From Sedimentisphaerales bacterium (lineage in GTDB: Bacteria; Planctomycetota; Phycisphaerae; Sedimentisphaerales; Anaerobacaceae), in NCBI GenBank assembly GCA_963708075.1, contig OY970194.1, positions 6,528,001 through 6,592,000 on the forward strand: a stretch of 64,000 nt of DNA. Direction: 5' to 3'. The notes beneath the pieces were generated by a model that was not told where the DNA came from, ran no database searches, and saw only the letters and a program-made list of their open reading frames with translations. The translations under genes and the position numbers were made by a program. Positions 1-64,000 of this stretch are shown here, in pieces (positions within the stretch are counted from its first letter, which is position 1; every line of letters begins with the position of its first letter).

Positions 1-36
1 TCGAGTGCCACTTTTTTGTCGTGCACCCCAAGTGCG

Positions 37-506
37 GGGGTGCGGTCGGCATACGGTGGCGGATTCGGATTCCAGCCGACACAAGAGCGCAGCCCAGTCT
101 TCTTTCGCCCCTACGGGGCTTTGAGATAGGATTGACTATCGTACCCACCGTTGAAACGGTGGGCTAGTGTCGATCGCCCCCGTGGGGCGGACGGGCCGAC
201 GCAAGAGGACTGGAGCGAAGCCCAAGCCCGCAGGGCGATAGAGAATAGCTGCAACACCTGCGGGATAGTGATCGACCCGTCCGGGTGCTGTCCAAGCCCG
301 GAGGGCGATAGCCAATAGCCGCAACGCCTGCGGGATGGTAATCGACCCGTGCAGGCGCAGTTCAAGCCCGGAGGGCGATAGAGAATAGCCCAGCGATTTA
401 TCGCTGGGGAACCGGGGCCGAGGACAAAAGCCAGTCCCGTAAGGGACGAAAGAGGCGCAGTCTGCACACGGTGGCTACACGCCGCCACCGAATTCCGACC
501 ACACCC
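37..506. mobile_element. MITE family A (long form) with REP/BIME-like interior
   Basis: Terminal inverted repeats GGGTGCGGTCGG..CGGTGGCG / CGCCACCG..CCGACCACACCC. Flanked by 8-bp direct repeat CAAGTGCG (29-36, 507-514). Internal units AAGCCCG(C/G)AGGGCGATAG. Near-identical inverted copy at 54749-55222. Confidence 0.8.
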
Positions 507-514
507 CAAGTGCG

Positions 515-710
515 GTGTGCGACTACGCTTCGGGGGAGCTATCCGGATTTGTCATGCTGAGCGAAGCGAAGCATCTGGCCCACGAATGAAACCAACGCTT
601 GTTCCCATGCACAGCGGAGATCCTTCGCTGACGCTCAGGGCCTGCCCTGAGCATAGTCGAAGGGATGACAGGATGGATGCACGGCCCCCCCACGAAGCGT
701 AGTCGCACAC
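515..710. mobile_element. MITE family B (196 bp)
   Basis: TIR GTGTGCGACTACGCTTCG / CGAAGCGTAGTCGCACAC; 8-bp TSD CAAGTGCG (507-514, 711-718). Confidence 0.8.
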
Positions 711-775
711 CAAGTGCGTCGGATGCCTATCATCTCTCTCACGTCGGCACGTGGCGCTGGGGCGGCGACAACGTC

Positions 776-1909
776 CTATATCTTGATGAAGGTGCGTTTG
801 CGGTACATGGAATAGAGGATGAACCAGAGGATGGCCATGCCTGCGACGGCGCGGACGAAGTCGTGCCAGTCGCCGGTCCATTGGGCCAGGTTGCGCACGA
901 AGATGTCTCCGAGAACACGGAAGTCGAACACGTGCGTCGCCATGTACACGGCGATGGCGTTCATGCCGATCACCACGAAGAAAGAGGTCAGAAAGCGAAA
1001 CTCAAGCACGTCGATGGCCAGGTAGAACAGGCCCAGCAGCAGGAGGCTCCATCCACCGGCGTACAGCACCATCGAGCTTGTCCAGATGTGCTTGATGATC
1101 GGGAAGATCTGTCCCCATGCCCAGCCGAGGAGGACGCATGCGACGCCGGAGATCAGCAGGACCACCACTTTCTCGGTCTTGGTCCGGTCCGACCGCAGCA
1201 ACTGGCCCGCGAGCGCCCCGATCATCACCGTCGCGCCGAACGTCATGCTGCTCAGAATCCACGTATAAGGCGGGTTCGTTCCGTCCTGGAAGCGGCCGAG
1301 AATGAGCGTGTCGATGTAGAATGCAAGGTTGCCTTGCTCGGTCAGTTGCCCCGCGCCGTATCCCGGGACCGGCACGAGCGTGAGCAACGCCCAGTATGCC
1401 AGGAGCAGGCCACCCGTCGCAAGAATCTGCCACTGCAGCGCCAGGTTCAGCAGGATCAGCGAGGCGATGAGATACCCCGCCGCAATCGCCTGAAGGGTAT
1501 TGCTGTACAACTGCAGCTTGGACAGATCGTACTCGAGCAGCCGGCCCTGAGCGATCATCCCCAGAATCCACAGAATAAACACCCGGTACAGGATGTGGCC
1601 GTAGAGCTGGGCCTTGTTGTCATCCGGTCCGAGCCGCTTGGCGAAGGAAAAGGGCATGGCTGCCCCCACGACGAAGAGAAACAGGGGCATGATCAGGTCC
1701 CAGGCGACGAAGCCCTCCCAGCGGACATGATCGGTCTGCGGCAGGATGTACTTGTTGAACCACAGGTTGTCCAGCCCCTTGGCCAGACCGCCCACGATCC
1801 AGTAGCCTCCGATAATCCAGAACATGTCGAACCCGCGCAGTGCATCGAGCGACATCAGCCGCTCCCGGGTGGCTTCCACTGGCTGTTCCACAGGTGCATC
1901 CATCTTCAT
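776..1909 (-). CDS. Membrane acyltransferase, HGSNAT/DUF5009-like
   Basis: RLMSLDALRGFDMF, WDLIMPLFLFVVG and PIIKHIWTSS motifs; many TM helices. Start codon uncertain (ORF open to 1987). Confidence 0.85.
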   Translation of the reverse strand: MKMDAPVEQPVEATRERLMSLDALRGFDMFWIIGGYWIVGGLAKGLDNLWFNKYILPQTDHVRWEGFVAWDLIMPLFLFVVGAAMPFSFAKRLGPDDNKAQLYGHILYRVFILWILGMIAQGRLLEYDLSKLQLYSNTLQAIAAGYLIASLILLNLALQWQILATGGLLLAYWALLTLVPVPGYGAGQLTEQGNLAFYIDTLILGRFQDGTNPPYTWILSSMTFGATVMIGALAGQLLRSDRTKTEKVVVLLISGVACVLLGWAWGQIFPIIKHIWTSSMVLYAGGWSLLLLGLFYLAIDVLEFRFLTSFFVVIGMNAIAVYMATHVFDFRVLGDIFVRNLAQWTGDWHDFVRAVAGMAILWFILYSMYRKRTFIKI

Positions 1910-2072
1910 ATTTCTACAATCCCCATGTCGGAGCAGGACCCCCGTACTGACGAGCCCGCGCCCATTCGCCATATTCTCCGGCATCACCAGCCTGATTCAC
2001 TCAGAGAATAGCACCTCGTGTCGACAAGTGCAAACCCACTTTTGCCTCTGATCAAACCACATACTTGCAGCA

Positions 2073-2104
2073 AGTTGTAACCGCGATATAATCACTGCCC
2101 ACTT
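2073..2104 (+). promoter_or_regulatory. Putative ECF-sigma promoter (TGTAACC-N17-CACT)
   Basis: 13-bp AGTTGTAACCGCG is identical to 9833-9845; both lie upstream of + strand genes. Confidence 0.4.
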
Positions 2105-2367
2105 AATAGTATTAAGGCAGGAGTTTAGGGACCGGTGGCAGGAAACGGTGATTTCGATGCAATGAGCCCGGCGTTCGAAACGTCTACAGTGTACTTGGTG
2201 GCGTCGTGCCGACACGTGGCGGCGGCTCACAAGGCAACTGTGCTCTGCATCTATGACGGTGAGCAGCACATTGCGGGCAGGCTCGCAAGCCCGCAACACG
2301 GTCGGCGCGACCGGCCACCACGTGAATCTGCGACGATACTGGATGGGATCAGGTGTTAGGCGTGTTC

Positions 2368-4264
2368 ATGAAACGACATTCTTCACAGGCAGGTCTACAG
2401 ACGTTTGGCTCAAGCAAGTGTCTCGTTTCCCTCATTCTCCTCGTGTGCATTGCTCTGACCTTCTGCGGTTGTCGGACGCCCACGGAGCATCGGGAGAAGG
2501 CTGATGAAGTGGCCGATAAAATCATCGAAGCCAAGCAGCAGGAGGCCTTGGGCAAGACGGAGCCGCTGAGCATCGAGCGGCCCAGCGATATTCTGCGTCG
2601 GCGGCTGATCGAGGAGCAGGGCCTGCCCATTTCGAGCGAGGCATCGCTGGGCACGGACAAGCTCAAGCCGGTCGCTCACTGGCCGGACGAGGAGTACCCG
2701 CCGGAGGTATCCTCCCCGGATGCGAATATCCCGATCGAGCCGAACCAGGCCCTCCAGCTCTCTCTGATGGAAGCTCTGCAGATCGCGGCCCGCAATAGCC
2801 CCGACTACCAATCCCGCAAAGAAGATGTTTTCAGGTCGGCGCTCGATCTTGACCTTGCGAGAAACGCCTTCCGCAACATCTTCGCCGCAGGGGCCGACAG
2901 CCAGATCACCACGGACACGGTGGGAGACGAGAACCGTCACGACGCTGGACACGAGCGCTTCGGCCGGGGTGACGCGGACCTTCAAGAATGGGCTCGACGT
3001 CAGTTCACTGATCGCCGTCGATCTGCTGCAATTATTGACCCAGGGCGGGGCCTCGACCCTCGGGCTGACTGCCGATACGTCGGTGTCGCTGCCTCTGCTT
3101 CGGGGCTCCGGTCGGTGGATCGTCGCCGAGCCTCTGACGCAGGCGGAACGCAACGTCATTTACAGCCTATGGGACTTTGACCGCTACCGGCGGACCTTCG
3201 CGGTGGGTGTTGCCCAGGACTACTATGCGGTTCTACGCCAGTTGGACCAGGTGAAGAACGCCCGAGACAACTACGGCAGTGCAATCCGGTCGGCCCGCTG
3301 GTCCCGCCGCCAGGCCGATGCCGGGCGAATCCCGGAAATCCAGGTGGACCAGGCGGTTCAGCGGGAATTGAGCGGGCGCAACGGGTGGATCTCCGCCCAG
3401 GAGCAATTGGAGAATCGTCTGGATGCCTTCAAGACGGGATCGCTCGGGCTGCCGACGGATGCCCTGATCAAGCCGGACCCGAATGACATGGTGCAACTAC
3501 GCCAGCGTGCGGAAGAGTACGTGAAGATGATGAGGGAGGCGTCGCAATCCGGGTCGGTCCAGGCAGTTCCTCCGGCCGATGCCAACGTGGTGTTGGCCCC
3601 GGCGAGCAAGGAAGATGCCGGACCGTATGAGATCGACGAGGACGTGGCGGTCAAGCTGGCCCTGGAGAATCGCCTTGACCTGCGAGCGGCAAACGGCGAG
3701 GTCTATGATGCACAAAGGCAGGTGGTCGTTGCCGCCGATGCCCTGCGGGCAGGCTTGAACCTGGGCGGCTCGGCCCGGTTCGCCGATAACGATGATGATG
3801 GCGCCCTGAGCTTCGAGGAGGGGCGTTACGCGGCTCTGCTCTCGCTTGATCTGCCCATCGAGAGGACCAGGGAACGAAACGCCTACCGCAGCAGCCTGAT
3901 CAATCTGGAACGGGCGACGAGAAGCGTGCAGGACCTGGAGGATCAGATCAAGCTGGCCATCCGTGGTGAGTTGCGAACGCTCCTGGAATCGCGGGAGAGC
4001 CTCAAAATTCAAGCGCAGTCGGTCGTCGTGGCCGAGAAGCGAGTTGCCAGTGCCCAGTTGTTCCTGGAGGCCGGCCGGGCACAGATCCGCGATTTGCTCG
4101 AAGCCCAGGATGCGCTGCTGTCGGCGAGGAACCAGTTGACCTCGGCCGTCGTGAACTACCGCGTCGCGGAATTGCAGCTCCAGCGAGATCTGGACCTGCT
4201 GACGATAACGCAAGAGGGGTTGTGGCAAGAGTTGTCACCTGAGGAACTTAGAAATGGCATCTAA
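2368..4264 (+). CDS. TolC-family outer-membrane efflux lipoprotein (split by +1 frameshift)
   Basis: Lipobox-like TFCGC and OEP helical repeats. ORFs 2353-3180 and 2825-4264 join if one A is removed from GAGAACC at 2929-2935. Confidence 0.85.
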
Positions 4265-6284
4265 CAAGGGTATAAGCAAGAGCGGCGGCGCCAAGCGGCC
4301 GTACAAAATTGCCGGCGTGGCGATTCTCATCGTGGCCATCGGCATAGTTGTGGTCTGGCTCAAAGTGGTCCGGGGCGGCGAGGATCCCATGAGCGCCATG
4401 GCGACCTTCGAGGCCATACGGGGCCCCCTGATCATCAGCGTTCTCGAGTCCGGGGCGATCAAGGCCAAAGAGCAGGAGGTCATCCGGAACGAAGTGGAGG
4501 GAAGGACGTCGATCATCTGGATCGTTCCTGAGGGCACGGCCGTCAAGAAAGGCGATGAGTTGGTCCGGCTGGATGTCAGCGCGATGAGTGACAAGCGGAT
4601 CGACCAGGAAATCAGCATGAAGAACGCCGAGGCCGCCCTCATCAATGCCCAGGAGACTCTGAAGATCACGGAAAGCCAGGGCCAGAGCGACGTCGACAAG
4701 GCCGAATTGACTCTCATTTTCGCCGAGCAGGACCTGAAGAAGTACGTCGATCCCAATGGCGGGCAATACGCGAATCTGCTGGCTGCCGCGAAGAACAGCA
4801 TCACCATCTCTACTGAGGAAAAGGCCCGAGCCGACTACACGCTGGAGTGGTCCGAGAAACTGGCGAAGGAGAAATATCTCTCGGAGACAGAACTGCAGGC
4901 GGATAAATTGAAGGTGACACAGTCACGAGTGAAGCTGGATCTGGCGAGAAACGATCTCAAGTTGCTGGAGAACTTCACAAAGCAACGCCAGGTTGTCCAG
5001 CTCGAAAGCGACGTCAAGCAGGCGAAGATGGCCCTGGAGCGTGCCTGTGCCAAGAAGAACGCCAATGACGTCCAGGCCAAAGCGGACCTGGAGGCCAAGG
5101 AGCAGGAGTACAAGCGTCAAGTGGCCAAGCTGACCAAGATCGACGATCAGCTCGGCAAGGCCACGATCCTGTCGCCGGCGGATGGCATGGTGGTGTACGC
5201 GACCAGCTCCCGCGGCGGCTTCGGCCGTGACGACCGCCGACCGCTGGCCGACGGTGTCGAGGTCTTCGAGCGACAGGAGCTGATCTATATCCCGAAGTCC
5301 GCGTCGTCTGTGGCGGAGGTGGACGTTCACGAGGCGAGCCTTGAGAAGGTCCGTCCGGGACTGCCTGCGATTGTCAAAGTGGACGCCCTGCCCGGCAAGG
5401 CGTTCATGGGCACCGTGGCCCGCATCGCTCCGCTGCCCAACGCGCAGAGCATGTGGATGAACCCCGATCTGAAGATCTACACGACGAACATCAACCTGGA
5501 AACCATGGACATTGGACTGCGAAGCGGCATGAGCTGCAAGGCGGATATCATCGTCGAGCAGTACACGGACGTCGTGTATGTCCCTGTCTGGACGGTCATA
5601 CGAGTCTCGGGGCAGCCGACGGTCTATGTCGTCAAGGATGGCCAGATCGAGCCTCGCAAGGTCGAGATCGGCTTGGACAACAACAGCTATGTGGTGATCA
5701 AGAGCGGGCTCAGCGAGGGAGAAATGGTTCTGATGGCCCCGCCTCTGAAGGAAGCAACCCTGGAGCCCGGGGCCAGGCTTGCAGGGGCCGGTGCGGACGG
5801 CAACGATCCTATGGCCCAGCGGATCAGTGAGAAACTCAAGGCAGCCAATGGGACGGAGGCCGGCTTACCACCCGCCGGTGCGGCAGGTCCGCAGACAGGC
5901 CCGCAGGCCGGTGGACCAGGGGAGGGACGGCAGGGCGGCCAGGGCTTCCAGATGCCTTCGCCCGAGCAGATACAACGCCTCCAGAACATGACTCCGGAAG
6001 AACGCGAGAAGGCGATGCAGGAACGCCTCAAGAACATGACTCCCGAGGAGCGCGAGCAGGCGGAAAAGATGCGTCAGCGCTTCCAGAACATGTCGCCGGA
6101 AGAACGGGAGCAAATGCGGCAACAGCGTCGGGGCGGGCAGGGCGGCGATAGCGCCGGTCCCGGCTCCGGCGGTCGTGGAGACGGTGCAGGTCCCGGCTCC
6201 GGCGGTCGCAGAGGCGGTGCAGGTTCCGGCGGCCGCGGGGACGGCGCGGGTTCCGGCTCCGATCGACCGGAAAGGGAACAGTAG
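4254..6284 (+). CDS. Efflux periplasmic adaptor (MacA/HlyD-like) with low-complexity C-tail
   Basis: N-terminal TM anchor, lipoyl-like VPEGTAVKKGD..ILSPADG, long coiled coil, VEIGLDN..SGLSEGE. Confidence 0.9.
   Translation: MASNKGISKSGGAKRPYKIAGVAILIVAIGIVVVWLKVVRGGEDPMSAMATFEAIRGPLIISVLESGAIKAKEQEVIRNEVEGRTSIIWIVPEGTAVKKGDELVRLDVSAMSDKRIDQEISMKNAEAALINAQETLKITESQGQSDVDKAELTLIFAEQDLKKYVDPNGGQYANLLAAAKNSITISTEEKARADYTLEWSEKLAKEKYLSETELQADKLKVTQSRVKLDLARNDLKLLENFTKQRQVVQLESDVKQAKMALERACAKKNANDVQAKADLEAKEQEYKRQVAKLTKIDDQLGKATILSPADGMVVYATSSRGGFGRDDRRPLADGVEVFERQELIYIPKSASSVAEVDVHEASLEKVRPGLPAIVKVDALPGKAFMGTVARIAPLPNAQSMWMNPDLKIYTTNINLETMDIGLRSGMSCKADIIVEQYTDVVYVPVWTVIRVSGQPTVYVVKDGQIEPRKVEIGLDNNSYVVIKSGLSEGEMVLMAPPLKEATLEPGARLAGAGADGNDPMAQRISEKLKAANGTEAGLPPAGAAGPQTGPQAGGPGEGRQGGQGFQMPSPEQIQRLQNMTPEEREKAMQERLKNMTPEEREQAEKMRQRFQNMSPEEREQMRQQRRGGQGGDSAGPGSGGRGDGAGPGSGGRRGGAGSGGRGDGAGSGSDRPEREQ
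5980..6260 (+). repeat. Coding repeats: 3x NM(T/S)PEERE, then ~4x G(P/S)GSGGR
   Basis: Visible in both the DNA and the translation. Confidence 0.8.
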
Positions 6285-7010
6285 ATGCGCAAGGTAACGC
6301 TGCCGGACAACGAGCGGGAAATCGTCAGACTCGAAAACGCCTCTAAGATCTACCAGATGGGAACGGAGGAGGTCCATGCGCTTCGCAGCATCAACATAAC
6401 CTTTGAGAAGGGCGATTTCTGGGCGATCATGGGGCCCAGCGGCTCCGGCAAGAGCACGATGATGAATGTCCTCGGATGTCTCGACCGGCTGACCTCGGGC
6501 TCGTACTACCTTGACGGCAAGGACGTCAGCCAACTGGACGACGATTCGCTCAGTGAGCTTCGGCTGCGATACCTGGGGTTCATCTTTCAGAGCTTCAACC
6601 TGATTCCTCAGTTGACAGTGCAGCGAAACATCGAGTTGCCGCTCTACTACTTAGGCTGGGACGCGGCCCGCAGCGCCCAGCGGGCGAAGGAACTTGCAGA
6701 GGAGGTCGGGTTGGGCGACCGCCTGGGCCATCGGCCCACGGAGCTGTCCGGCGGCCAGATGCAGAGAGTGGCCATCGCCCGCGCCCTGACCAACGACCCG
6801 CAGGTCATCTTCGCCGACGAGCCCACGGGTAACCTCGATTCGGCCACGGGCGTCCAGATCATGGAGGTCCTGACCCGGCTGAACGAGCAGGGCAAGACTG
6901 TCGTGATGGTCACCCACGAGCCGGACATCGCCGCCTATGCCCACCGCCGGCTCCACATGATCGACGGTAATATCGACAGAATTGAAGAACGCGCCCATGC
7001 GGCAAACTAA
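6285..7010 (+). CDS. ABC transporter ATP-binding protein (MacB/LolD-like)
   Basis: Walker A GPSGSGKS, signature LSGGQMQR, Walker B IFADEPTGNLD. Confidence 0.95.
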   Translation: MRKVTLPDNEREIVRLENASKIYQMGTEEVHALRSINITFEKGDFWAIMGPSGSGKSTMMNVLGCLDRLTSGSYYLDGKDVSQLDDDSLSELRLRYLGFIFQSFNLIPQLTVQRNIELPLYYLGWDAARSAQRAKELAEEVGLGDRLGHRPTELSGGQMQRVAIARALTNDPQVIFADEPTGNLDSATGVQIMEVLTRLNEQGKTVVMVTHEPDIAAYAHRRLHMIDGNIDRIEERAHAAN

Positions 7011-8265
7011 GATTGCACGAAACATACTCCTGGGCATCGAGAACCTGCTGCTGCACAAGCTGCGCTCGTTCCTGACGATGCTCGGCGTCGTCTTCGGGGT
7101 CGGCAGCGTGGTGGCCATGCTCTCCGTCGGCGAGGGCGCCAGCAAGGAGGCGCTCGCCCAGATCCGAAAGCTCGGCAGCAACAATATCATCGTCTCGACA
7201 GTCAAGTCCGTGGAGGAGGAACAGGCCAGCACGGTGCATTCCCATATGAGCATCTACGGGCTGACGGTGGACGACCATCGCCGGATCGCCGAGAGTTTCG
7301 CGAATGTGCAGCAGACGGCGCCCGCAAAGCTGATGCGAAAGGAATCCCGCCTGCGCGAGAGGGCGATGGAACTCCGCGTCGTAGGCGCGACTCCCGAGTG
7401 GTTCAAACTCGTTCCACGGGAGGTCGTCGCCGGCCGCGTGCTCCTGCAGGGCGACGAGGACAAGAGGTCCCCCGTGGCCATCCTGACGGAATTCGGCGCC
7501 CGGAAACTGCTGGCGACGGAGGGCTCCGTCGGCGAGACCCTTCGCATCGGCGGAAGTGAGTTCGAGATTATCGGCATCATCCGCAGTGAAAGCGGGCAGG
7601 CCGGCAACATTCAGATCCCCGACCAGGACATCGACGTCTATATCCCCCTGGAGGTGGCCCGCAGGTATTTCGGGGACATCTTCGCCAAGCGGACGGCGGG
7701 CTCGGAGGAGCGGGAAATGGTCCAGCTCCATCAGATCATCGTTCAGGTGGATGATCCCCGGCACGCGGAGACCGTGGGCGCCGGGATCGAGAGGATGCTG
7801 GAGCGGTTCCACAAGAAGAAGGACTACGTGGTGAGCGTGCCCCTGGCGCTGCTCAAGCAGGCGGAGGCGACAAAGCGGACGTTCAATATCGTATTGGGTT
7901 CCATCGCGGGCATCAGCCTGCTCGTCGGCGGCATCGGGATCATGAACATCATGCTCGCCTCCGTCACGGAGCGGACCCGCGAGATCGGGATTCGCCGGGC
8001 CATCGGCGCCAAGCGAAAGCAGATCATCTACCAGTTCCTCATCGAGACGGTCGTGCTTTCCATGGCCGGCGGCCTGGTCGGCCTGGGCATCGGCGTGCTG
8101 ATCCCGTACATGATCACACATTTCTCCCGCATGCCCACGGTCGTTACCGTGCGCGGCATCCTGCTGCCGCTGTTCATCAGCATGGCCATCGGAATTCTCT
8201 TCGGGCTGTATCCGGCCATGCATGCGGCGAGGGTAGACCCCATTGTGGCATTGAGGCACGAGTGA
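6997..8265 (+). CDS. ABC permease, MacB/FtsX family, paralog 1
   Basis: KLRSFLTMLGVVFGV; GGIGIMNIMLASVTERTREIGIRRAIGA; DPIVALRHE. Confidence 0.95.
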   Translation: MRQTKIARNILLGIENLLLHKLRSFLTMLGVVFGVGSVVAMLSVGEGASKEALAQIRKLGSNNIIVSTVKSVEEEQASTVHSHMSIYGLTVDDHRRIAESFANVQQTAPAKLMRKESRLRERAMELRVVGATPEWFKLVPREVVAGRVLLQGDEDKRSPVAILTEFGARKLLATEGSVGETLRIGGSEFEIIGIIRSESGQAGNIQIPDQDIDVYIPLEVARRYFGDIFAKRTAGSEEREMVQLHQIIVQVDDPRHAETVGAGIERMLERFHKKKDYVVSVPLALLKQAEATKRTFNIVLGSIAGISLLVGGIGIMNIMLASVTERTREIGIRRAIGAKRKQIIYQFLIETVVLSMAGGLVGLGIGVLIPYMITHFSRMPTVVTVRGILLPLFISMAIGILFGLYPAMHAARVDPIVALRHE

Positions 8266-8269
8266 AAGG

Positions 8270-8388
8270 ATCTACGATTTACGAATTACAATTTACGATT
8301 TTGGGCTCACGCCGGATGCGAAGGCACAGAAGGAGCGAGAGCTTTGTGTATCCCATCAATCGTAGATCGTAATTCGTAAATCGTAAAT
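8270..8388. repeat. Heptamer-repeat inverted pair (long hairpin)
   Basis: (ATTTACG)n-like arm and complementary (CGTAAAT)n arm between the two permease genes. Confidence 0.8.
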
Positions 8389-8392
8389 TGCC

Positions 8393-9661
8393 ATGAGACA
8401 AACGAAAATCGTACGCAACATCTGGCTCGGCATCGAGAACCTGCTGCTGCACAAGCTGCGCTCGTTCCTGACGATGCTCGGCGTGGTCTTCGGGGTCGGC
8501 AGCGTCGTGGCCATGCTCTCCGTCGGCGAGGGCGCCAGCAAGGAGGCGCTGGCCGAGATTCGCAAGCTGGGTAGCACGAACATCATCATCTCCTCGATCA
8601 AGCCGGCGGAGGATGAGGCGACGAGCTCGATGCGCAGCATGATGAGCGTCTTCGGCCTGACATACGAGGACCATCGCCGGCTGGCGACCAGCTTCGCGAA
8701 CGTCCGCCAGACCGCGCCCGTCAAGCTGACACGCAAGGACTGCCGTCTCCGCGAGCGGTCGATGGAACTTCGCGTGGTGGGCACGACCCCGGAATGGTTC
8801 GACCTGGTGCCGCGAGAGGTCCTGGCCGGCCGGGTCCTCCTGCCCGCGGACGAGCGGAACCAGGCCCCTGTGGCGATTCTCACCGAGTTCGGGGCCCGAA
8901 AGCTGCTGGCTACGGAGGGCACGATCGGCCAGACGCTCCGCGTCGGAGGCAGCGAATTCGAGATCATCGGCATCATCAGGAATGAGAGCGGACAGGCGGG
9001 CAATATCCAGATCCCGGACCAGGATGTGGACATCTATATCCCCCTGGAGGTGTCACGGCGCTATTTCGGGGACATATTTTCGAGAATGACTTCCGGCTCG
9101 TTCCAGCGGGAGCGCGTGGAGCTGCACCAGATCATCATCCAGGCGGACCAGACAGAGCACGTGGAGGCCGTGGCGGCGGGCGTCGAGCGAATGCTGGAAA
9201 AGTTCCACAAGAAGAAGGAGTACATCGTCAGTGTCCCGCTGGCCCTGCTCAAGCAGGCCCAGGCCACCAAGCGCACGTTCAATATCGTCCTGGGCTCCAT
9301 CGCCGGCATCAGCCTGCTCGTCGGCGGCATCGGGATCATGAACATCATGCTCGCCTCCGTCACGGAGCGGACCCGCGAGATCGGGATTCGCCGGGCCATC
9401 GGCGCCAAGCGAAGGCAGATCGTCTACCAGTTCCTCATCGAGACAGTCGTGCTTTCGATGGCCGGCGGTCTGGTGGGCCTGGGTATCGGCGTGCTCATCC
9501 CTCTGCTCATCACCCACTTCTCGGAAATGCCGACGGTCATTACCGTCAACGGCATTCTGCTGCCGTTGTTCATCAGCATGGCCACCGGGATTCTCTTCGG
9601 CCTGTACCCCGCGGTGCACGCCGCCAAGGTCGATCCCATCGTCGCCCTCCGGCACGAGTGA
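8393..9661 (+). CDS. ABC permease, MacB/FtsX family, paralog 2
   Basis: Same motifs and same length (422 aa) as paralog 1. Confidence 0.95.
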   Translation: MRQTKIVRNIWLGIENLLLHKLRSFLTMLGVVFGVGSVVAMLSVGEGASKEALAEIRKLGSTNIIISSIKPAEDEATSSMRSMMSVFGLTYEDHRRLATSFANVRQTAPVKLTRKDCRLRERSMELRVVGTTPEWFDLVPREVLAGRVLLPADERNQAPVAILTEFGARKLLATEGTIGQTLRVGGSEFEIIGIIRNESGQAGNIQIPDQDVDIYIPLEVSRRYFGDIFSRMTSGSFQRERVELHQIIIQADQTEHVEAVAAGVERMLEKFHKKKEYIVSVPLALLKQAQATKRTFNIVLGSIAGISLLVGGIGIMNIMLASVTERTREIGIRRAIGAKRRQIVYQFLIETVVLSMAGGLVGLGIGVLIPLLITHFSEMPTVITVNGILLPLFISMATGILFGLYPAVHAAKVDPIVALRHE

Positions 9662-9664
9662 GAG

Positions 9665-9785
9665 GATTTATGATTTGCGATTTTTGATTTATGATTTGGG
9701 CTCCCGCCGAGACAGTAGCTCGAGGCTGCAAGTGAGGCACGTCTCCCACCTGCAATTGTAAATCATAAATCGCAAATCATAAATC
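9665..9785. repeat. Heptamer-repeat inverted pair (long hairpin)
   Basis: GATTTATGATTTGCGATTT pairs perfectly with AAATCGCAAATCATAAATC. Confidence 0.8.
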
Positions 9786-9932
9786 CGCAAATGGTCCTCC
9801 CACCTCTGGTTCCCGCCAATAAAATTCTGCCGAGTTGTAACCGCGGCTTGGGCGGGCTCACTATGGTAGTGAAAAAGCGTCAGGGGATATCTGCAACCAG
9901 CCGCTCACAGCGGTCTTTGAAAGGAGCAGGCA

Positions 9933-10862
9933 ATGGCAAAGAAGATCACGATTGCAGTGATGGGAGTAGCACTGTTGACCACGGTCGGCCTGATTCTGGC
10001 CCAGGAGGGCCCACAGGGGCAGGGCGGCGGGCAGGGCAATGCCCCGCGCATGGGCCCCCAGGGCGGGCCGATGGGTCCGTGGCTTGACGATCTTGAGAAG
10101 GCGTATGAACAGAAGAACATGGACAAAATCGGAGAACTCATCAAACAGATGAGGGAGCGGCGCCGGCAGTTCCCGGGCCGGCCCGGGGAACCGGGCCTCG
10201 GCGGTCCGCCCGAGGGAATGCGGGGTCCCGGCGGCGGCCGGTTTGGCCCGGGGGGTGAGGCGTCGTCGCAGCTCCTCAAGCCGCCTGTGCCCAAAGGGGC
10301 TTCGGAGAAGGCGATTCTGGCTGTGCTCGACGAGATGAATGCCGGTCAGCGAAGGGGCATGATGAACGTGCCCCCGGAGGGCGGCCGGTTCCTGCGGCTG
10401 CTCGCCGAGGCGATAGGGGCGAAGAGCATCGTCGAGATCGGCACGTCGAATGGCTATTCAGGGATCTGGCAATGCCTGGCCCTCAAGGCCACCGGCGGCA
10501 AGCTCACCACTTTTGAGATCGATGCCCAGCGGGCCGCCCTGGCACGCGAGAACTTCAAGAAAGCCGGCGTCGCCGATATCGTCACCCTGGTCGAAGGAGA
10601 CGCGCACCAGAAGGTCACGCAGGTAGAAGGCCCCGTGGATATGGCCTTTGTCGATGCCGACAAGGAAGGCTATATCGATTACCTGAATAAGCTCCTGCCG
10701 AAGATGCGGCCGGGCGGACTGATCGTCGCGCACAACATCACGCCGGGCATGGCCGATGCAAGGTACCTCGAAGCCATCACGACCAACCCGGACATCGAGA
10801 CGCTCTTCTTTTCCGAAGGCGGCGGTATCAGCGTGTCCATGAAGAAACATGACCTGAAATAG
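9933..10862 (+). CDS. SAM-dependent O-methyltransferase with signal peptide and Gly/Pro-rich N-extension
   Basis: VEIGTSNGYSG, FVDADKEGY, PGGLIVAHN; N-terminal MAKK-hydrophobic-ILA. Confidence 0.85.
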   Translation: MAKKITIAVMGVALLTTVGLILAQEGPQGQGGGQGNAPRMGPQGGPMGPWLDDLEKAYEQKNMDKIGELIKQMRERRRQFPGRPGEPGLGGPPEGMRGPGGGRFGPGGEASSQLLKPPVPKGASEKAILAVLDEMNAGQRRGMMNVPPEGGRFLRLLAEAIGAKSIVEIGTSNGYSGIWQCLALKATGGKLTTFEIDAQRAALARENFKKAGVADIVTLVEGDAHQKVTQVEGPVDMAFVDADKEGYIDYLNKLLPKMRPGGLIVAHNITPGMADARYLEAITTNPDIETLFFSEGGGISVSMKKHDLK

Positions 10863-11207
10863 ACGTGTCGCCCCCCATGGGCGAGCGAGTTGTACAAGCG
10901 GCTTCTTACACAAGGGGGTGTCGGTGGATCCTCCTCGATGGATGCGGCGTTAAGACCATCGGCACCCCCACGCATGCCACCCGGCAACGGAATGCGATTC
11001 AACAACACGCCGCCCTTGGCTGTGGAACGTCCGGAAAAATCTCGCTCCTTTTCACGGAAACTCCGTTACGTTTCCGTGGCGGTGGGGGACTAATTATGGA
11101 TGAAAAAGCCACGGGACCCGCAGGTGTCGAGGCTGACCCGGATGCCCTTCGCCCGGTAAGGCCATCGAAACAAGCCTGAGGGGACGTATGCCATGGGGAG
11201 GTGTGTC

Positions 11208-13371
11208 ATGAGAGCAAGAGCCTGTCTGAGTCTGTCGATTGGGATCGTTGTGTGCTGGGTGAGCCTTGCTGCCGGGGGCGATCTCTATGATGAAACCGCG
11301 ATCCCCGTCCTGCAGTTGAAATTCTCCCAGACCAACTGGTGGCAGCAGTTACAGACCAACTATCAGTCCAGGACGAATCTCCCCGCCACGCTGACGGCCG
11401 ATAGAGTCGTCTATGAGAGCGTGGGAGTCCGCTTTCGCGGCAATACGTCCTACCAGATGACCGGGACCTCCCAGAAGAAGTCCTTCAACATCGAGATCGA
11501 CCACGCGATCCCGGGCCAGAGCCTCATGGGCTACGAGACGCTCAACCTGATCAACTGCGCCGGCGACGCCACGTTCATGCGGGAGGTGCTCTACTCCAAC
11601 ACATGCCGGCAGCAGGTCCCCAGCGCCAAGGCGAATTTCGTCAGGCTTGAAATCAACGGTGAGAACTGGGGCATCTACGCCAACATACAGCAGCTCAACG
11701 GCGAGTTCATCCGGGAATGGTTCCTCAGCAACGACGGTACGCGCTGGCGTGCCCAAGGGGATATGGGAGGCGGGGGAGTCCCCGGCGGCCGCACCCCGCC
11801 CGGCGGCACTACGCCCGTGACTCCGGTCGGACCGGATGTGCCACCGCGTGCGACTGCTGGAGAGATCACGATCGCTGAGGCCCCCGGAGGCGGCGGGGGC
11901 GGTGTCACGAACGGCGTGGCGGCCCTCACCTGGCAGGGTACTGCTTCGACCGCCTACGAACGCGTCTATGAGTTGAAGAACAGCGGGCAGGCCGATCCCT
12001 GGGTCAGCCTGATCCACGTGTGCGACGTGCTGAACAACACACCGTTGGCCCAACTGCCGGACAAGCTGGAGCCCGTGCTCAACGTGGACCGTGCCTTGTG
12101 GGTCTGCGCATTCGAGATCGTCTTCCAGGATGACGACGGGTACGTGAACAAGCGCGGCAGCGATTACTGCCTGTATTACGAGCCTGAGAACCGGCAGGAC
12201 GCACCTGATGCAGTATGATGGAAATGAATCCATGAATATGACTGGGGCGGGGTGGTCCATCTTCTACCGGGCGGATGATCCGGTGGTGCCTGTCATGTAC
12301 CGCCTGATGGCTGTTCCTCAATATCGCCAGAGGTACCTTGCCCACGTCCGCACGATTCTGGATTCCTTTTTCACGGAAGAAGGCCTTTCCACGAAGATCG
12401 ATGCCTATCGAGCTCTCATCGAGAATGAGGTGAAGGCCGATACGAAGAAGCTGTACACCACGCAGGCGTTCACCAGCGGCATCGAGACACTGAAGAGTTT
12501 CGTTCGAACGCGGCGCAGCGCCATCCTGTCGAATCAGGAGGTGAACCGGCCGGTCCCCAAGATCCTCGCCGTCACTCAGGAGACCACCCAGCGTGAAGCC
12601 GGACAGACTATTACGGTGACAGCTCATCTCAGCAGCGCGGTGGCTGTCTCCGGCGTCCAATTGTTTGTCGCGCCGGGTCCCTTTGCCCTCTTTACGCCGA
12701 TGCCCATGACCGACGAGGGCCACCAGGGCGAAGGCGAGACAGCCGAGCACATCTTCAGTGTTACCCTGCCGGACTATCCCGCGGGCACGGTGCTGCGCTA
12801 CTACGTTCAGGCTATGACGGACGATGGGCTGGGGACTGTGGCATTTGATCCTCCCTGCGCGGAACATGAGGTCTATGCCTACGTGGTGACCTACCCGCAC
12901 GGGGCTTCCTCCGCGGTAGTTGTTAACGAGGTCATGGCGAGGAACCGGTCCGCCGTTGCCGACCCGCAGGGCGAGTACGATGACTGGATCGAGCTGAAGA
13001 ACATCAGCGACCAAGCTATCGACCTGTCCGGGATGTATCTGAGCGACAATCCGATCAACCCGCTCAAGTGGCAGTTCCCACAGGGGACTCAGCTCGGACC
13101 CGGCGGGTATCTGATCGTCTGGGCCGATGAAGACGGCGGGGATGAGCCGGGCCTGCACGCGAATTTCAAGCTGTCGTCGGACGGCGAGACGGTCTGGTTG
13201 TATGACACCCCCGCCAAGGGCTACGCGCTTCTGGACTCCGCGACATTCGAAGACCTCGCGGCGGATCGATCCTGCGCCCGATACCCCGACGGCACCGGTC
13301 CCATGCAGACAGCCTCCGCCCCTTCGCCCCTGGGCCCCAATGCAACCCCGGTGACGTCCAAAATCAAGTGA
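11208..13371 (+). CDS. CotH kinase-family protein with C-terminal lamin-tail domain (split by +1 frameshift)
   Basis: VGVRFRGNTS..KKSFNI and MREVLY (CotH); VVNEVMARN..DWIELKN..LSGMYLSD (LTD). The two ORFs join on removing one A from GAGAACC at 12186-12192. Confidence 0.85.
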
Positions 13372-13549
13372 TGGCAGAAGACAGACGTTAAACGATCATG
13401 CTTGAGTTTCCCATAGGACATCACCAAGCCCCGGGTGGCAGCGGCGATAATCTTTGCCACCATGCGTCGCACCTGTTCTTCCTTCATGATAGCATCTCCT
13501 TTCTGCATTCGCCGCCGCCCGCCTCCGTGTCATGGGGGCCGTGGCGAGC

Positions 13550-14248
13550 CTACAGATGGAAATCCCGTGCGCCTTCAGGCTGGTACACGAGCCCGTCGAT
13601 GCGGATGCGGTTGGCGATCAGATGTCCAACTCTTCGCCCAAGAATCGCCAGACCCATCGGTGTCAGGATCGAGACCTTCCTCGTCTCCTGATCCCCGTTG
13701 CGCGCTGCGTCTTTCGGGAACACCAGGGCTACGGTCATCTCGGCGTCGTGCTTGTCTCTCAGGCGGACCTTGGAGTTCATCGTCACCACGTTACCCGCCA
13801 CATCGTGAGGCGGAACCGTATCCGCCGTGTCCAGCAGTCGCTGGAGCCTGTCGAGGTAGCTATCCCGAACCGACCCTGATGCTTTGGCGTCAGCCAGCAC
13901 CTTACGCAGTCGCGTCGCGTCGAAGTCCGTCACCTGCGCCGTCTGACCGGAAATGCCGGCGCCGCGTTCGGAGTTCATTTGTCCCGCGCAGGCGTCCAGC
14001 TCGATGCGTCGCCTGTGGCAGAAATCCGTGATCCTTTCCGTCAGGAGTTTCCACTGGTAGGGGGACAGCCCCTCGATAAAGACCTGTCCGGGCGCACTGT
14101 AGAAGGCATCGTGCACCTCCTTCGTATGGCGCGCATGAAGACACTGGAATTTGTCCTCCCACCAGCATACGTGGTAGTATTTCTCTCGGTACAAAGGGGT
14201 CTCCGCAATTGCCTGCGCCACGATGTTCTGCACTTGTTTTTCGGTCAT
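13550..14248 (-). CDS. Rnk/GreA-GreB C-terminal domain protein with extra N-terminal domain
   Basis: VVTMNSKVRL..LVFP..KVSILTPMGLAILG..YQPE; RBS AAAGGAGA. Confidence 0.8.
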   Translation of the reverse strand: MTEKQVQNIVAQAIAETPLYREKYYHVCWWEDKFQCLHARHTKEVHDAFYSAPGQVFIEGLSPYQWKLLTERITDFCHRRRIELDACAGQMNSERGAGISGQTAQVTDFDATRLRKVLADAKASGSVRDSYLDRLQRLLDTADTVPPHDVAGNVVTMNSKVRLRDKHDAEMTVALVFPKDAARNGDQETRKVSILTPMGLAILGRRVGHLIANRIRIDGLVYQPEGARDFHL

Positions 14249-14756
14249 CGAATCATCTCCTTTGCGGACTGTGTGCCGCCATTGTCTGGTGATGCTTTCA
14301 TCGCGTGGACTTCCCTCGCGGGGAGAGGCCGCGATTTCATGCCCACGGTGAATTGCGTTTTCGTGTTTCGAAGAGCGTGATGTCGGCCGGCCGACACATC
14401 CTGGACAGAGTATGAACGCCATCAACCCGGCGCCCGGGTTACCTTTTGGATGGAAAGCTGGCCGATACGATCAGATGGAGCAGAGGGGAGGGTCGTTTCG
14501 GGCGCAGTGGGGGCGTTTGTTCCCACGAGAGCGCGTCAGGGACGCGGGCGCGCGAGAAGCACAGATACGCATGCTACCAGCGAAACCGACCGTGGCGAAC
14601 AAATTGTGATGGGTGGTAGCCATTGTTATCTTCATGCGTTTTGCCTGGATCGTTTACACAACCGACGCATTCACACGATTGCATCCCTCTTGTATACGTC
14701 TAATATAGCAGATGGTTTCCTTGCGTCAACCCCTTAGGGCGAGGAAATCCCTCATC

Positions 14757-14935
14757 GGGTGTGGTCGGCATCCGGTGGCGAATTGGGCCGCAATGTAGGG
14801 CAAGCGAGGGCGCTCGCCTCCTTGTCGTGCGTCTTCGCACGACGATCCGAGCCATGGCGAGTCTTCACAATGGGCGGGCGGGGACGCTCACCCTACAAAA
14901 GCCGTAGGTACCGCTACCGTATTCGGACCGCACCC
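14757..14935. mobile_element. MITE family A (short form) containing a GTAG-type REP pair
   Basis: TIR GGGTGTGGTCGG / GGACCGCACCC; TSD CCTCATC (14750-14756, 14936-14942); inverted relative of 56246-56426. Confidence 0.75.
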
Positions 14936-15065
14936 CCTCATCAGGACGATGCTTGCATCCACATGACGCATTGACACTCCTTCCCACCGGTGGATACTAT
15001 AGAAGTTGGCGGCAGATTCAGTGTCCTGCAGAGGAACGGCATCTGATGGTCAAGGAGACGAGTAT

Positions 15066-15773
15066 ATGGGTGGACCGAAGGCGTGGCTGTTGTTGATGCT
15101 CTCCGCGTGTGCTGTCACCTCGACATATGGTGGCGCGCCGGCGGACCCGGACCCGAATCGGTTTGCCGGGGAGATCAAGGCGTTTGCGGAGTGGGACAGC
15201 AAGAACGCCGTGCCTGCGGAGCCCGTGCTGTTCGTCGGCAGCTCCAGCATCCGCATGTGGCGGACGCACGATTGTTTTCCCAGTCTGCCCGTCGTCAATC
15301 GCGGCTTTGGGGGCTCGCACATCTCGGATGTCCTCCACTTTGCAGATCGTCTTGTATTCCCCTATAGATCGCAGGTGATTGTCTTCTATGCCGGGGATAA
15401 CGATATTGCCGCGGGCAAATCCGCCGAGCGCGTCTTCGAGGACTACCGCAAGTTTGTGGGGATCGTTCGCGCGAAGCTGCCGGAGGCCCGCGTTGTGTTT
15501 CTTTCCATCAAGCCGAGCGAGTCCCGCTGGTCGTTGTGGCCCGAAATGAAGAAGGCCAACGAGCTTGTGCAGGACCTGTCCCGCAAGGATGACCGCCTGT
15601 TGTTTGCCGATCTGGCCACGCCTGTTTTGGGCGTCGACGGCAAGCCTCGCAGCGAGCTGTTCCTCGGGGATAAGCTGCATTTGAGCCCCGCCGGATACGC
15701 TGTCTGGACACAGGCTCTTGTGCCGGTGCTCCGGCAGGCCCTGGCCTTGCGTCGCGACACAAGTTCTCCCTGA
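15066..15773 (+). CDS. Secreted SGNH/GDSL hydrolase
   Basis: LFVGSSSI, NRGFGGS, YAGDND, DKLHLS; signal peptide. Confidence 0.9.
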   Translation: MGGPKAWLLLMLSACAVTSTYGGAPADPDPNRFAGEIKAFAEWDSKNAVPAEPVLFVGSSSIRMWRTHDCFPSLPVVNRGFGGSHISDVLHFADRLVFPYRSQVIVFYAGDNDIAAGKSAERVFEDYRKFVGIVRAKLPEARVVFLSIKPSESRWSLWPEMKKANELVQDLSRKDDRLLFADLATPVLGVDGKPRSELFLGDKLHLSPAGYAVWTQALVPVLRQALALRRDTSSP

Positions 15774-15870
15774 GACACGCCTGCTTGTTCGCCCGCCATA
15801 CAGACCTGAAGACACCGATCGTCCAGTAGGTCAGATAATATCCGCGTTTTCTGCGTATTTTTTTTCTCGC

Positions 15871-15899
15871 TTGCAGTTGGACGGAACATCCTCTATAAT
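15871..15899 (+). promoter_or_regulatory. sigma70-type promoter
   Basis: TTGCAG-17-TATAAT; CATCCTCTATA is repeated over and just after the -10 box. Confidence 0.55.
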
Positions 15900-15998
15900 A
15901 AGCGCATCCTCTATAGTGTGGCGCCGACGCAAGGTCCGCCCGGTGCCGTTTCGGGATGCAAAGTAAGAAGCTTTCATAAGAGGAGAACGGAGAGCGTC

Positions 15999-16757
15999 AT
16001 GGCCCGCCATTCAAAAGCATTCACATTGATCGAACTTCTTGTGGTTATAGCTATCATCGCGCTGTTGATGTCCATTCTCATGCCCGCGATGTCCAAGGCG
16101 AAAGAGAGCGCCCGCGAGATCGTCTGCAAGTCTCACCTCAGCAGCGTAGGGCTGGGGATGATGATGTTTCTGCAGGACAACGACATGAAGGCGGCGGACA
16201 ACAGCAAGTCCAACGGGTTCTTCTGGTATGATGCGGCCCACAACATTCGGCCCGTGACGGACGGGGATGCCTACTGGGGGGTGGCGTACATCAGCTACAT
16301 CAAGGAACCGAAGGTTTTTGGCTGTCCCAGCTATCGGGCCGTGGCGGAACTGATTTATCCGGATGAGCCCAAGCTGATTTTCCAGGCGGCGTATTCTCTC
16401 AGTCAGTGGGTCTACTGGGACCTGGATACGAACAAGGAGCGAGGCACGCTCAGCAGGATCAAGAACCAGTCGGAGTTCATCGTTGCGCATGACCACGTCG
16501 AGCCCAAGATCGAGCAGGGCGCCAATGACATGTTCCACAATAACGGCGCCGGCACCATGAACCTGACCCACTATCGCCAGGGCGGCGGTCGTGCAAAATT
16601 CTACCGCGGCATCTTCCGCCACAATATTCGCTCGAACGAGGCCTTCGAGACGCAGGGACGGGCGAACATCCTCTGGCTGGATGCCCACGTCACCACGCTG
16701 CAAGAGACCACCGGCGATGATGTGCCGAAGTGGTGGTACAGCGGCAAGAAGCCCTAA
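15999..16757 (+). CDS. Prepilin-type N-terminal methylation / H-X9-DG-type protein
   Basis: AFTLIELLVVIAIIALLMSILMPA; RH..GRANILWLDAHV. Confidence 0.9.
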   Translation: MARHSKAFTLIELLVVIAIIALLMSILMPAMSKAKESAREIVCKSHLSSVGLGMMMFLQDNDMKAADNSKSNGFFWYDAAHNIRPVTDGDAYWGVAYISYIKEPKVFGCPSYRAVAELIYPDEPKLIFQAAYSLSQWVYWDLDTNKERGTLSRIKNQSEFIVAHDHVEPKIEQGANDMFHNNGAGTMNLTHYRQGGGRAKFYRGIFRHNIRSNEAFETQGRANILWLDAHVTTLQETTGDDVPKWWYSGKKP

Positions 16758-16925
16758 CAGGCGCAAACGATTTCATCGAAGGCTCTGACAGCCGTCGGCG
16801 CCACCCCCGCAGGCAGCATCGCCGTCGGGCCCAAGAATATCGCAAATCAGTCGCAATCGCTCCAGCCATTTGTTATCCTCTGCAGACTGCTTGAAATTCA
16901 GGGATTGAATAGGCTTTTGGGGTCA

Positions 16926-18704
16926 ATGATGAGAGCAGTCTCACTGTCTTTACTGTTCGTTCTTTTGCTCTCGGTGAGTGCACCTGCCGCCCAGACGCCG
17001 GAACTGCGGGGCGTGTGGATGCATGCCACGGCGATCAAAACGAGTGCGGAGGCGGATGCCGCCGTTGCCAAAATTGAGCAAGCCCGCTTCAACGCCGTCT
17101 TTCTCCTCGTATGGTACTGGGGCGGCCAGGCCTTTTTCCGCAGCGACCTGGCCCCCATGGGCGACGGCGTCGAGCCCGGCTATGACCCCCTCGCGTACAT
17201 GATCGAGCGTTGCCACAAGCGAGGCATCCAGGTCCATGCGTGGTTCGTCAACGGCTCCCACGGGGCGTCCGAGCCCAGGAATATCCTCAGCCAGCATCCG
17301 GATTGGGCCGTCAGGGACGGCGCGGGCTGGACCACCTGGTATGATTTGGGCAAGCCGGAGGTCCGCCGCTTCCAGAGCGACCTGATGATCGAGTGCCTCA
17401 GCAGGTACAACGTCGACGGTATCCACTTCGACTACATCCGCTATGGCCCGCATCAGTGCTACTGTGATTACTGCCAGGGCGAGTTCGCCATGCGCTACGG
17501 CGGCATGCTGCTGACCGACGAGCAGCGTAAGACCTTTCCCACCGGTGCCGGAATCACCGCCAACCCGCTGACGAACCCGACCACGGCGACGGTCCTGGCC
17601 ACGCTATCCGACGGGACGCCCGCCATCGCACTGAACGCGCTCGGCAAAGGGGCCGTGCTGCTGCTCAACTGGCACGCCGAAAATGAGATGCCGCCGGCCG
17701 TCGCGGAGACCGTCAAGGTCATGCTCGATCTGTGGACCGTCGCCGGCACCTGGCCGGTCCACATCACCACGACGGAGGAGAACCGCAGCGAGTACGGGAT
17801 GGAATCGTTCGAGGCGGCCCGGGCGTCGCTCCGCCGGCTTGGCCACACGATCAAGGCGATCCCCATCGAGCAGGTCAAGTCTCTGCCGCCCGGCAGCACC
17901 CTCGTCCTGCCCGCCGTGTACGTCATTTCGCCCACAGTGGCGGGGGACCTGGAGCAGTACGTCAAGAGGGGCGGCATGATGCTCATGATCGACGGCCCCA
18001 CAAAGTCCATGCACCTCGGCCCGGTCCGGCACATCACCGGTTTCTCGCAGACGGGCAAGTACATCCATCGCGACGACGTCATCCAGTCCACCGGCCGCAG
18101 CCCGATCGTGCTCCGCGGCGCCCACCAGCTCGACGTGCTCCAGTGGAAGTACCGCATGCAGCGATGGGCCGAGTTTCGCAAGTCCGGCGTCACCGATCTC
18201 GTCCGCGACGTCTACCGCCGGGCCAAGAAACTCAAGCCCAAGGCCCAGGTGACCGCCGCCGTCATGAGTTCCTTCGAATCGGCCAACTCCGCCTACCAGG
18301 ACTGGCCCCGCTGGCTCCGCGACGGCACCATCGACTACGTGATCCCGATGGCCTACACGGAGGATATGATCGAGCTGCAGCAGCAGATCGCCAGTTGGAA
18401 GACCCTGGACCGCCAACTCCAGCGGATCATCCCCGGCCTGTCCATCTACCAGAAAACGGGCAGCCAGACCACCACGCGCAGGCTCGACCTCATCCGCGAC
18501 CAGCAGCGCCTCTGCCGCCAGCAGGGCGCCGACGGAAACATGTATTTCTCCCTCCAGTATCTGAGCGATCCCCTGATCACTCTCTTTCGCACGGAGTTGT
18601 ACCCGACCGCCGCCCCCGCCTACGCGCCGCCGAGCCGGAGTTCCTCGCCGCCACCGCGGCCGGAAGCCGCGAAATCCGAAACAAATCCGAAAACCAACAA
18701 CTAA
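16926..18704 (+). CDS. Glycoside hydrolase-like family 10 (DUF187/YddW-like) with inserted domain
   Basis: ELRGVW, YDPLAYMIERCHKRGIQVHAW, VDGIHFDYIRY, QDWPRW..DYVIPMAY. Confidence 0.85.
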   Translation: MMRAVSLSLLFVLLLSVSAPAAQTPELRGVWMHATAIKTSAEADAAVAKIEQARFNAVFLLVWYWGGQAFFRSDLAPMGDGVEPGYDPLAYMIERCHKRGIQVHAWFVNGSHGASEPRNILSQHPDWAVRDGAGWTTWYDLGKPEVRRFQSDLMIECLSRYNVDGIHFDYIRYGPHQCYCDYCQGEFAMRYGGMLLTDEQRKTFPTGAGITANPLTNPTTATVLATLSDGTPAIALNALGKGAVLLLNWHAENEMPPAVAETVKVMLDLWTVAGTWPVHITTTEENRSEYGMESFEAARASLRRLGHTIKAIPIEQVKSLPPGSTLVLPAVYVISPTVAGDLEQYVKRGGMMLMIDGPTKSMHLGPVRHITGFSQTGKYIHRDDVIQSTGRSPIVLRGAHQLDVLQWKYRMQRWAEFRKSGVTDLVRDVYRRAKKLKPKAQVTAAVMSSFESANSAYQDWPRWLRDGTIDYVIPMAYTEDMIELQQQIASWKTLDRQLQRIIPGLSIYQKTGSQTTTRRLDLIRDQQRLCRQQGADGNMYFSLQYLSDPLITLFRTELYPTAAPAYAPPSRSSSPPPRPEAAKSETNPKTNN

Positions 18705-19139
18705 GAACTCGCAAACAGAGGCACTTCCGTAGGGTGTGCATCGCACGCCGGATTCCCTGTCAGCAAAAGTAGGGTGGGACTTGCCCCACCGGTTCTCCCT
18801 GATGAAGCTGCGACAAATTACTTGGAGGCCTATATGGGCCGGACCGATGTGGTGAAGCCGAAATGAGCACGATAACTGCGGAAGTTCGAGGCCAAGAAGA
18901 ACGGGACGGAAAATGGGTGCGTCCTTGGTATTCCCGGGCAGAATCCCGCAGAGCGGTATCGAGAAACTCGGAGGAATACGTGTAAATACGTATTTTGGGG
19001 GGATGGCGATTTTCTCTCTCAAGTACGGCCAGTTGAGTGCCGATGATCGCGCCCATGAGACTGCCCAGTCTTGGGCATCCAGGAGGAAATCTGCGAGAGA
19101 TCTCTTGGATTCCCATGGCGAGCAAGAGGAGACAAGACC

Positions 19140-20411
19140 ATGGACATACCAGTCCAACTTGAGCAAACGAGGGATTCTAGCAGAAGTGAGGGAGAACCGG
19201 ACGCCGCCATGAGCTTTACGCGGGCGCGGCTGAAGATCAAGGATATTCTCAATCCGAATGTGGTAACCGCTTCTCCGGCGGAGACAGTCTTCTGTGCCGC
19301 CAGACGGATGTGCCACTGCCGGGTTTCCTGCGTCGTGGTGGTCGACAGTGGCAACATCGTCGGCCTTTTGACGCAGAAGGACCTGGTCCTGGGTATCGCG
19401 CAGGAGCAGGAGGCCTATGGCCAACTCCCTGTGGCGCAACGCATGTCGAGCCCCGTGCTGGTGGCCTCGCCGGATATGCCCGTGCTCGAGGCGGCCCAAA
19501 TCCTCAGGTCCAAGGGCATCAAACATTTGCCTATCGTAGCTGAAAGGAAGCTCGTCGGCATCGTGACCCAGACCGATATCACCCGCGGCTTGATCTATAT
19601 GACCCCGCTGCAACGCGTCTGTGAGGTGATGAGCCCGCACGTCACGACCATCGATGAGGGAATGACGGTCACGGAGGCGGCGCGGACCATGGCAGCGCAG
19701 AAGGTCTCCTGTGTCGTGGTGACCCGATTCGACGAACCCATGGGGATCCTCACCCAGAAAGACATCCTCATGCGCGTGATCCTGCTGCAACGGGATCCGA
19801 CCTGCACATCGGTGGGCGAGGTGATGTCCGCCCCAATACTGCCCATACCGCCGGACTACCCGGTCTTCGCGGCAAGCCGGGCGATGGACAAGATGCGCGT
19901 GCACCGGCTCGTCGTCACCGAGGCAGGGCACGTTCGCGGAATCGTGTCTCAGACCGACATCCTCCACGCCGTCGAGCGAAGGCTCGCCGAAGAGGAAAGA
20001 CACTGGCTGCTTCTGGTTTGTTCCGACGTCCCTATGTTCATGCTTGACGCCACAGGGGTTGTGACCTATGCCAACGTCGCGTTTCTGAGATTGTTCGACG
20101 CGCAATCACACGAAGAGCTGGTCGGACGCATATTGTCGCAAGAGCGTCTCTGGAGCGGTTCGGAAGACAGAGAACGCCTCTTGGCCATGCTTGAGAGGGG
20201 CCAGTCAGATCTGCTCGAACTCGTCGCGCGGACCGCCGCCGGCAGACCACGGCGTATCGTCGTGCTCCTGGCAGTCACAAAGGACACCGGCGGCGACATC
20301 ATTGGCTGGCAAGGCGTGGCGTGGCCTGTGGCGGGCGCCAGGACGCGCAAGAAAGCGCTCTGTCACAATTCCCGCGGGAACACTCCGGGCTACGTCACGC
20401 CGAACCTTTGA
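19140..20411 (+). CDS. Four-CBS-domain protein with C-terminal PAS domain
   Basis: Four G(I/L)(L/V)(T/S)QxD CBS motifs; LDATGVVTYANVAF..ELVGR (PAS). Confidence 0.85.
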   Translation: MDIPVQLEQTRDSSRSEGEPDAAMSFTRARLKIKDILNPNVVTASPAETVFCAARRMCHCRVSCVVVVDSGNIVGLLTQKDLVLGIAQEQEAYGQLPVAQRMSSPVLVASPDMPVLEAAQILRSKGIKHLPIVAERKLVGIVTQTDITRGLIYMTPLQRVCEVMSPHVTTIDEGMTVTEAARTMAAQKVSCVVVTRFDEPMGILTQKDILMRVILLQRDPTCTSVGEVMSAPILPIPPDYPVFAASRAMDKMRVHRLVVTEAGHVRGIVSQTDILHAVERRLAEEERHWLLLVCSDVPMFMLDATGVVTYANVAFLRLFDAQSHEELVGRILSQERLWSGSEDRERLLAMLERGQSDLLELVARTAAGRPRRIVVLLAVTKDTGGDIIGWQGVAWPVAGARTRKKALCHNSRGNTPGYVTPNL

Positions 20412-20683
20412 CGGCGCACAACCGGCCGGCAGAGTCAGTCGGGCTCTGCGGCCGTAGTGCGATGCATCAAGGCACTTCCTACAGCCCGGACCGACCGAGG
20501 ATCCCGGCACCGGCTCATTGTGTGCATCCTGCGCGATCCCAGGGCAAGACGCCACGGAAACATGCAGGGGCCCGGCCCCATGCCGCTTTGTGATTCCGCC
20601 CTGGCGCCGCGGTGTCGCAGAACACCTGTGATTGGTCAGACGCGCGGGTGTCAGTGGCTGGGGTCTGCTCCTCAAGCCTTTTC

Positions 20684-21058
20684 TTATGTGAGCAGTTTCA
20701 CGGCGGCGTCCGGCCGGACGTTGGCCTGGGCGGCGAGGGCCCCGCTCGAGCCGGACCCGATTTCGCTCGCTACCCAGGACGCAAGGTCCTTGAGCAGGCC
20801 CGGTTTGAGGTCCTCCATGTTCAAGTCTACGGGCGCGTGCCTGAGGTACACTTCGAAGTTCCCGGCGGCTGGTCCCGTGACATCGATGAACCCGTTGCTG
20901 CCGACGACTTGCCTGACGGCCGTCCTGGCCTCATCCAATACGCCGCGACCCAGAGGATCTGGGAACTTGTGCTCAATGCCGGAAACCGGCGCTGATCCAT
21001 AGGATCCCCAGAGTGCGCGGACCATCCCTGTGCTCGTGGGACTTTCGGCCCTGGACAT
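20684..21058 (-). CDS. Hypothetical protein with flagellin-like C-terminus
   Basis: RBS GGAGGA; ends ALAAQANVRPDAAVKLLT. Confidence 0.6.
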   Translation of the reverse strand: MSRAESPTSTGMVRALWGSYGSAPVSGIEHKFPDPLGRGVLDEARTAVRQVVGSNGFIDVTGPAAGNFEVYLRHAPVDLNMEDLKPGLLKDLASWVASEIGSGSSGALAAQANVRPDAAVKLLT

Positions 21059-21313
21059 AGAATCCTCCACGAATGCACTGGTGTTTCTTAGGAATGATCT
21101 GTTTTCCGGGCCCCCCGATGGGTGCCCTCCGTTTCACAAAGTATAAGAAATAATTCCCGGTAGCAAAAGGGAGATCAACTCAATCCTGAGAGGTGCTGAA
21201 AGCGGCGTGCCTGTCCTTTTCAGGTCAGGTAATTCCCCGTCCTTTTCCATTCAGGTAATTCTGTAGGCACTTACTTTAGGTAAGGCGCGAATCGAGCATG
21301 GTGCATCCAAGGT

Positions 21314-21475
21314 TCACAGGTTCTCCGGTTTGGACGTTTTGCTCAGGTTGACGGATCGGGCGGAGATCATGAAGATACCGTCGCCGCGATAATGGAACGT
21401 CTCGGGGTACTTGGGGGAGGCTGCAATTCCGGGACCGGTGATCTTTGTACCCTGCGCCGTTTCAAGACAAGGCAT
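21314..21475 (-). pseudogene. 3' fragment of a flavin reductase paralog inside a 53-codon mini-ORF
   Basis: SPKYPETFHYRGDGIFMISARSVNLS..PENL* matches the C-terminus of 26047-26604. Confidence 0.75.
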
Positions 21476-21944
21476 TCCTTTTTTAAGAAAACAACTTGAC
21501 TGTCAGGATGAACGCCATATCATTGGGGAAGCGATGTTTTGAGGGTAAGTATCGGCGTCTGCTTCGGAACCTGCATGGGGTGAAATGGGGGGCCGGATTC
21601 AGACGGCCGGCGGATGAGACAAAGAAAGGGGGAAAGTGCGATGACAACATTCATTATGACGGGGAGATACTTCGGAGAGGTTGCAACGCGGACCTTGGGC
21701 GATATCGGTCACACCTGCACATTTCAGGTGATTGCGGGGGCAGCATACTCGATGTGAGACCAGGGTAAGAGGATATCACGGAATTAGATCCGATAAATGG
21801 CGTGTTGTGCGGTTGTCGGTTTCGAGCCAATGGCTAACTTCTCGTTTCCCGTTTGGCTGTCGGCGTAACCCTCCGTATACTTTGCAGAACAGTCGAAGTC
21901 TGCCGCACGATAATGCGGCGTTTCGGAATCCAGAAGGGGGGAAT

Positions 21945-23340
21945 ATGAAACACGCCCGAAGTCTCCGGTTCTCGGAACCGGCGCGGCTCAGCGCTGGTCC
22001 TATCGCTCATCTTCCTGGTCATGTTCTCTGCCTTGGCCGTCGCCTTGGCCACTTTCTCCGGCGCCAACGTCCAAATCGCAGAGAATTTCCACCGGGCCGA
22101 TATGACCCGCGGCTGCGCGGAGTCAGGCCTGGAAGTGGTCCGCTACTGGCTCAGCCAGGTGCAGATGTCCGGCAAGATCGACGACAGTCAACGATTCACC
22201 ACCCTGGCGGCCATGCTGCAGAGCAGGCTGACCGCGGCCGACGCCGCGAACATCCTCAATGGGCTGACCTGCACCGAGTCCACCATCACCCTGGTCGATG
22301 TTCCGCTCAATTCGAGCGGCGGCCAGAGTTTCTCCGCGATCCTGACCAGGATCGATGACGACAATGTCCAGTTGGAGGTGACCGGCAGTTATGGCTCACT
22401 CCAGCGGAAGATCCGGTCCATCTTCCAGTACCTCCCGCGGGCGGACAACGTATTTGATTATGGCGTGGCCTCGAGGGGTCCTCTATCGCTATCGGGCAAC
22501 ATCGAGCTCGACGGCATCAACATCGAAGTGGAGTCGAATGCGTACATCGAGTGTACACCACTGCTGGCTTTGGAGATCATCGGCAACTCCATGATTGCCG
22601 GGGACGTGAAGATCGCGAATCCTCTGGCCTACGTCCATCTGCAGGGCGGACAAGCCGGTGTTGGCGGCGTGACCGGCGAGGAGGCCATGGAACACATCCA
22701 AATCGGTGTGCCGCCGACCGAGTTTCCAGAGATGGACCCGGACGATTTCTTAGGCTATGCCACCAATGTCCTGAGCCCCGCGGTGGACTTGGCCGCCAAT
22801 GCCGCGTACGACAACCTGCGGATTCCGGCCAACCGGAACCCGAGTTTCTCCGGACAGACCACGCTCCGAGGGGTCGTCTACATCGAGGCTCCGAATGTCG
22901 TCACCTTTACGGGAGGGGTGAATATCACGGGCATAATTGTCACAGACGGGGATCCGAGTGACAATTCCGGCGCGAGCCAACTGTCGTTCACCGGCAACGT
23001 CATGGGCTATCCCGTGAGCCAGTTGCCCCAGGAGTCGCAGTTCGAGGGCCTTCATGAGAAGACCGGCACGTTCATCCTCGCGCCCGGCTTCCACCTGAGC
23101 TTCGGAGGCAGTTTCTCCATGCTGAGCGGGGCCATCGCGGGCAATGGCATCGAACTCCACGGCAATGCCGGCGGCACGATCAATGGCTCCATGATCAATT
23201 ACTCCTCCTCGCCGATGACGCTCAGCGGCAACTCTGATCTGTTCTTCAATCGGTCCGGGCTCGATGAAGTGCCGGCGGGTTTCGTACCCAGGATTGTTAT
23301 GGTATACGATCCATCGTCATACGTGGAACCCGTGCTCTGA
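21945..23340 (+). CDS. PilX-like N-terminal domain protein (split by +1 frameshift)
   Basis: Removing one T from GGTTCTC at 21967-21973 gives MKHARSLRSRNRRGSALVLSLIFLVMF...AESGLE; paralog of 32630-33991 and 34246-35610. Confidence 0.8.
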
Positions 23341-23378
23341 GTCCGTCCAAAGGATACGGAGTCATCCATATAGGGTTC

Positions 23379-23904
23379 TTGGCAAGTAGAAAACACTCTC
23401 TTTGAACCGAAAACTCTCCCCCTATGAAACATCCGTATTTCGGTCTGCTTGTGTCTGCTGTTGTGCAGCGTGACACTAACCTATCGAAACGTCCGGGTTC
23501 CATCGCCCTTTTTCGCTCCTGCGAAGTTCGTTGGAGCAACGTGTCGAGTCCGCCGGCCGAAGGCAGGCGTCTCTTCCGTGCAGTCATCCATCCGGATCTG
23601 GACCTCAGTCCCTTGGGCCTCTCGGCACAAGGGCGGGCCCCATCCCGACCTCGTCGGGACCAGAACAACGTCAGTACCGCACCGGGTTCAATGGGTCGTC
23701 CATCACACGGGATGGACGGGACACACCTGGTGACTTGCCCCTCATGGGGGCATTCAACCCCGTCTGACTCCTGGCGCGGGCGAAAGAGATTTCAATGGAC
23801 TTGGATCATTTCTCCCGGCAAAAGGTCGAGGCGGCGGCCGTCCAATCACACCTGTGTGGTCTTAGCCAACCCCCAGTCCAAGATCGACCGCCGCACCGTT
23901 TCGC
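23379..23904 (-). ncRNA. Predicted bridge/seek RNA region of the IS1111-type element
   Basis: Guide-like matches to the target (23846-23854, 23765-23771) and to the donor end (23584-23591) in the expected order. Exact RNA ends unknown. Confidence 0.75.
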
Positions 23905-24930
23905 TCATCCGAACACCCGTTTCAGATCGAAGGCCTCCTGTCGCTGCATCATATAATAGGCCGCCTTACTCCACTTAGACGCCAACGCCTTCGTCGCCAG
24001 GGCCCCGTTGCGTTTGGACCGTTTCTTCTCGTAGAAACTCTTGGCCTTCGGACAGACTCGCAACGCATGGTGCACCGCCTCCACGAAGGCCCAGGCCAGA
24101 TAGGCGTTACCGTTCTTGCTGTTGTTCTCGTCCTTGTTCTTGCCGTTGGACGTGTGGGTCGCCCGGACACAGCGGCAGTAGGAGGTATAGTCCCCGACCG
24201 TCTCGAACCGCCCGATGTCCCCCGTCTCCAGCATGATCGTCAACGCCAGGATCACTCCCACCCCGGGCATCGTCAACAGGCATTCGTACGCCGGCTTGAG
24301 CTGCGCGTGCTCCAGGACCTTCTTCTCGAACCGCTTGATCTTCTTGCTGAACTGCTCGACCAGGTCCACCTGCTGCTCCGCCACGAACGTCAGACAGTCA
24401 TGGTCCCCCAGAAGCTCCGTACGCTCCGAAGCACTGAGCTTGCGAAAGGCACGCCACCCGACGCTTCGGCCGCTCTGACGCATCGCGAGGTTCTGAAGGC
24501 TCAGGACGATCCCCGTGCGCTGCTGCACCAGGAGCATCCGACGCCGCAAGAGGTCCCGCACCGGCCGGTCCTGACGCGGATAGATGTACCCGGTCGGCAG
24601 GACCTCCAGTCTCGCCAGGCGGGCCAGGAAGGCGGCGTCCGTCAGATCATCGGCGGCCTTGATCCCCTTGTATTGCTTCATCTCGCAAGGATGGGCGAGA
24701 ACGACAGGATAATGATGATCCATTAATCCGTCCACCAGCCAGTACCAGTTGTAGGTCGATTCGACGGCCACGACCTTGAGCCGCTCGCGGAAGGGCTCCA
24801 GCGACTCTAAGATCAGCGGCAACTCGTTCGGCAACCGTCTTCGCAACAGTGGCTTGTCCCGCCCGTCGGTGATAACATACATCGCATTGTTGGAATGAAG
24901 ATCGACGCCACAGAATAATGTCTTACGCAT
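23905..24930 (-). CDS. IS110-family DEDD recombinase/transposase
   Basis: CGVDLHSN, VESTYNW, DDLTDA; LTMPGVG..ETGDIGRF..HTSNGK..KNGNAYL. Confidence 0.95.
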   Translation of the reverse strand: MRKTLFCGVDLHSNNAMYVITDGRDKPLLRRRLPNELPLILESLEPFRERLKVVAVESTYNWYWLVDGLMDHHYPVVLAHPCEMKQYKGIKAADDLTDAAFLARLARLEVLPTGYIYPRQDRPVRDLLRRRMLLVQQRTGIVLSLQNLAMRQSGRSVGWRAFRKLSASERTELLGDHDCLTFVAEQQVDLVEQFSKKIKRFEKKVLEHAQLKPAYECLLTMPGVGVILALTIMLETGDIGRFETVGDYTSYCRCVRATHTSNGKNKDENNSKNGNAYLAWAFVEAVHHALRVCPKAKSFYEKKRSKRNGALATKALASKWSKAAYYMMQRQEAFDLKRVFG

Positions 24931-25211
24931 GTTCGGGCTCCTTTCCTTGAGCGTCAGCAATTCGTGTGCTGTCTCCCATCGGCAGCCTCCTGGTTTCCCA
25001 GTGTAGCTGCCTCAGGGAAGGAACCCTATATGCTTATCACACCTGCACATCTCACGATTGGGGTGACGAGGTCTCAGGGGGTATCGTGACGATGGAGGCA
25101 AGAGGAGCGGCTGCTACTTCAACCTCCAGCGGGCGTCAGAGGTTCTGAGGCCTGCCCTCGGCCGGGCTCCGTTTGGCCCGCCGATAGGCATGGGCAACGA
25201 TGCGATCTGAG

Positions 25212-25896
25212 CTACAGCCGTGTCATTCCCGAGGAGGAGACCGACTTCACCGCACGGCCTGTCTCGCACAGCTTCCTGTTCAGTTGCTGGATTCGCCAGG
25301 GCCAGTTCCCGCTCCAGCCCTCGGATTGGGCCTGCCTGCACAACTCAATAGCCGGCTCGTAGGCTCCCTCCTGCTCCAGCATGGTGCTCGCCACCAGGTA
25401 GCCCAGATGGACCGGGAGCGAGTCGCCAGGGTGCGTTTGCCGCAGCGCTTTGGCGGCGTCTGGCGCCAAGCGGATCTGCTTGTGACAGGCGGCAAACGCC
25501 AGGTCCCGGGCGTCCGCGAACGCATCCTTCCACCGGCTTTGGAGGCGGATCATCTGATGATACACATAGTACAGTCCAAGCGTGTCGTTCTCCGCCGTTG
25601 CTCTCTGCTCGGCCTTCGCGAGGACTCTGGATGCCAGGCCCCTGTCCTGAGGCTTCTCACTGAGCCGATCCGCAAGGACCGTGAGCAGGTTCGCCGCCGT
25701 CTGGAAAGTCGTCCGTCCTCTGTCTCTCGTCAGAGGTTCTCGATTTGGCGGGCATAGCAGAGGTGCGGAAGGCGGCTTCCATGTACTGCTGCTCGGCGGC
25801 AGAGAACGAGGATATCCACCATCCTGTAAGGCCGAAGTATCCAAGTTCGCCCGTGGACTGAGAGCGTTTTGTAAAGATTCTACTGAGGATGTCCAT
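25212..25896 (-). CDS. Hypothetical helical protein (split by +1 frameshift)
   Basis: ORF starting MDILSRIF joins the downstream frame (..SRPLTRDRG..) if one base is removed from GGTTCTC at 25735-25741. Confidence 0.7.
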
Positions 25897-26046
25897 GTCA
25901 GCTCTTGTCGGCCGCCTGATAAGATCCAAATAAAGCATAATAAGTCGGGCGCAGGAAGCCAAATTGCGCATCGAAAGGCCACGTGAGACTGGGGGACAGA
26001 TCGTGTTTTTATCGGATTCGGCGGCACAATGGCGCCGGACGTCGAG

Positions 26047-26604
26047 TCACAGGTTCTCCGGCTTGAATTTCCTGCTCAGGTTGATGGATCGGCCGGAGAT
26101 CATGAAGATGCCGTCGCCGCGGTAGTGGAACGTCTCGGGGTATTTGGGAGAGGTTGCCACGTGGGCCTTGACCACCTCCCAGATGAAAAGGTTGTGTGTC
26201 GAGATCAGCCGGCCCTCCGCCAGGCGGCATTCGAAGTTCGCGTAGCACTCCTCGATCAGGGGAGCGGCGACCTGGGCGGCGGGGACAGGCGTGAGGCCGA
26301 ACTCCTTGAACTTATCAACCTTGTCGCCCCGGCAGTTGCCTATGCCTACGGTCTCATTGATGAGGTCGGTGGTGGGGAGGTTGATCACGCATTCCCTGCT
26401 CCTGCGGATCATCTCGAAGCTGTGATTTTCGTCCCAGATGAAGCAGCCGAACAGGGCCGGGGAGAATCCCATCATCATGTGCCAGCCCATGGTCATGATG
26501 TTGGTCTTTCCCTTCCACGCCGAGCTGACGAGCACGATCGGCCCCGGCTCCAGGTACCGTCGGATCTCGGACAGCGGAAAATCTCTCTTCCTGAACGTCT
26601 TCAT
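26047..26604 (-). CDS. Flavin reductase-like family protein
   Basis: LEPGPIVLVSS..NIMTMGW..APLIEECYANFEC. Confidence 0.9.
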   Translation of the reverse strand: MKTFRKRDFPLSEIRRYLEPGPIVLVSSAWKGKTNIMTMGWHMMMGFSPALFGCFIWDENHSFEMIRRSRECVINLPTTDLINETVGIGNCRGDKVDKFKEFGLTPVPAAQVAAPLIEECYANFECRLAEGRLISTHNLFIWEVVKAHVATSPKYPETFHYRGDGIFMISGRSINLSRKFKPENL

Positions 26605-26819
26605 GGCTGATCCCATTCAAATTTGACTCTACGATGGTACCCTGCCGGTCCCCGGCTCCTGCATCAGACAGTTCCTTGGATCGCCGGAGAAATAAGCCCA
26701 TCTGTTTGAATTGATGATTGATGATTTACGATTGATGATTGGAATTGAACCTGCATTCCGCGGTGTTCCCAGGGGCCATCTCTTGATGGGGGCGACCTGC
26801 GTTTGCGGCGTTCAATGGA

Positions 26820-28517
26820 TCACGCGGCTTCGGGGGCGGGTTGTTGTGCGGGTTGCGGGGCCGGCTCGGTGCGTCGGCCGAGAGCGAGCAGGGCGGCCAA
26901 GATCACGAGGGTTGCGAGGGCAAAGGTCCAGCGGGGGGGCAGGCCGAGGGCGCTGGGGGTGTAGGCGCAGAGCAGGGCGACGGCGGCCACAAGGAGGCTG
27001 TAGGGCAACTGGGTGCGCGTATGCTGGATGAGGTCGCAGGAACTGGCGGAGGCGCTGAGGATCGTGGTGTCGGAGATGGGACTGCAATGGTCCCCGAAGA
27101 TGGCGCCATCGAGGACGGCGCCAAGGCTGATGATCGTGGTCAGGCCGTAGGTGTTGCCGTCGAGGGCGTAGGCGATGGGGATTGCTGTCGGGATCAGAAT
27201 CGCCATGGTGCCGTAGCTGGTCCCCGTGGCGAAGGAGATGACGCAGCCGACGAGGAACAAGAGCGGCGGGAAACAGTATGGGGGGAGCCGGTCGGCCAGC
27301 AGGCCGGCCAGGAATGGGCCTGTTCCCAGGCTCTCGCAGCAGTTCTTCAGGGACCATGCGAGGATCAGGATCAGGCAGGGCAGGATCGCCCGGCGGACAC
27401 CTCGATAGAAGCATCCGGGCACGAGCGAGGCTCGCAGCGAGCGGGTCAGGGCGCCGCACAGGAGGGCGATTGTCGCGCCAAACAAGGCGGCAGATACGAG
27501 GATCTGCTGGCTGTGCTTTGCAGCGCCGATCACGCCCTGCCAATACGTCGGGCTCAGCAGCGAGCCGACACCGGCGAGCTTGGCCGGTCCGCCGCCGTCG
27601 ATCCACAAGCCCGTCAGATGGAACAGGATCAGCCCGGCCAGCGGCAGCAGGGCGGTGATCGCTTTGCCGGGTCGGTCGGAGGTCGCGGCGACCTGCGGAT
27701 CGGCGTTTAGCGGTGCGTCGTTGCGGGCTTGTTCCTCGGCGACTCGCATGGGCCCGAAGTCCCGGCCCATGAGGATATGGGCGTACATGAACGCGAGCAT
27801 GAGATAACAATAGAATCGGTAGCTCAGGGCGTCGAAGAACATGGCGTAGCCGCTCTTGCCCAGTCCGAGTTGGTCGCTGACGCCGGCAAACAGCGAAGTC
27901 TCCACGATGATCCACGTACTGACGATAGCCAGCCCCGAGACCGGGGCGGAGGTGGCGTCCACAAGGAAGGCGAGCTTTGCCCGGCTGACGCGAAACCGGT
28001 CGGTGATCGGCTGCATCATGCTACCCACAATTATCGAGGACGCGTAATCGTCTATAAAGCAAAGCACGCCCATCGTCGCGGTGGCGAGCTGCGCCGATTT
28101 GCCGCTGCGGACTCGCTTCATGAGCCAGACGACGATGCCGCGGAACCCGCCGGCGGCGATGACGATCTCGACCATGGCGAACATCGGGGCGATGAAGGAA
28201 AGGGTGAGCAGGCTCCTTTTGTTCGTGGCCGTGGCGATGACGAGCGAGGCGGCGGATTGGACACCGGCTGCCCACGCCTCAAGGCTCGTCGGGGCCGCGG
28301 GAATCGAGGTCAGCAATCCGCCGGCGACGACCGCGGCGCCCAGACTGAGAAGGACGTTGCGGGTCAGGAAGGCCAGGACAATCGCGAGCAGGGGGGGCAC
28401 GATGCTGTACCACCGGGCCTGGGAATCGGCGCCGTTGCCGACCCACGCCGCCAGAGCGCACAGGGCCGCAAAGATCACCCCCGCCCCGATCTGCCTTGTG
28501 TAACGTCCTGCCTTCAA
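26820..28517 (-). CDS. Na+/H+ antiporter NhaC-family protein
   Basis: FIDDYAS, LAFLVDATSAP, FATGTSYGT, GAIFGDHCSPISDTTILS. Confidence 0.9.
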   Translation of the reverse strand: MKAGRYTRQIGAGVIFAALCALAAWVGNGADSQARWYSIVPPLLAIVLAFLTRNVLLSLGAAVVAGGLLTSIPAAPTSLEAWAAGVQSAASLVIATATNKRSLLTLSFIAPMFAMVEIVIAAGGFRGIVVWLMKRVRSGKSAQLATATMGVLCFIDDYASSIIVGSMMQPITDRFRVSRAKLAFLVDATSAPVSGLAIVSTWIIVETSLFAGVSDQLGLGKSGYAMFFDALSYRFYCYLMLAFMYAHILMGRDFGPMRVAEEQARNDAPLNADPQVAATSDRPGKAITALLPLAGLILFHLTGLWIDGGGPAKLAGVGSLLSPTYWQGVIGAAKHSQQILVSAALFGATIALLCGALTRSLRASLVPGCFYRGVRRAILPCLILILAWSLKNCCESLGTGPFLAGLLADRLPPYCFPPLLFLVGCVISFATGTSYGTMAILIPTAIPIAYALDGNTYGLTTIISLGAVLDGAIFGDHCSPISDTTILSASASSCDLIQHTRTQLPYSLLVAAVALLCAYTPSALGLPPRWTFALATLVILAALLALGRRTEPAPQPAQQPAPEAA

Positions 28518-28662
28518 CCGCTTCTGATCGAAATCTGTGTTTCATCACATCGGCCGGACCCCGGAACGGCCACGCCGTACGGATTCTCCTGCAAACGGCG
28601 CGGAAAGCAAGCAGAAATACAGATTTGGGGCGCCGAAGTGTACGCCGGCCGGCCGCGATCAG

Positions 28663-28869
28663 TTACAGGGGGGCGGGATAGCAGAGGTGGCGGGCCTCAG
28701 CCGCCGTCCGACCACAATACTCGCACTTGAACTGCGGGTCTCGAACGATCGCCCGGAAGCACTGCGGCTCGTGAACATGATAGAACTGCTCGGCAAGCCA
28801 GCACAGGTGCTCGTGGTGCTGGTCCACGGCACATCGCTTCTTCCGCCGGAAAACTCCGCTGCTCGTCAT
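28663..28869 (-). CDS. Small Cys/His-rich putative metal-binding protein
   Basis: HHEHLC..FKCEYCGR..HLCYP; start codon uncertain. Confidence 0.6.
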   Translation of the reverse strand: MTSSGVFRRKKRCAVDQHHEHLCWLAEQFYHVHEPQCFRAIVRDPQFKCEYCGRTAAEARHLCYPAPL

Positions 28870-29045
28870 ATCTGACCTCTTCGTCGGGCCGTCCGGGTGT
28901 TCGACGGCAGCCCGTCAAAGGCCCCGGCCGCCTTGTCCCCGCATAGGCCCCATAGATCGTACGCCAGTCGGGCCTGCGAGAGGAAGGGGTATTTCCCTGA
29001 CAAGGCAATACGCGGATTCCCCGCACGTAAGTTGAAAATATACCA

Positions 29046-29198
29046 CTACCCCTTGCCGATTGGTGGGGACACGCGCGGCGGCTCGAAGCGATCGGCCATG
29101 CTCTGTTCTACGATCCACTTGGCGAGTTGACTGGGGTCTCGCGGTCGCTTCCCGCGTCCATCCGGCTTCTTCCTCTGTCTTCTCTTCTTCTCAGCCAT
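29046..29198 (-). CDS. Basic micro-protein (50 aa), copy 1; absent from the ORF track
   Basis: MAEKKRRQRKKPDGRGKRPRDPSQLAKWIVEQS...; paralog at 30670-30834 with synonymous changes. Confidence 0.6.
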   Translation of the reverse strand: MAEKKRRQRKKPDGRGKRPRDPSQLAKWIVEQSMADRFEPPRVSPPIGKG

Positions 29199-29248
29199 AT
29201 TCCCATTGTGCCATGCGGGCGCATCAGTGCACGAAGATCATCGCCTTC

Positions 29249-30073
29249 TCATGCCGGTGGCGGGAGTTCAAACGGCTTCACGCCTTTGGGTAGTTTCTTC
29301 TCTTCAGACTGTAACCTGCGTTCAACCTTTTTCACATCCTCGGCAGGAGGCAGACTCTCCGGGAGAATGCCTCGACCCCTCAAGAGCTTGCGTATCTCCT
29401 CATTGTTCTTAACGTGCTCAAAAGTGATATGGCCCTCAGTCCCCAGGTTCTGCTGTTTGATATTGTAGTTCGTGATCTCGTTTGCAAAATCCTTGGCCTT
29501 GATGGTGATGGTTGGCAGAAAGTCCGCCAACGGCCTGTTGTCAGGGACGCCAAGCCTATCCTTCATCTGCCTGGTTGTCTGTCCCCCAAAGAGGGCCGTG
29601 TCTCCCTTGCTCCTGATTCTGCCAAAGCTATCTTCGTCCCGCAACCGTTCAAAGATTATGCCAGACAACTCCTTCTCCGATTGAGTCAGCTTTCGTCTGG
29701 CGCTGATTCGCTCGGCCTCGGCCAGCCGCTTTTCTATGACTTCCTGCTTGCGGGTCTGTACGGCGAAATATGTCTGGGCGAAAGCGATTTGATCCTTGGC
29801 CGGATCTCCGTTCTGAGCTATGAGATAGCAGGCATATCGCGTCAAGGCGATATCATCAATGGGTCGCTGTGCCCCAGAACCGACACTGACCATTTTCCTG
29901 ATACCAAGAAAATGGTCCTTGGGGTCATAACCTGAGTTATTACAAGCAGTTATGGCCTTATCGACTACCTTTGCGAAGTTCTCCCACTTCGCGTAGCCGA
30001 GAAGCTCCTGAAGGTCGCGTGCACACCAGAACTCGGTGTCACTGTCAGGGAACCCCCTCACTAAGGACGGCAT
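29249..30073 (-). CDS. dinD: DNA damage-inducible protein D (5' end possibly clipped)
   Basis: EFWCARDLQELLGY, LTRYACYLIAQNGDP.K..IAFAQTYFAVQTRKQE, LADFLPT, LPPAEDVKKVERR. Confidence 0.85.
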   Translation of the reverse strand: MPSLVRGFPDSDTEFWCARDLQELLGYAKWENFAKVVDKAITACNNSGYDPKDHFLGIRKMVSVGSGAQRPIDDIALTRYACYLIAQNGDPAKDQIAFAQTYFAVQTRKQEVIEKRLAEAERISARRKLTQSEKELSGIIFERLRDEDSFGRIRSKGDTALFGGQTTRQMKDRLGVPDNRPLADFLPTITIKAKDFANEITNYNIKQQNLGTEGHITFEHVKNNEEIRKLLRGRGILPESLPPAEDVKKVERRLQSEEKKLPKGVKPFELPPPA

Positions 30074-30725
30074 TACATCAGGCTCACTTATCGAATTTGA
30101 TGTCCCTGGCGCCAAAGAAGCCTTCGGGTATGAGGCAACGCTCCTCATTGAGATTTGCGACAAATATGTTCAGGCAGACGAAGAGGGCTTGTTGCGTGAC
30201 AGCCAGAAGAAGCTCGCAAAGCAGGCGTTTGCCATCCTAAGAGCCTGTGCCAAGGTCGGCATCATTGCATTGATTGATGAGGCCACTGGCTATCAGCAAT
30301 ACCGAGCCAAGAATGCCCTTCAGTTGAAGATACAGGCATTCATAGCGGACGAGATACAGGAATGGGCCCGGATGTTCCCGGGAGAATTCTGGTTAGAATT
30401 GGCTCGCCTGGAATCGGTAAGGTACTCCCCGCGAAACAGGCCACTCCGTTGGGGCCGGTATGTAATGATGTTCGTGTATGACGCCGTAGACCCCGATGTC
30501 GGCAAGGCCCTTAGGGAACGAAACCCCGATCCGCACTTCATGCAGAATCACCATCAGTGGCTTAAAGTGCATGGCAAGCAGAAGGTGAACGACCAGATAC
30601 AGCGAGTGATTGCTGTTATGAAGTTATGTCACGACATGGATGACTTCAAGAGGAAGTTTGCCCACGTTTTCAAGAAGACTCCCCTTCAGATGACTTTTGC
30701 CGACATTGATTGGGTTGCGAAGTAG
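30036..30725 (+). pseudogene. P63C-domain protein, apparently N-terminally truncated
   Basis: GYEATLLIEIC, AKVGIIALIDEATGYQ, W..MFP.EFW, HHQWL. The start overlaps the 5' end of dinD and has no RBS. Confidence 0.75.
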
Positions 30726-30834
30726 GATTGGACGTACTCTGATCCACGATCCACTTGGCAAGCTCGTTAGGATCACGCGGACGCTTCCCGCGTCCGTCCG
30801 GCTTCTTCACTGGTTTTTTCTTCTTGTCGGCCAT
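30670..30834 (-). CDS. Basic micro-protein (54 aa), copy 2; probably leaderless
   Basis: MADKKKKPVKKPDGRGKRPRDPNELAKWIVDQS...; TTGCAT-16-TACAAT ends 6 nt before the ATG. Confidence 0.6.
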   Translation of the reverse strand: MADKKKKPVKKPDGRGKRPRDPNELAKWIVDQSTSNPTSQPNQCRQKSSEGESS

Positions 30835-30921
30835 GTCAATATTGTATCATATAGGTCGTTGGATGCAATGGTGCTACGGAGGCAAGTTTCAACATTACCT
30901 GATGAGAAACGCTGTGTTCAT

Positions 30922-31950
30922 ATGGGTAAGGGGAAAAGACGCCGTAAGAAGAACAAGCCCAAGAATCCACAACCTACGCCCCCGAAGTTGGAAGCTGGCG
31001 GAAAAGGCGGCAGACCACCGGCTCCGCCGCAGAATGACAAATCATTGCCCGAAGGACAAGAGCACGAAAACCATACCACCGGCAACAAGCATACAGCACG
31101 CGACGAAGATCAACGCCGAGAACAAAATGCAACGTCTGCAAAAAGGACCACGACCCAAGCAATAAATCAGGATGCATGCGCCAGCATAGCCCCCAAAAAC
31201 ACACAGAACCCCAGTGAGCCCCCATCCATAGCCAAGCCCACGACGAGAGAGCAAAAGGCGTGGCGCGACTGTTGCGCGCTCAAAATCAATGCCTTGGCGG
31301 CGGTTGCCAATACACTCTCTTTTATTGCCGCCGTGGTTGCCTTGGTCTTTGTGTACGGGCAGTTGTCCGCGATGCGTGACCAATTGGGGCAGATGAAAGA
31401 CGACTCCAAATCGAGTTCCGAGGACATGAAGAACCAACTTAGCATCATGTCCAAACAGGGCGAAGTCATGGAGAAACAACTGGCACACATGCAAGAAACG
31501 GCCCACTTGGAACAACGACCGTGGGTGGGCCTCGAAAGGGCAAGCCACAAGCCAATTGTCGCAGGCAAGCCGGCCGAAGTCGAACTTAGGTTCACTAATA
31601 CCGGAAGGACTCCGGCCATCATTGACTTCGCCGGGAACACAATCTGTGTTGGTCCATCCACATGTGACATGGAAGCTTATGCAGTTACTCAGATAAAAGC
31701 TTGGATGTCCGATACAAGAAGCCAGGGGCCTCTCGCGCCCAATGCCAGTTTTAAGATAGATGCAGCCACTAATGGGAATGTCGATTCTAGGCTTGCGGCT
31801 ATAAATTCCAAGGCAGCGTGCGTCTACATGATAGGGAAAATTGCCTATCACGACATCTTTGGGGAAAAACACCAGACCCGATTCTGTTACGTCGCCGACC
31901 CCTGCACAACAGACATGACTGAGTACCACCAGTACAACTACATGGACTAA
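30922..31950 (+). CDS. Hypothetical single-pass membrane protein with coiled coil and C-terminal beta domain
   Basis: Basic disordered N-terminus, one TM segment, EQRPWV..NTGRTPA..GKIAYHDIFG; lower GC than the flanks. Confidence 0.7.
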   Translation: MGKGKRRRKKNKPKNPQPTPPKLEAGGKGGRPPAPPQNDKSLPEGQEHENHTTGNKHTARDEDQRREQNATSAKRTTTQAINQDACASIAPKNTQNPSEPPSIAKPTTREQKAWRDCCALKINALAAVANTLSFIAAVVALVFVYGQLSAMRDQLGQMKDDSKSSSEDMKNQLSIMSKQGEVMEKQLAHMQETAHLEQRPWVGLERASHKPIVAGKPAEVELRFTNTGRTPAIIDFAGNTICVGPSTCDMEAYAVTQIKAWMSDTRSQGPLAPNASFKIDAATNGNVDSRLAAINSKAACVYMIGKIAYHDIFGEKHQTRFCYVADPCTTDMTEYHQYNYMD

Positions 31951-32074
31951 CCGCCTCCCGGTGCAATGAGACCTCATGTCGGTACTCCCAATTGAAAGTA
32001 AACCACTACCGGGGAGTCTCACTTGCCCAGGTGTCCGATGTGGCTTGGCAGTACTGATATTTGCGTTTTTTCTG

Positions 32075-32103
32075 TTGCAGAGCCGGGCAAAGGGTGGTAT
32101 AAT
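32075..32103 (+). promoter_or_regulatory. sigma70-type promoter
   Basis: TTGCAG-17-TATAAT with extended TG. Confidence 0.55.
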
Positions 32104-32189
32104 ACTATCTTTTAGTATGTATTCGATCGTCGCCGCTTCACGAGATCGTGTGAAGGCGGATGGCTATAAAGGATCGGGGAGAAACGAAG

Positions 32190-32456
32190 ATGAAGACGTT
32201 GTGGGTCGCGCTGCTCGTGGTCTCGGTGGCTGCGGGCTGCGCCAGTACGGATCGCCAAGGGTTAATTTCCGCAGGATATAGTCCGCAATACGCAGACGGG
32301 TACGTGGACGGCTACTCTGCCGGATGTCATTCCGTGGGTCACCCGTTCTGTCAGTTCGTCCGAGACGTCACGCGTTTCGAGCAGGACCACCAGTATAAGA
32401 GGGGTTGGGAGGACGGCTTCTCCATCGGCAGGACGGACTACGCTGCCGTGTGGTAG
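32190..32456 (+). CDS. Small lipoprotein
   Basis: MKTLWVALLVVSVAAG-C lipobox; YADGYVDG..YKRGWEDGF. Confidence 0.75.
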   Translation: MKTLWVALLVVSVAAGCASTDRQGLISAGYSPQYADGYVDGYSAGCHSVGHPFCQFVRDVTRFEQDHQYKRGWEDGFSIGRTDYAAVW

Positions 32457-32629
32457 TCCGGCCCGCGAGTCGTGAATGCCGCGACGGCATTCGCCGTCGT
32501 GTCTCGCTGCCCGCGAGCGTGGTATGCAGCCGTGCCTGGCCACAGCACCACGCATGTGTCTATTGTCTTCCTCCGCGAACCGGATCCTCCCAGTCGCATA
32601 GAACCTGCCTACACCCGGTATCCCTGCTT

Positions 32630-33991
32630 TCAGAAAACGATGGTGTATGACTGCGGGTCGTACGTCAGCACTCGCAGCAGATCGAATCCCGCGGGAATCT
32701 CGACCATCTGCGCGCGATCGAAGTTCATCGAGATGTTGCCCTCTACACGGGTCGCGTTGGGCGAGTAGCTGATCAGTGTTCCTTTGACCACGGCACTGGC
32801 ATTGCCCGAGAAGTACAGGCTGCTGGCCGCCAGGACGCCATTGACGGAGGAGAAGTTGCCCGTAAAGGACGCCCCAAAGCCCGGCGCCAGGATCGAGGAG
32901 CCCTGCTCCTGCCGGATCGCGTCGAATTGCGAACCGATCGGGTATCCCCCGGAGGCGAAGTTGCCCTCGAAACTGAGCAGGTTTGAGCCCGGGTTCGACG
33001 CATCTCCATTGGCCACGATGATTCCCTGGAGGCTGACGTTGCGGGTGAATCGCACGACGTTGGGCGCCTGGATGAACAGGATGCCCTGAATCGTGACGTT
33101 GCCGAGGAAGGTGGGGTTCGTGCCCGCCTGGATGGAGGCATTGGCCAGCGTCATGCTGCTGCTCAGATCGGTGGTCAGGCCGACCACGGGGCCGGTCGCG
33201 TACGTCTGAAACGGCGCGGTCAGTGGGACCGGGAATTCGACCGGGTCAGCCCCGATGGTGACGTGATTGTCGATGGCCTGCTGCCCGGTTTCGCCGGCGA
33301 TCTTGACATCGCCTCCGAAGCTGACGGTGCCGAGCGGGTTGCCGATATCGATGTCGCCGTCGAAGTTGGTATTGCCTCCGACGGTGACGGCCAGGATGTC
33401 GTTGGCGCTCTCCACGTAGATATCCGCCTCCCAGTTCTCGGCCGCTCCCGTGAGCGTGGGGTTCTGGGGGAATTGCAGTGCGCCCTTGGTGGCCATGCCG
33501 TAGTTGAAGATCGGGAACTTGTACGGCTTGACGTGGAAACTCACGCGGAGGGTCCGGGCCGAACTGTGGCTGGTGCCGATGATGAGAAGCCGCAGCAGGG
33601 TGGGATCCGTGGAATCGACGGAGATCTGGCCCGAAAAACTCTGCCCCGCGAGTGCATGGACCACGACGGTCGGGATCGATCCGTCACCGTTGATATGGAG
33701 GTTCTCGATGCCGTTGGCCGCCAGCTCCGTCTGCAGGCGTGAAATCGCCGTACTGAGATAGTCTGCCACGGGTGTTGAGCTCGGCATTCGGACCCGGTCC
33801 ACCCAATATCGTACTACTTCCAAGCCGGATTCGGCACTGGCGAACGCCGCGTTCGCCTCTCGCTGGTTGTCGGACATCTGGAGATTGGCCCCGGACATCG
33901 TGGCCATGCCGACCGCCAGTGCTGTGAAGACCACCAGGAAAATCGTGCAGGTGATCAGCGCACTACCCTTGCGAAACGCACGGGACCGCAT
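32630..33991 (-). CDS. PilX-like N-terminal domain protein, tandem copy 2
   Basis: RKGSALITCTIFLVVF..AFASAESGLE; RBS GGAGGGG. Confidence 0.8.
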   Translation of the reverse strand: MRSRAFRKGSALITCTIFLVVFTALAVGMATMSGANLQMSDNQREANAAFASAESGLEVVRYWVDRVRMPSSTPVADYLSTAISRLQTELAANGIENLHINGDGSIPTVVVHALAGQSFSGQISVDSTDPTLLRLLIIGTSHSSARTLRVSFHVKPYKFPIFNYGMATKGALQFPQNPTLTGAAENWEADIYVESANDILAVTVGGNTNFDGDIDIGNPLGTVSFGGDVKIAGETGQQAIDNHVTIGADPVEFPVPLTAPFQTYATGPVVGLTTDLSSSMTLANASIQAGTNPTFLGNVTIQGILFIQAPNVVRFTRNVSLQGIIVANGDASNPGSNLLSFEGNFASGGYPIGSQFDAIRQEQGSSILAPGFGASFTGNFSSVNGVLAASSLYFSGNASAVVKGTLISYSPNATRVEGNISMNFDRAQMVEIPAGFDLLRVLTYDPQSYTIVF

Positions 33992-34245
33992 AGTGTCCCC
34001 TCCAAGAATAGAATCGATGGTGTGCGGTACTGTATGTACTTCTAATCCTATGCCCCAATAAACCATAGAAAACAAAATTGGGCCTCCAAGCGGGGTATGG
34101 AAATCTGTGTGAATCGTTTGCTGCCGCAATGGGAGGAGGGTGTCTGCCCGAATTCGAGGGGCGGGCGTTTGTGGGAAAGACGATCAGCGCAACTCTGGCG
34201 GACGTGCGGTCGCGCAGAGCCTGTTTGCCCTCGACCTCGCTGCGT

Positions 34246-35610
34246 TCAAAAAACGATGGTGTAGGACGCCGGCACGTACATCAGTACTCGGAGCAGATCG
34301 AATCCCGCCGGAATCTCGACCATGGCGGAGCGGTCAAAGGTCATGTTGATATTGCCATTGACGACGGTCGGCGACTCCGAATAGTTGATCAGAGTACCGC
34401 TGACAACAGCGCTGGCGTTCTTATCGAAACGCAGACCGCTGGCCGCGATGACGCCGTTAATTGCGGAGAAGTTTTTCCAGAACGATACCGCAAAGCCCGG
34501 CGCGAGAATGCACGAGCCGACCTCGCTGCGCAGGCCGTCGAACTCCGCGCCCGCCGGATAGGGTCCGGAGGAGAAGTTGCTTGGGGTCTTGGGCGTCGTC
34601 GGGTCACCAAGGTTAATCTGGTTGGTGCCCGGGTTGTTCACATCTCCGTCCGCGACGATCATGCCCTCGAGGACCGTGTTCTTCGAGAACGTCACGATAT
34701 TGGGGGCCTCGATGTAAAGGATGCCCCGGATGTTGACGCTGTCGGCCGTGAAGGTAGGGTTCGTGCCGGCTTCGATTACAGCGTTGGTAAATGTCGACTG
34801 GCTGAGGTCGGTGTCCGAGTCGATGACAGGTCCCGTGGCGTACCGGCGGAAGCGTTGCACGTCGGGCACGGGGAACTCCGGGCGGTCTTCCTCTTCGAGC
34901 ATGTTGACCTCGCCGCCGAGGTCCAGGGTACCACCGGTACTGACGCCGGCCAGCGGGTTGCCGATGTCAATGTCGCCGGCGAAGGTGGCATTTCCGCCGA
35001 TATCGACCGCGATCAGACTGTTGGCGCTCTCGACGTAAACGTCCGCCTCCCAGCCCTGGGTGGCTGCCAGGAACCTGGGATTCCCCGGGAGCACGAGCGG
35101 ACCCTTGGTTGCCATGCCGTAGTTGAAGATCGGGAATCGGTACGGCTTGATGCGGAAATTCACGCGGAGGGTCCGGGCGGCCTCATGGCTGGCGCCAACG
35201 ATGAGAAGCCGCAGCAAGGCGGGATCCGTGGGATCGACGGTGAACTGGCCCGAAAAACTCTGGCCGGCGAGTGCGTGGACCACAACGGTCGGGATCGATC
35301 CGTCACCGTCGACACGAAAATGCTCGACGCCGTTGGCTGCCAGCTCAGTTTGCAGGTGTGAGATCGCCGTACTGAGATAATCTTCCACGGCTGTTGAGCT
35401 CGGTATTCGGATCCGGCCCACCCAATATCGTACTACTTCCAGGCCGGATTCGGCACTGGCGAACGCCGAGTTCGCCTCTCGCTGGTTGTCGGACATCTGA
35501 AGATTGGCCCCGGACATCGTGGCCATGCCGACAGCCAGGGCTGTGAAGACGATCAGAAAGATCATGCAGACGATCAGCGCACTGCCTTCGCGAAACGCAC
35601 GGGACTTCAT
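34246..35610 (-). CDS. PilX-like N-terminal domain protein, tandem copy 1
   Basis: REGSALIVCMIFLIVF..AFASAESGLE; RBS GGAGGGG. Confidence 0.8.
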   Translation of the reverse strand: MKSRAFREGSALIVCMIFLIVFTALAVGMATMSGANLQMSDNQREANSAFASAESGLEVVRYWVGRIRIPSSTAVEDYLSTAISHLQTELAANGVEHFRVDGDGSIPTVVVHALAGQSFSGQFTVDPTDPALLRLLIVGASHEAARTLRVNFRIKPYRFPIFNYGMATKGPLVLPGNPRFLAATQGWEADVYVESANSLIAVDIGGNATFAGDIDIGNPLAGVSTGGTLDLGGEVNMLEEEDRPEFPVPDVQRFRRYATGPVIDSDTDLSQSTFTNAVIEAGTNPTFTADSVNIRGILYIEAPNIVTFSKNTVLEGMIVADGDVNNPGTNQINLGDPTTPKTPSNFSSGPYPAGAEFDGLRSEVGSCILAPGFAVSFWKNFSAINGVIAASGLRFDKNASAVVSGTLINYSESPTVVNGNINMTFDRSAMVEIPAGFDLLRVLMYVPASYTIVF

Positions 35611-36215
35611 GGTGCCCCCTCCAAAAGGAAATTGATGGCGTGCGGTTCTGTATGTACTTCTAATGCCAGTATCCTGAATAAATGATAAAAAACAAAACAG
35701 GGCATCCAAACATGATTTGCGGACGATCCGCTGTCGCGCACAACCCCGCGCTTGCTCTGCCGCACTCTTGTCGTGGGCCCATCCGGCGCCGGAAAAGCGA
35801 ATCTGTGCGGATCGTTTGTCGCTGCGCGATATTATACGTATATTCTCAACGGAGCCTCACAGGCATGCCGTGAGGACGACAAATGGTTGTGAATCCGGCG
35901 AAGGCCGGACACAAGGATAGGTGACACGCGCTCTTCCGCCGCCTCAGGTGCGTGTCACTTTTTTTCTGCGCCGGTCCAGGTCGTGTCGGCAATCGTAGTC
36001 GTTATTACAGGTCCCTGAGGAAGGTGTCTGTGCGGATTTAGCGGGCGTTTGTAGGAGAGATGGTCGTACGGCATGGCGCACGTGCGGTCGTGCACGACGG
36101 TGGACCGCCATGGTGTAGCGGGAATCGGATCGTTCTCTTTGCCGCCGTCACGACCGCATGTGGTATAGTCAGTCACCGGCAGCGTGGCCTGTGGCCGGCG
36201 CTGTCGGTGCAACAG

Positions 36216-36548
36216 TTACAGGATCACCTCTCGCTCCTCTTGTGGCGGGGCGGGCTGCTCCTGGAACCGCTGCGAGGGTCGCTGCTGGAAGGGCTCCGAG
36301 GGCCGCTCTTGGAATGGCTGCGGGGGCCGCTCCTGGAACGGCTGCGAGGGTCGCTCCTGAAACGGTTCTGCCGGACGCGGGGATTCCTCCGGAGGATCAT
36401 ATGCTTCAAAGGGCGACCATCGGCTCCTCGCCTTATCGACGATCTCGATCAGCCGTTCGATCACAACCTCCGGCGTGTCGTCGAATGGATCGACGATGAA
36501 CCGCTTCAACTGCTCGTATAACTCATCCGATATCCTGAACGTCCTCAT
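36216..36548 (-). CDS. Small hypothetical protein with RHH-like N-terminus and 8-aa PFQERPSQ repeats
   Basis: MRTFRISDELYEQLK; about 5 tandem 24-bp units at ~36255-36370. Confidence 0.7.
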   Translation of the reverse strand: MRTFRISDELYEQLKRFIVDPFDDTPEVVIERLIEIVDKARSRWSPFEAYDPPEESPRPAEPFQERPSQPFQERPPQPFQERPSEPFQQRPSQRFQEQPAPPQEEREVIL

Positions 36549-36816
36549 GGATGTGCTCCAAAAACATGTTCCGTCGTTCTGTTGCCAAGGTGCTCAAACG
36601 TGCGCAAAGCACCCGATAAACAGTATGAAAGAATCCCCTGGACGCCAAAGTGTCCTGCGTCGCGTTCCAGGCGGGGCGCAGCCGGCGTTTGCGAATATGC
36701 CATGGCATTGACATACTTTATCAAGGGCCGGCTGCGCCCTCGTGGACGCCGGACCGTTTGACCCGGATGGAATTGAATCTCGAATGTAGAGCCAGGAACA
36801 AAGGGGAGAAAGAATC

Positions 36817-37224
36817 ATGTCTCACTCACAAGATGGGAAAAAGGGCCGCAGTACAAGAAGTCTCGCTCTGGTGCTGCTCGCCTGGGTCTTCATCGGCGGC
36901 CAGGCCTTGCTGGCGGCGGGAAACATCTACAACTACGCCAACACCAACGGTGACCCGAAAGCGAAAGCGGATACGGGGAATATGCCGTGGGAGCTCGCCG
37001 GGCAGGGGGCGCAGAAGATGCGTTTGATCGCCATGCAGGCCTGCCCGGATGTCGTCGGCGACGTCGCCATCTTCCTCGCGGTCGCTAACGCGCTGGGTCT
37101 GGTTGCACTGGTTTGCGGCCTGCTCGCGTGGTCGCGGTCAAACTATCGCAGCGGCAAGTTGACTATGGCGGTGGCCGTCGCGATCATCGTAGCCAACTCG
37201 ATCGTGAATCTGCCTTACGCGTAA
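36817..37224 (+). CDS. Hypothetical membrane protein
   Basis: RBS GGGGAG; three hydrophobic segments. Confidence 0.7.
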   Translation: MSHSQDGKKGRSTRSLALVLLAWVFIGGQALLAAGNIYNYANTNGDPKAKADTGNMPWELAGQGAQKMRLIAMQACPDVVGDVAIFLAVANALGLVALVCGLLAWSRSNYRSGKLTMAVAVAIIVANSIVNLPYA

Positions 37225-37598
37225 AATGATCGCGACGTTGGAGCAAGAACCTGCCGGTGCTGCGCGCTGTGCACGTTTCTTGATCCCTCGATAGCATATC
37301 CAAATCCGCGGTGGCAGCGGCAAGGACGAAGGCTTTGCCGATGGCGAAGAATCAAACCATCGGCGAGCCGGCACTTACCGCTGCCACTCGGGATCATATT
37401 CTTCCTGTCAACCCTGCGAGCAGCCTCGATCTCGCCTGATTACCCGAAAACCCCACGGGCAAACGGGTTTGTCCATGCCACGCATCGTGTTCCCCAGAAG
37501 GTCCCCACAGGCTCCACGGAACCAAACCGAGCCAAAATCTTAAGAAATCATGTAACGTTTCGCCGACATGGCGGACATATCAGTAGCGGAAAAGGGCA

Positions 37599-37627
37599 TT
37601 GCTATCGGCTCGATTTGCCTCTATAAT
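37599..37627 (+). promoter_or_regulatory. sigma70-type promoter
   Basis: TTGCTA-17-TATAAT. Confidence 0.5.
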
Positions 37628-37705
37628 GGGTACAAACGAGGGATCGTTGGCGGATTCGTGACACACACAGGGAAAGCAGGTGGGATTCTGGAAAGGGAGA
37701 GCATC

Positions 37706-38969
37706 ATGAAACTCAGATCGTGCCTTATCGTCGTGCCGTTTCTGTTGGCCGTGATTATTGCGGCGGTGCCGCCGGAGCCGGTGAAGTGGGCATCGCTGGG
37801 CGGCGACTACCAGCGGAGTGGGCGGAGCCCGGACCCCGGACCCACGGGAGGGTGCATCGAGTGGCAATTCGAGGCGGATGCCGCCATCGTGGGCAGCCTT
37901 ACGGTGGGCTCCGATGGGCGAGTCCATGTGCCCTGCCAAGACGGCAAGCTGTACGCGCTCGATGCGGGCGGCAGGGTTCTCGTGGGTCTTCGATGCCAAT
38001 ACGCCGCTGTGGAGCGCCGCGAGCATCGGCCCGGACGGCAGCCTGTACGTTGGCGGCGAGAACGGGACGCTGTACGCGATCGATCCAAATGGCACGTTGC
38101 GATGGACCTACGACACGAACGATCTCATTTACTCCTCGCCCGCGGTTGCATCGAACGGCGACGTCTACGTGGGGTCGCGCGACGGGACGCTCTACGCGTT
38201 GACGCCGGACGGCGCCGAGTTGTGGCGGTTCACGACGGACGGTCCCGGGAAACTGCCGGCCGGCTCGATTTTCGCCTCGCCCGCCATCGGGCAGGACGGC
38301 ACGGTATATATCGGGGGGATGTACGACCCGAATCTGTACGCTCTGAACCCGTCGGATGGGAGCGTCAAGTGGGCGTGCAGCTTCAAGCCGGCAAGCGGCG
38401 AGGACGGCGGCTGGTCCTTCGCCTCGCCCGTGGTCGGCCAGGACGGCACGATCTACCAGACACTGCTCTACGATAGCCATCTGTACGCTATCGAGCCGGA
38501 CACCGGTGCGATTCTCTGGGCCACCGACCTGCTCGATCTGACGGAGTTCGGCATATCGAGCAAGGACCTCGACCCTGACGCCGCCGGATGGTCCGAGCCG
38601 GTCCTTGGCTTGGATGGGATCATCTACGTCTGCCTGGATGACCCCTATCTGCGAGCGGTGGGTCCGGACGGCACGATTCTCTGGGTGAGCAAGCTTGGCG
38701 ACCTCGGCGGCTTCACGCTCACTGTGGACAAGAATGACCTGATTTACGCGGCCTGCGAGGACGGCAACATCTATGTGGCCGATCCGTTCGGCCAGGACGT
38801 GACCCGGTTCGAGCTCGGCGGCTGGCCCGCCTTCCCGGTCATCGCCGGCGAAGACCTCCTCATCGCGGCTGATTCCAAGGACTACTCCGCCTACGAGGCC
38901 GGCGGAAAGAATAAGGTCTGGGCCATCTCCTCCCTGTGCCCCGAAGGCTCCCAGCCGGTCTCCAAATGA
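37706..38969 (+). CDS. PQQ-like beta-propeller protein, BamB-like (split by +1 frameshift)
   Basis: Repeated SSPAV/ASPAI..DG.LYAL..G..W blades. The ORFs join on removing one T from GGTTCTC at 37975-37981. Confidence 0.85.
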
Positions 38970-39027
38970 GCATGAACTCCGGCACGTCGAGGGATAGTCG
39001 ATCACGGCATTTGGCAGAGGAATCGCA

Positions 39028-39879
39028 ATGCGAGAGGCTGCATTTGCGTTAATTTCGGTCATTCTCCTTCTGGCGAACCTTGCGGCAATAAGCACCTCCG
39101 GCCGCGAGCGGGCCAAGCGGGTCGTCTGTCTGGCCAATCTGCGCCAATTGACGTCCGCCTGGAGCCTCTACGCCGACCAGAACGATGGCAAGATCGTCAA
39201 TGGTTCGGGCGGGATGCACTATGTCGGATCGAGTAGTCAGACAGCAGATGGTTCCACGCCTGACATTGTTGAGCGGGCCTGGGTGGGCAGGGGCTGGAGC
39301 GCCAACTGGAGCAGCTCAAAAGTGGCCGATACCGGCGTCACTGAGGCACAAGAGGAGTTGTTTATCCAGGAAGGGGCCCTTTGGCCGCTGATTGGAGATC
39401 GTCGTCCCTACAAGTGCCCGCTGGGAAGGCCCTACGAGTGGCTCAACTACTCGATTGTGGACGCCATGAACGGCATGTACCGCATGGGCACGGCGTGGGG
39501 GGCCAACCATACGACTGCTGTGGGCACACGGGTGGGCGATACGGTTCTATGGATCAAAAACCGGGCTGAAATCATCAGTCCGGGTCCGTCACAGCGGATG
39601 GTCTTCATCGACGAAGGAGCCATGACGCCGGACAGCTTCGGCGTTAATTACACGTACGGTCCCTGGTGGGACGGCCCGCCGGCTCGTCATAACGACGGCA
39701 CAATCCTGTCCTGGGCGGATGGCCATGGGAGCTATCTCCAATGGACAGATCCCGAGACGATTGCATACGGCAGGTACTACATCGATCGCCATGGCCCCGG
39801 TTTCATGCCAAAGACTCCGGAAGGCATCAAGGACCTGGAGGACTTTCGCCGGGCCGTCTGGGGCAAGCTTGGGTATTGA
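39028..39879 (+). CDS. H-X9-DG prepilin-like protein, degenerate N-terminus
   Basis: RERAKRVVCLANLRQL..RHNDGTILSWADGH. Confidence 0.85.
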   Translation: MREAAFALISVILLLANLAAISTSGRERAKRVVCLANLRQLTSAWSLYADQNDGKIVNGSGGMHYVGSSSQTADGSTPDIVERAWVGRGWSANWSSSKVADTGVTEAQEELFIQEGALWPLIGDRRPYKCPLGRPYEWLNYSIVDAMNGMYRMGTAWGANHTTAVGTRVGDTVLWIKNRAEIISPGPSQRMVFIDEGAMTPDSFGVNYTYGPWWDGPPARHNDGTILSWADGHGSYLQWTDPETIAYGRYYIDRHGPGFMPKTPEGIKDLEDFRRAVWGKLGY

Positions 39880-39909
39880 CGATCCAACGAATAGGCTGAG
39901 GAATATTTT

Positions 39910-40782
39910 ATGAGTGCAGGATCGCAGCATTTGGGAAAGGGGGAATTGGGAGTCCTGATTTTGTGTGGGGCATTCGTACTCCTCACTGTCGGGGTTGTGG
40001 GAGAGGAGGGCCGGGAGCGGGCCAAGCGGGCCGTCTGCCTGGCCAACCTGCGCCAATTGACGTCGGCCTGGAGTCTGTACGCGGATCAGAACGATGGCAG
40101 GATTGTCAATGGCGACGCTGGGTCGTGGCGCAGACAGAATAGCACGATGCCGGATGGCTCCAAGGTCACTCTCGTGGAGCAACCCTGGGTGGGCATGACC
40201 TGGCGCAATCCCTACAATACACCCTACGTGCCGAACACGGGCCCCACGGATGCGGAAAAGAGGCGTGGAATCGAAGAAGGCGCTTTGTGGCCGCTGGTGG
40301 GTAGTACACGTGTCTACAAGTGCCCCGTCGGCAGGCCGTATGATTGGGTCCACTATGCGATTGTGGATGCCATGAACGGCATGTACCGAACCGGCACGGC
40401 GACGGGTGGTTTCTTGGCTGGTGTGGGCGTGCGCGTGGATAGAACGACGCTCTGGATCAAGAAGATGAGCGAGATCGACTTGCCCACCCCGGCCGAGCGG
40501 ATGGTGTTCATTGATCAGGGGGCGACGATGCCTAGCAGCTTCGCCGTGCATTACACGAAAGGGTCCTGGTGGGACGACCCGCCGGCTCGTCATAACGATG
40601 GCGCAACCGTGTCCTGGGCGGACGGCCACGGCAGCTATCTCCGGTGGAAGGCGGCGGAGACGATCGCGTACGGCAGGAAGTACCAGGACTACAGCGGCAT
40701 CGGCCTTACGCCACAGACTCCGGAAGGGATTAGAGACCTGCAGGATCTTCAGCGTGCCGTCTGGGGGCGGCTTGGATACTGA
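39910..40782 (+). CDS. H-X9-DG prepilin-like protein, degenerate N-terminus
   Basis: RERAKRAVCLANLRQL..RHNDGATVSWADGH. Confidence 0.85.
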   Translation: MSAGSQHLGKGELGVLILCGAFVLLTVGVVGEEGRERAKRAVCLANLRQLTSAWSLYADQNDGRIVNGDAGSWRRQNSTMPDGSKVTLVEQPWVGMTWRNPYNTPYVPNTGPTDAEKRRGIEEGALWPLVGSTRVYKCPVGRPYDWVHYAIVDAMNGMYRTGTATGGFLAGVGVRVDRTTLWIKKMSEIDLPTPAERMVFIDQGATMPSSFAVHYTKGSWWDDPPARHNDGATVSWADGHGSYLRWKAAETIAYGRKYQDYSGIGLTPQTPEGIRDLQDLQRAVWGRLGY

Positions 40783-40816
40783 CAATCTGATGAAGCGGTG
40801 AGTTGAGGAGAGACTC

Positions 40817-41656
40817 ATGAAGGCGAGAGCGGAGTACCTGGGAAAGTGGGAGTTGGGAGTCCTGATTTTGTGCGGGGCGTTCGTGCTTGTTACCATTGGC
40901 GCCGTCGGCGAGAGCGGCCGCGGGCGGGCGAAAGAGGCGGTTTGCCAGGCGAACCTGCACCAGTGGGGGAGGTACTTTCAGGACTACATCGAACAAAATG
41001 ACGGCAAGTTCTTCTCCGGCTGCAATGACCAGGGCTACTGGTGGCCTCTGCAGTTGCCGCAGGAATTGCAGGACTGGAGGAAGAACCGTACGTGGTTCTG
41101 CCCAGTGGCTACGAGGCCGGTCTTTGATGGACCCGGCGCGCCGGTGTCGCTGCGGAAGGACTCCGCTTGGGGTATTTACGACAGCCCAACGCATTACACG
41201 TACAAGGGCAAGACGTACACCATGAACCCCAACGGCCTCGCAGGCAGCTTTGGCCTGAATGGTTACTTGTTGGATATTCCTGACCGGAGTCAGTACGAAG
41301 GGGCAATGCCTGCGGCATACGGTTGGCGGGACCTTCCTCATGTGGCGAATGCGGATACTGTGCCGATGTCTCTGGACGCCTTGCGTTTCGACCTGTGGCC
41401 GAACCATGTGGATGCGCCGGCGTCGAGTGAAATGGGGCAGTTGGCAGGCGCTCGCATGACTCAGTGCTGTGTCAATCGCCATGACGGAGCGGTGAATTGC
41501 CTGTTTGTGGATGGGTCGGTTCGCAAAGTGGGTCTGAAAGAGCTTTGGACGTTGAAATGGCATCGAACGTTTCATACGACCGGGATGTGGACCAAGGCGG
41601 GTGGTGTGCTGCCCTACGACTGGCCGCCATGGATGAGGCCATTCAAGGAGTACTGA
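40817..41656 (+). CDS. H-X9-DG prepilin-like protein, degenerate N-terminus
   Basis: RAKEAVCQANLHQW..RHDGAVNCLFVDGSV. Confidence 0.85.
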   Translation: MKARAEYLGKWELGVLILCGAFVLVTIGAVGESGRGRAKEAVCQANLHQWGRYFQDYIEQNDGKFFSGCNDQGYWWPLQLPQELQDWRKNRTWFCPVATRPVFDGPGAPVSLRKDSAWGIYDSPTHYTYKGKTYTMNPNGLAGSFGLNGYLLDIPDRSQYEGAMPAAYGWRDLPHVANADTVPMSLDALRFDLWPNHVDAPASSEMGQLAGARMTQCCVNRHDGAVNCLFVDGSVRKVGLKELWTLKWHRTFHTTGMWTKAGGVLPYDWPPWMRPFKEY

Positions 41657-41679
41657 GTCGTTCGTTGCCCGCGGGCCTC

Positions 41680-41862
41680 TTAGAGGAGGTCTTCCAGGAG
41701 CCTGTCCACGACGACATCGAGCTTCTCGGCGATGTCATATCGCCCTTCGGCGAGCTGACGTTTGATGTCGAGGACTTTTTCCACCCGGAACGACGGCTCT
41801 TGTTCCGCCACCGCGGCCGCTGGACCCCGCTCATGATTGTCTGTGCACATCGTAGAATCCAT
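41680..41862 (-). CDS. flgM: Anti-sigma-28 factor FlgM-like protein
   Basis: RVEKVLDIKRQLAEGRY..KLDVVVDRLL resembles the FlgM C-terminal helices. Confidence 0.65.
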   Translation of the reverse strand: MDSTMCTDNHERGPAAAVAEQEPSFRVEKVLDIKRQLAEGRYDIAEKLDVVVDRLLEDLL

Positions 41863-42278
41863 TCGTTACCCACCCCATAGCACGGCAAACCAAACACATC
41901 GCCCATAGAATGGAATATGGGACCCGATGTGCCAATAGGCAAAAGACCCATTATTCGATCAGGGAAAACCTGAATCGGCCATCGGGGGATAGGCGGAGGA
42001 GGCCGAGTGTCCGTGCTGCCGGCCTACACGCGAGGGGTTTTGTACTGAGCCATTCTGCGTGGATTTCCTGATGGGGAATCGCCACATCTGTCTGAGTTTG
42101 CGCGCATCCGCCCGAGCCATCTGACGGGTGAATCCCCGGCATTCAGCAGGGCTGGATGTGGCGAATACCCATCGCACCAGAACACCGCCCGAATGTATCC
42201 TACTTCATGGAAGGGGAGCGTGCCGCTCAGCGTGGGCGGGCCGATCAAGGCAGGACAGACAGATAAGGAGATCACACG

Positions 42279-43055
42279 ATGAACACGCGACATCTATCCA
42301 TCATCAGCGCCTGGCTCATGCTGCTGGCGTTGGTCTGGCCCGCGCAGGCAGTGGAGGTGACTGTCCAGGTGGAGAACCTGGCGCCCGAGGGCGGCGTTTA
42401 CCTTTCGCCAATGTGGGTCGGCTTCGATGGTCCGCAATTCAGGCTGTTCACGACAACCAATGCAGGTACTCCCAGCCCCGGGCTGACGCGGCTGGCTACG
42501 GACGGGGATGCATCGCTGCTCCAGCAGGAATTCCAAAACACCGTCCAGGATGGCGTGGAAGGGCTCATCGGCACCGGGCCGGACTCGCCGAACGCGCCGA
42601 ACTTCGCCCCGGGCACGACAGGCCAACGCACGTTCGATCTGGACCCGGGAACCAACCAATTCATGAACTTCGCCGCGAAAGTCTATCCCGGCGCAACCAC
42701 TTTCATCGCAAGCACAAGCCAGATCGATCTCTTCGATGACGAGGGCCGGTTCAACGGCAAGCAGATCATCACGATCCTCGGCACCGATGTCATGGAAGCG
42801 CCTGCGTCCGGCACAAGCACAACCCGCGCGGCGACAAATCGGTCGGGCCTCACGATCACCGGCGGCAATAACGGATCACCTGTCACCACTGCCAACCTGC
42901 CCGGCGTCGTCTTTGATCCCGTGGCGTCGAACCTCGAGCTGCCCGGCACGGTGGTCGCCAGGATCACGGTCGTGCCCGAGCCGGCCACCATCTTCCTGCT
43001 CGCCGGCGGCAGCCTGATCCTGCTTCGCAGACGCTCGCAGATAAGTCAGAAGTAG
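42279..43055 (+). CDS. Spondin-like domain PEP-CTERM protein
   Basis: Signal peptide; VENLAP..LSPMWVGF..LATDGD; VPEP-TM-RRR tail. Confidence 0.85.
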   Translation: MNTRHLSIISAWLMLLALVWPAQAVEVTVQVENLAPEGGVYLSPMWVGFDGPQFRLFTTTNAGTPSPGLTRLATDGDASLLQQEFQNTVQDGVEGLIGTGPDSPNAPNFAPGTTGQRTFDLDPGTNQFMNFAAKVYPGATTFIASTSQIDLFDDEGRFNGKQIITILGTDVMEAPASGTSTTRAATNRSGLTITGGNNGSPVTTANLPGVVFDPVASNLELPGTVVARITVVPEPATIFLLAGGSLILLRRRSQISQK

Positions 43056-43258
43056 TGGAGGATAACGACGACAACGATCTTGAACCTGTTTTGCGAGCCG
43101 GTGCGACGGGGCTACCCCCAACACATCGGCTCGCCGTATTTCCTGGGACCTCCAGCCGAATAAGCCCTGCTATGTCACCCCCCGCACGGGCGGGGGGCCA
43201 GGATCGTTCGATGGTGGCTGAATTTGCGCCTCCTCTGAAAAGAGCGTGGCGTCAACAT

Positions 43259-43330
43259 GTAGGGTGGGTTCTCAACCCACGCGTCAAGAAGGCTTCGCTT
43301 GGTGACCACGTGGGTCAAGGACCCACCCTG
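43259..43330. repeat. GTAG-type REP pair
   Basis: GTAGGGTGGGTTCTCAACCCACGCGT; relatives at 50246-50271, 53349-53375 (inverted) and 18728-18790. Confidence 0.7.
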
Positions 43331-43459
43331 CGAGCTCGCAGGGTGGTTGGATGCGTCCAGAGGCTCTTGAGTTTCGGGTGGCATCGGCAGGCTCCGCAGG
43401 CTACAGCTTGCCGCTGCCAACCGTTGCTCTTTATCTTGACAGGGCAGGCCTCTGTGAAA

Positions 43460-46078
43460 TCACCGCTGTGCGACTTTGAACTGGACCTCCTGACCGGCCT
43501 GGAGTTGCAGGGGCTCTTTGAATTCGCGTGAGCCGTGATCGCTCAGGTTGAATCGGGACAAGCTGAGCGTGCCGCCCAGGACGGACAGCCCCACGTTCAT
43601 GCTCCTGCCGGCCTTCTTGAGCGAGCACGTGCCCCAGGCGTAGCCATTTGACCAGAAGCACGTGCCCTTGCCGGCGGCGAAGGTCATGGACTTATCCACG
43701 CCGGAATACCGGAATCCCGTGAGTGCGGGCACGGCGGCCCAGCTTGCCATCGCGCGGGCGTAGTGATGGCCGCACTCCGCCTCGTCGAAGGGGCTTCGCT
43801 TGCCTCCGTCGTAGCGATCGCGGATGTTCCGGATGCATTTGAGACCTTCGTCGGTCTGACCCTCGTACAGCATTCCGACGGCGGCGGTGTATTCGAAGCC
43901 GGTCATGACCTCGCTGAAATAGGGGAACGGGTTGGCCGGCCGGTCTTTCGGGTAATCGGCCATCAGCAGGACCGACTCGTCGCCCAGGGCGAAGCTCCGC
44001 ATGCAGTTGAAATGGCCGAAGAGGTTCCCCCGGTAGTTGTATTTCATGATGCTCTGGAGCGTCTTGCGGACGTGCTGCGGCTCGACGAGATAGCCCAGCC
44101 CGAGAACGTGAGCCATGTACTGGCCGACGAGCTGATCGACGAGGCAGCCGGACCCGAGCTGATAGTCCGGCTTAGTGGGGTCCTTGGCGCCCATGCCCAC
44201 CTGCAGAGCCGCGGCGACATCGGACTCACTCTTGGGCGGGCGAATGTGATGCTCGTAGTATTCGCCGTTGAACAGGTTGGCGTCGATCCACGCCTTGCCC
44301 TTTGTGAAGAGGTCGTGGCAGGTGTCCGCGAATTCTTTGTCGCCGATGTACCGGGCCATCTCTTCGGACGCCCGCAGCGCGCCGAGGTACCAGATTCCCA
44401 TCTGCGGATTTGGCCCGTAGTACTCCACGTCCATCGTGTTATGCTGGCAGCCCTCCATGACGCCGTCCTTGTCCGCGTCCCAGCCGCCGGGAATCCAGCA
44501 GAACTCGACCGCCTTCTTCACGTGCGGCCAGAGCGTCTTGAGCATCTGGTCGTCGCCCGAGAGCTGCCAGTCGCGATACATTTTCATGATGCAGCCCATC
44601 TGCCCGTCGGCGGCGGCCTTGCCGAACTCCTTCGCCCGCTCCAGCGGCAGGTTCACACGGAAAGCCATCATCCCATCGTCATTCGTGGCCTGGGCGAACT
44701 CGATCTCACGCATCGACTTTGCCAGGCTGCCGAACAGGAACGCCGTTGCCTGCTCGTAGTTCCACACGTGCGTGCATGAGCCGTGACAGCAGCCGCCCTT
44801 GTTGTTGCAGCCCTCGAACCCGTAGAATCGCCCGTCCTCCGTGCGGAAACACGTCTGCGTGCGCAGCGTGCTGATGTTGAAGAGCGCCGCCTCCTTGACT
44901 ACCTCGGGCAGATCGCTATCGCAGAACGCCCGAACGAAGCGGACGGTCTTCTCCTCCAGACTGCTCAGTTGCGGGGCCGTCTTCTCCGCGACCTCCCAGG
45001 CGTCCTTGTATTGAGTCGTGTAATAATTGCCGATCCGGTCCTGCTCGTTGTTCTTGGGCGTCCACGTCATGCGATTGGGGAAGTGCCAGGTGATCAGGAA
45101 CGTCACCGGCACGGCCCGCTTCGCCGGCAACTCGATGCTTGTCGCCAGCGACGCTATCGGCATGTCCTCGCCCGTGGCCGGCCGCTCGTCGAGTCTGCCG
45201 TCGGCGCTGAAGTCGTCCCAGAAGTCGAGCGCCGAGCTGCCCCAGCCGCCGGGAATCCACGAGATCCGATGCGTGATGCCGCCCCTGGCGGTAGTCGTCA
45301 AGGCGATCGTGCCCCATTGTTGCGCCTTCTGGGCGACGCCCTCAGAAGACATGAAGATGCCGCTGACAGCCTGTCCCTCGCGGAACTCATTGCGATTGGC
45401 CTTGGCCCCGCCTTGCCCCGCGCCGTCATTGCCGATGAAGTTGGGCAGGACGCCGCAGACGGAAGCCTGGAGAGGCTTATCCGTCCTGTTACGGAGCACA
45501 TATCGCAGGACCGCCACCGGAATACCGCTCGACTCCGGATCTGCCGGCACCAGTGGATTGAACGCCTGCAACGTGACATCGATGGGCATATCCGGATCGG
45601 CCAGCTTCACCTGCCCCAGCGGATAGGCCGCGGCGAAGCTGCACTGCCTGAATCGCGGCAACCCATGATTCACGGCCGCGCTGCCACTGGCGCCCTCATA
45701 GAGGGAGAGGGGAATGGGTCCCTCCAGCCCTCTCGCATACGTCCGCCCTGCGCCGTCCTTCACGAACACAACAAAGCACGGCCCGAACGATCTGACCGGC
45801 ACGAACCCTTTCGACGGCCGGTTCATGATCTCCCAATCGCGCAAATTCCCTCGCCCGCCCAGCGACACCGTCCCCGTCCCAATCCCCCCCAGCGGCAGCG
45901 CAATCGCCTCCAGATGCTGCTCGTCATACTTCTTCAAAATCGGCCAATCAGTCATGGCACGCTTATCGGCCTGCGCACCTCGAATCACAGGATCGTCCTG
46001 GGCGGATAGCGAGGTCAGTGGCGATACGCAGCAAAGAACTGCAGCCAACACGAAACAGAAAAGGAAATGCCGATTCAT
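43460..46078 (-). CDS. GH116 beta-glycosidase (non-lysosomal glucosylceramidase-like), secreted
   Basis: PLGGIGTG..W, FYGFEGC..GSCTHVWNY, AADGQMG, QHNTMD, ECGHHYARAM. Confidence 0.9.
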   Translation of the reverse strand: MNRHFLFCFVLAAVLCCVSPLTSLSAQDDPVIRGAQADKRAMTDWPILKKYDEQHLEAIALPLGGIGTGTVSLGGRGNLRDWEIMNRPSKGFVPVRSFGPCFVVFVKDGAGRTYARGLEGPIPLSLYEGASGSAAVNHGLPRFRQCSFAAAYPLGQVKLADPDMPIDVTLQAFNPLVPADPESSGIPVAVLRYVLRNRTDKPLQASVCGVLPNFIGNDGAGQGGAKANRNEFREGQAVSGIFMSSEGVAQKAQQWGTIALTTTARGGITHRISWIPGGWGSSALDFWDDFSADGRLDERPATGEDMPIASLATSIELPAKRAVPVTFLITWHFPNRMTWTPKNNEQDRIGNYYTTQYKDAWEVAEKTAPQLSSLEEKTVRFVRAFCDSDLPEVVKEAALFNISTLRTQTCFRTEDGRFYGFEGCNNKGGCCHGSCTHVWNYEQATAFLFGSLAKSMREIEFAQATNDDGMMAFRVNLPLERAKEFGKAAADGQMGCIMKMYRDWQLSGDDQMLKTLWPHVKKAVEFCWIPGGWDADKDGVMEGCQHNTMDVEYYGPNPQMGIWYLGALRASEEMARYIGDKEFADTCHDLFTKGKAWIDANLFNGEYYEHHIRPPKSESDVAAALQVGMGAKDPTKPDYQLGSGCLVDQLVGQYMAHVLGLGYLVEPQHVRKTLQSIMKYNYRGNLFGHFNCMRSFALGDESVLLMADYPKDRPANPFPYFSEVMTGFEYTAAVGMLYEGQTDEGLKCIRNIRDRYDGGKRSPFDEAECGHHYARAMASWAAVPALTGFRYSGVDKSMTFAAGKGTCFWSNGYAWGTCSLKKAGRSMNVGLSVLGGTLSLSRFNLSDHGSREFKEPLQLQAGQEVQFKVAQR

Positions 46079-46466
46079 AGTGTCCTCCTGACAAGACGTC
46101 ACAACTCCTGAACACACAATCACTCGCTCGGCAATATATTCTTCCGCCATGATCATGGCAACCGAAATAGCTCCGTTGGAGTCTCTGCGCGCTCCAGGTG
46201 CGGTCGACGTGCGGTGGCGGCGTGTAGCCGCCGTGTGCGAACCGCCCTCTTTCGTCCCTTACGGGACTGGCTTTTATCCTTGGCTCCGGTTCCCCAGCGA
46301 TGAATCGCTGGGCTATTCTCTATCGCCCTGCGGGCTTGGACTGTACCATATTTGATCGTGCCAAGCCTAAGATCAAGCTGGGCTATTCTCTATCGCCCTG
46401 CGGGCTTGGACTGCACCCCAGTCCTCTTGCGTCGGCCCATCCGCCCCACAGGGGCGATCGACACTA

Positions 46467-47612
46467 AGTAGGTAGCCAAAAGTTTTCACAGGAACGATTC
46501 TCTTCGCGTGTATGATGGGGTACATGCGAAGAACGAAGAGCGCCTCAGAACGTGGTTTCGATCGATATGATAAACATCGTCTTACGCGGGCCTTACAGGG
46601 GGTCGCTGACATTCGCACCTACCGGCGTATCGAAGCGATCCTGTTGGTGGCCCAGGGTCGGACGGTTCCGGAAGCAGCGCAGATCACCGGGACCCGGCCG
46701 TGGAGCGTCTATCGCTGGGTGCGGGCCTATCTGCACACCCATTGTCCAGACCGCCTGCAGGACGCACCGCGTTCCGGACGGCCTCCGGTCGCCACGCCGA
46801 TCACGGACGCCCGTCTGGTACGCGAGTTCCGCCGGGACCCGATGCGTTTGGGCTATCGCGCCACGGGTTGGACGGTGTCCTTGCTGGCAGATCACCTCCA
46901 GCAAAGGTACGGGTGTGCAATCTCGCCTCGTACCCTGCGGCGGCGGATGCGGGACTTGGATCTGCGGTGGAAACGTCCCCGGTATGTCTATGCGACCAAG
47001 GACCCGAACCGAGCCCAGAAAAAGGGGGCCTGGTTCGCCGCCTGAAACGGATGCCGGCGCTGGCGGTGCTGTTGTTTTCGGATGCGACCATCCTCCGCTG
47101 GTTTCCGCCCTTGCGCTATGTGTGGGCGTTTCGCGGCGAACAGGCGCAGGTCAAGATCACGGGCCAAAACGACAAACGGGTTCTGTTCGGCACGATCAAT
47201 CCACGAACCGGACACCGGGTGGTCCTGCGTCGGCCCCGCCAGCGGCAAGAGGACTTTCAAGCCTTCCTGCGGGAGTTGCGGCGACGGTATCCCGGACGCC
47301 CGATTTGGCTGTTGCTGGACAAGGCCTCTTTTCATCAGGCGATCAAAAGCCAACGACTGGCCACCCACTTGGAGGTGACCCTCTTGTGGTTGCCGAAGCA
47401 GTGCCCGGAACTGAACTCTCAGGATCATCTCTGGAAGGAGTTGAAACGGTTGATTGCGGCCAATCGCCAGTTCCAAACGATTGATGATGAGGCGGCCTAC
47501 GCGGAACAGTGGCTCTTGGGACTAACTGCGACCCAGGGCCTCCGCAAAGCCGGTGTCTTGTCGGCGGATTTCTGGCTCAAGGCTTTTGTGTGAAGACTTT
47601 TGGCTACCTACT
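46467..47612 (+). mobile_element. IS630-family insertion sequence
   Basis: 24-bp TIR AGTAGGTAGCCAAAAGT(T/C)TTCACA with one mismatch; TA duplication (46465-46466, 47613-47614). Confidence 0.95.
46512..47593 (+). CDS. IS630 transposase in two ORFs joined by a -1 shift
   Basis: HTH..PRSGRP..WTV in ORF A; FSDAT, LLDKASFH, PELNSQD in ORF B; slippery AAAAAGGGGG at 47019-47028. Confidence 0.9.
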
Positions 47613-47751
47613 TAGCCCACCGTTTCAACGGTGGGTACCGATAGCCAATCATATCTCATAGCCCCGCAGGGGCGAAAGAAGACTGGGCTGCGCTCTTGTG
47701 TCGGGTGGAATCGCAACCCACCACCGTACGCCGGCCGCACCCCCGTGACAA

Positions 47752-47947
47752 GTGTGCGACTAAGTTTCGTGGGCCCCGATGGCTTCGCAGGGCGGGCGAG
47801 GACGCCCACCCTACACCCGGAGCCGTCGGCGCTCTTCGTAGGTCGTGCGTCCCCGCACGACCCTCTTGGCCCTAGGTGAATACGCGTCGAAACGCACGGT
47901 TTCTCACCCGGTCAGCGGAATCTGCCCCACGAGATTTAGTCGCACAC
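47752..47947. mobile_element. MITE family B (196 bp)
   Basis: TIR GTGTGCGACTA..TCGTGGG / CCCACGA..TAGTCGCACAC; 8-bp TSD CGTGACAA (47744-47751, 47948-47955). Confidence 0.8.
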
Positions 47948-47973
47948 CGTGACAACCGGGCCGATTTTTTTTG

Positions 47974-48001
47974 TTGACATTCATCGGTGGGGGGATAGAA
48001 T
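47974..48001 (+). promoter_or_regulatory. sigma70-type promoter
   Basis: TTGACA-16-TAGAAT, ~310 nt upstream of 48315. Confidence 0.5.
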
Positions 48002-48314
48002 CCTTACCTACAGGAGTGGTGGTGGGAAGTCGGCAGGACGGCCGTTCAAACCCTTCCCTTTTTCATCGTTGGTATTTGGCTGCGCAATTGCGGGCCCGGG
48101 CAGAACAGAGGTGGGCTGCGCCCAGGTACAGGAGCAATGTGGCCGGATGCCAGATCGTCCAATCAACATGGCGGGCGGAGAAGGGAGGTGGACGTACTAC
48201 ATGCGGAAGCGAGAGCGATCCAGGGATTAATGTAGAAGGACCAGGGAGATTTTGTGTCCATGATGGCTGGCGGTCCGCAGCAAATGAAAAAGCAGAAGTT
48301 TACAGGAGAAGAAA

Positions 48315-48869
48315 ATGAAAAAGTCAATGTTAGCAGTTGCAGCGTTTGGTCTGTTGATCCTCAGTGCACCGGCGTGGGCCGACATTACCGTCGATCTGAT
48401 CGCAGACGGCGGGGACGTGGGATTCGACGCCGGGGACGTGGTCGTCTCGTATGACGGCGCCAATATTGTCGTCACGATCACGTCCGCCGCACCCTGGCTA
48501 CTGGCCGAGACGCACGTGGACGTGGCGGCAACTGCCGCCGATGTGCCGCAGAAGAACGGCAACCCGACCCCGGGCCAGTTTGCCTATGATGAGGAGGACG
48601 CAACTAGCGTCACAGATACCGTGCACGTATATACAATCCCCTACACCTTGGCAGCCGGCCAGTCTGTTGTCATCGCTGTCCATGCCGCCATCGAATATGT
48701 GGAGATCGTTGGAGTACCGGACGATTCCCTGGACAGGCCGCTGGATGACCCCGCGGACATCCTCTACGAGGAAACCGGCTGGGGTAGCGGTACGGACTTC
48801 GATGGCAAGAACTGGGCCATGTATATCGAAGGAACGTATGAGCAGTTGATCCCGGTCATCGTTCCGTAG
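48315..48869 (+). CDS. Secreted acidic hypothetical protein
   Basis: RBS AGGAG; signal peptide ending AWA; NGNPTPGQF..ETGWG..NWAMY. Confidence 0.8.
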   Translation: MKKSMLAVAAFGLLILSAPAWADITVDLIADGGDVGFDAGDVVVSYDGANIVVTITSAAPWLLAETHVDVAATAADVPQKNGNPTPGQFAYDEEDATSVTDTVHVYTIPYTLAAGQSVVIAVHAAIEYVEIVGVPDDSLDRPLDDPADILYEETGWGSGTDFDGKNWAMYIEGTYEQLIPVIVP

Positions 48870-48927
48870 ATGGAACGGATCACGTCAGACACAGGGTCAT
48901 GAGACCCGGCGGATTTGGGTTGATTGC

Positions 48928-48960
48928 AGGGCCGCAGGCAAAACGCTTGCGGCCCTTTCT
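48928..48960 (+). terminator. Putative intrinsic terminator
   Basis: AGGGCCGCAGGC-AAAAC-GCTTGCGGCCCT followed by TTCT. Confidence 0.5.
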
Positions 48961-49383
48961 CCCGCCTCTTTCCGACCACGGAGAACACAAGAAAGCGATC
49001 AACCGCGAACCACGCGAAAAACGTCCCACGTATGTCATTCCCGCGCAGACGGCAATCCACGTCCTTTTTCTTCGACACGGATTCACTTATCAACATGCTG
49101 CTTGGCCTCAAAGCGACACACTCCCGCCTCGCCAGAGGCGGCAGGAGCGTTGGATATTGCACATCCTCAGATCTATCGGCTTCGCGCGATGCCGGTGAGC
49201 GAGAAAACCGGCGCCGTTACTCCCGACGTCGTAAGGAGTTAAGAGCAGCGGTGAAAATATGTAGCTATTTTTGTGGACAAATAACGTTCCATGCATTACG
49301 ATTTGACCATAGTCGTGTGGCAAGCGTTTCGGGCCGGCGGGGCGCTGCCGGCGGAGGATGGACAAAGATCGAAGGGAGAAACC

Positions 49384-50115
49384 ATGGCGCAAGCGAGTTG
49401 TCACAACTGTATTTACTCCTGCTGGGATCCGTGCCAGGCGATGCACAGCATGTCCCTGGGCTGGGCGCACCGGCCGATGTGCGCGAACCACCCGGATACT
49501 CCCGGCTTGATGCGCCCGACGCCCGTCGGCAAGACCTGCCGGAACTACCGGGTCAGGCCCGCCACGCCCGAAGGGGACATCAGGCGCATCCCATTCGGCG
49601 GCGGGCTGTACGCCTACGTGGACGCCGCCGATTATGAGTGGCTCAGCCAGTACCATTGGAGCCGGTTCAGCGGTGGATACGCCGCCCGGCGCGACAAGAC
49701 GGGCAAGTGGATCCTCATGCACCGCGAGATCATGCAGCCGCCGGAAGGGAAGGACGTGGACCACCACGACGGCAATAAGGCCAACAACTGCCGGTTCAAT
49801 CTTCGCATCTGTACGGGCGACGAGAACCGGCACAACCAGGCCCTGCGCTCCGACTCGACCTCCGGGTTCAAGGGCGTGAGCCGTGATAAACGCTCCGGCA
49901 AGTACCGTGCCAAATTCACGCACCGCGCCCATCACTTCTGGCTGGGCTATTTCGAGGATCCGGTGGAGGCGGCCCGGGCCTATGATTACAAGGCGGTCCA
50001 GTGTTGCGGCCCGTTCGCCCGCGTGAATCTGCCCGAGGAATGGCCCCCCGAGCGAATCCAGGAGGTTCACGCCGCGCACCAGGCCGAGCAGTCACGAACA
50101 GACGCTGATCCATGA
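49384..50115 (+). CDS. HNH endonuclease with AP2 DNA-binding domain and Cys-rich N-terminal domain
   Basis: MHREIM..VDHHDGNKANNCRFNLR..N (HNH); SGFKGV..LGYF..EAARAYD..N (AP2); CHNC..CANH..CRNY. Confidence 0.9.
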   Translation: MAQASCHNCIYSCWDPCQAMHSMSLGWAHRPMCANHPDTPGLMRPTPVGKTCRNYRVRPATPEGDIRRIPFGGGLYAYVDAADYEWLSQYHWSRFSGGYAARRDKTGKWILMHREIMQPPEGKDVDHHDGNKANNCRFNLRICTGDENRHNQALRSDSTSGFKGVSRDKRSGKYRAKFTHRAHHFWLGYFEDPVEAARAYDYKAVQCCGPFARVNLPEEWPPERIQEVHAAHQAEQSRTDADP

Positions 50116-50770
50116 CGAAGTGGAGAGAAGTCTGGCGAGATGGCTGAGGTGATCCGGACAAGGGGAACCGCAGACACCGTCCCTTCGACAGGCTCAGGGC
50201 AGGCTCTGAGCGGAGCCGAAGGATCAACGCTGATGAACGCCGATTGTAGGGTGGGTTCTCAACCCACGCGTTCAATTCCCTCCAACCGCGAACCACGCGA
50301 GAAGGTCGCTCACGCAGAGACAAGACCGCAAGAACCTCCGAATGCCTATAATCCCGCCTCCCAGTCAAGCAACATGTGGGCAGGATTTGTCTCGGATAAT
50401 TCAAATGCAAAACATGACCCTGTTGCCATCTGTTGCCCTCCGCCGTATGCTCGGCGTCTTACTTCAAACATCAAACTTCACACCTCAAACCTATCCCCTA
50501 TCACTTCTCGCTTGCGGGCTCCACCCTCCTTTGGCATAATGGTTCCCAGAGAGGCACCTTTGACAAAGCTGCGATCAATGACAGTCCCGGCCCGCCGTGG
50601 GCCGGAGCGATGCGGTTTGGCCGAAATTCCTTGCATGGCCATAGAGGTGCGATGGCCGAGGGAAAAATGAGACAAGAAGACAGGCACCTAAGGCCGAAGC
50701 CAGACCCCTTTTTCTGGCGTCGTAACCGTGTGGAACCTGTTAGATTCTTGAAGGTTTCTCAAAATTGTTC

Positions 50771-50799
50771 TTGACCGGACATCGCAAAATTGCGATAAT
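50771..50799 (+). promoter_or_regulatory. TA operon promoter with overlapping palindromic operator
   Basis: TTGACC-17-GATAAT; ATCGCAA-AA-TTGCGAT at 50781-50796. Confidence 0.7.
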
Positions 50800-50814
50800 T
50801 CAAGTGGAGCAGTG

Positions 50815-51183
50815 ATGCCCAGGACGCTCGTGCTTGTCTACCAGGAGGAGGGCTCGGTGCCATTGCTCGAATGGCTGGACGGCCTGCCTGAAAGGGCGCA
50901 GGACAAGATCACGGCCAGAATCGAGCTTCTCGCCGAGCGTGGCCATGAGCTTCGAAGGCCTCATTGTGATTATCTGGAGCAAGAGGTATACGAGCTTCGA
51001 GTGAGGCTCGGCCACGTGCAGTACAGAATCTTGTATGGTTTCGTCGGCCGCAACGTCGTGCTGCTTTCGCACGGCTGCACAAAGGAAGACGCAGTGCCGA
51101 AAAGTGAGATCGCCCGGGCGTTGAGGAACCTGGCCGCCTACAAGAGCGCTCCGGCCAAACACACGTACAGTGAGCAAGAGTAA
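50815..51183 (+). CDS. RelE/ParE-superfamily (HigB-like) toxin
   Basis: EWLDGL..GHELRRPH..VYELRV..YRILY..LSHGCTK; toxin-first gene order. Confidence 0.85.
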   Translation: MPRTLVLVYQEEGSVPLLEWLDGLPERAQDKITARIELLAERGHELRRPHCDYLEQEVYELRVRLGHVQYRILYGFVGRNVVLLSHGCTKEDAVPKSEIARALRNLAAYKSAPAKHTYSEQE

Positions 51184-51515
51184 TGGCTAACAACAAGAAG
51201 GCTACAGACGCCGTCAGAATCCTTCACCGGCGATACATCAAGGGCAGCGAGAAGCGCCTGGCGTCCCTGGCTCGCGAGCGGGAGAACCTGCGAATTGCCG
51301 AGCAGATCTACGAGCTTCGCACCTCGGCGGGCCTCAGCCAGAAGGACCTGGCTCGCCTGGTCGGGACGACCCAGTCCGTCGTCAGCCGACTGGAGGACGC
51401 CGACTACGACGGCCACAGCCTCACCATGCTCGAACGAATCGCCCACGCCCTCCATCATCGGGTGTGTATCCACTTCGTCCCCCAGGACAAACCCTGCGCC
51501 CTCTCACGCCGATGA
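51183..51515 (+). CDS. XRE-family HTH antitoxin (HigA-like)
   Basis: LRTSAGLSQKDLARLVGTTQSVVSRLE; TAATG overlap with the toxin gene. Confidence 0.9.
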   Translation: MANNKKATDAVRILHRRYIKGSEKRLASLARERENLRIAEQIYELRTSAGLSQKDLARLVGTTQSVVSRLEDADYDGHSLTMLERIAHALHHRVCIHFVPQDKPCALSRR

Positions 51516-51658
51516 CGCGGACCCCGCTCGGGATAATAGGACAGCAACCTATTAAAGATGAAAACAATCGGCGACTGTCACTAGTAACAGTCCCTTGATA
51601 GAGTGGTGAGGTCAGATGGATACAGATTTCTAAATGCCGATGACGAAGGAGACTTTTC

Positions 51659-52333
51659 ATGTCAGCATGCGAGGTTTCGGGGCAGGAAGGCAAAGAGCCC
51701 AAGGCCCCCATAATGGGACCGGCGAAGTCAAGGGGTTTTCGCGTCACCTTCGTGGTACTATCCTTGATTGGAGTGCTGCTGGCGGTCTGGGCGATCCATG
51801 TCTTGCGCGGACCTTCGGCCTCGGCTCTTTTCCGATGGTATGTCATGGACCCTATCCCGCCGTCAGTGACCCATATAAAGGTCGATCAGCCAAAGGCACA
51901 TGGAGGTTTTGGGTACGTCTTCCGCTTTGCTGTCAGTCAGGGCGATATCGAACATATCCGCAAGTCCCGGTCATTGCGCAAAACCCTGACCAGTATCAGC
52001 TACAACGATGTCCTCGATCTTTCGTGGGTATTCGAGGACGCCCCGTCCATTGTGCGTGGGCTTACGCCGTACCGCCCGGGGCAGCGCAGACCTTCCTGGT
52101 TCGACTTGGCGACATGGAAGGACCCGGAAGCGTATGCGTTGGTGCAGGTGGACTGGTCTGACAACGAAGACACGCAGATTCTGGTATACAACAGTGACCT
52201 GAAACAAGCATTCTTCATGGTATTTGATTACAGAGGGACAATGAACTTTGATTTTTCGCCCTTCGGCAAATATAGGGGCGGGCGGTACAAGTGGAATGAG
52301 GATAAGCCGTTGGACAAAAAGGAAAGAGGGTAA
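51659..52333 (+). CDS. Hypothetical membrane-anchored protein
   Basis: RBS AAGGAG; one TM segment. Confidence 0.65.
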   Translation: MSACEVSGQEGKEPKAPIMGPAKSRGFRVTFVVLSLIGVLLAVWAIHVLRGPSASALFRWYVMDPIPPSVTHIKVDQPKAHGGFGYVFRFAVSQGDIEHIRKSRSLRKTLTSISYNDVLDLSWVFEDAPSIVRGLTPYRPGQRRPSWFDLATWKDPEAYALVQVDWSDNEDTQILVYNSDLKQAFFMVFDYRGTMNFDFSPFGKYRGGRYKWNEDKPLDKKERG

Positions 52334-52658
52334 ATCTTAGTTCCGGGGACACAATACTCTATTGAAGCTAACAAGGGCGAAGGTCAGATTGCCAGTGTAC
52401 AGACTGGATTTCCGCCTGCGCAGGAATGCGTTCCTGCGCGAGATCGATTTCTTTCACATGGGAGGGGGACGGGGCCGCATCTTTAATTATATAATTATTT
52501 GGGGAGAGGCGGCCGGGGAATGATGGGGACATTCTACTTCTCTCGGAGCCGGACGGCTTGAATTCGGGACGAGGAACCGAAAAGCGATACGTGACAAAGG
52601 GGGAAGTTTGAAGTGTGAAGTTTGATATTTGAAGTGTCAAGAGGGGCGTGCGGCGGGG

Positions 52659-53196
52659 CCGGGGCATCCACCAGATGACATCACCACCCTGCACTGTCCT
52701 CTTCAGACGCTAGGTTGCGGTGCAACCTAGCGCGTCTCAGAGTGGTCCCCCATGTGGCACCTCTTGTTTTCCTTTCTTCTTTCCTGGCTGCGTTCCTCCC
52801 ATCCATCCTCTGCGTCTCAGCGTCCCCATTCGACTGCGCTCAGAGCCCGCCCTGAGCTTCGCCGAAGGGGCAGGTTCTGCGTGAGAGAATCTATGCAGTT
52901 TTCGCACCGCTACTTGTCAGAATCTTGTCTTCCTGCGCACATTCTTGCGGAAGGGTAGCCTAAGTCGAGGCGACCAAACGGATTGTATCTCGCGCGGAGA
53001 CGCAGGGCCGCAGAGTTCAGGATGCGTTTTGACCGGGTTTTCTCTGCGCCTCCGCGTCTCTGCGCGAGTCGATTTTGGTTGCGGCCGAAGGCCGCGCTGC
53101 GTGGTTCGCGTGGTTCGCGGGTGAAGAGGCGGTTGTTGGTTGGTGGTTCTAAGTCGAGAACCCTTCGTGCAGTTCTTCGTGCTCTTCGTGGTGAAA
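52659..53196. repeat. ~340-bp direct repeat, copy 1, with a 195-bp insertion at 52906-53100
   Basis: Colinear with 54305-54644 once 52906-53100 is removed. Confidence 0.85.
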
Positions 53197-53610
53197 ATCT
53201 GCGGGCGAATAATGATTCGCCCCTACCGCGTTCGCGGGAATGACATAAGAGTTGATCTCTGCGTCCCTGCGTGAGATTGATCTTTTCGCATAGTTCGCGT
53301 CCCCCGATCGGGTCGACGGCGATGATTTCGCGGTTGAAGAGGAATACAACGCGTGGGTTGAAGAACCCACCCTACAATCTGCGTTCATCGATGTTCGTGA
53401 CGAACGGGGGTCGGGGATCAGGTGTCAGGGATCGGGTTGAAATCCGTTTCCATCCGTGGAATCCGTGTCGAAGGGGACATCATAGGGGAGAGTCTATTTC
53501 ATCCTCGTACGATGGAGTGTTATACTGGCAGGAAATCAGGACTTGGGGTCATCTGTGGACCCGTCTCATTACTGTTGGGCGGATGTGACCATGTACGCGT
53601 GGAAAGGGAG

Positions 53611-54159
53611 ATGATTCAGCCGACGATCCAGTTGAGAGGCCTTCGGCTGCGGCCGCTGCGCGTTGAAGACGCCGAGGCGTGGCACGGCTACCTGAGCGAT
53701 CCGCTGGTGATCGAACGGACGAGCTATCCGATCATGTCGCCGGCTGACGTCGTGTCGATGATCGAGAGGCGTCTGGCGGAGTACGCCGCGGGCACGTCGT
53801 GTATCTGGGCGATCACCGCGGAAGATGACCGTCTGCTGGGAACGTGCGGCTTCCGCCGGCTGTCGAGGGCCGAGGGTGTGGCGGAGTTAGCCTACGACCT
53901 CGCGAGGGCGTGGTGGGGTCGGGGGTACATGTCGCAGGCGGTTGGGGCGTGCGTCGATTGGGTCTTCGGGTGGCCGGAATTCGACCGGGTTGAGGCCTGC
54001 GTCGTGGTGGGCAACCGGAGGTCCGAGCGGGTGCTCGAGCGAGCGGGGTTCAGCCGAAAGGCGATGCTCAAGGCGTACAGGATGTGTCGAGGCGAGCCCC
54101 GGGACTATAGTCTATTCAGCCTGTCCCGGGCGGAGTGGGCTGACGCCGGGACGCCATGA
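53611..54159 (+). CDS. GNAT N-acetyltransferase (RimJ/RimL-like)
   Basis: LRLRPL, AELAYDL..WWGRGYM, N.RSERVLERAGF. Confidence 0.9.
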   Translation: MIQPTIQLRGLRLRPLRVEDAEAWHGYLSDPLVIERTSYPIMSPADVVSMIERRLAEYAAGTSCIWAITAEDDRLLGTCGFRRLSRAEGVAELAYDLARAWWGRGYMSQAVGACVDWVFGWPEFDRVEACVVVGNRRSERVLERAGFSRKAMLKAYRMCRGEPRDYSLFSLSRAEWADAGTP

Positions 54160-54304
54160 TTGCGGATTTCGGATTGTAGATTGCGGATTGGAAAGGCGGG
54201 CCAAGCTCCTACGTTCCTACCCTCTCACCTTCAGCCATCTTCTCTCCGTGGCCTCGGTGAGCTCCGTGGTGAAAAACATAGTGCTGGTTGTTTGTTGAGC
54301 GGGA

Positions 54305-54644
54305 CCGGGGCATCTACCAGATGGCATCACCACTCTGCACTGTCCTCTTCAGACGCTAGGTTGCGGTGCAACCTAGCGCCTCAGAGTGGTCCCCCATGTG
54401 GCACCTCTTGTTTTCCTTTCTTCTTTCCTGGCTGCGTTCCTCCCATCCATCCGCTGTGTCCTGGCGTCCCCATTCGACTGCGCTCAGAGCCGATCCTGCG
54501 CTTCGCCGAAGGGGCAGGTTCTGCGTGAGAGAATCTATGCAGTTTTCGCGTGGTTCGCGTCTTTCGCGGTTGAAAAATGGTTGTTGGTTGGTGGTTCTAA
54601 GTCGAGCACCCTTCGTGCAGTTCTTCGTGCTCTTCGTGGTGAAA
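54305..54644. repeat. ~340-bp direct repeat, copy 2
   Basis: Contains the hairpin CGCTAGGTTGC-GGT-GCAACCTAGCG. Confidence 0.85.
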
Positions 54645-54748
54645 GCCTTGAAGAAGCTCGGTGGGCGGAGCCCTGGTTGTTCTACACTGATGCCATAACG
54701 GAAGATTCGCAGAGCCCATTTTCCGAGCCAGAAACCAAGCTTCGGATT

Positions 54749-55222
54749 GGGTGTGGTCGGAATTCGGTGGCGGCGTGTAGCCGCCGTGTGCGGACTGCGC
54801 CTCTTTCGTCCCTTACGGGACTGGCTTGGCTCTCGTCCTTGGCCCCGGTTCCCCAGCGATCAATCGCTGGGCTATTCTCTATCGCCCTGCGGGCTTGGAC
54901 TGCGCCCGGACGGGTTGATCACTATCCCACAGGCGTTGCGGCTATTTTCTATCGCCCTCCGGGCGTCGACTGCGTCATGGCTGAGCTTCGTGATACTGCC
55001 AAATTGAAGGCTATTCTCTATTGCCCTGCGGGCTTGGACTTCGCTCCAGTCCTCTTGCGTCGGCCCGTCCGCCCCACGGGGGCGATCGACACTAGCCCAC
55101 CGTTTCAACGGTGGGTACGATAGTCAATCCTATCTCAAAGCCCCGTAGGGGCGAAAGAAGACCGGGCTGTGCTCTTGTGTCGGGTGGAATCCGAATCCGC
55201 CACCGAATGCCGACCGCACCCC
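54749..55222. mobile_element. MITE family A (long form)
   Basis: Inverted near-copy of 37-506; no TSD visible. Confidence 0.8.
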
Positions 55223-55370
55223 GCCGGGGCCGCTGCGCCGAGATGTGTAGAACAACCAGGGCGGAGCCCACCCTACCGGCTTCCGCCGAAGCCGTGCGCA
55301 GTTCAATCCCTCTGCGTGCCTCTGTGGCCTTCGCGGTTTCAATATCGGCGTTCATTGGGTGCGTCAGGGG

Positions 55371-56168
55371 CTATTTGATCCCCAGGACATCGGCCATGGA
55401 GTAGAGGGCGGGGGGCTTGTTGACCAGCCATTCGGCGGCTCGCAGGGCACCCCGGACGAAGGTGTCGCGGCTGTGGGCGGTGTGGTTCAGGGTGATCGTT
55501 TCGCCCAGGGCGCCGTAGATCACCGAGTGAACTCCTGTGATATCGCCGGCGCGGACGGCGTGCATGCCGATTGTGCCTTTCTTTCGCAGGGCGTCTTTAC
55601 CGGCCCGGCCGTGAGTGAGGCTGTCGGGGTAGGGCCGGCCGGTGGCTTGGCAGATCTTCTGGGCCAGGGTCAGGGCGCTGCCGCTGGGGGCATCCTTCTT
55701 GAAACGGTGGTGCTCCTCGATGATTTCGATGTCGTAGTCCTCGCCGAGCATGGCGGCGGCCTTGCCGACGAGCGAGAACAGGACGTTCATGCCGACGCTC
55801 ATGTTCGTGCCGTAGAGGATGGGGATCTTGCCGGCGGCGGCTTTGATCGCGTCCTGCTGGGCGTTGCTCAGGCCGGTCGTTCCCATGACCAGGGGGGTGC
55901 CATTTGCCGAGCATTTGGCTATGGTATCGTTGGCGGCCTCCGGCATGGAGAAGTCGATGGCTACGTCTGCCTTGGCGGGCCAGGCGCTGTTTATGGCGAG
56001 ATCGAGGCGTCCGATCCCCGCCAGAAGGCCCGCATCTTTGCCCGCGTCCGGGTGATCCGCCTTTTCGATAGCGCCAACGACGTTAAATCGTCCGGATTCC
56101 GCGGCCAAGGCAACAATTCGCCGGCCCATCCGGCCCGCCGCACCCACAACCACCAACTTTAGTCCCAT
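55371..56168 (-). CDS. dapB: 4-hydroxy-tetrahydrodipicolinate reductase
   Basis: GAAGRMG, IDFS, GTTG, EEHHRFKKDAPSGSA. Confidence 0.97.
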   Translation of the reverse strand: MGLKLVVVGAAGRMGRRIVALAAESGRFNVVGAIEKADHPDAGKDAGLLAGIGRLDLAINSAWPAKADVAIDFSMPEAANDTIAKCSANGTPLVMGTTGLSNAQQDAIKAAAGKIPILYGTNMSVGMNVLFSLVGKAAAMLGEDYDIEIIEEHHRFKKDAPSGSALTLAQKICQATGRPYPDSLTHGRAGKDALRKKGTIGMHAVRAGDITGVHSVIYGALGETITLNHTAHSRDTFVRGALRAAEWLVNKPPALYSMADVLGIK

Positions 56169-56245
56169 CTGAGACTCCTTGTACCCATAACGGCTCACGT
56201 TTTGGCAGGAATATACCCTATATGTGCCGAGTTGACAAGCTTCAA

Positions 56246-56426
56246 GGGTGCGGCCGGAATACGGTGGCGATTGGCGCCACTCTTCGTAGGGTGAGCGTCC
56301 CCGCTCGCCCCTCCTGTCGTCTGGCCCCGCACCACACCCTGTCGATTGCAAGTCCCTACAATGGACGAGCGGGGACGCTCGTCCTACGCGGAGATCTGAA
56401 TTCGCCACCGAATGCCGGCCGCACCC
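56246..56426. mobile_element. MITE family A (short form)
   Basis: TIR GGGTGCGGCCGG / CCGGCCGCACCC; 8-bp TSD AGCTTCAA (56238-56245, 56427-56434). Confidence 0.85.
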
Positions 56427-57068
56427 AGCTTCAAGCGAAGTCCTGTCCAGGGAGAACAAGGCTGCCTGTAAACCGTACTATATATTGAGTTTTTGGCCGG
56501 TGAGCCCACAATTCACGAGATTGAGGTACTTTCTCGCGGTATCAGTATATATCACCGCTGCGGTGAGGTTTTCACCTGTTCGATTCTGTTCTTGCATCCC
56601 TCGGAGTGAAGATGGCAACCTGTCATCCTGCATCCTTGGGTGTTATGGGACGCAGTGGGTCTGAGGCCGGCAACTCAACGTGCTACTTGGGTGGTAGGCC
56701 AAAGCCGTCCCGAAAAGGGCAAAATCTGCAAAAAAGTTATTGCCACCGGCGGGTCGGACGATTAATATAATTGCTTTGATCAGTAGGACTAATGGCTGCC
56801 ACAGCCGTAGGCACGCTTCGAAAAGGTGCATGGAATGATTTTGACTGGACGTGTATAACGGTGCAGCGGCATAGGGATATAAAGTATGCAGAGTGCTGCA
56901 TTTGTGACCAGAGGATGGCTGTGGATCTGACGTTTCTGCTTGAGTATCGGAATGCCAGCGGGGTTGATGAGGTTTGGCTGGCTGAACAGGTGAAGGGCCA
57001 AACCAGCTATCGGAGGCGACAGATGTAGGCAAGAGGTAGATGACAACCTCGATTGGCAGGGGATACTG

Positions 57069-57101
57069 GAGTGGAAACGAGTTTGGTTTCCATTTTTTTT
57101 T
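57069..57101 (+). promoter_or_regulatory. Terminator-like hairpin in the nusA leader
   Basis: TGGAAAC..GTTTCCA followed by a long T run, ~75 nt upstream of nusA. Confidence 0.55.
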
Positions 57102-57174
57102 GTATCGTGAAAAGCCGCCATCGGGCGGATAAGCGTCGGAGATGCGCTGTGTTGTAGGTAGAGAGAGCCAGATC

Positions 57175-58413
57175 ATGAACCAGGAACTGTTACGGATCGT
57201 CGAGAACATAGCCCGGGACAAGAACATCGACAAGGAGTCGATCTTCTCGGATTTGGAGGAAGCCATGGGCGCGGCAGTGCGGAAGCACTTCGGCGAACCG
57301 GACAGTGCGATTGTCGTTCAGATCGATCGAGCCACAGGAAAAGTCAGCGCAAGCAAGAACAGTGAGCCCATCGATATCAAGCGTCTGGGGCGCATCCCCG
57401 CGCAGACCGCCAAGCAGGTGATGATCCAGAAGATCCGCGCGGACGAGCGGGACAGCATCTTCAGCGAGTTTGCCCAGCGCAAAGGCCAGCTCATCAGCGG
57501 CAGCGTGGTTCGCTACGAGGGGGGAACGCTGATCGTCAGCCTGGACCACTGGACCGAGGGGTTCATGCCGAAGGGCGAGCAGATCATGGGCCAGACGCAT
57601 CGGCCCGGCGAGAGGATCCGCTGCCTGATCCTGGACGTGAAGGAAACCGCCAGTCAGGTGAAGATCATCCTGTCGCGGACGCACCCTGACTTTATCCGGC
57701 GGCTGTTCGAGTCGGAGGTCCCGGAGATCGCCGAGGGGATCATCGAGATTCGTGCCCTGGCCCGTGAGGCCGGGTATCGCAGTAAAGTGGCCGTCACATC
57801 GTACGACGATAAGGTGGACCCGGTCGGCGCCTGTGTAGGCGTCCGGGGAAGCCGGATCAAGAACATCGTCGACGAGCTTGGCGGCGAAAAGATAGATATC
57901 GTTCGGTGGAACGACTCGTCTCAGACTTTGGTGGCCAACGCACTGATGCCGGCCAAAGTCAGTGAAATTGCCTTATGCTTCGAGTTGGGTCGGGCCACAG
58001 TCGTAGTGGAGGAAGATCAACTCAGTCTGGCCATCGGCAAGCACGGCCAGAACGTTCGTTTGGCAGCACGGCTGACCGGGTGGGATATCGATATCCTGAC
58101 GCCTGACGAATACAACCAGGGCATCGAACGCCTGGCAACGTGTGTCAAGAGTGTGGAGGGAGCAGATGAAGTACTTGTGGACAAGCTCATCGCGCTGGGC
58201 ATTATCTCTGTCCTCGATCTGTCCGACGTGGGGTCCGAGCCCCTGGTCGGCGAATTGAAGCTGGACGCCGAGTTCGCCGAACGGCTGGTGGATGCCGCGG
58301 AAAAAGCGGCCAAAGCCGCCGCCGCCGCAGAATCCGAACGAAAGCAGGCGGAGCGGGAACCGGCCCAGCAGGGCAGGACATTGAATGCAGCGACTGAAGA
58401 GCGAGATGACTAG
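57175..58413 (+). CDS. nusA: Transcription termination factor NusA
   Basis: GRIPAQTAKQV, REAGYRSKVAV, DPVGACVGVRGSRI, LAIGKHGQNVRLA. Confidence 0.98.
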   Translation: MNQELLRIVENIARDKNIDKESIFSDLEEAMGAAVRKHFGEPDSAIVVQIDRATGKVSASKNSEPIDIKRLGRIPAQTAKQVMIQKIRADERDSIFSEFAQRKGQLISGSVVRYEGGTLIVSLDHWTEGFMPKGEQIMGQTHRPGERIRCLILDVKETASQVKIILSRTHPDFIRRLFESEVPEIAEGIIEIRALAREAGYRSKVAVTSYDDKVDPVGACVGVRGSRIKNIVDELGGEKIDIVRWNDSSQTLVANALMPAKVSEIALCFELGRATVVVEEDQLSLAIGKHGQNVRLAARLTGWDIDILTPDEYNQGIERLATCVKSVEGADEVLVDKLIALGIISVLDLSDVGSEPLVGELKLDAEFAERLVDAAEKAAKAAAAAESERKQAEREPAQQGRTLNAATEERDD

Positions 58414-58427
58414 AACGTGGAGGTTCT

Positions 58428-61142
58428 TTGGCTACTACGAGAGTTTACATATTAGCGAAGGAGCTCGGAGTTAAGAGCGCCTCGATTGTGAAGAAGTGCC
58501 AGGACGAAGGCCTGGATGTAAGGAATCATATGGCCACCATTTCCGCGGGGTTGGCGGCCACGATTCGGGAGTGGTTCAGTGAGGGTGAGAATGTGACAAC
58601 CGTCGAGACGGCGGAAAAGGTGCACCTGGACGAGGTTCGCGTTCGAAAGCGACCGCAGCGTAAGAAGCTCCTCGACGGCGAGGAAGAGTTCGAAACCGAG
58701 GAGATCGAAGAGTCTGTGGCCGAGGTGGCCCAGGCGGTTGCGGAACCCCTGTCGCAGGTAGAAACGCCGACAGAGGAAACGACGGAAGCGGCGGAGATGG
58801 AGATTCCCCAGCCGGGGATAGAGGTGGTCGAGACGCCGCCGACCGCTCCTGTGGCGACGAGCGCCGTCATCGAGGAGTTGCCCGCTGAACCGCAAGTCAA
58901 GGCGCCTCCCAAGGTCGAGGAGAAGAAGATCGAGGTCAGGCCCGAGTTGGATGTCAAGCCGGCGGGCCCGATGCTCGAGAGGCCTACACCCGCAAAACTG
59001 AGTGGTCCGCAGATCGTTCGCGTGGAGGCGCCGGAAGTGATGGATCGTCCTCGCCCGCGGTTCAAGCCTCGGCATGAGAGAGCCGTTACGGAACCCTTGA
59101 TGTACGGCGGCGGTGCGAAAGCAAAAGCGGAACCAGCCACTGCCGGTGCCGCTGCCGCCGACAAGAAAAAGCACAAGGATCGGACGCACGGCCGCAGAAA
59201 AGATGAGACCGACGACGAAGCTCAGAAGAAGGCCAAGCTGCGGACGAAATGGCGGCAGAGGGATATTGAAGAGAGGCAGGCCCGGCTGACCGCCGCAGGT
59301 GGCGAGGGGCTTCGCATTCGTCCGTCGCGCAAGGTCACGTCGAAGGCCCAGCGTGAGGCCGCCGGCCCGGTCCGGCCCAAGAGAATCAACATCAATGAGC
59401 CGATCACGGCCAAGGACCTCGCTTTGGCTCTCGGCGTCAAGGCCACCGACGTCATCGGCAAGCTGATCCAGCAGGGCACGATGGCCACAGCCAATCAGAC
59501 GATCAGCAACGAAGTGGCCGAGTTGGTCGCCCTGGAGTTCGACACGGAACTCGTCGTCGAGCAGAGAACCACACTGGAGGAAGATATCCAAAAGGAATTC
59601 GAAGCCCGCGAGCGCAAGAATCTGACAAGACGGGCCGTGGTGGCCGCCATGCTCGGGCACGTGGACCACGGCAAAACGAGTTTGTTGGACCGGATCCGGC
59701 AGACCCATGTGGCCGCCGGAGAAGCCGGCGGCATCACGCAGCACATCGGCGCTTCCCAGGTCAGTTGGGACACCAAGACGGTCACGTTCCTCGACACGCC
59801 GGGCCACGAGGCATTCACCGCCATGCGGGCTCGGGGTGCGAACATGACGGATATCGTCGTCTTGACGGTCGCCGCGAACGACGGCGTGATGCCCCAGACC
59901 GTGGAGGCCATCGCGCACAGCAAGGCGGCGGGCGTGCCGATTGTCGTGGCTCTGAACAAGATCGATCTGCCGGGCCTCGACATCAATCGGATCTACGCGC
60001 AGTTGTCCGAGCACGGTCTGACTCCCACCGAGTGGGGCGGCGATACGGAAGTTGTCAAGACCAGCGCGGTCACCGGCCAGGGCATCAGCGATCTCCTGGA
60101 GGCGCTGGACTACGTGGCGGAACTGCGTGACCTGAAGGCGGACGACACCATCCCGGCGACCGGCTGGGTGGTGGAGGCCAAATTGTCATCCCAGCAGGGC
60201 CCGGTGGCGACGGTCCTGATCAAAGAAGGCCAGCTCAGCCGCGGCGACGTGATTCTGGCAGGCAAAACCTACGGCCGCGTGAAAGCGATGAGGGACAGTT
60301 ACGGCCGCGAGATCAAAGTGGCCACCAGTTCCATGCCCGTCGAGATCGTCGGGCTCAACGGTGTGCCCCAGGCGGGCGACCGGTTCTATTGCCTGGACGA
60401 CCTGAACCGGGCCAAGGCGGTCGCCGAAGAGGGCCGGCTTCTTCAGAGGGAGCGGTCCCTGGCCGAGCGAACCCAGGTCACCATGGAAAACCTGTTCAGC
60501 CAGATTGCGGCCGGCAAGGTCAAGGATCTGAATCTGATCATCCGGGCGGACGTGCAGGGGTCGGTGGACGTGCTGAAGAAGTACCTGTCCGAGCTCAGTA
60601 CGTCGGAAGTGAGGATCAATATCCTGCAGGCGATCACGGGCGGTATTACGGAAGGCGACGTGCTTCTGGCGGAGGCTTCCAACGCGATCATCATCGGCTT
60701 CAACGTCGTGGCGGATGAGCATGCCGCCAAGACGGCGGAGTCCGAAGGTGTCGATATTCGATTGTACAACATCATCTACCGGATCACCGAGGATCTGCAG
60801 AAATCCATGGTCGGGTTGCTGGAGCCGCAAGAGCAGGAGAGATCTCTCGGCCGAGTGGTTGTCCGGGCCACGTTCAAAGTCTCCCGAATCGGCACCGTGG
60901 CCGGCTGCTATGTCACCAGCGGCGTAGTGACCAAGAGTGCGAAGGCGCGGTTGATCCGCGACAATGTCATTGTCAGGGACGCTCTGACGATCGAGTCCTT
61001 GAAGCATGTCAAGGATGACGTCCGGGAGGTCAAGACAGGAATGGAATGCGGCATCAAGCTGGCCGGATTCGACGACATCAAAGTGGACGATGTGCTTGAT
61101 TTCTATGAGATCGTCAAGGTGGCCCGAACCCTTCAGGCATAA
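58428..61142 (+). CDS. infB: Translation initiation factor IF-2 (TTG start)
   Basis: [36 protein letters not shown]. Confidence 0.98.
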
Positions 61143-61181
61143 GGGATGCCAGGCCGCCAACGTCAGAGAAAGAATAGTCCT

Positions 61182-61598
61182 ATGCCGACCCGAAGACAGG
61201 AAAAAGTCGCTCGCCTGGTGAAAGAGGTGGTCAGTGAGGCCATCCTCAGCCATCTGAGCGACCCGCGGATCACGGGGATCGTCAGCGTCACTCGCGTGGC
61301 CGTGACGCCGGATCTGCGCAATGCCGACGTGTACTTGAGCGTCTTTGGGACCAGCGACAGCGAGAAGGAGAGAACCTTTGAGGCGATCACCCACGCCAGG
61401 GCGAGAATCCAATCCCTTCTGGCGGCGGCGATACAGAGCAAGTTCTGCCCGACGCTTCGCTTCCACAAAGACGAGCAGTTCCAGAAAATGCTCGAGACCA
61501 TGCGACTGATCGACCAGGTGGCCAGCGAGCATCGCGATGAGGGCGGCAAGCCGGATGAGCAACAAGATGAGTCTTCGCGAACTCCTGATGGGTCCTGA
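61182..61598 (+). CDS. rbfA: Ribosome-binding factor A
   Basis: DPRI..VSVTRV.VTPDLR.A.VY..PTLRF; follows infB. Confidence 0.95.
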   Translation: MPTRRQEKVARLVKEVVSEAILSHLSDPRITGIVSVTRVAVTPDLRNADVYLSVFGTSDSEKERTFEAITHARARIQSLLAAAIQSKFCPTLRFHKDEQFQKMLETMRLIDQVASEHRDEGGKPDEQQDESSRTPDGS

Positions 61599-61667
61599 TC
61601 TGCTTCATCCTGCTGACGTACCCTGGACCTGTGAGGCCGTTGTTATGCCGCAGCGTTTGGAAGGGCC

Positions 61668-62339
61668 ATGAGAAAAAGCAGGGAATATGCCCAACGACTA
61701 CAGAGGCTCTATCGCGGCCTCAAGCGTGTGCACGCGAAGATCGAGCCGGTGATCCACGACGATCCGGTGGACGCACTGATCTATGGCGTCGTCAGCGAGA
61801 GGATGAGTGCTTCGGCCGCCGAGGCGGCCATGAAAGCGATCCGTAGAACGTTTGTCAGTTGGAACGACCTGCGCGTCTCCCGTCCGGAGGAGATCGTGGA
61901 GGCGCTGGGACATGATACGGCGGCGGGCAGGGACACGGCGTCCGTGCTTACCGCGGCGCTGCGGGCCGTCTTCGACGTACATCATACCGTAAGCCTGGAA
62001 GCCCTGAAGAAGCTGGGAAAGCGACCCGCCAGGCAGGCGATCGAGAAACTGGGCATCAGCCGCTTCACCGCGAACTACTGCATGCTGACGTCCATGGAGG
62101 CCCATGCCATTCCGTTGACCGAGCCGATGCTCGGCTATCTCAAGCACCACAAAGTTGTCGATGCCCAGGCCGACATGGAGGATATCGAAGGCTTCCTGAC
62201 GAGGCAGGTGCCCGCGAAGAAGGCGTATGAATTCTATGCCCTCTTGCGCGAGGAATGTGAGCACTGTAAACCCGCCGCCAGGAGATCGCCCGGAAAGGCC
62301 CGGCGCAAGACCGGAAAAGCGACAAAGGGCAGGAAGTAG
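61668..62339 (+). CDS. Degenerate endonuclease III/HhH-GPD-like protein
   Basis: DPVDALI..FVSWNDLRVS..EI; catalytic Lys/Asp and the full 4-Cys motif are not evident. Confidence 0.6.
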   Translation: MRKSREYAQRLQRLYRGLKRVHAKIEPVIHDDPVDALIYGVVSERMSASAAEAAMKAIRRTFVSWNDLRVSRPEEIVEALGHDTAAGRDTASVLTAALRAVFDVHHTVSLEALKKLGKRPARQAIEKLGISRFTANYCMLTSMEAHAIPLTEPMLGYLKHHKVVDAQADMEDIEGFLTRQVPAKKAYEFYALLREECEHCKPAARRSPGKARRKTGKATKGRK

Positions 62340-62386
62340 GTCCCCTACGGGCGACAGTGACGACACGAATCAGAGAAATGGAGACC

Positions 62387-63262
62387 ATGTCAGAACGAAT
62401 CCTGAAATTCGGCATCCCCGCCGGCAGTCTGCAGAAGGCCACGACCGACCTGTTCGAGAAGGCCGGGTTCAATATTTGCGACTCCAAACGGAACTATCAG
62501 CCGACGGTTGACGATGAGGAGATCCAACTGGTGTGTCTGCGCGCCCAGGAGATGGGGCGGTATGTGGGCGAAGGGGTCCTCGACGCGGGCATTACCGGGT
62601 ATGACTGGATCCGGGAGAATGCCTGTGAGGTCGTGGAGGTATGCGAGCTGCCGTACAGCAAGGCGACGAGCAATCCCACACGATGGGTGCTGGCCGTCCC
62701 GAACGAATCCCGCGTCACCCGGCCGGAGGACCTCCAGGGCGGTATCGTTGCCACCGAGCTGGTCAACGTGACCCGGCAATACTTCCAGGACCGCAAGATC
62801 GATGTGAAGATCGAGTTCAGTTGGGGGGCGACGGAAGTCAAAGCCCGCCTCATCGACGCCATCGTCGAGCTGACCGAGACGGGGACCTCGCTGCACGCCA
62901 ACAACCTGCGGGTCATCGATACCGTGGTCGTCTCCACGACGAGAATGATCGCCAATTGCACGGCCTGGCAGGACGCCTTCAAACACGAGAAGATCGAGAA
63001 CATTGCGATCCTGCTCCAGGCGGCGATCGAGGCGCGCCGCAAGGTCGGCCTGAAGATGAACATCCGCAAGGACAGCCTGGACACGATCCTCAAGATCCTG
63101 CCCGCCGAGAAGAGTCCCACGATCTCCAGTCTGGCCGACTCCAGGTATATTGCCATCGAGGTGATCGTGGACGATAATGTCGAGAGGACCCTGGTGCCCG
63201 CCCTCAAGAGGGCCGGAGCCAGCGGCATCATCACGTATCCGTTGAACAAGGTGATTCACTGA
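62387..63262 (+). CDS. hisG: ATP phosphoribosyltransferase (long form)
   Basis: RAQEM..DAGITGYDW, SWGATE, ETGTSL..NNL, SPTIS.L, GA.GII. Confidence 0.95.
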   Translation: MSERILKFGIPAGSLQKATTDLFEKAGFNICDSKRNYQPTVDDEEIQLVCLRAQEMGRYVGEGVLDAGITGYDWIRENACEVVEVCELPYSKATSNPTRWVLAVPNESRVTRPEDLQGGIVATELVNVTRQYFQDRKIDVKIEFSWGATEVKARLIDAIVELTETGTSLHANNLRVIDTVVVSTTRMIANCTAWQDAFKHEKIENIAILLQAAIEARRKVGLKMNIRKDSLDTILKILPAEKSPTISSLADSRYIAIEVIVDDNVERTLVPALKRAGASGIITYPLNKVIH

Positions 63263-63296
63263 TTCAAGCTTTGTTGTGTGAGTAGAGGAATATTCC

Positions 63297-64000
63297 ATGG
63301 GCAACCGTGTCCGTGTCGTGCACAGGTCTTTCGTCTTGCTCGTTCTCGCAGGGATCTTCATGGCAGCCGTCTCAGGGTGCAACTCGCCGGAGAAGCTGTC
63401 GCAGGTACCGGAGAATCCGCCGCAGCCGGTGCAGAAACCCGACGAGGGCTCGCCTGCCGCCGCTGTGAAGGAATCACCGGTGCAGAAGCCTGCTGACAGC
63501 ATGCCTGCCGTCGCTGTGAAAGAACCCCCAGTGCAGACGCCCGATGGCGGCTCGCCTGCCGCGGTGAAGGAAACATCGGCGCAGAAACCTGGTGACAGCG
63601 TGCCTGCCGTTGCTGTGAAGGAGCCGGCGGTACAAAAGCCGGATGACAGCTCGCCTGCTGCGGCTGTGAAGGAAGCGCCGGCACAGAAGCCCGAAAGCGA
63701 CTCGCCGGCCGCCACCGTGAAAGAACCGCCGGTGGGCGTGGTCGCCAGGATCGGCGAGCATGAGGTCACGAGGGACGAGTTGATTCAACAGCTTCTGCAG
63801 GAGATTCGGCCGCGCAGCGAAGAGTACATCGCTCCGCAGAAGCCGGTCACTGCCGAGGCGGTCCTGCTCGACCTGATTGCGGAGAAGGCCATGATGATGG
63901 AGGGACGCAAGCTCGGGTCTCTCAACGATCCGCTCCTGCAAGCCTACATTGAGCGACAGAAGAAACAGAAGCTCGGCAGCATGGTCGTGCTGGACTACGT
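63297..64000 (+). CDS. Lipoprotein with six ~17-aa Pro/Ala repeats, then a probable SurA/PpiC-type foldase domain (runs off the window)
   Basis: RBS GAGGA; VSG-C lipobox; repeats PVQKPxxxSPAAAVKE; VVARIGEHEVTRDEL. Confidence 0.7.
   Translation, partial: MGNRVRVVHRSFVLLVLAGIFMAAVSGCNSPEKLSQVPENPPQPVQKPDEGSPAAAVKESPVQKPADSMPAVAVKEPPVQTPDGGSPAAVKETSAQKPGDSVPAVAVKEPAVQKPDDSSPAAAVKEAPAQKPESDSPAATVKEPPVGVVARIGEHEVTRDELIQQLLQEIRPRSEEYIAPQKPVTAEAVLLDLIAEKAMMMEGRKLGSLNDPLLQAYIERQKKQKLGSMVVLDY

What the first reader, a model, noticed from the sequence alone, without database searches (positions are those of the whole stretch)
23358..25045. IS1111-type element whose bridge/seek RNA guides can be read against its own insertion site
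In element sense, the reconstructed empty target is ..GCAGGTG-TGA-CTCCGT.. and the circle junction is ..TATGGA-TGA-TAAGCA.., with shared core TGA. The non-coding region 3' of the recombinase contains three segments in 5'-to-3' order. First, CAGGTGTGA (23854-23846) equals left target plus core (9/9 match to 25037-25045). Second, GGAGTCA (23771-23765) is the reverse complement of core plus right target (7/7 match to 23358-23364). Third, ATGGATGA (23591-23584) equals left donor plus core (8/8 match to 23362-23369). This order and orientation fit the established IS110/IS1111 RNA-guided recombination model. The system class is known. This member has a ~525-nt non-coding region, an apparent 3-nt core and target guides ~75 nt apart, so it is a candidate new programmable recombinase. 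I could not find a right-donor guide. A TTGCCA just inside the downstream IR could act as the -35 of a junction promoter.
Basis: partly seen in the sequence, partly recalled or inferred. Interest (0 to 1): 0.85.

Follow-up and report, generated by a model that had tools for sequence, protein, structure and literature searches.

The report
IS1111-type element with guide RNA

Summary
Window 25036-23362 (minus strand, 1675 bp) is an IS110-family element of the IS1111 type. It has a 341-aa DEDD recombinase, 12-bp subterminal inverted repeats and a 543-nt 3' non-coding region.

- Left-target guide CAGGTGTGA (23854-23846): confirmed. Across 34 related elements it matches the left flank at 158 of 204 variable positions (shuffles 94 ± 6).
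- Left-donor guide ATGGATGA (23591-23584): confirmed. It changes together with the right end in several lineages.
- Right-target guide GGAGTCA (23771-23765): not supported. Its TCA is one strand of an RNA helix (T:A in 25 sequences, C:G in 22), while the DNA core stays TGA.

The better right-target guide is ACUGGGGG(U) at 23877-23870. It lies 5' of the left-target guide in the same 77-nt stem-loop (23900-23824), which is the published IS1111 seekRNA order.

The target is a dispersed REP-like repeat, GTGAAATGTGTAGGTGTGA|CCCC, with 31 uninterrupted copies in this genome. Some copies flank an IS200-like (RAYT-type) gene.

The shared TGA may be only a TG core. No right-donor guide was found.

This is a new member of a known kind, with moderate interest.

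The parts
23362..25036 (-). Element proper (1675 bp), counting the shared TGA once at the right end
   Evidence: Borders come from the TGA at both junctions, from alignment with 5 full-length relatives whose flanks diverge exactly there, and from 31 uninterrupted target copies.
25037..25055 (-). Left half of the interrupted REP-like target (GTGAGATGTGCAGGTGTGA, with TGA at 25039-25037)
   Evidence: Matches the dispersed motif GTGAAATGTGTAGGTGTGA|CCCC.
23352..23361 (-). Right half of the target (CTCCGTATCC)
   Evidence: Uninterrupted copies read TGA-CCCC(G/C)TATTC. Here the second base is T.
25021..25032 (-). Left subterminal inverted repeat CATATAGGGTTC, 7 bp (TGATAAG) from the left junction if TGA is counted with the element
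   Evidence: The 7-bp left extension is described for ISEc11 in PMC11187229, section 7.
23367..23378 (-). Right subterminal inverted repeat GAACCCTATATG
23905..24930 (-). Recombinase gene, 341 aa
   Evidence: PF01548 E 4.5e-11 and PF02371 E 2.5e-16. A profile of 7 relatives hits IS621 (8wt6, E 4e-12) and ISCro4 (9t56, E 7e-13). S261 aligns with the serine of the ESG stretch of IS621 and ISCro4, and D95/D98 and E57 lie in the aligned DEDD stretch; these residues are named catalytic in IS621 in PMC11208158 passages. All four, with D10, are invariant in the 7-sequence alignment.
23824..23900 (-). Stem-loop SL1, the target-binding loop (seekRNA-like, 77 nt)
   Evidence: 48-sequence alignment: 11 pairs, 10 with compensatory changes; 88.8% paired versus 66.4% shuffled (0 of 500) and 27-44% when slid. 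It folds to the same shape in 4 single sequences.
23867..23877 (-). Proposed right-target guide ACUGGGGG (23877-23870) followed by UUG, which starts the mini-hairpin
   Evidence: This is the best column for complementarity to the right flank (7.03 of 10, z 4.2). RT+1..4 is paired 146 of 156 versus 134.9 ± 1.6 (0 of 5000). Guide variants GCUG, AGGG (twice) and CGGG (twice) meet flanks CAGC, CCCT and CCCG, and GUGG meets CCAC in L068. In G171, GCGGGUU meets AACCCGC.
23846..23854 (-).
   Evidence: 9 of 9 to the own flank. 158 of 204 variable positions equal the flank in 34 elements, versus 94.3 ± 6.05 (0 of 5000). 8 of 8 in 5 of 5 copies of the G171 element.
23765..23771 (-).
23722..23764 (-). 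Second, target-loop-like internal loop: G-rich 5' strand GACGGGGU (23764-23757), a hairpin, AAGUCAC, and site B CAGGUGUG (23729-23722)
   Evidence: Site B against the flank: 114 of 204 versus 87.2 ± 5.0. Site B against the left-target guide: 55 of 78 (close group) and 118 of 228 (distant group), with 1 and 2 of 5000 shuffles reaching these values. Site B is not re-programmed in the G171, G257 and G072 elements. Role unknown.
23584..23591 (-).
   Evidence: 8 of 8 to the own right end. Best column for the right end: 9.10 of 10, z 6.1, in 42 sequences. Joint changes in L023, L024, L019, L090/L085, L010/L015 and L068.
23571..23788 (-). Domain 2, closed by CUCUUUCG (23788-23781) pairing with CGGAAGAG (23578-23571)
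   Evidence: RNAalifold on 13 sequences: 80 pairs, 24 with compensatory changes. All 8 pairs of this closing stem are near-invariant, so they carry no covariation evidence.
23380..23385 (-). TTGCCA, the likely -35 of a junction promoter; 16 nt downstream, GATAAG would form across the circle junction
   Evidence: TTGACA stands at the same place in most relatives of both groups. The junction promoter is shown for ISEc11 (PMC11187229, section 7). Here it is inferred by eye only.
21705..21727 (-). A second, uninterrupted copy of the REP-like target motif in the window
   Evidence: Genome C1:6549705-6549727.

Best explanation
**What it is.** A single, apparently intact IS1111-type (IS110-family) insertion sequence, inserted site-specifically into one copy of a REP-like repeat.

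**The RNA.** Its 3' non-coding region encodes a conserved structured RNA of about 330 nt (about 23900-23570). This is the bridge/seek RNA.

**Target reading.** The first 77 nt form a stem-loop whose internal loop reads the target. The 5' strand, ACUGGGGG(U) at 23877-23870, pairs with the top strand to the right of the crossover (A)CCCC... [quoted passage not shown] **Reaction.** The DEDD/Ser recombinase would recombine the circle junction (..TATGGA-TG(A)-TAAGCA..) with the target (..CAGGTG-TG(A)-CCCC..) at the TG(A) core.

**Expression.** Transcription of the recombinase gene and the RNA would be driven by a promoter assembled at the circle junction: TTGCCA, 16 nt, GATAAG.

**Shown here.** Family, borders, target repeat, RNA stem-loop, and co-variation of two guides (strong) and a third (moderate) with the flanks.

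**Inferred.** RNA expression and processing, circle formation, the junction promoter, the chemistry and current activity.
For: **Family.** Both Pfam domains are present. A profile of relatives hits IS621 and ISCro4, with the catalytic positions conserved.

**Borders and target.** Relatives' flanks diverge at the TGA. There are 31 uninterrupted target copies. Inverted copies flank a Y1_Tnp gene.

**RNA.** The non-coding region is conserved down to 45% protein identity over profile positions about 14-340. SL1 covariation: 88.8% paired versus 66.4% shuffled, 0 of 500.

**Left-target guide.** 158 of 204 versus 94.3 ± 6.05, 0 of 5000. Best column z 5.3.

**Left-donor guide.** 9.10 of 10, z 6.1, with joint changes in six lineages.

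**Right-target guide.** RT+1..4 paired 146 of 156 versus 134.9 ± 1.6, 0 of 5000.

**Out-of-sample check** (genomes fetched afterwards).
- G171: 5 of 5 copies have the left-target guide equal to the flank at 8 of 8.
- G171: GCGGGUU matches AACCCGC at 7 of 7 in 3 copies (2 distinct sites).
- G257 and G072: the left-target guide follows the different flanks (GATGTG versus GGTTTG).

**Order.** The strand complementary to the top strand lying 5' of the one complementary to the bottom strand agrees with PMC11187229, section 9.
Against: - No expression data: no RNA run holds the element.
- No contig shows a circle junction or an empty site.
- There is only one copy with a recombinase gene in 7.5 Mb despite 31 or more targets, so activity may be low or nil.
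- The own right flank is CTCC, not CCCC, and pairs with the proposed right-target guide over only 4 nt, one of them G:T.
- Beyond the first four bases the right-target signal is weak: 95 of 195 versus 83.9 ± 6.0, reached by 181 of 5000 shuffles.
- Two of the eight non-GGGG guide variants do not fit their flank (L027, L035; the six that fit are five plus L068).
- The UUG after the guide belongs to a mini-hairpin, so whether the core is read on that strand is open.
- No right-donor guide was found.
- The -35 is TTGCCA here, not TTGACA.
- All shuffle tests ignore relatedness of the sequences and overstate significance.
- The single-sequence fold of the whole RNA is no better than shuffles (z -0.86).
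Confidence: 0.8

Rival explanations
1. The left-target guide (23854-46), then GGAGUCA (23771-65) as right-target guide about 75 nt downstream, then the left-donor guide: the IS621-like order.
For: GGAGTCA is a 7 of 7 reverse complement of TGACTCC at the own right junction. This window's flank is CTCC, which fits GGAG better than it fits GGGG.
Against: A 7-mer match arises in 108 of 2000 shuffles. GAGTCA is invariant in 13 of 13 close relatives, whose right flanks are CCCC, CCAC, CAGC and so on. The two G's lie in a stem with G:C in 7 and U:A in 6 sequences. The UCA pairs with 23690-23688, as T:A in 25, C:G in 22 and C:A in 4 sequences, so 26 of 51 sequences read CCA although their DNA core is still TGA. 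The order is opposite to the published IS1111 order (PMC11187229, section 9).
Confidence: 0.05
2. The second loop (23764-23722), with its G-rich strand and site B CAGGUGUG, is a working second target-binding loop. It might check the flanks at excision or offer a second target specificity.
For: CAGGTGTG occurs twice (0 of 2000 shuffles). Site B against the flank is 114 of 204 versus 87.2 ± 5.0, and against the left-target guide 55 of 78 and 118 of 228. L027 has the unusual GGGATG in both sites. In L007, L016, L063 and L087 site B fits the flank better than site A does. GACGGGG pairs with the own right flank CTCCGT better than SL1 does (read). The loop has the same layout as SL1.
Against: In G171, site B matches the flank at only 4 of 8, although 5 copies share that flank. 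The G257 and G072 elements have the same site B while their left-target guides and flanks differ. Within the largest distant subgroup site B is nearly constant (..GATCTG) while flanks vary. Where site A differs from the flank, site B agrees with the flank 9 times and with A 9 times of 22. The 5' strand does not follow the flank (L019 GGGC against CAGC). The correlation could be shared descent.
Confidence: 0.15
3. The element is a dead or dormant relic. The guide-flank matches are a fossil of the last insertion, and no RNA-guided reaction occurs now.
For: It is a single copy. There are only 5'-truncated solo right ends elsewhere. The -35 is weakened to TTGCCA. No circle or empty-site joint appears in 4 metagenome contig sets.
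Against: The reading frame is open and the catalytic positions are kept. All RNA helices and guides are intact, and both guides match their own DNA perfectly. A contig from another sample carries a 99%-identical copy (11 differences in 1651 nt) whose sequence left of 25055 differs, which hints at another site.
Confidence: 0.2
4. The internal CAGGTGTG(A) segments are captured pieces of the REP-like repeat rather than guides.
For: The target is a repeat present in 31 or more copies.
Against: Only 8-9 nt are shared, not the rest of the 23-nt motif. The segment sits in a conserved loop and changes with the flank in elements that use other left targets, such as AAACCTGA, AGATTTGA and GGTCCGA.
Confidence: 0.02

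Closest known systems
IS1111-group seekRNA elements (ISEc11, ISPa11, ISKpn4; Siddiquee et al. 2024, PMC11187229; sections 6-10 and 13 read)
   Same: - DEDD recombinase of 330-350 aa.
- Subterminal inverted repeats, with a 7-bp left extension.
- Long non-coding region 3' of the gene.
- An RNA stem-loop starting just after the stop codon, of about the seekRNA size (77 nt here; 82-96 nt published).
- The strand complementary to the target's top strand lies 5' of the strand matching it.
- The target is a repeat (ISPa11 uses a REP).
- A promoter is formed at the circle junction.
   Different: - Protein identity to the named members was not measured here.
- The conserved RNA region is about 330 nt. 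It includes a second target-loop-like loop and a segment matching the right end; the paper's text does not describe these for its 82-172-nt RNAs.
- Nothing is tested experimentally here.
IS621 bridge RNA (Durrant et al. 2024, PMC11208160; Hiraizumi et al. 2024, PMC11208158; passages read)
   Same: - The left guides carry the same sequence as left target plus core and left donor plus core.
- The right guide is complementary to the top strand.
- The core is short (CT there, TG(A) here).
- The catalytic residues align.
   Different: - The RNA is 3' of the gene, not 5'.
- Guide order within the loop is reversed.
- Long subterminal repeats are present.
- No right-donor guide is recognisable.
- The profile E-value to IS621 is only 4e-12, and phmmer with the single protein finds nothing.
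IS4321/IS5075 and REP-targeting IS110-family elements (Partridge & Hall 2003; Tobes & Pareja 2006; seen only as references in the papers read)
   Same: Insertion at one fixed position and orientation inside another repeated or mobile sequence.
   Different: Here the host repeat is a 23-nt or longer motif, some copies of which flank an IS200-like Y1 transposase gene in inverted orientation.
ISPpu9 modular circles (Pares-Guillen et al. 2025, PMC12288879; abstract and outline read)
   Same: Stand-alone copies of the 3' RNA-side module exist in the genome without the recombinase gene.
   Different: Here the solo pieces are 5'-truncated at different points (53-380 nt) and lack the target-binding stem-loop, so they look like remnants rather than a defined module.

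Membership tests
IS110 family | Recombinase with N-terminal DEDD (RuvC-like) domain PF01548 and C-terminal PF02371 | tested here: met
   PF01548 E 4.5e-11 and PF02371 E 2.5e-16, both above the curated cut-offs.
IS110 family | Catalytic D, E, D, D and the serine of the SG motif | tested here: met
   D10, E57, D95, D98 and S261 are invariant in 7 relatives. The profile alignment to IS621 and ISCro4 puts S261 on the serine of ESG. The next residue is N, not G.
IS1111 group | Subterminal inverted repeats of 7-17 bp | tested here: met
   CATATAGGGTTC and GAACCCTATATG are 12 bp (13-15 bp in relatives). They lie 7 bp and 5 bp from the ends if TGA is counted on that side.
IS1111 group | Long non-coding region downstream of the recombinase gene, short left end | tested here: met
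   543 nt downstream against 106 nt upstream.
IS1111 group | Site- and orientation-specific insertion without target duplication beyond the shared core | tested here: met
   Uninterrupted copies have one TGA. Relatives insert at ..NNNNTGA|CCCC.. in the same orientation.
IS1111 group | Recombinase clusters with IS1111-group proteins in a tree | not tested
   No named IS1111 or IS110 reference set was at hand. The best annotated plasmid hits read only 'IS110 family transposase' (48.8%) and 'ISGsu4 family' (41%).
seekRNA / bridge RNA systems | RNA segments matching both strands of the target, co-varying with it | tested here: met
   Left strand: (strong). Right strand: (moderate; mainly the first 4-7 nt).
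seekRNA / bridge RNA systems | For IS1111: the top-strand match lies 5' of the bottom-strand match | tested here: met
23877-23870 lies 5' of 23854-23846 in one loop.
bridge RNA (IS621 sense) | Donor-binding loop with both left- and right-donor guides | tested here: inconclusive
   The left-donor guide is met. No column is complementary to the right donor beyond what the inverted repeats themselves give.
seekRNA / bridge RNA systems | The RNA is made, binds the recombinase and is needed for circle formation and insertion | not testable with these tools
   No RNA run holds the element. Contigs show no circle junction.

The most novel reading that the evidence does not exclude
The roughly 330-nt RNA of this clade carries two target-type loops in tandem: SL1, and the loop 23764-23722 with site B. 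The left half of the target would then be read twice, for example once for insertion and once to check the flanks before excision. If so, this would be a three-loop architecture not described for IS621 or for the 82-172-nt seekRNAs. Searches of the held library and the passages read from a 2026 review (PMC13604230) mention no such design. The figures of Durrant et al. on IS1111 RNAs could not be seen.
Probability: 0.15. Interest if true: 0.7.

Novelty: new member of a known kind. Interest (0 to 1): 0.42.

Why it matters
RNA-guided IS110/IS1111 recombinases are being developed as genome-writing tools. Published IS1111 work rests on a handful of proteobacterial elements.

This work adds the following:
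- A guide map checked by comparison, for a clade of at least 50 elements from Planctomycetota and other environmental bacteria.
- The position and order of the two target strands and the left-donor strand.
- A short TG(A) core.
- A natural target repeat with 31 ready-made sites in one genome.

It also shows how a plausible 7 of 7 match can mislead when it falls in an RNA helix.

For the biology of this genome, the element is an ordinary insertion sequence in an intergenic repeat.

Tried and rejected
- **Rfam:** no family matched 23000-25400 at E ≤ 1.
- **PDB, single protein:** phmmer found nothing. The profile search succeeded.
- **Whole-RNA fold:** MFE z -0.86, uninformative, and it disagrees with the comparative structure.
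- **Promoters and terminators:** no sigma-70-like promoter on the element's strand and no terminator inside it.
- **Sequencing runs:** no RNA holder is listed. Contigs of 4 runs from one study show no circle-junction or empty-site joint.
- **Orthologous empty site:** 22 of 23 same-genus genomes have the neighbouring gene. In the 7 loci inspected there is neither the repeat nor the element at that spot, so no orthologous empty site was obtained.
- **Right-donor guide:** mutual information and a sliding complementarity scan gave no site beyond the effect of the inverted repeats. RD+4 agrees with 23579 in 82% of sequences, but only three subfamilies differ, so this is confounded. Manual registers of UACUGACGUUGU (23676-23665) against the left end were inconsistent between subfamilies.
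- **Intramolecular partner for the guides:** none found.
- **Flawed extraction:** a first regex extraction of the right-target strand picked the wrong segment in several rows (win, L007, L009, L020, L027 and others), so its numbers are discarded. It was redone from alignment columns.
- **Chance complement:** a 7-mer ATACGGA at about 23437 complements the right flank +2..+8 (reached by 21 of 2000 shuffles). It is not conserved in relatives, so it was set aside as chance.
- **Earlier findings of this scan:** none near.
- **Rows left out:**
  - L093 was dropped because its ends were mis-extracted.
  - L022 was left out of the 51-sequence alignment because it is cut.
  - L010 (twin of L015), L068 and L093 were left out of the 48-sequence SL1 alignment.
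  - Elements whose contig lacks the left or right flank are absent from the respective counts (N = 34 for left, 39 for right, 42 for the right end).
Full report
**1. What is at the locus**

On the minus strand the window reads ..GTGAGATGTGCAGGTG-TGA|TAAGCATATAGGGTTCC.. at the left and ..GAACCCTATATGGA-TGA|CTCCGTATCC.. at the right. Between these lies one long ORF, 24930-23905, of 341 aa. It carries both IS110-family domains: PF01548 at E 4.5e-11 and PF02371 at E 2.5e-16.

A profile of seven relatives reaches the solved IS621 and ISCro4 recombinases (E 4e-12 and 7e-13). It puts S261 on the serine of their ESG stretch (named catalytic S241 for IS621 in PMC11208158). D10, E57, D95, D98 and S261 are invariant among the relatives.

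The 12-bp inverted repeats CATATAGGGTTC and GAACCCTATATG are subterminal. The left non-coding end is 106 nt and the right one 543 nt. These are the features that the two 2024 papers give for the IS1111 group (PMC11208160 passages; PMC11187229 section 6). Rfam has no model that matches.

**2.

All three strings stand where stated. In 2000 dinucleotide shuffles of the non-coding region, the 9-mer arises in 10, the 8-mer in 29 and the 7-mer GGAGTCA in 108.

**3. Relatives**

- One scan of species genomes gave 12 loci.
- One metagenome scan gave 593 confirmed relatives, of which 80 were kept.
- Thirteen sequences at 66-83% protein identity share the whole non-coding region.
- Relatives at 44-51% identity still share profile positions about 14-340 of 562. 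This runs from the stop codon to just past ATGGATGA.
- The conserved RNA is therefore about 330 nt (about 23900-23570). The remaining 200 nt or so hold the -35 box and the inverted repeat.

**4. The target**

The flanks of the relatives diverge exactly at the TGA. However, the left flanks of win, L016 and L021 resemble each other over about 20 nt.

Searching the own 7.5-Mb genome showed why. The sequence GTGAAATGTGTAGGTGTGA|CCCC(C) is a dispersed repeat, with 31 uninterrupted copies within four mismatches.
- Copies occur as inverted pairs 260 bp apart (twice) and 1138 bp apart (twice).
- The 1138-bp unit encodes a 336-aa protein with the IS200-like Y1 transposase domain (PF01797, E 9e-11).

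Repeats flanking such a gene in inverted orientation are what is described for REP elements and their RAYT transposases (recalled knowledge). IS110/IS1111 elements that insert into REPs are known (ISPa11 in PMC11187229; ISPpu9 in PMC12288879).

No orthologous empty site was found in seven same-genus loci.

**5. Structure of the RNA**

RNAalifold on 13 close sequences gives 80 pairs, 24 of them with compensatory changes.

*The first domain (23900-23824).* This is a long stem enclosing a loop with three parts:
- a 5' strand ..GGACUGGGGG;
- a mini-hairpin (UUGG..CCA);
- a 3' strand CA-CAGGUGUGA-UU.

On 48 sequences of both groups the stem has 11 pairs, 10 with compensatory changes. Of all cells, 88.8% are paired, against 66.4% in shuffles (0 of 500) and 27-44% when the partner is slid. 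Four single sequences fold to the same shape.

*The second domain.* It is closed by CUCUUUCG/CGGAAGAG (23788-23781 with 23578-23571) and contains:
- stem P2;
- a second internal loop (23764-23722);
- hairpins;
- the strand ..AGAUCCGG-AUGGAUGA-CUGCA.

**6. Which segments read DNA**

For every element whose ends lie on the contig I tabulated flanks and RNA columns.

It is also the best column of a sliding scan (8.36 of 10, z 5.3).

*Left donor.* ATGGATGA is the best column for the right end (9.10 of 10, z 6.1; 42 sequences). It changes together with that end in several lineages:

| Element | RNA segment | Right end |
|---|---|---|
| L023 | ATGGGTGA | ATGGGTGA |
| L024 | ATGAATGA | ATGAATGA |
| L019 | ATGGATGG | ATGGATGG |
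| L090/L085 | ATGGCTGA | ATGGCTGA |
| L010/L015 and L068 | ..GGGTGC | ..GGGTGC |

*Right target.* The best column is not GGAGTCA. It is the 5' strand of the first stem-loop, starting at 23877 (7.03 of 10, z 4.2).
- The four bases next to the mini-hairpin pair with the first four flank bases in 146 of 156 cells (134.9 ± 1.6; 0 of 5000).
- The next five positions are only weakly above chance (95 of 195 versus 83.9 ± 6.0; 181 of 5000).
- Of eight elements whose strand is not GGGG, six have the matching flank: GCUG with CAGC, AGGG with CCCT (twice), CGGG with CCCG (twice), and GUGG with CCAC. L027 and L035 do not.

**7. Why GGAGTCA is not a guide**

- GAGTCA is invariant in the 13 close relatives although their right flanks differ.
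- The two bases before it form pairs of P2, one of which is G:C in 7 and U:A in 6 sequences.
- The UCA pairs with UGA at 23690-23688. The first pair is T:A in 25 sequences, C:G in 22 and C:A in 4. The second is C:G in 51 of 51. The third is A:T in 41 of 51.
- In the 26 sequences that read CCA, the DNA core is still TGA.

So the 7 of 7 match in this window comes from a structural motif plus the unusual CTCC flank of this copy.

**8. Independent check**

After the map was fixed I searched 401 genomes of the phylum; 16 had a match.

- *G171.* It holds five copies of one element (47% identity) at four distinct sites.
  - Its loop strand AAACCUGA equals the left flank in 5 of 5 copies.
  - Its 5' strand GCGGGUU is the complement of the right flank AACCCGC in 3 copies (2 distinct sites).
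  - One of the other two copies fits after a 4-nt shift (6 of 7). The other fits at 4 of 7.
- *G257 and G072.* These two related elements differ in the left strand (GAGAUGUGA versus GAGGUUUGA), exactly as their flanks do.

This confirms both target strands on data not used to find them, including a target that is not CCCC.

**9. Core**

In this window TGA is shared. In L068 and L010/L015 the right junction reads ..GGGTG|C.., and in L019 the two junctions read TGA and TGG. The shared part can therefore be as short as TG.

The A is then the first base of both the right target and the left end, and it pairs with the U that follows GGGG. A 3-nt core is thus an upper bound.

**10. Order and comparison**

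The seekRNA paper states that in IS1111 elements the match to the top strand lies 5' of the match to the bottom strand. It also states that the short RNA (82-96 nt) maps downstream of the stop codon, and that the order is reversed in IS110-type elements (PMC11187229 abstract and sections 8-9).

The 77-nt stem-loop here fits that description.

**11. Promoter**

No sigma-70-like site lies on the element's strand. TTGCCA (23385-23380) is TTGACA in most relatives of both groups, at a fixed distance from the end. Sixteen bases further, joining the ends would give GATAAG (GATAAT in the distant group).

This matches the junction promoter shown for ISEc11 (PMC11187229 section 7). Here it is read by eye and not tested.

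**12. Open points**

*(a) No right-donor guide was found*.

*(b) The second loop.* It has the layout of the first: a G-rich strand, UUGA-hairpin-UCA, then CAGGUGUG.
- Its site B correlates with the left guide and flank.
- It is not re-programmed in the validation elements.
- I rate a guiding role at about 15%.

*(c) Solo right ends in the own genome.* There is no second recombinase gene and no second left end. There are five 5'-truncated right ends of 53-380 nt.
- All keep the exact terminus ..TATATGGATGA|CCCC.
- One is 97% identical to this element. The others resemble the L025 subfamily.
- A similar tandem duplication of the terminal 21 nt occurs in L125.
- Their origin is unexplained. ISPpu9's stand-alone RNA modules are the nearest precedent (PMC12288879 abstract).

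*(d) Expression and activity are unknown*.

**13. Verdict**

This is a known kind of system. The third guide, the guide spacing, the stated agreement with the IS1111 order and the core length need correction.

Confidence in the overall reading is about 0.8. Interest is moderate.

Noticed in passing
Own genome outside the window: C1:214787-214988; 2713435-2713816 with tandem 2713334-2713403; 481312-481555; 5317847-5317899: There are five solo, 5'-truncated right ends of this element family (53-380 nt). All end exactly at ..CCCTATATGGATGA|CCCC, and none has a recombinase gene or left end nearby. Two of them lie 20-30 nt downstream of an intact REP-like copy. The mechanism is unknown.
   Followed up: partly
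Own genome, e.g. C1:478630-479767 (L099) and 6908899-6910036; window 21705-21727: A REP-like repeat family (GTGAAATGTGTAGGTGTGACCCC) has 31 copies. Inverted pairs flank an IS200-like Y1 transposase gene (1138-bp unit) or form 260-bp doublets (C1:5813026-5813285 and 5815412-5815671).
   Followed up: partly
L125 (G257:C1), right end: The last 21 nt of the element's right end are duplicated in tandem (..TAATGGGTGA|caaaagccttctaatgggtga|ccc..). This is the same kind of event as the 70-nt tandem at C1:2713334-2713403.
   Followed up: no
window 23698 (run X2 contig): A metagenome contig of a near-identical element carries a 25-nt insertion behind 23698, within the hairpin that follows site B. Another contig (X1) continues left of 25055 into different sequence, suggesting the same element at another site or in another strain.
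   Followed up: no
L110, L112 (G257, G072), between stop codon and stem-loop: In these relatives about 330 nt of extra, purine-rich sequence separate the recombinase stop codon from the target-binding stem-loop. The RNA therefore need not start at the stop codon.
   Followed up: no
window 22021-23340 (+): The 439-aa ORF that ends 18 nt from the element's right end has no Pfam match. It is conserved (68-74% DNA identity) in 22 of 23 same-genus genomes searched.
   Followed up: no
L043, L039: In these relatives the core reads CGA at the junctions and in the left-target strand, while the left-donor strand keeps TGA. This is a natural core mismatch between the two loops.
   Followed up: no
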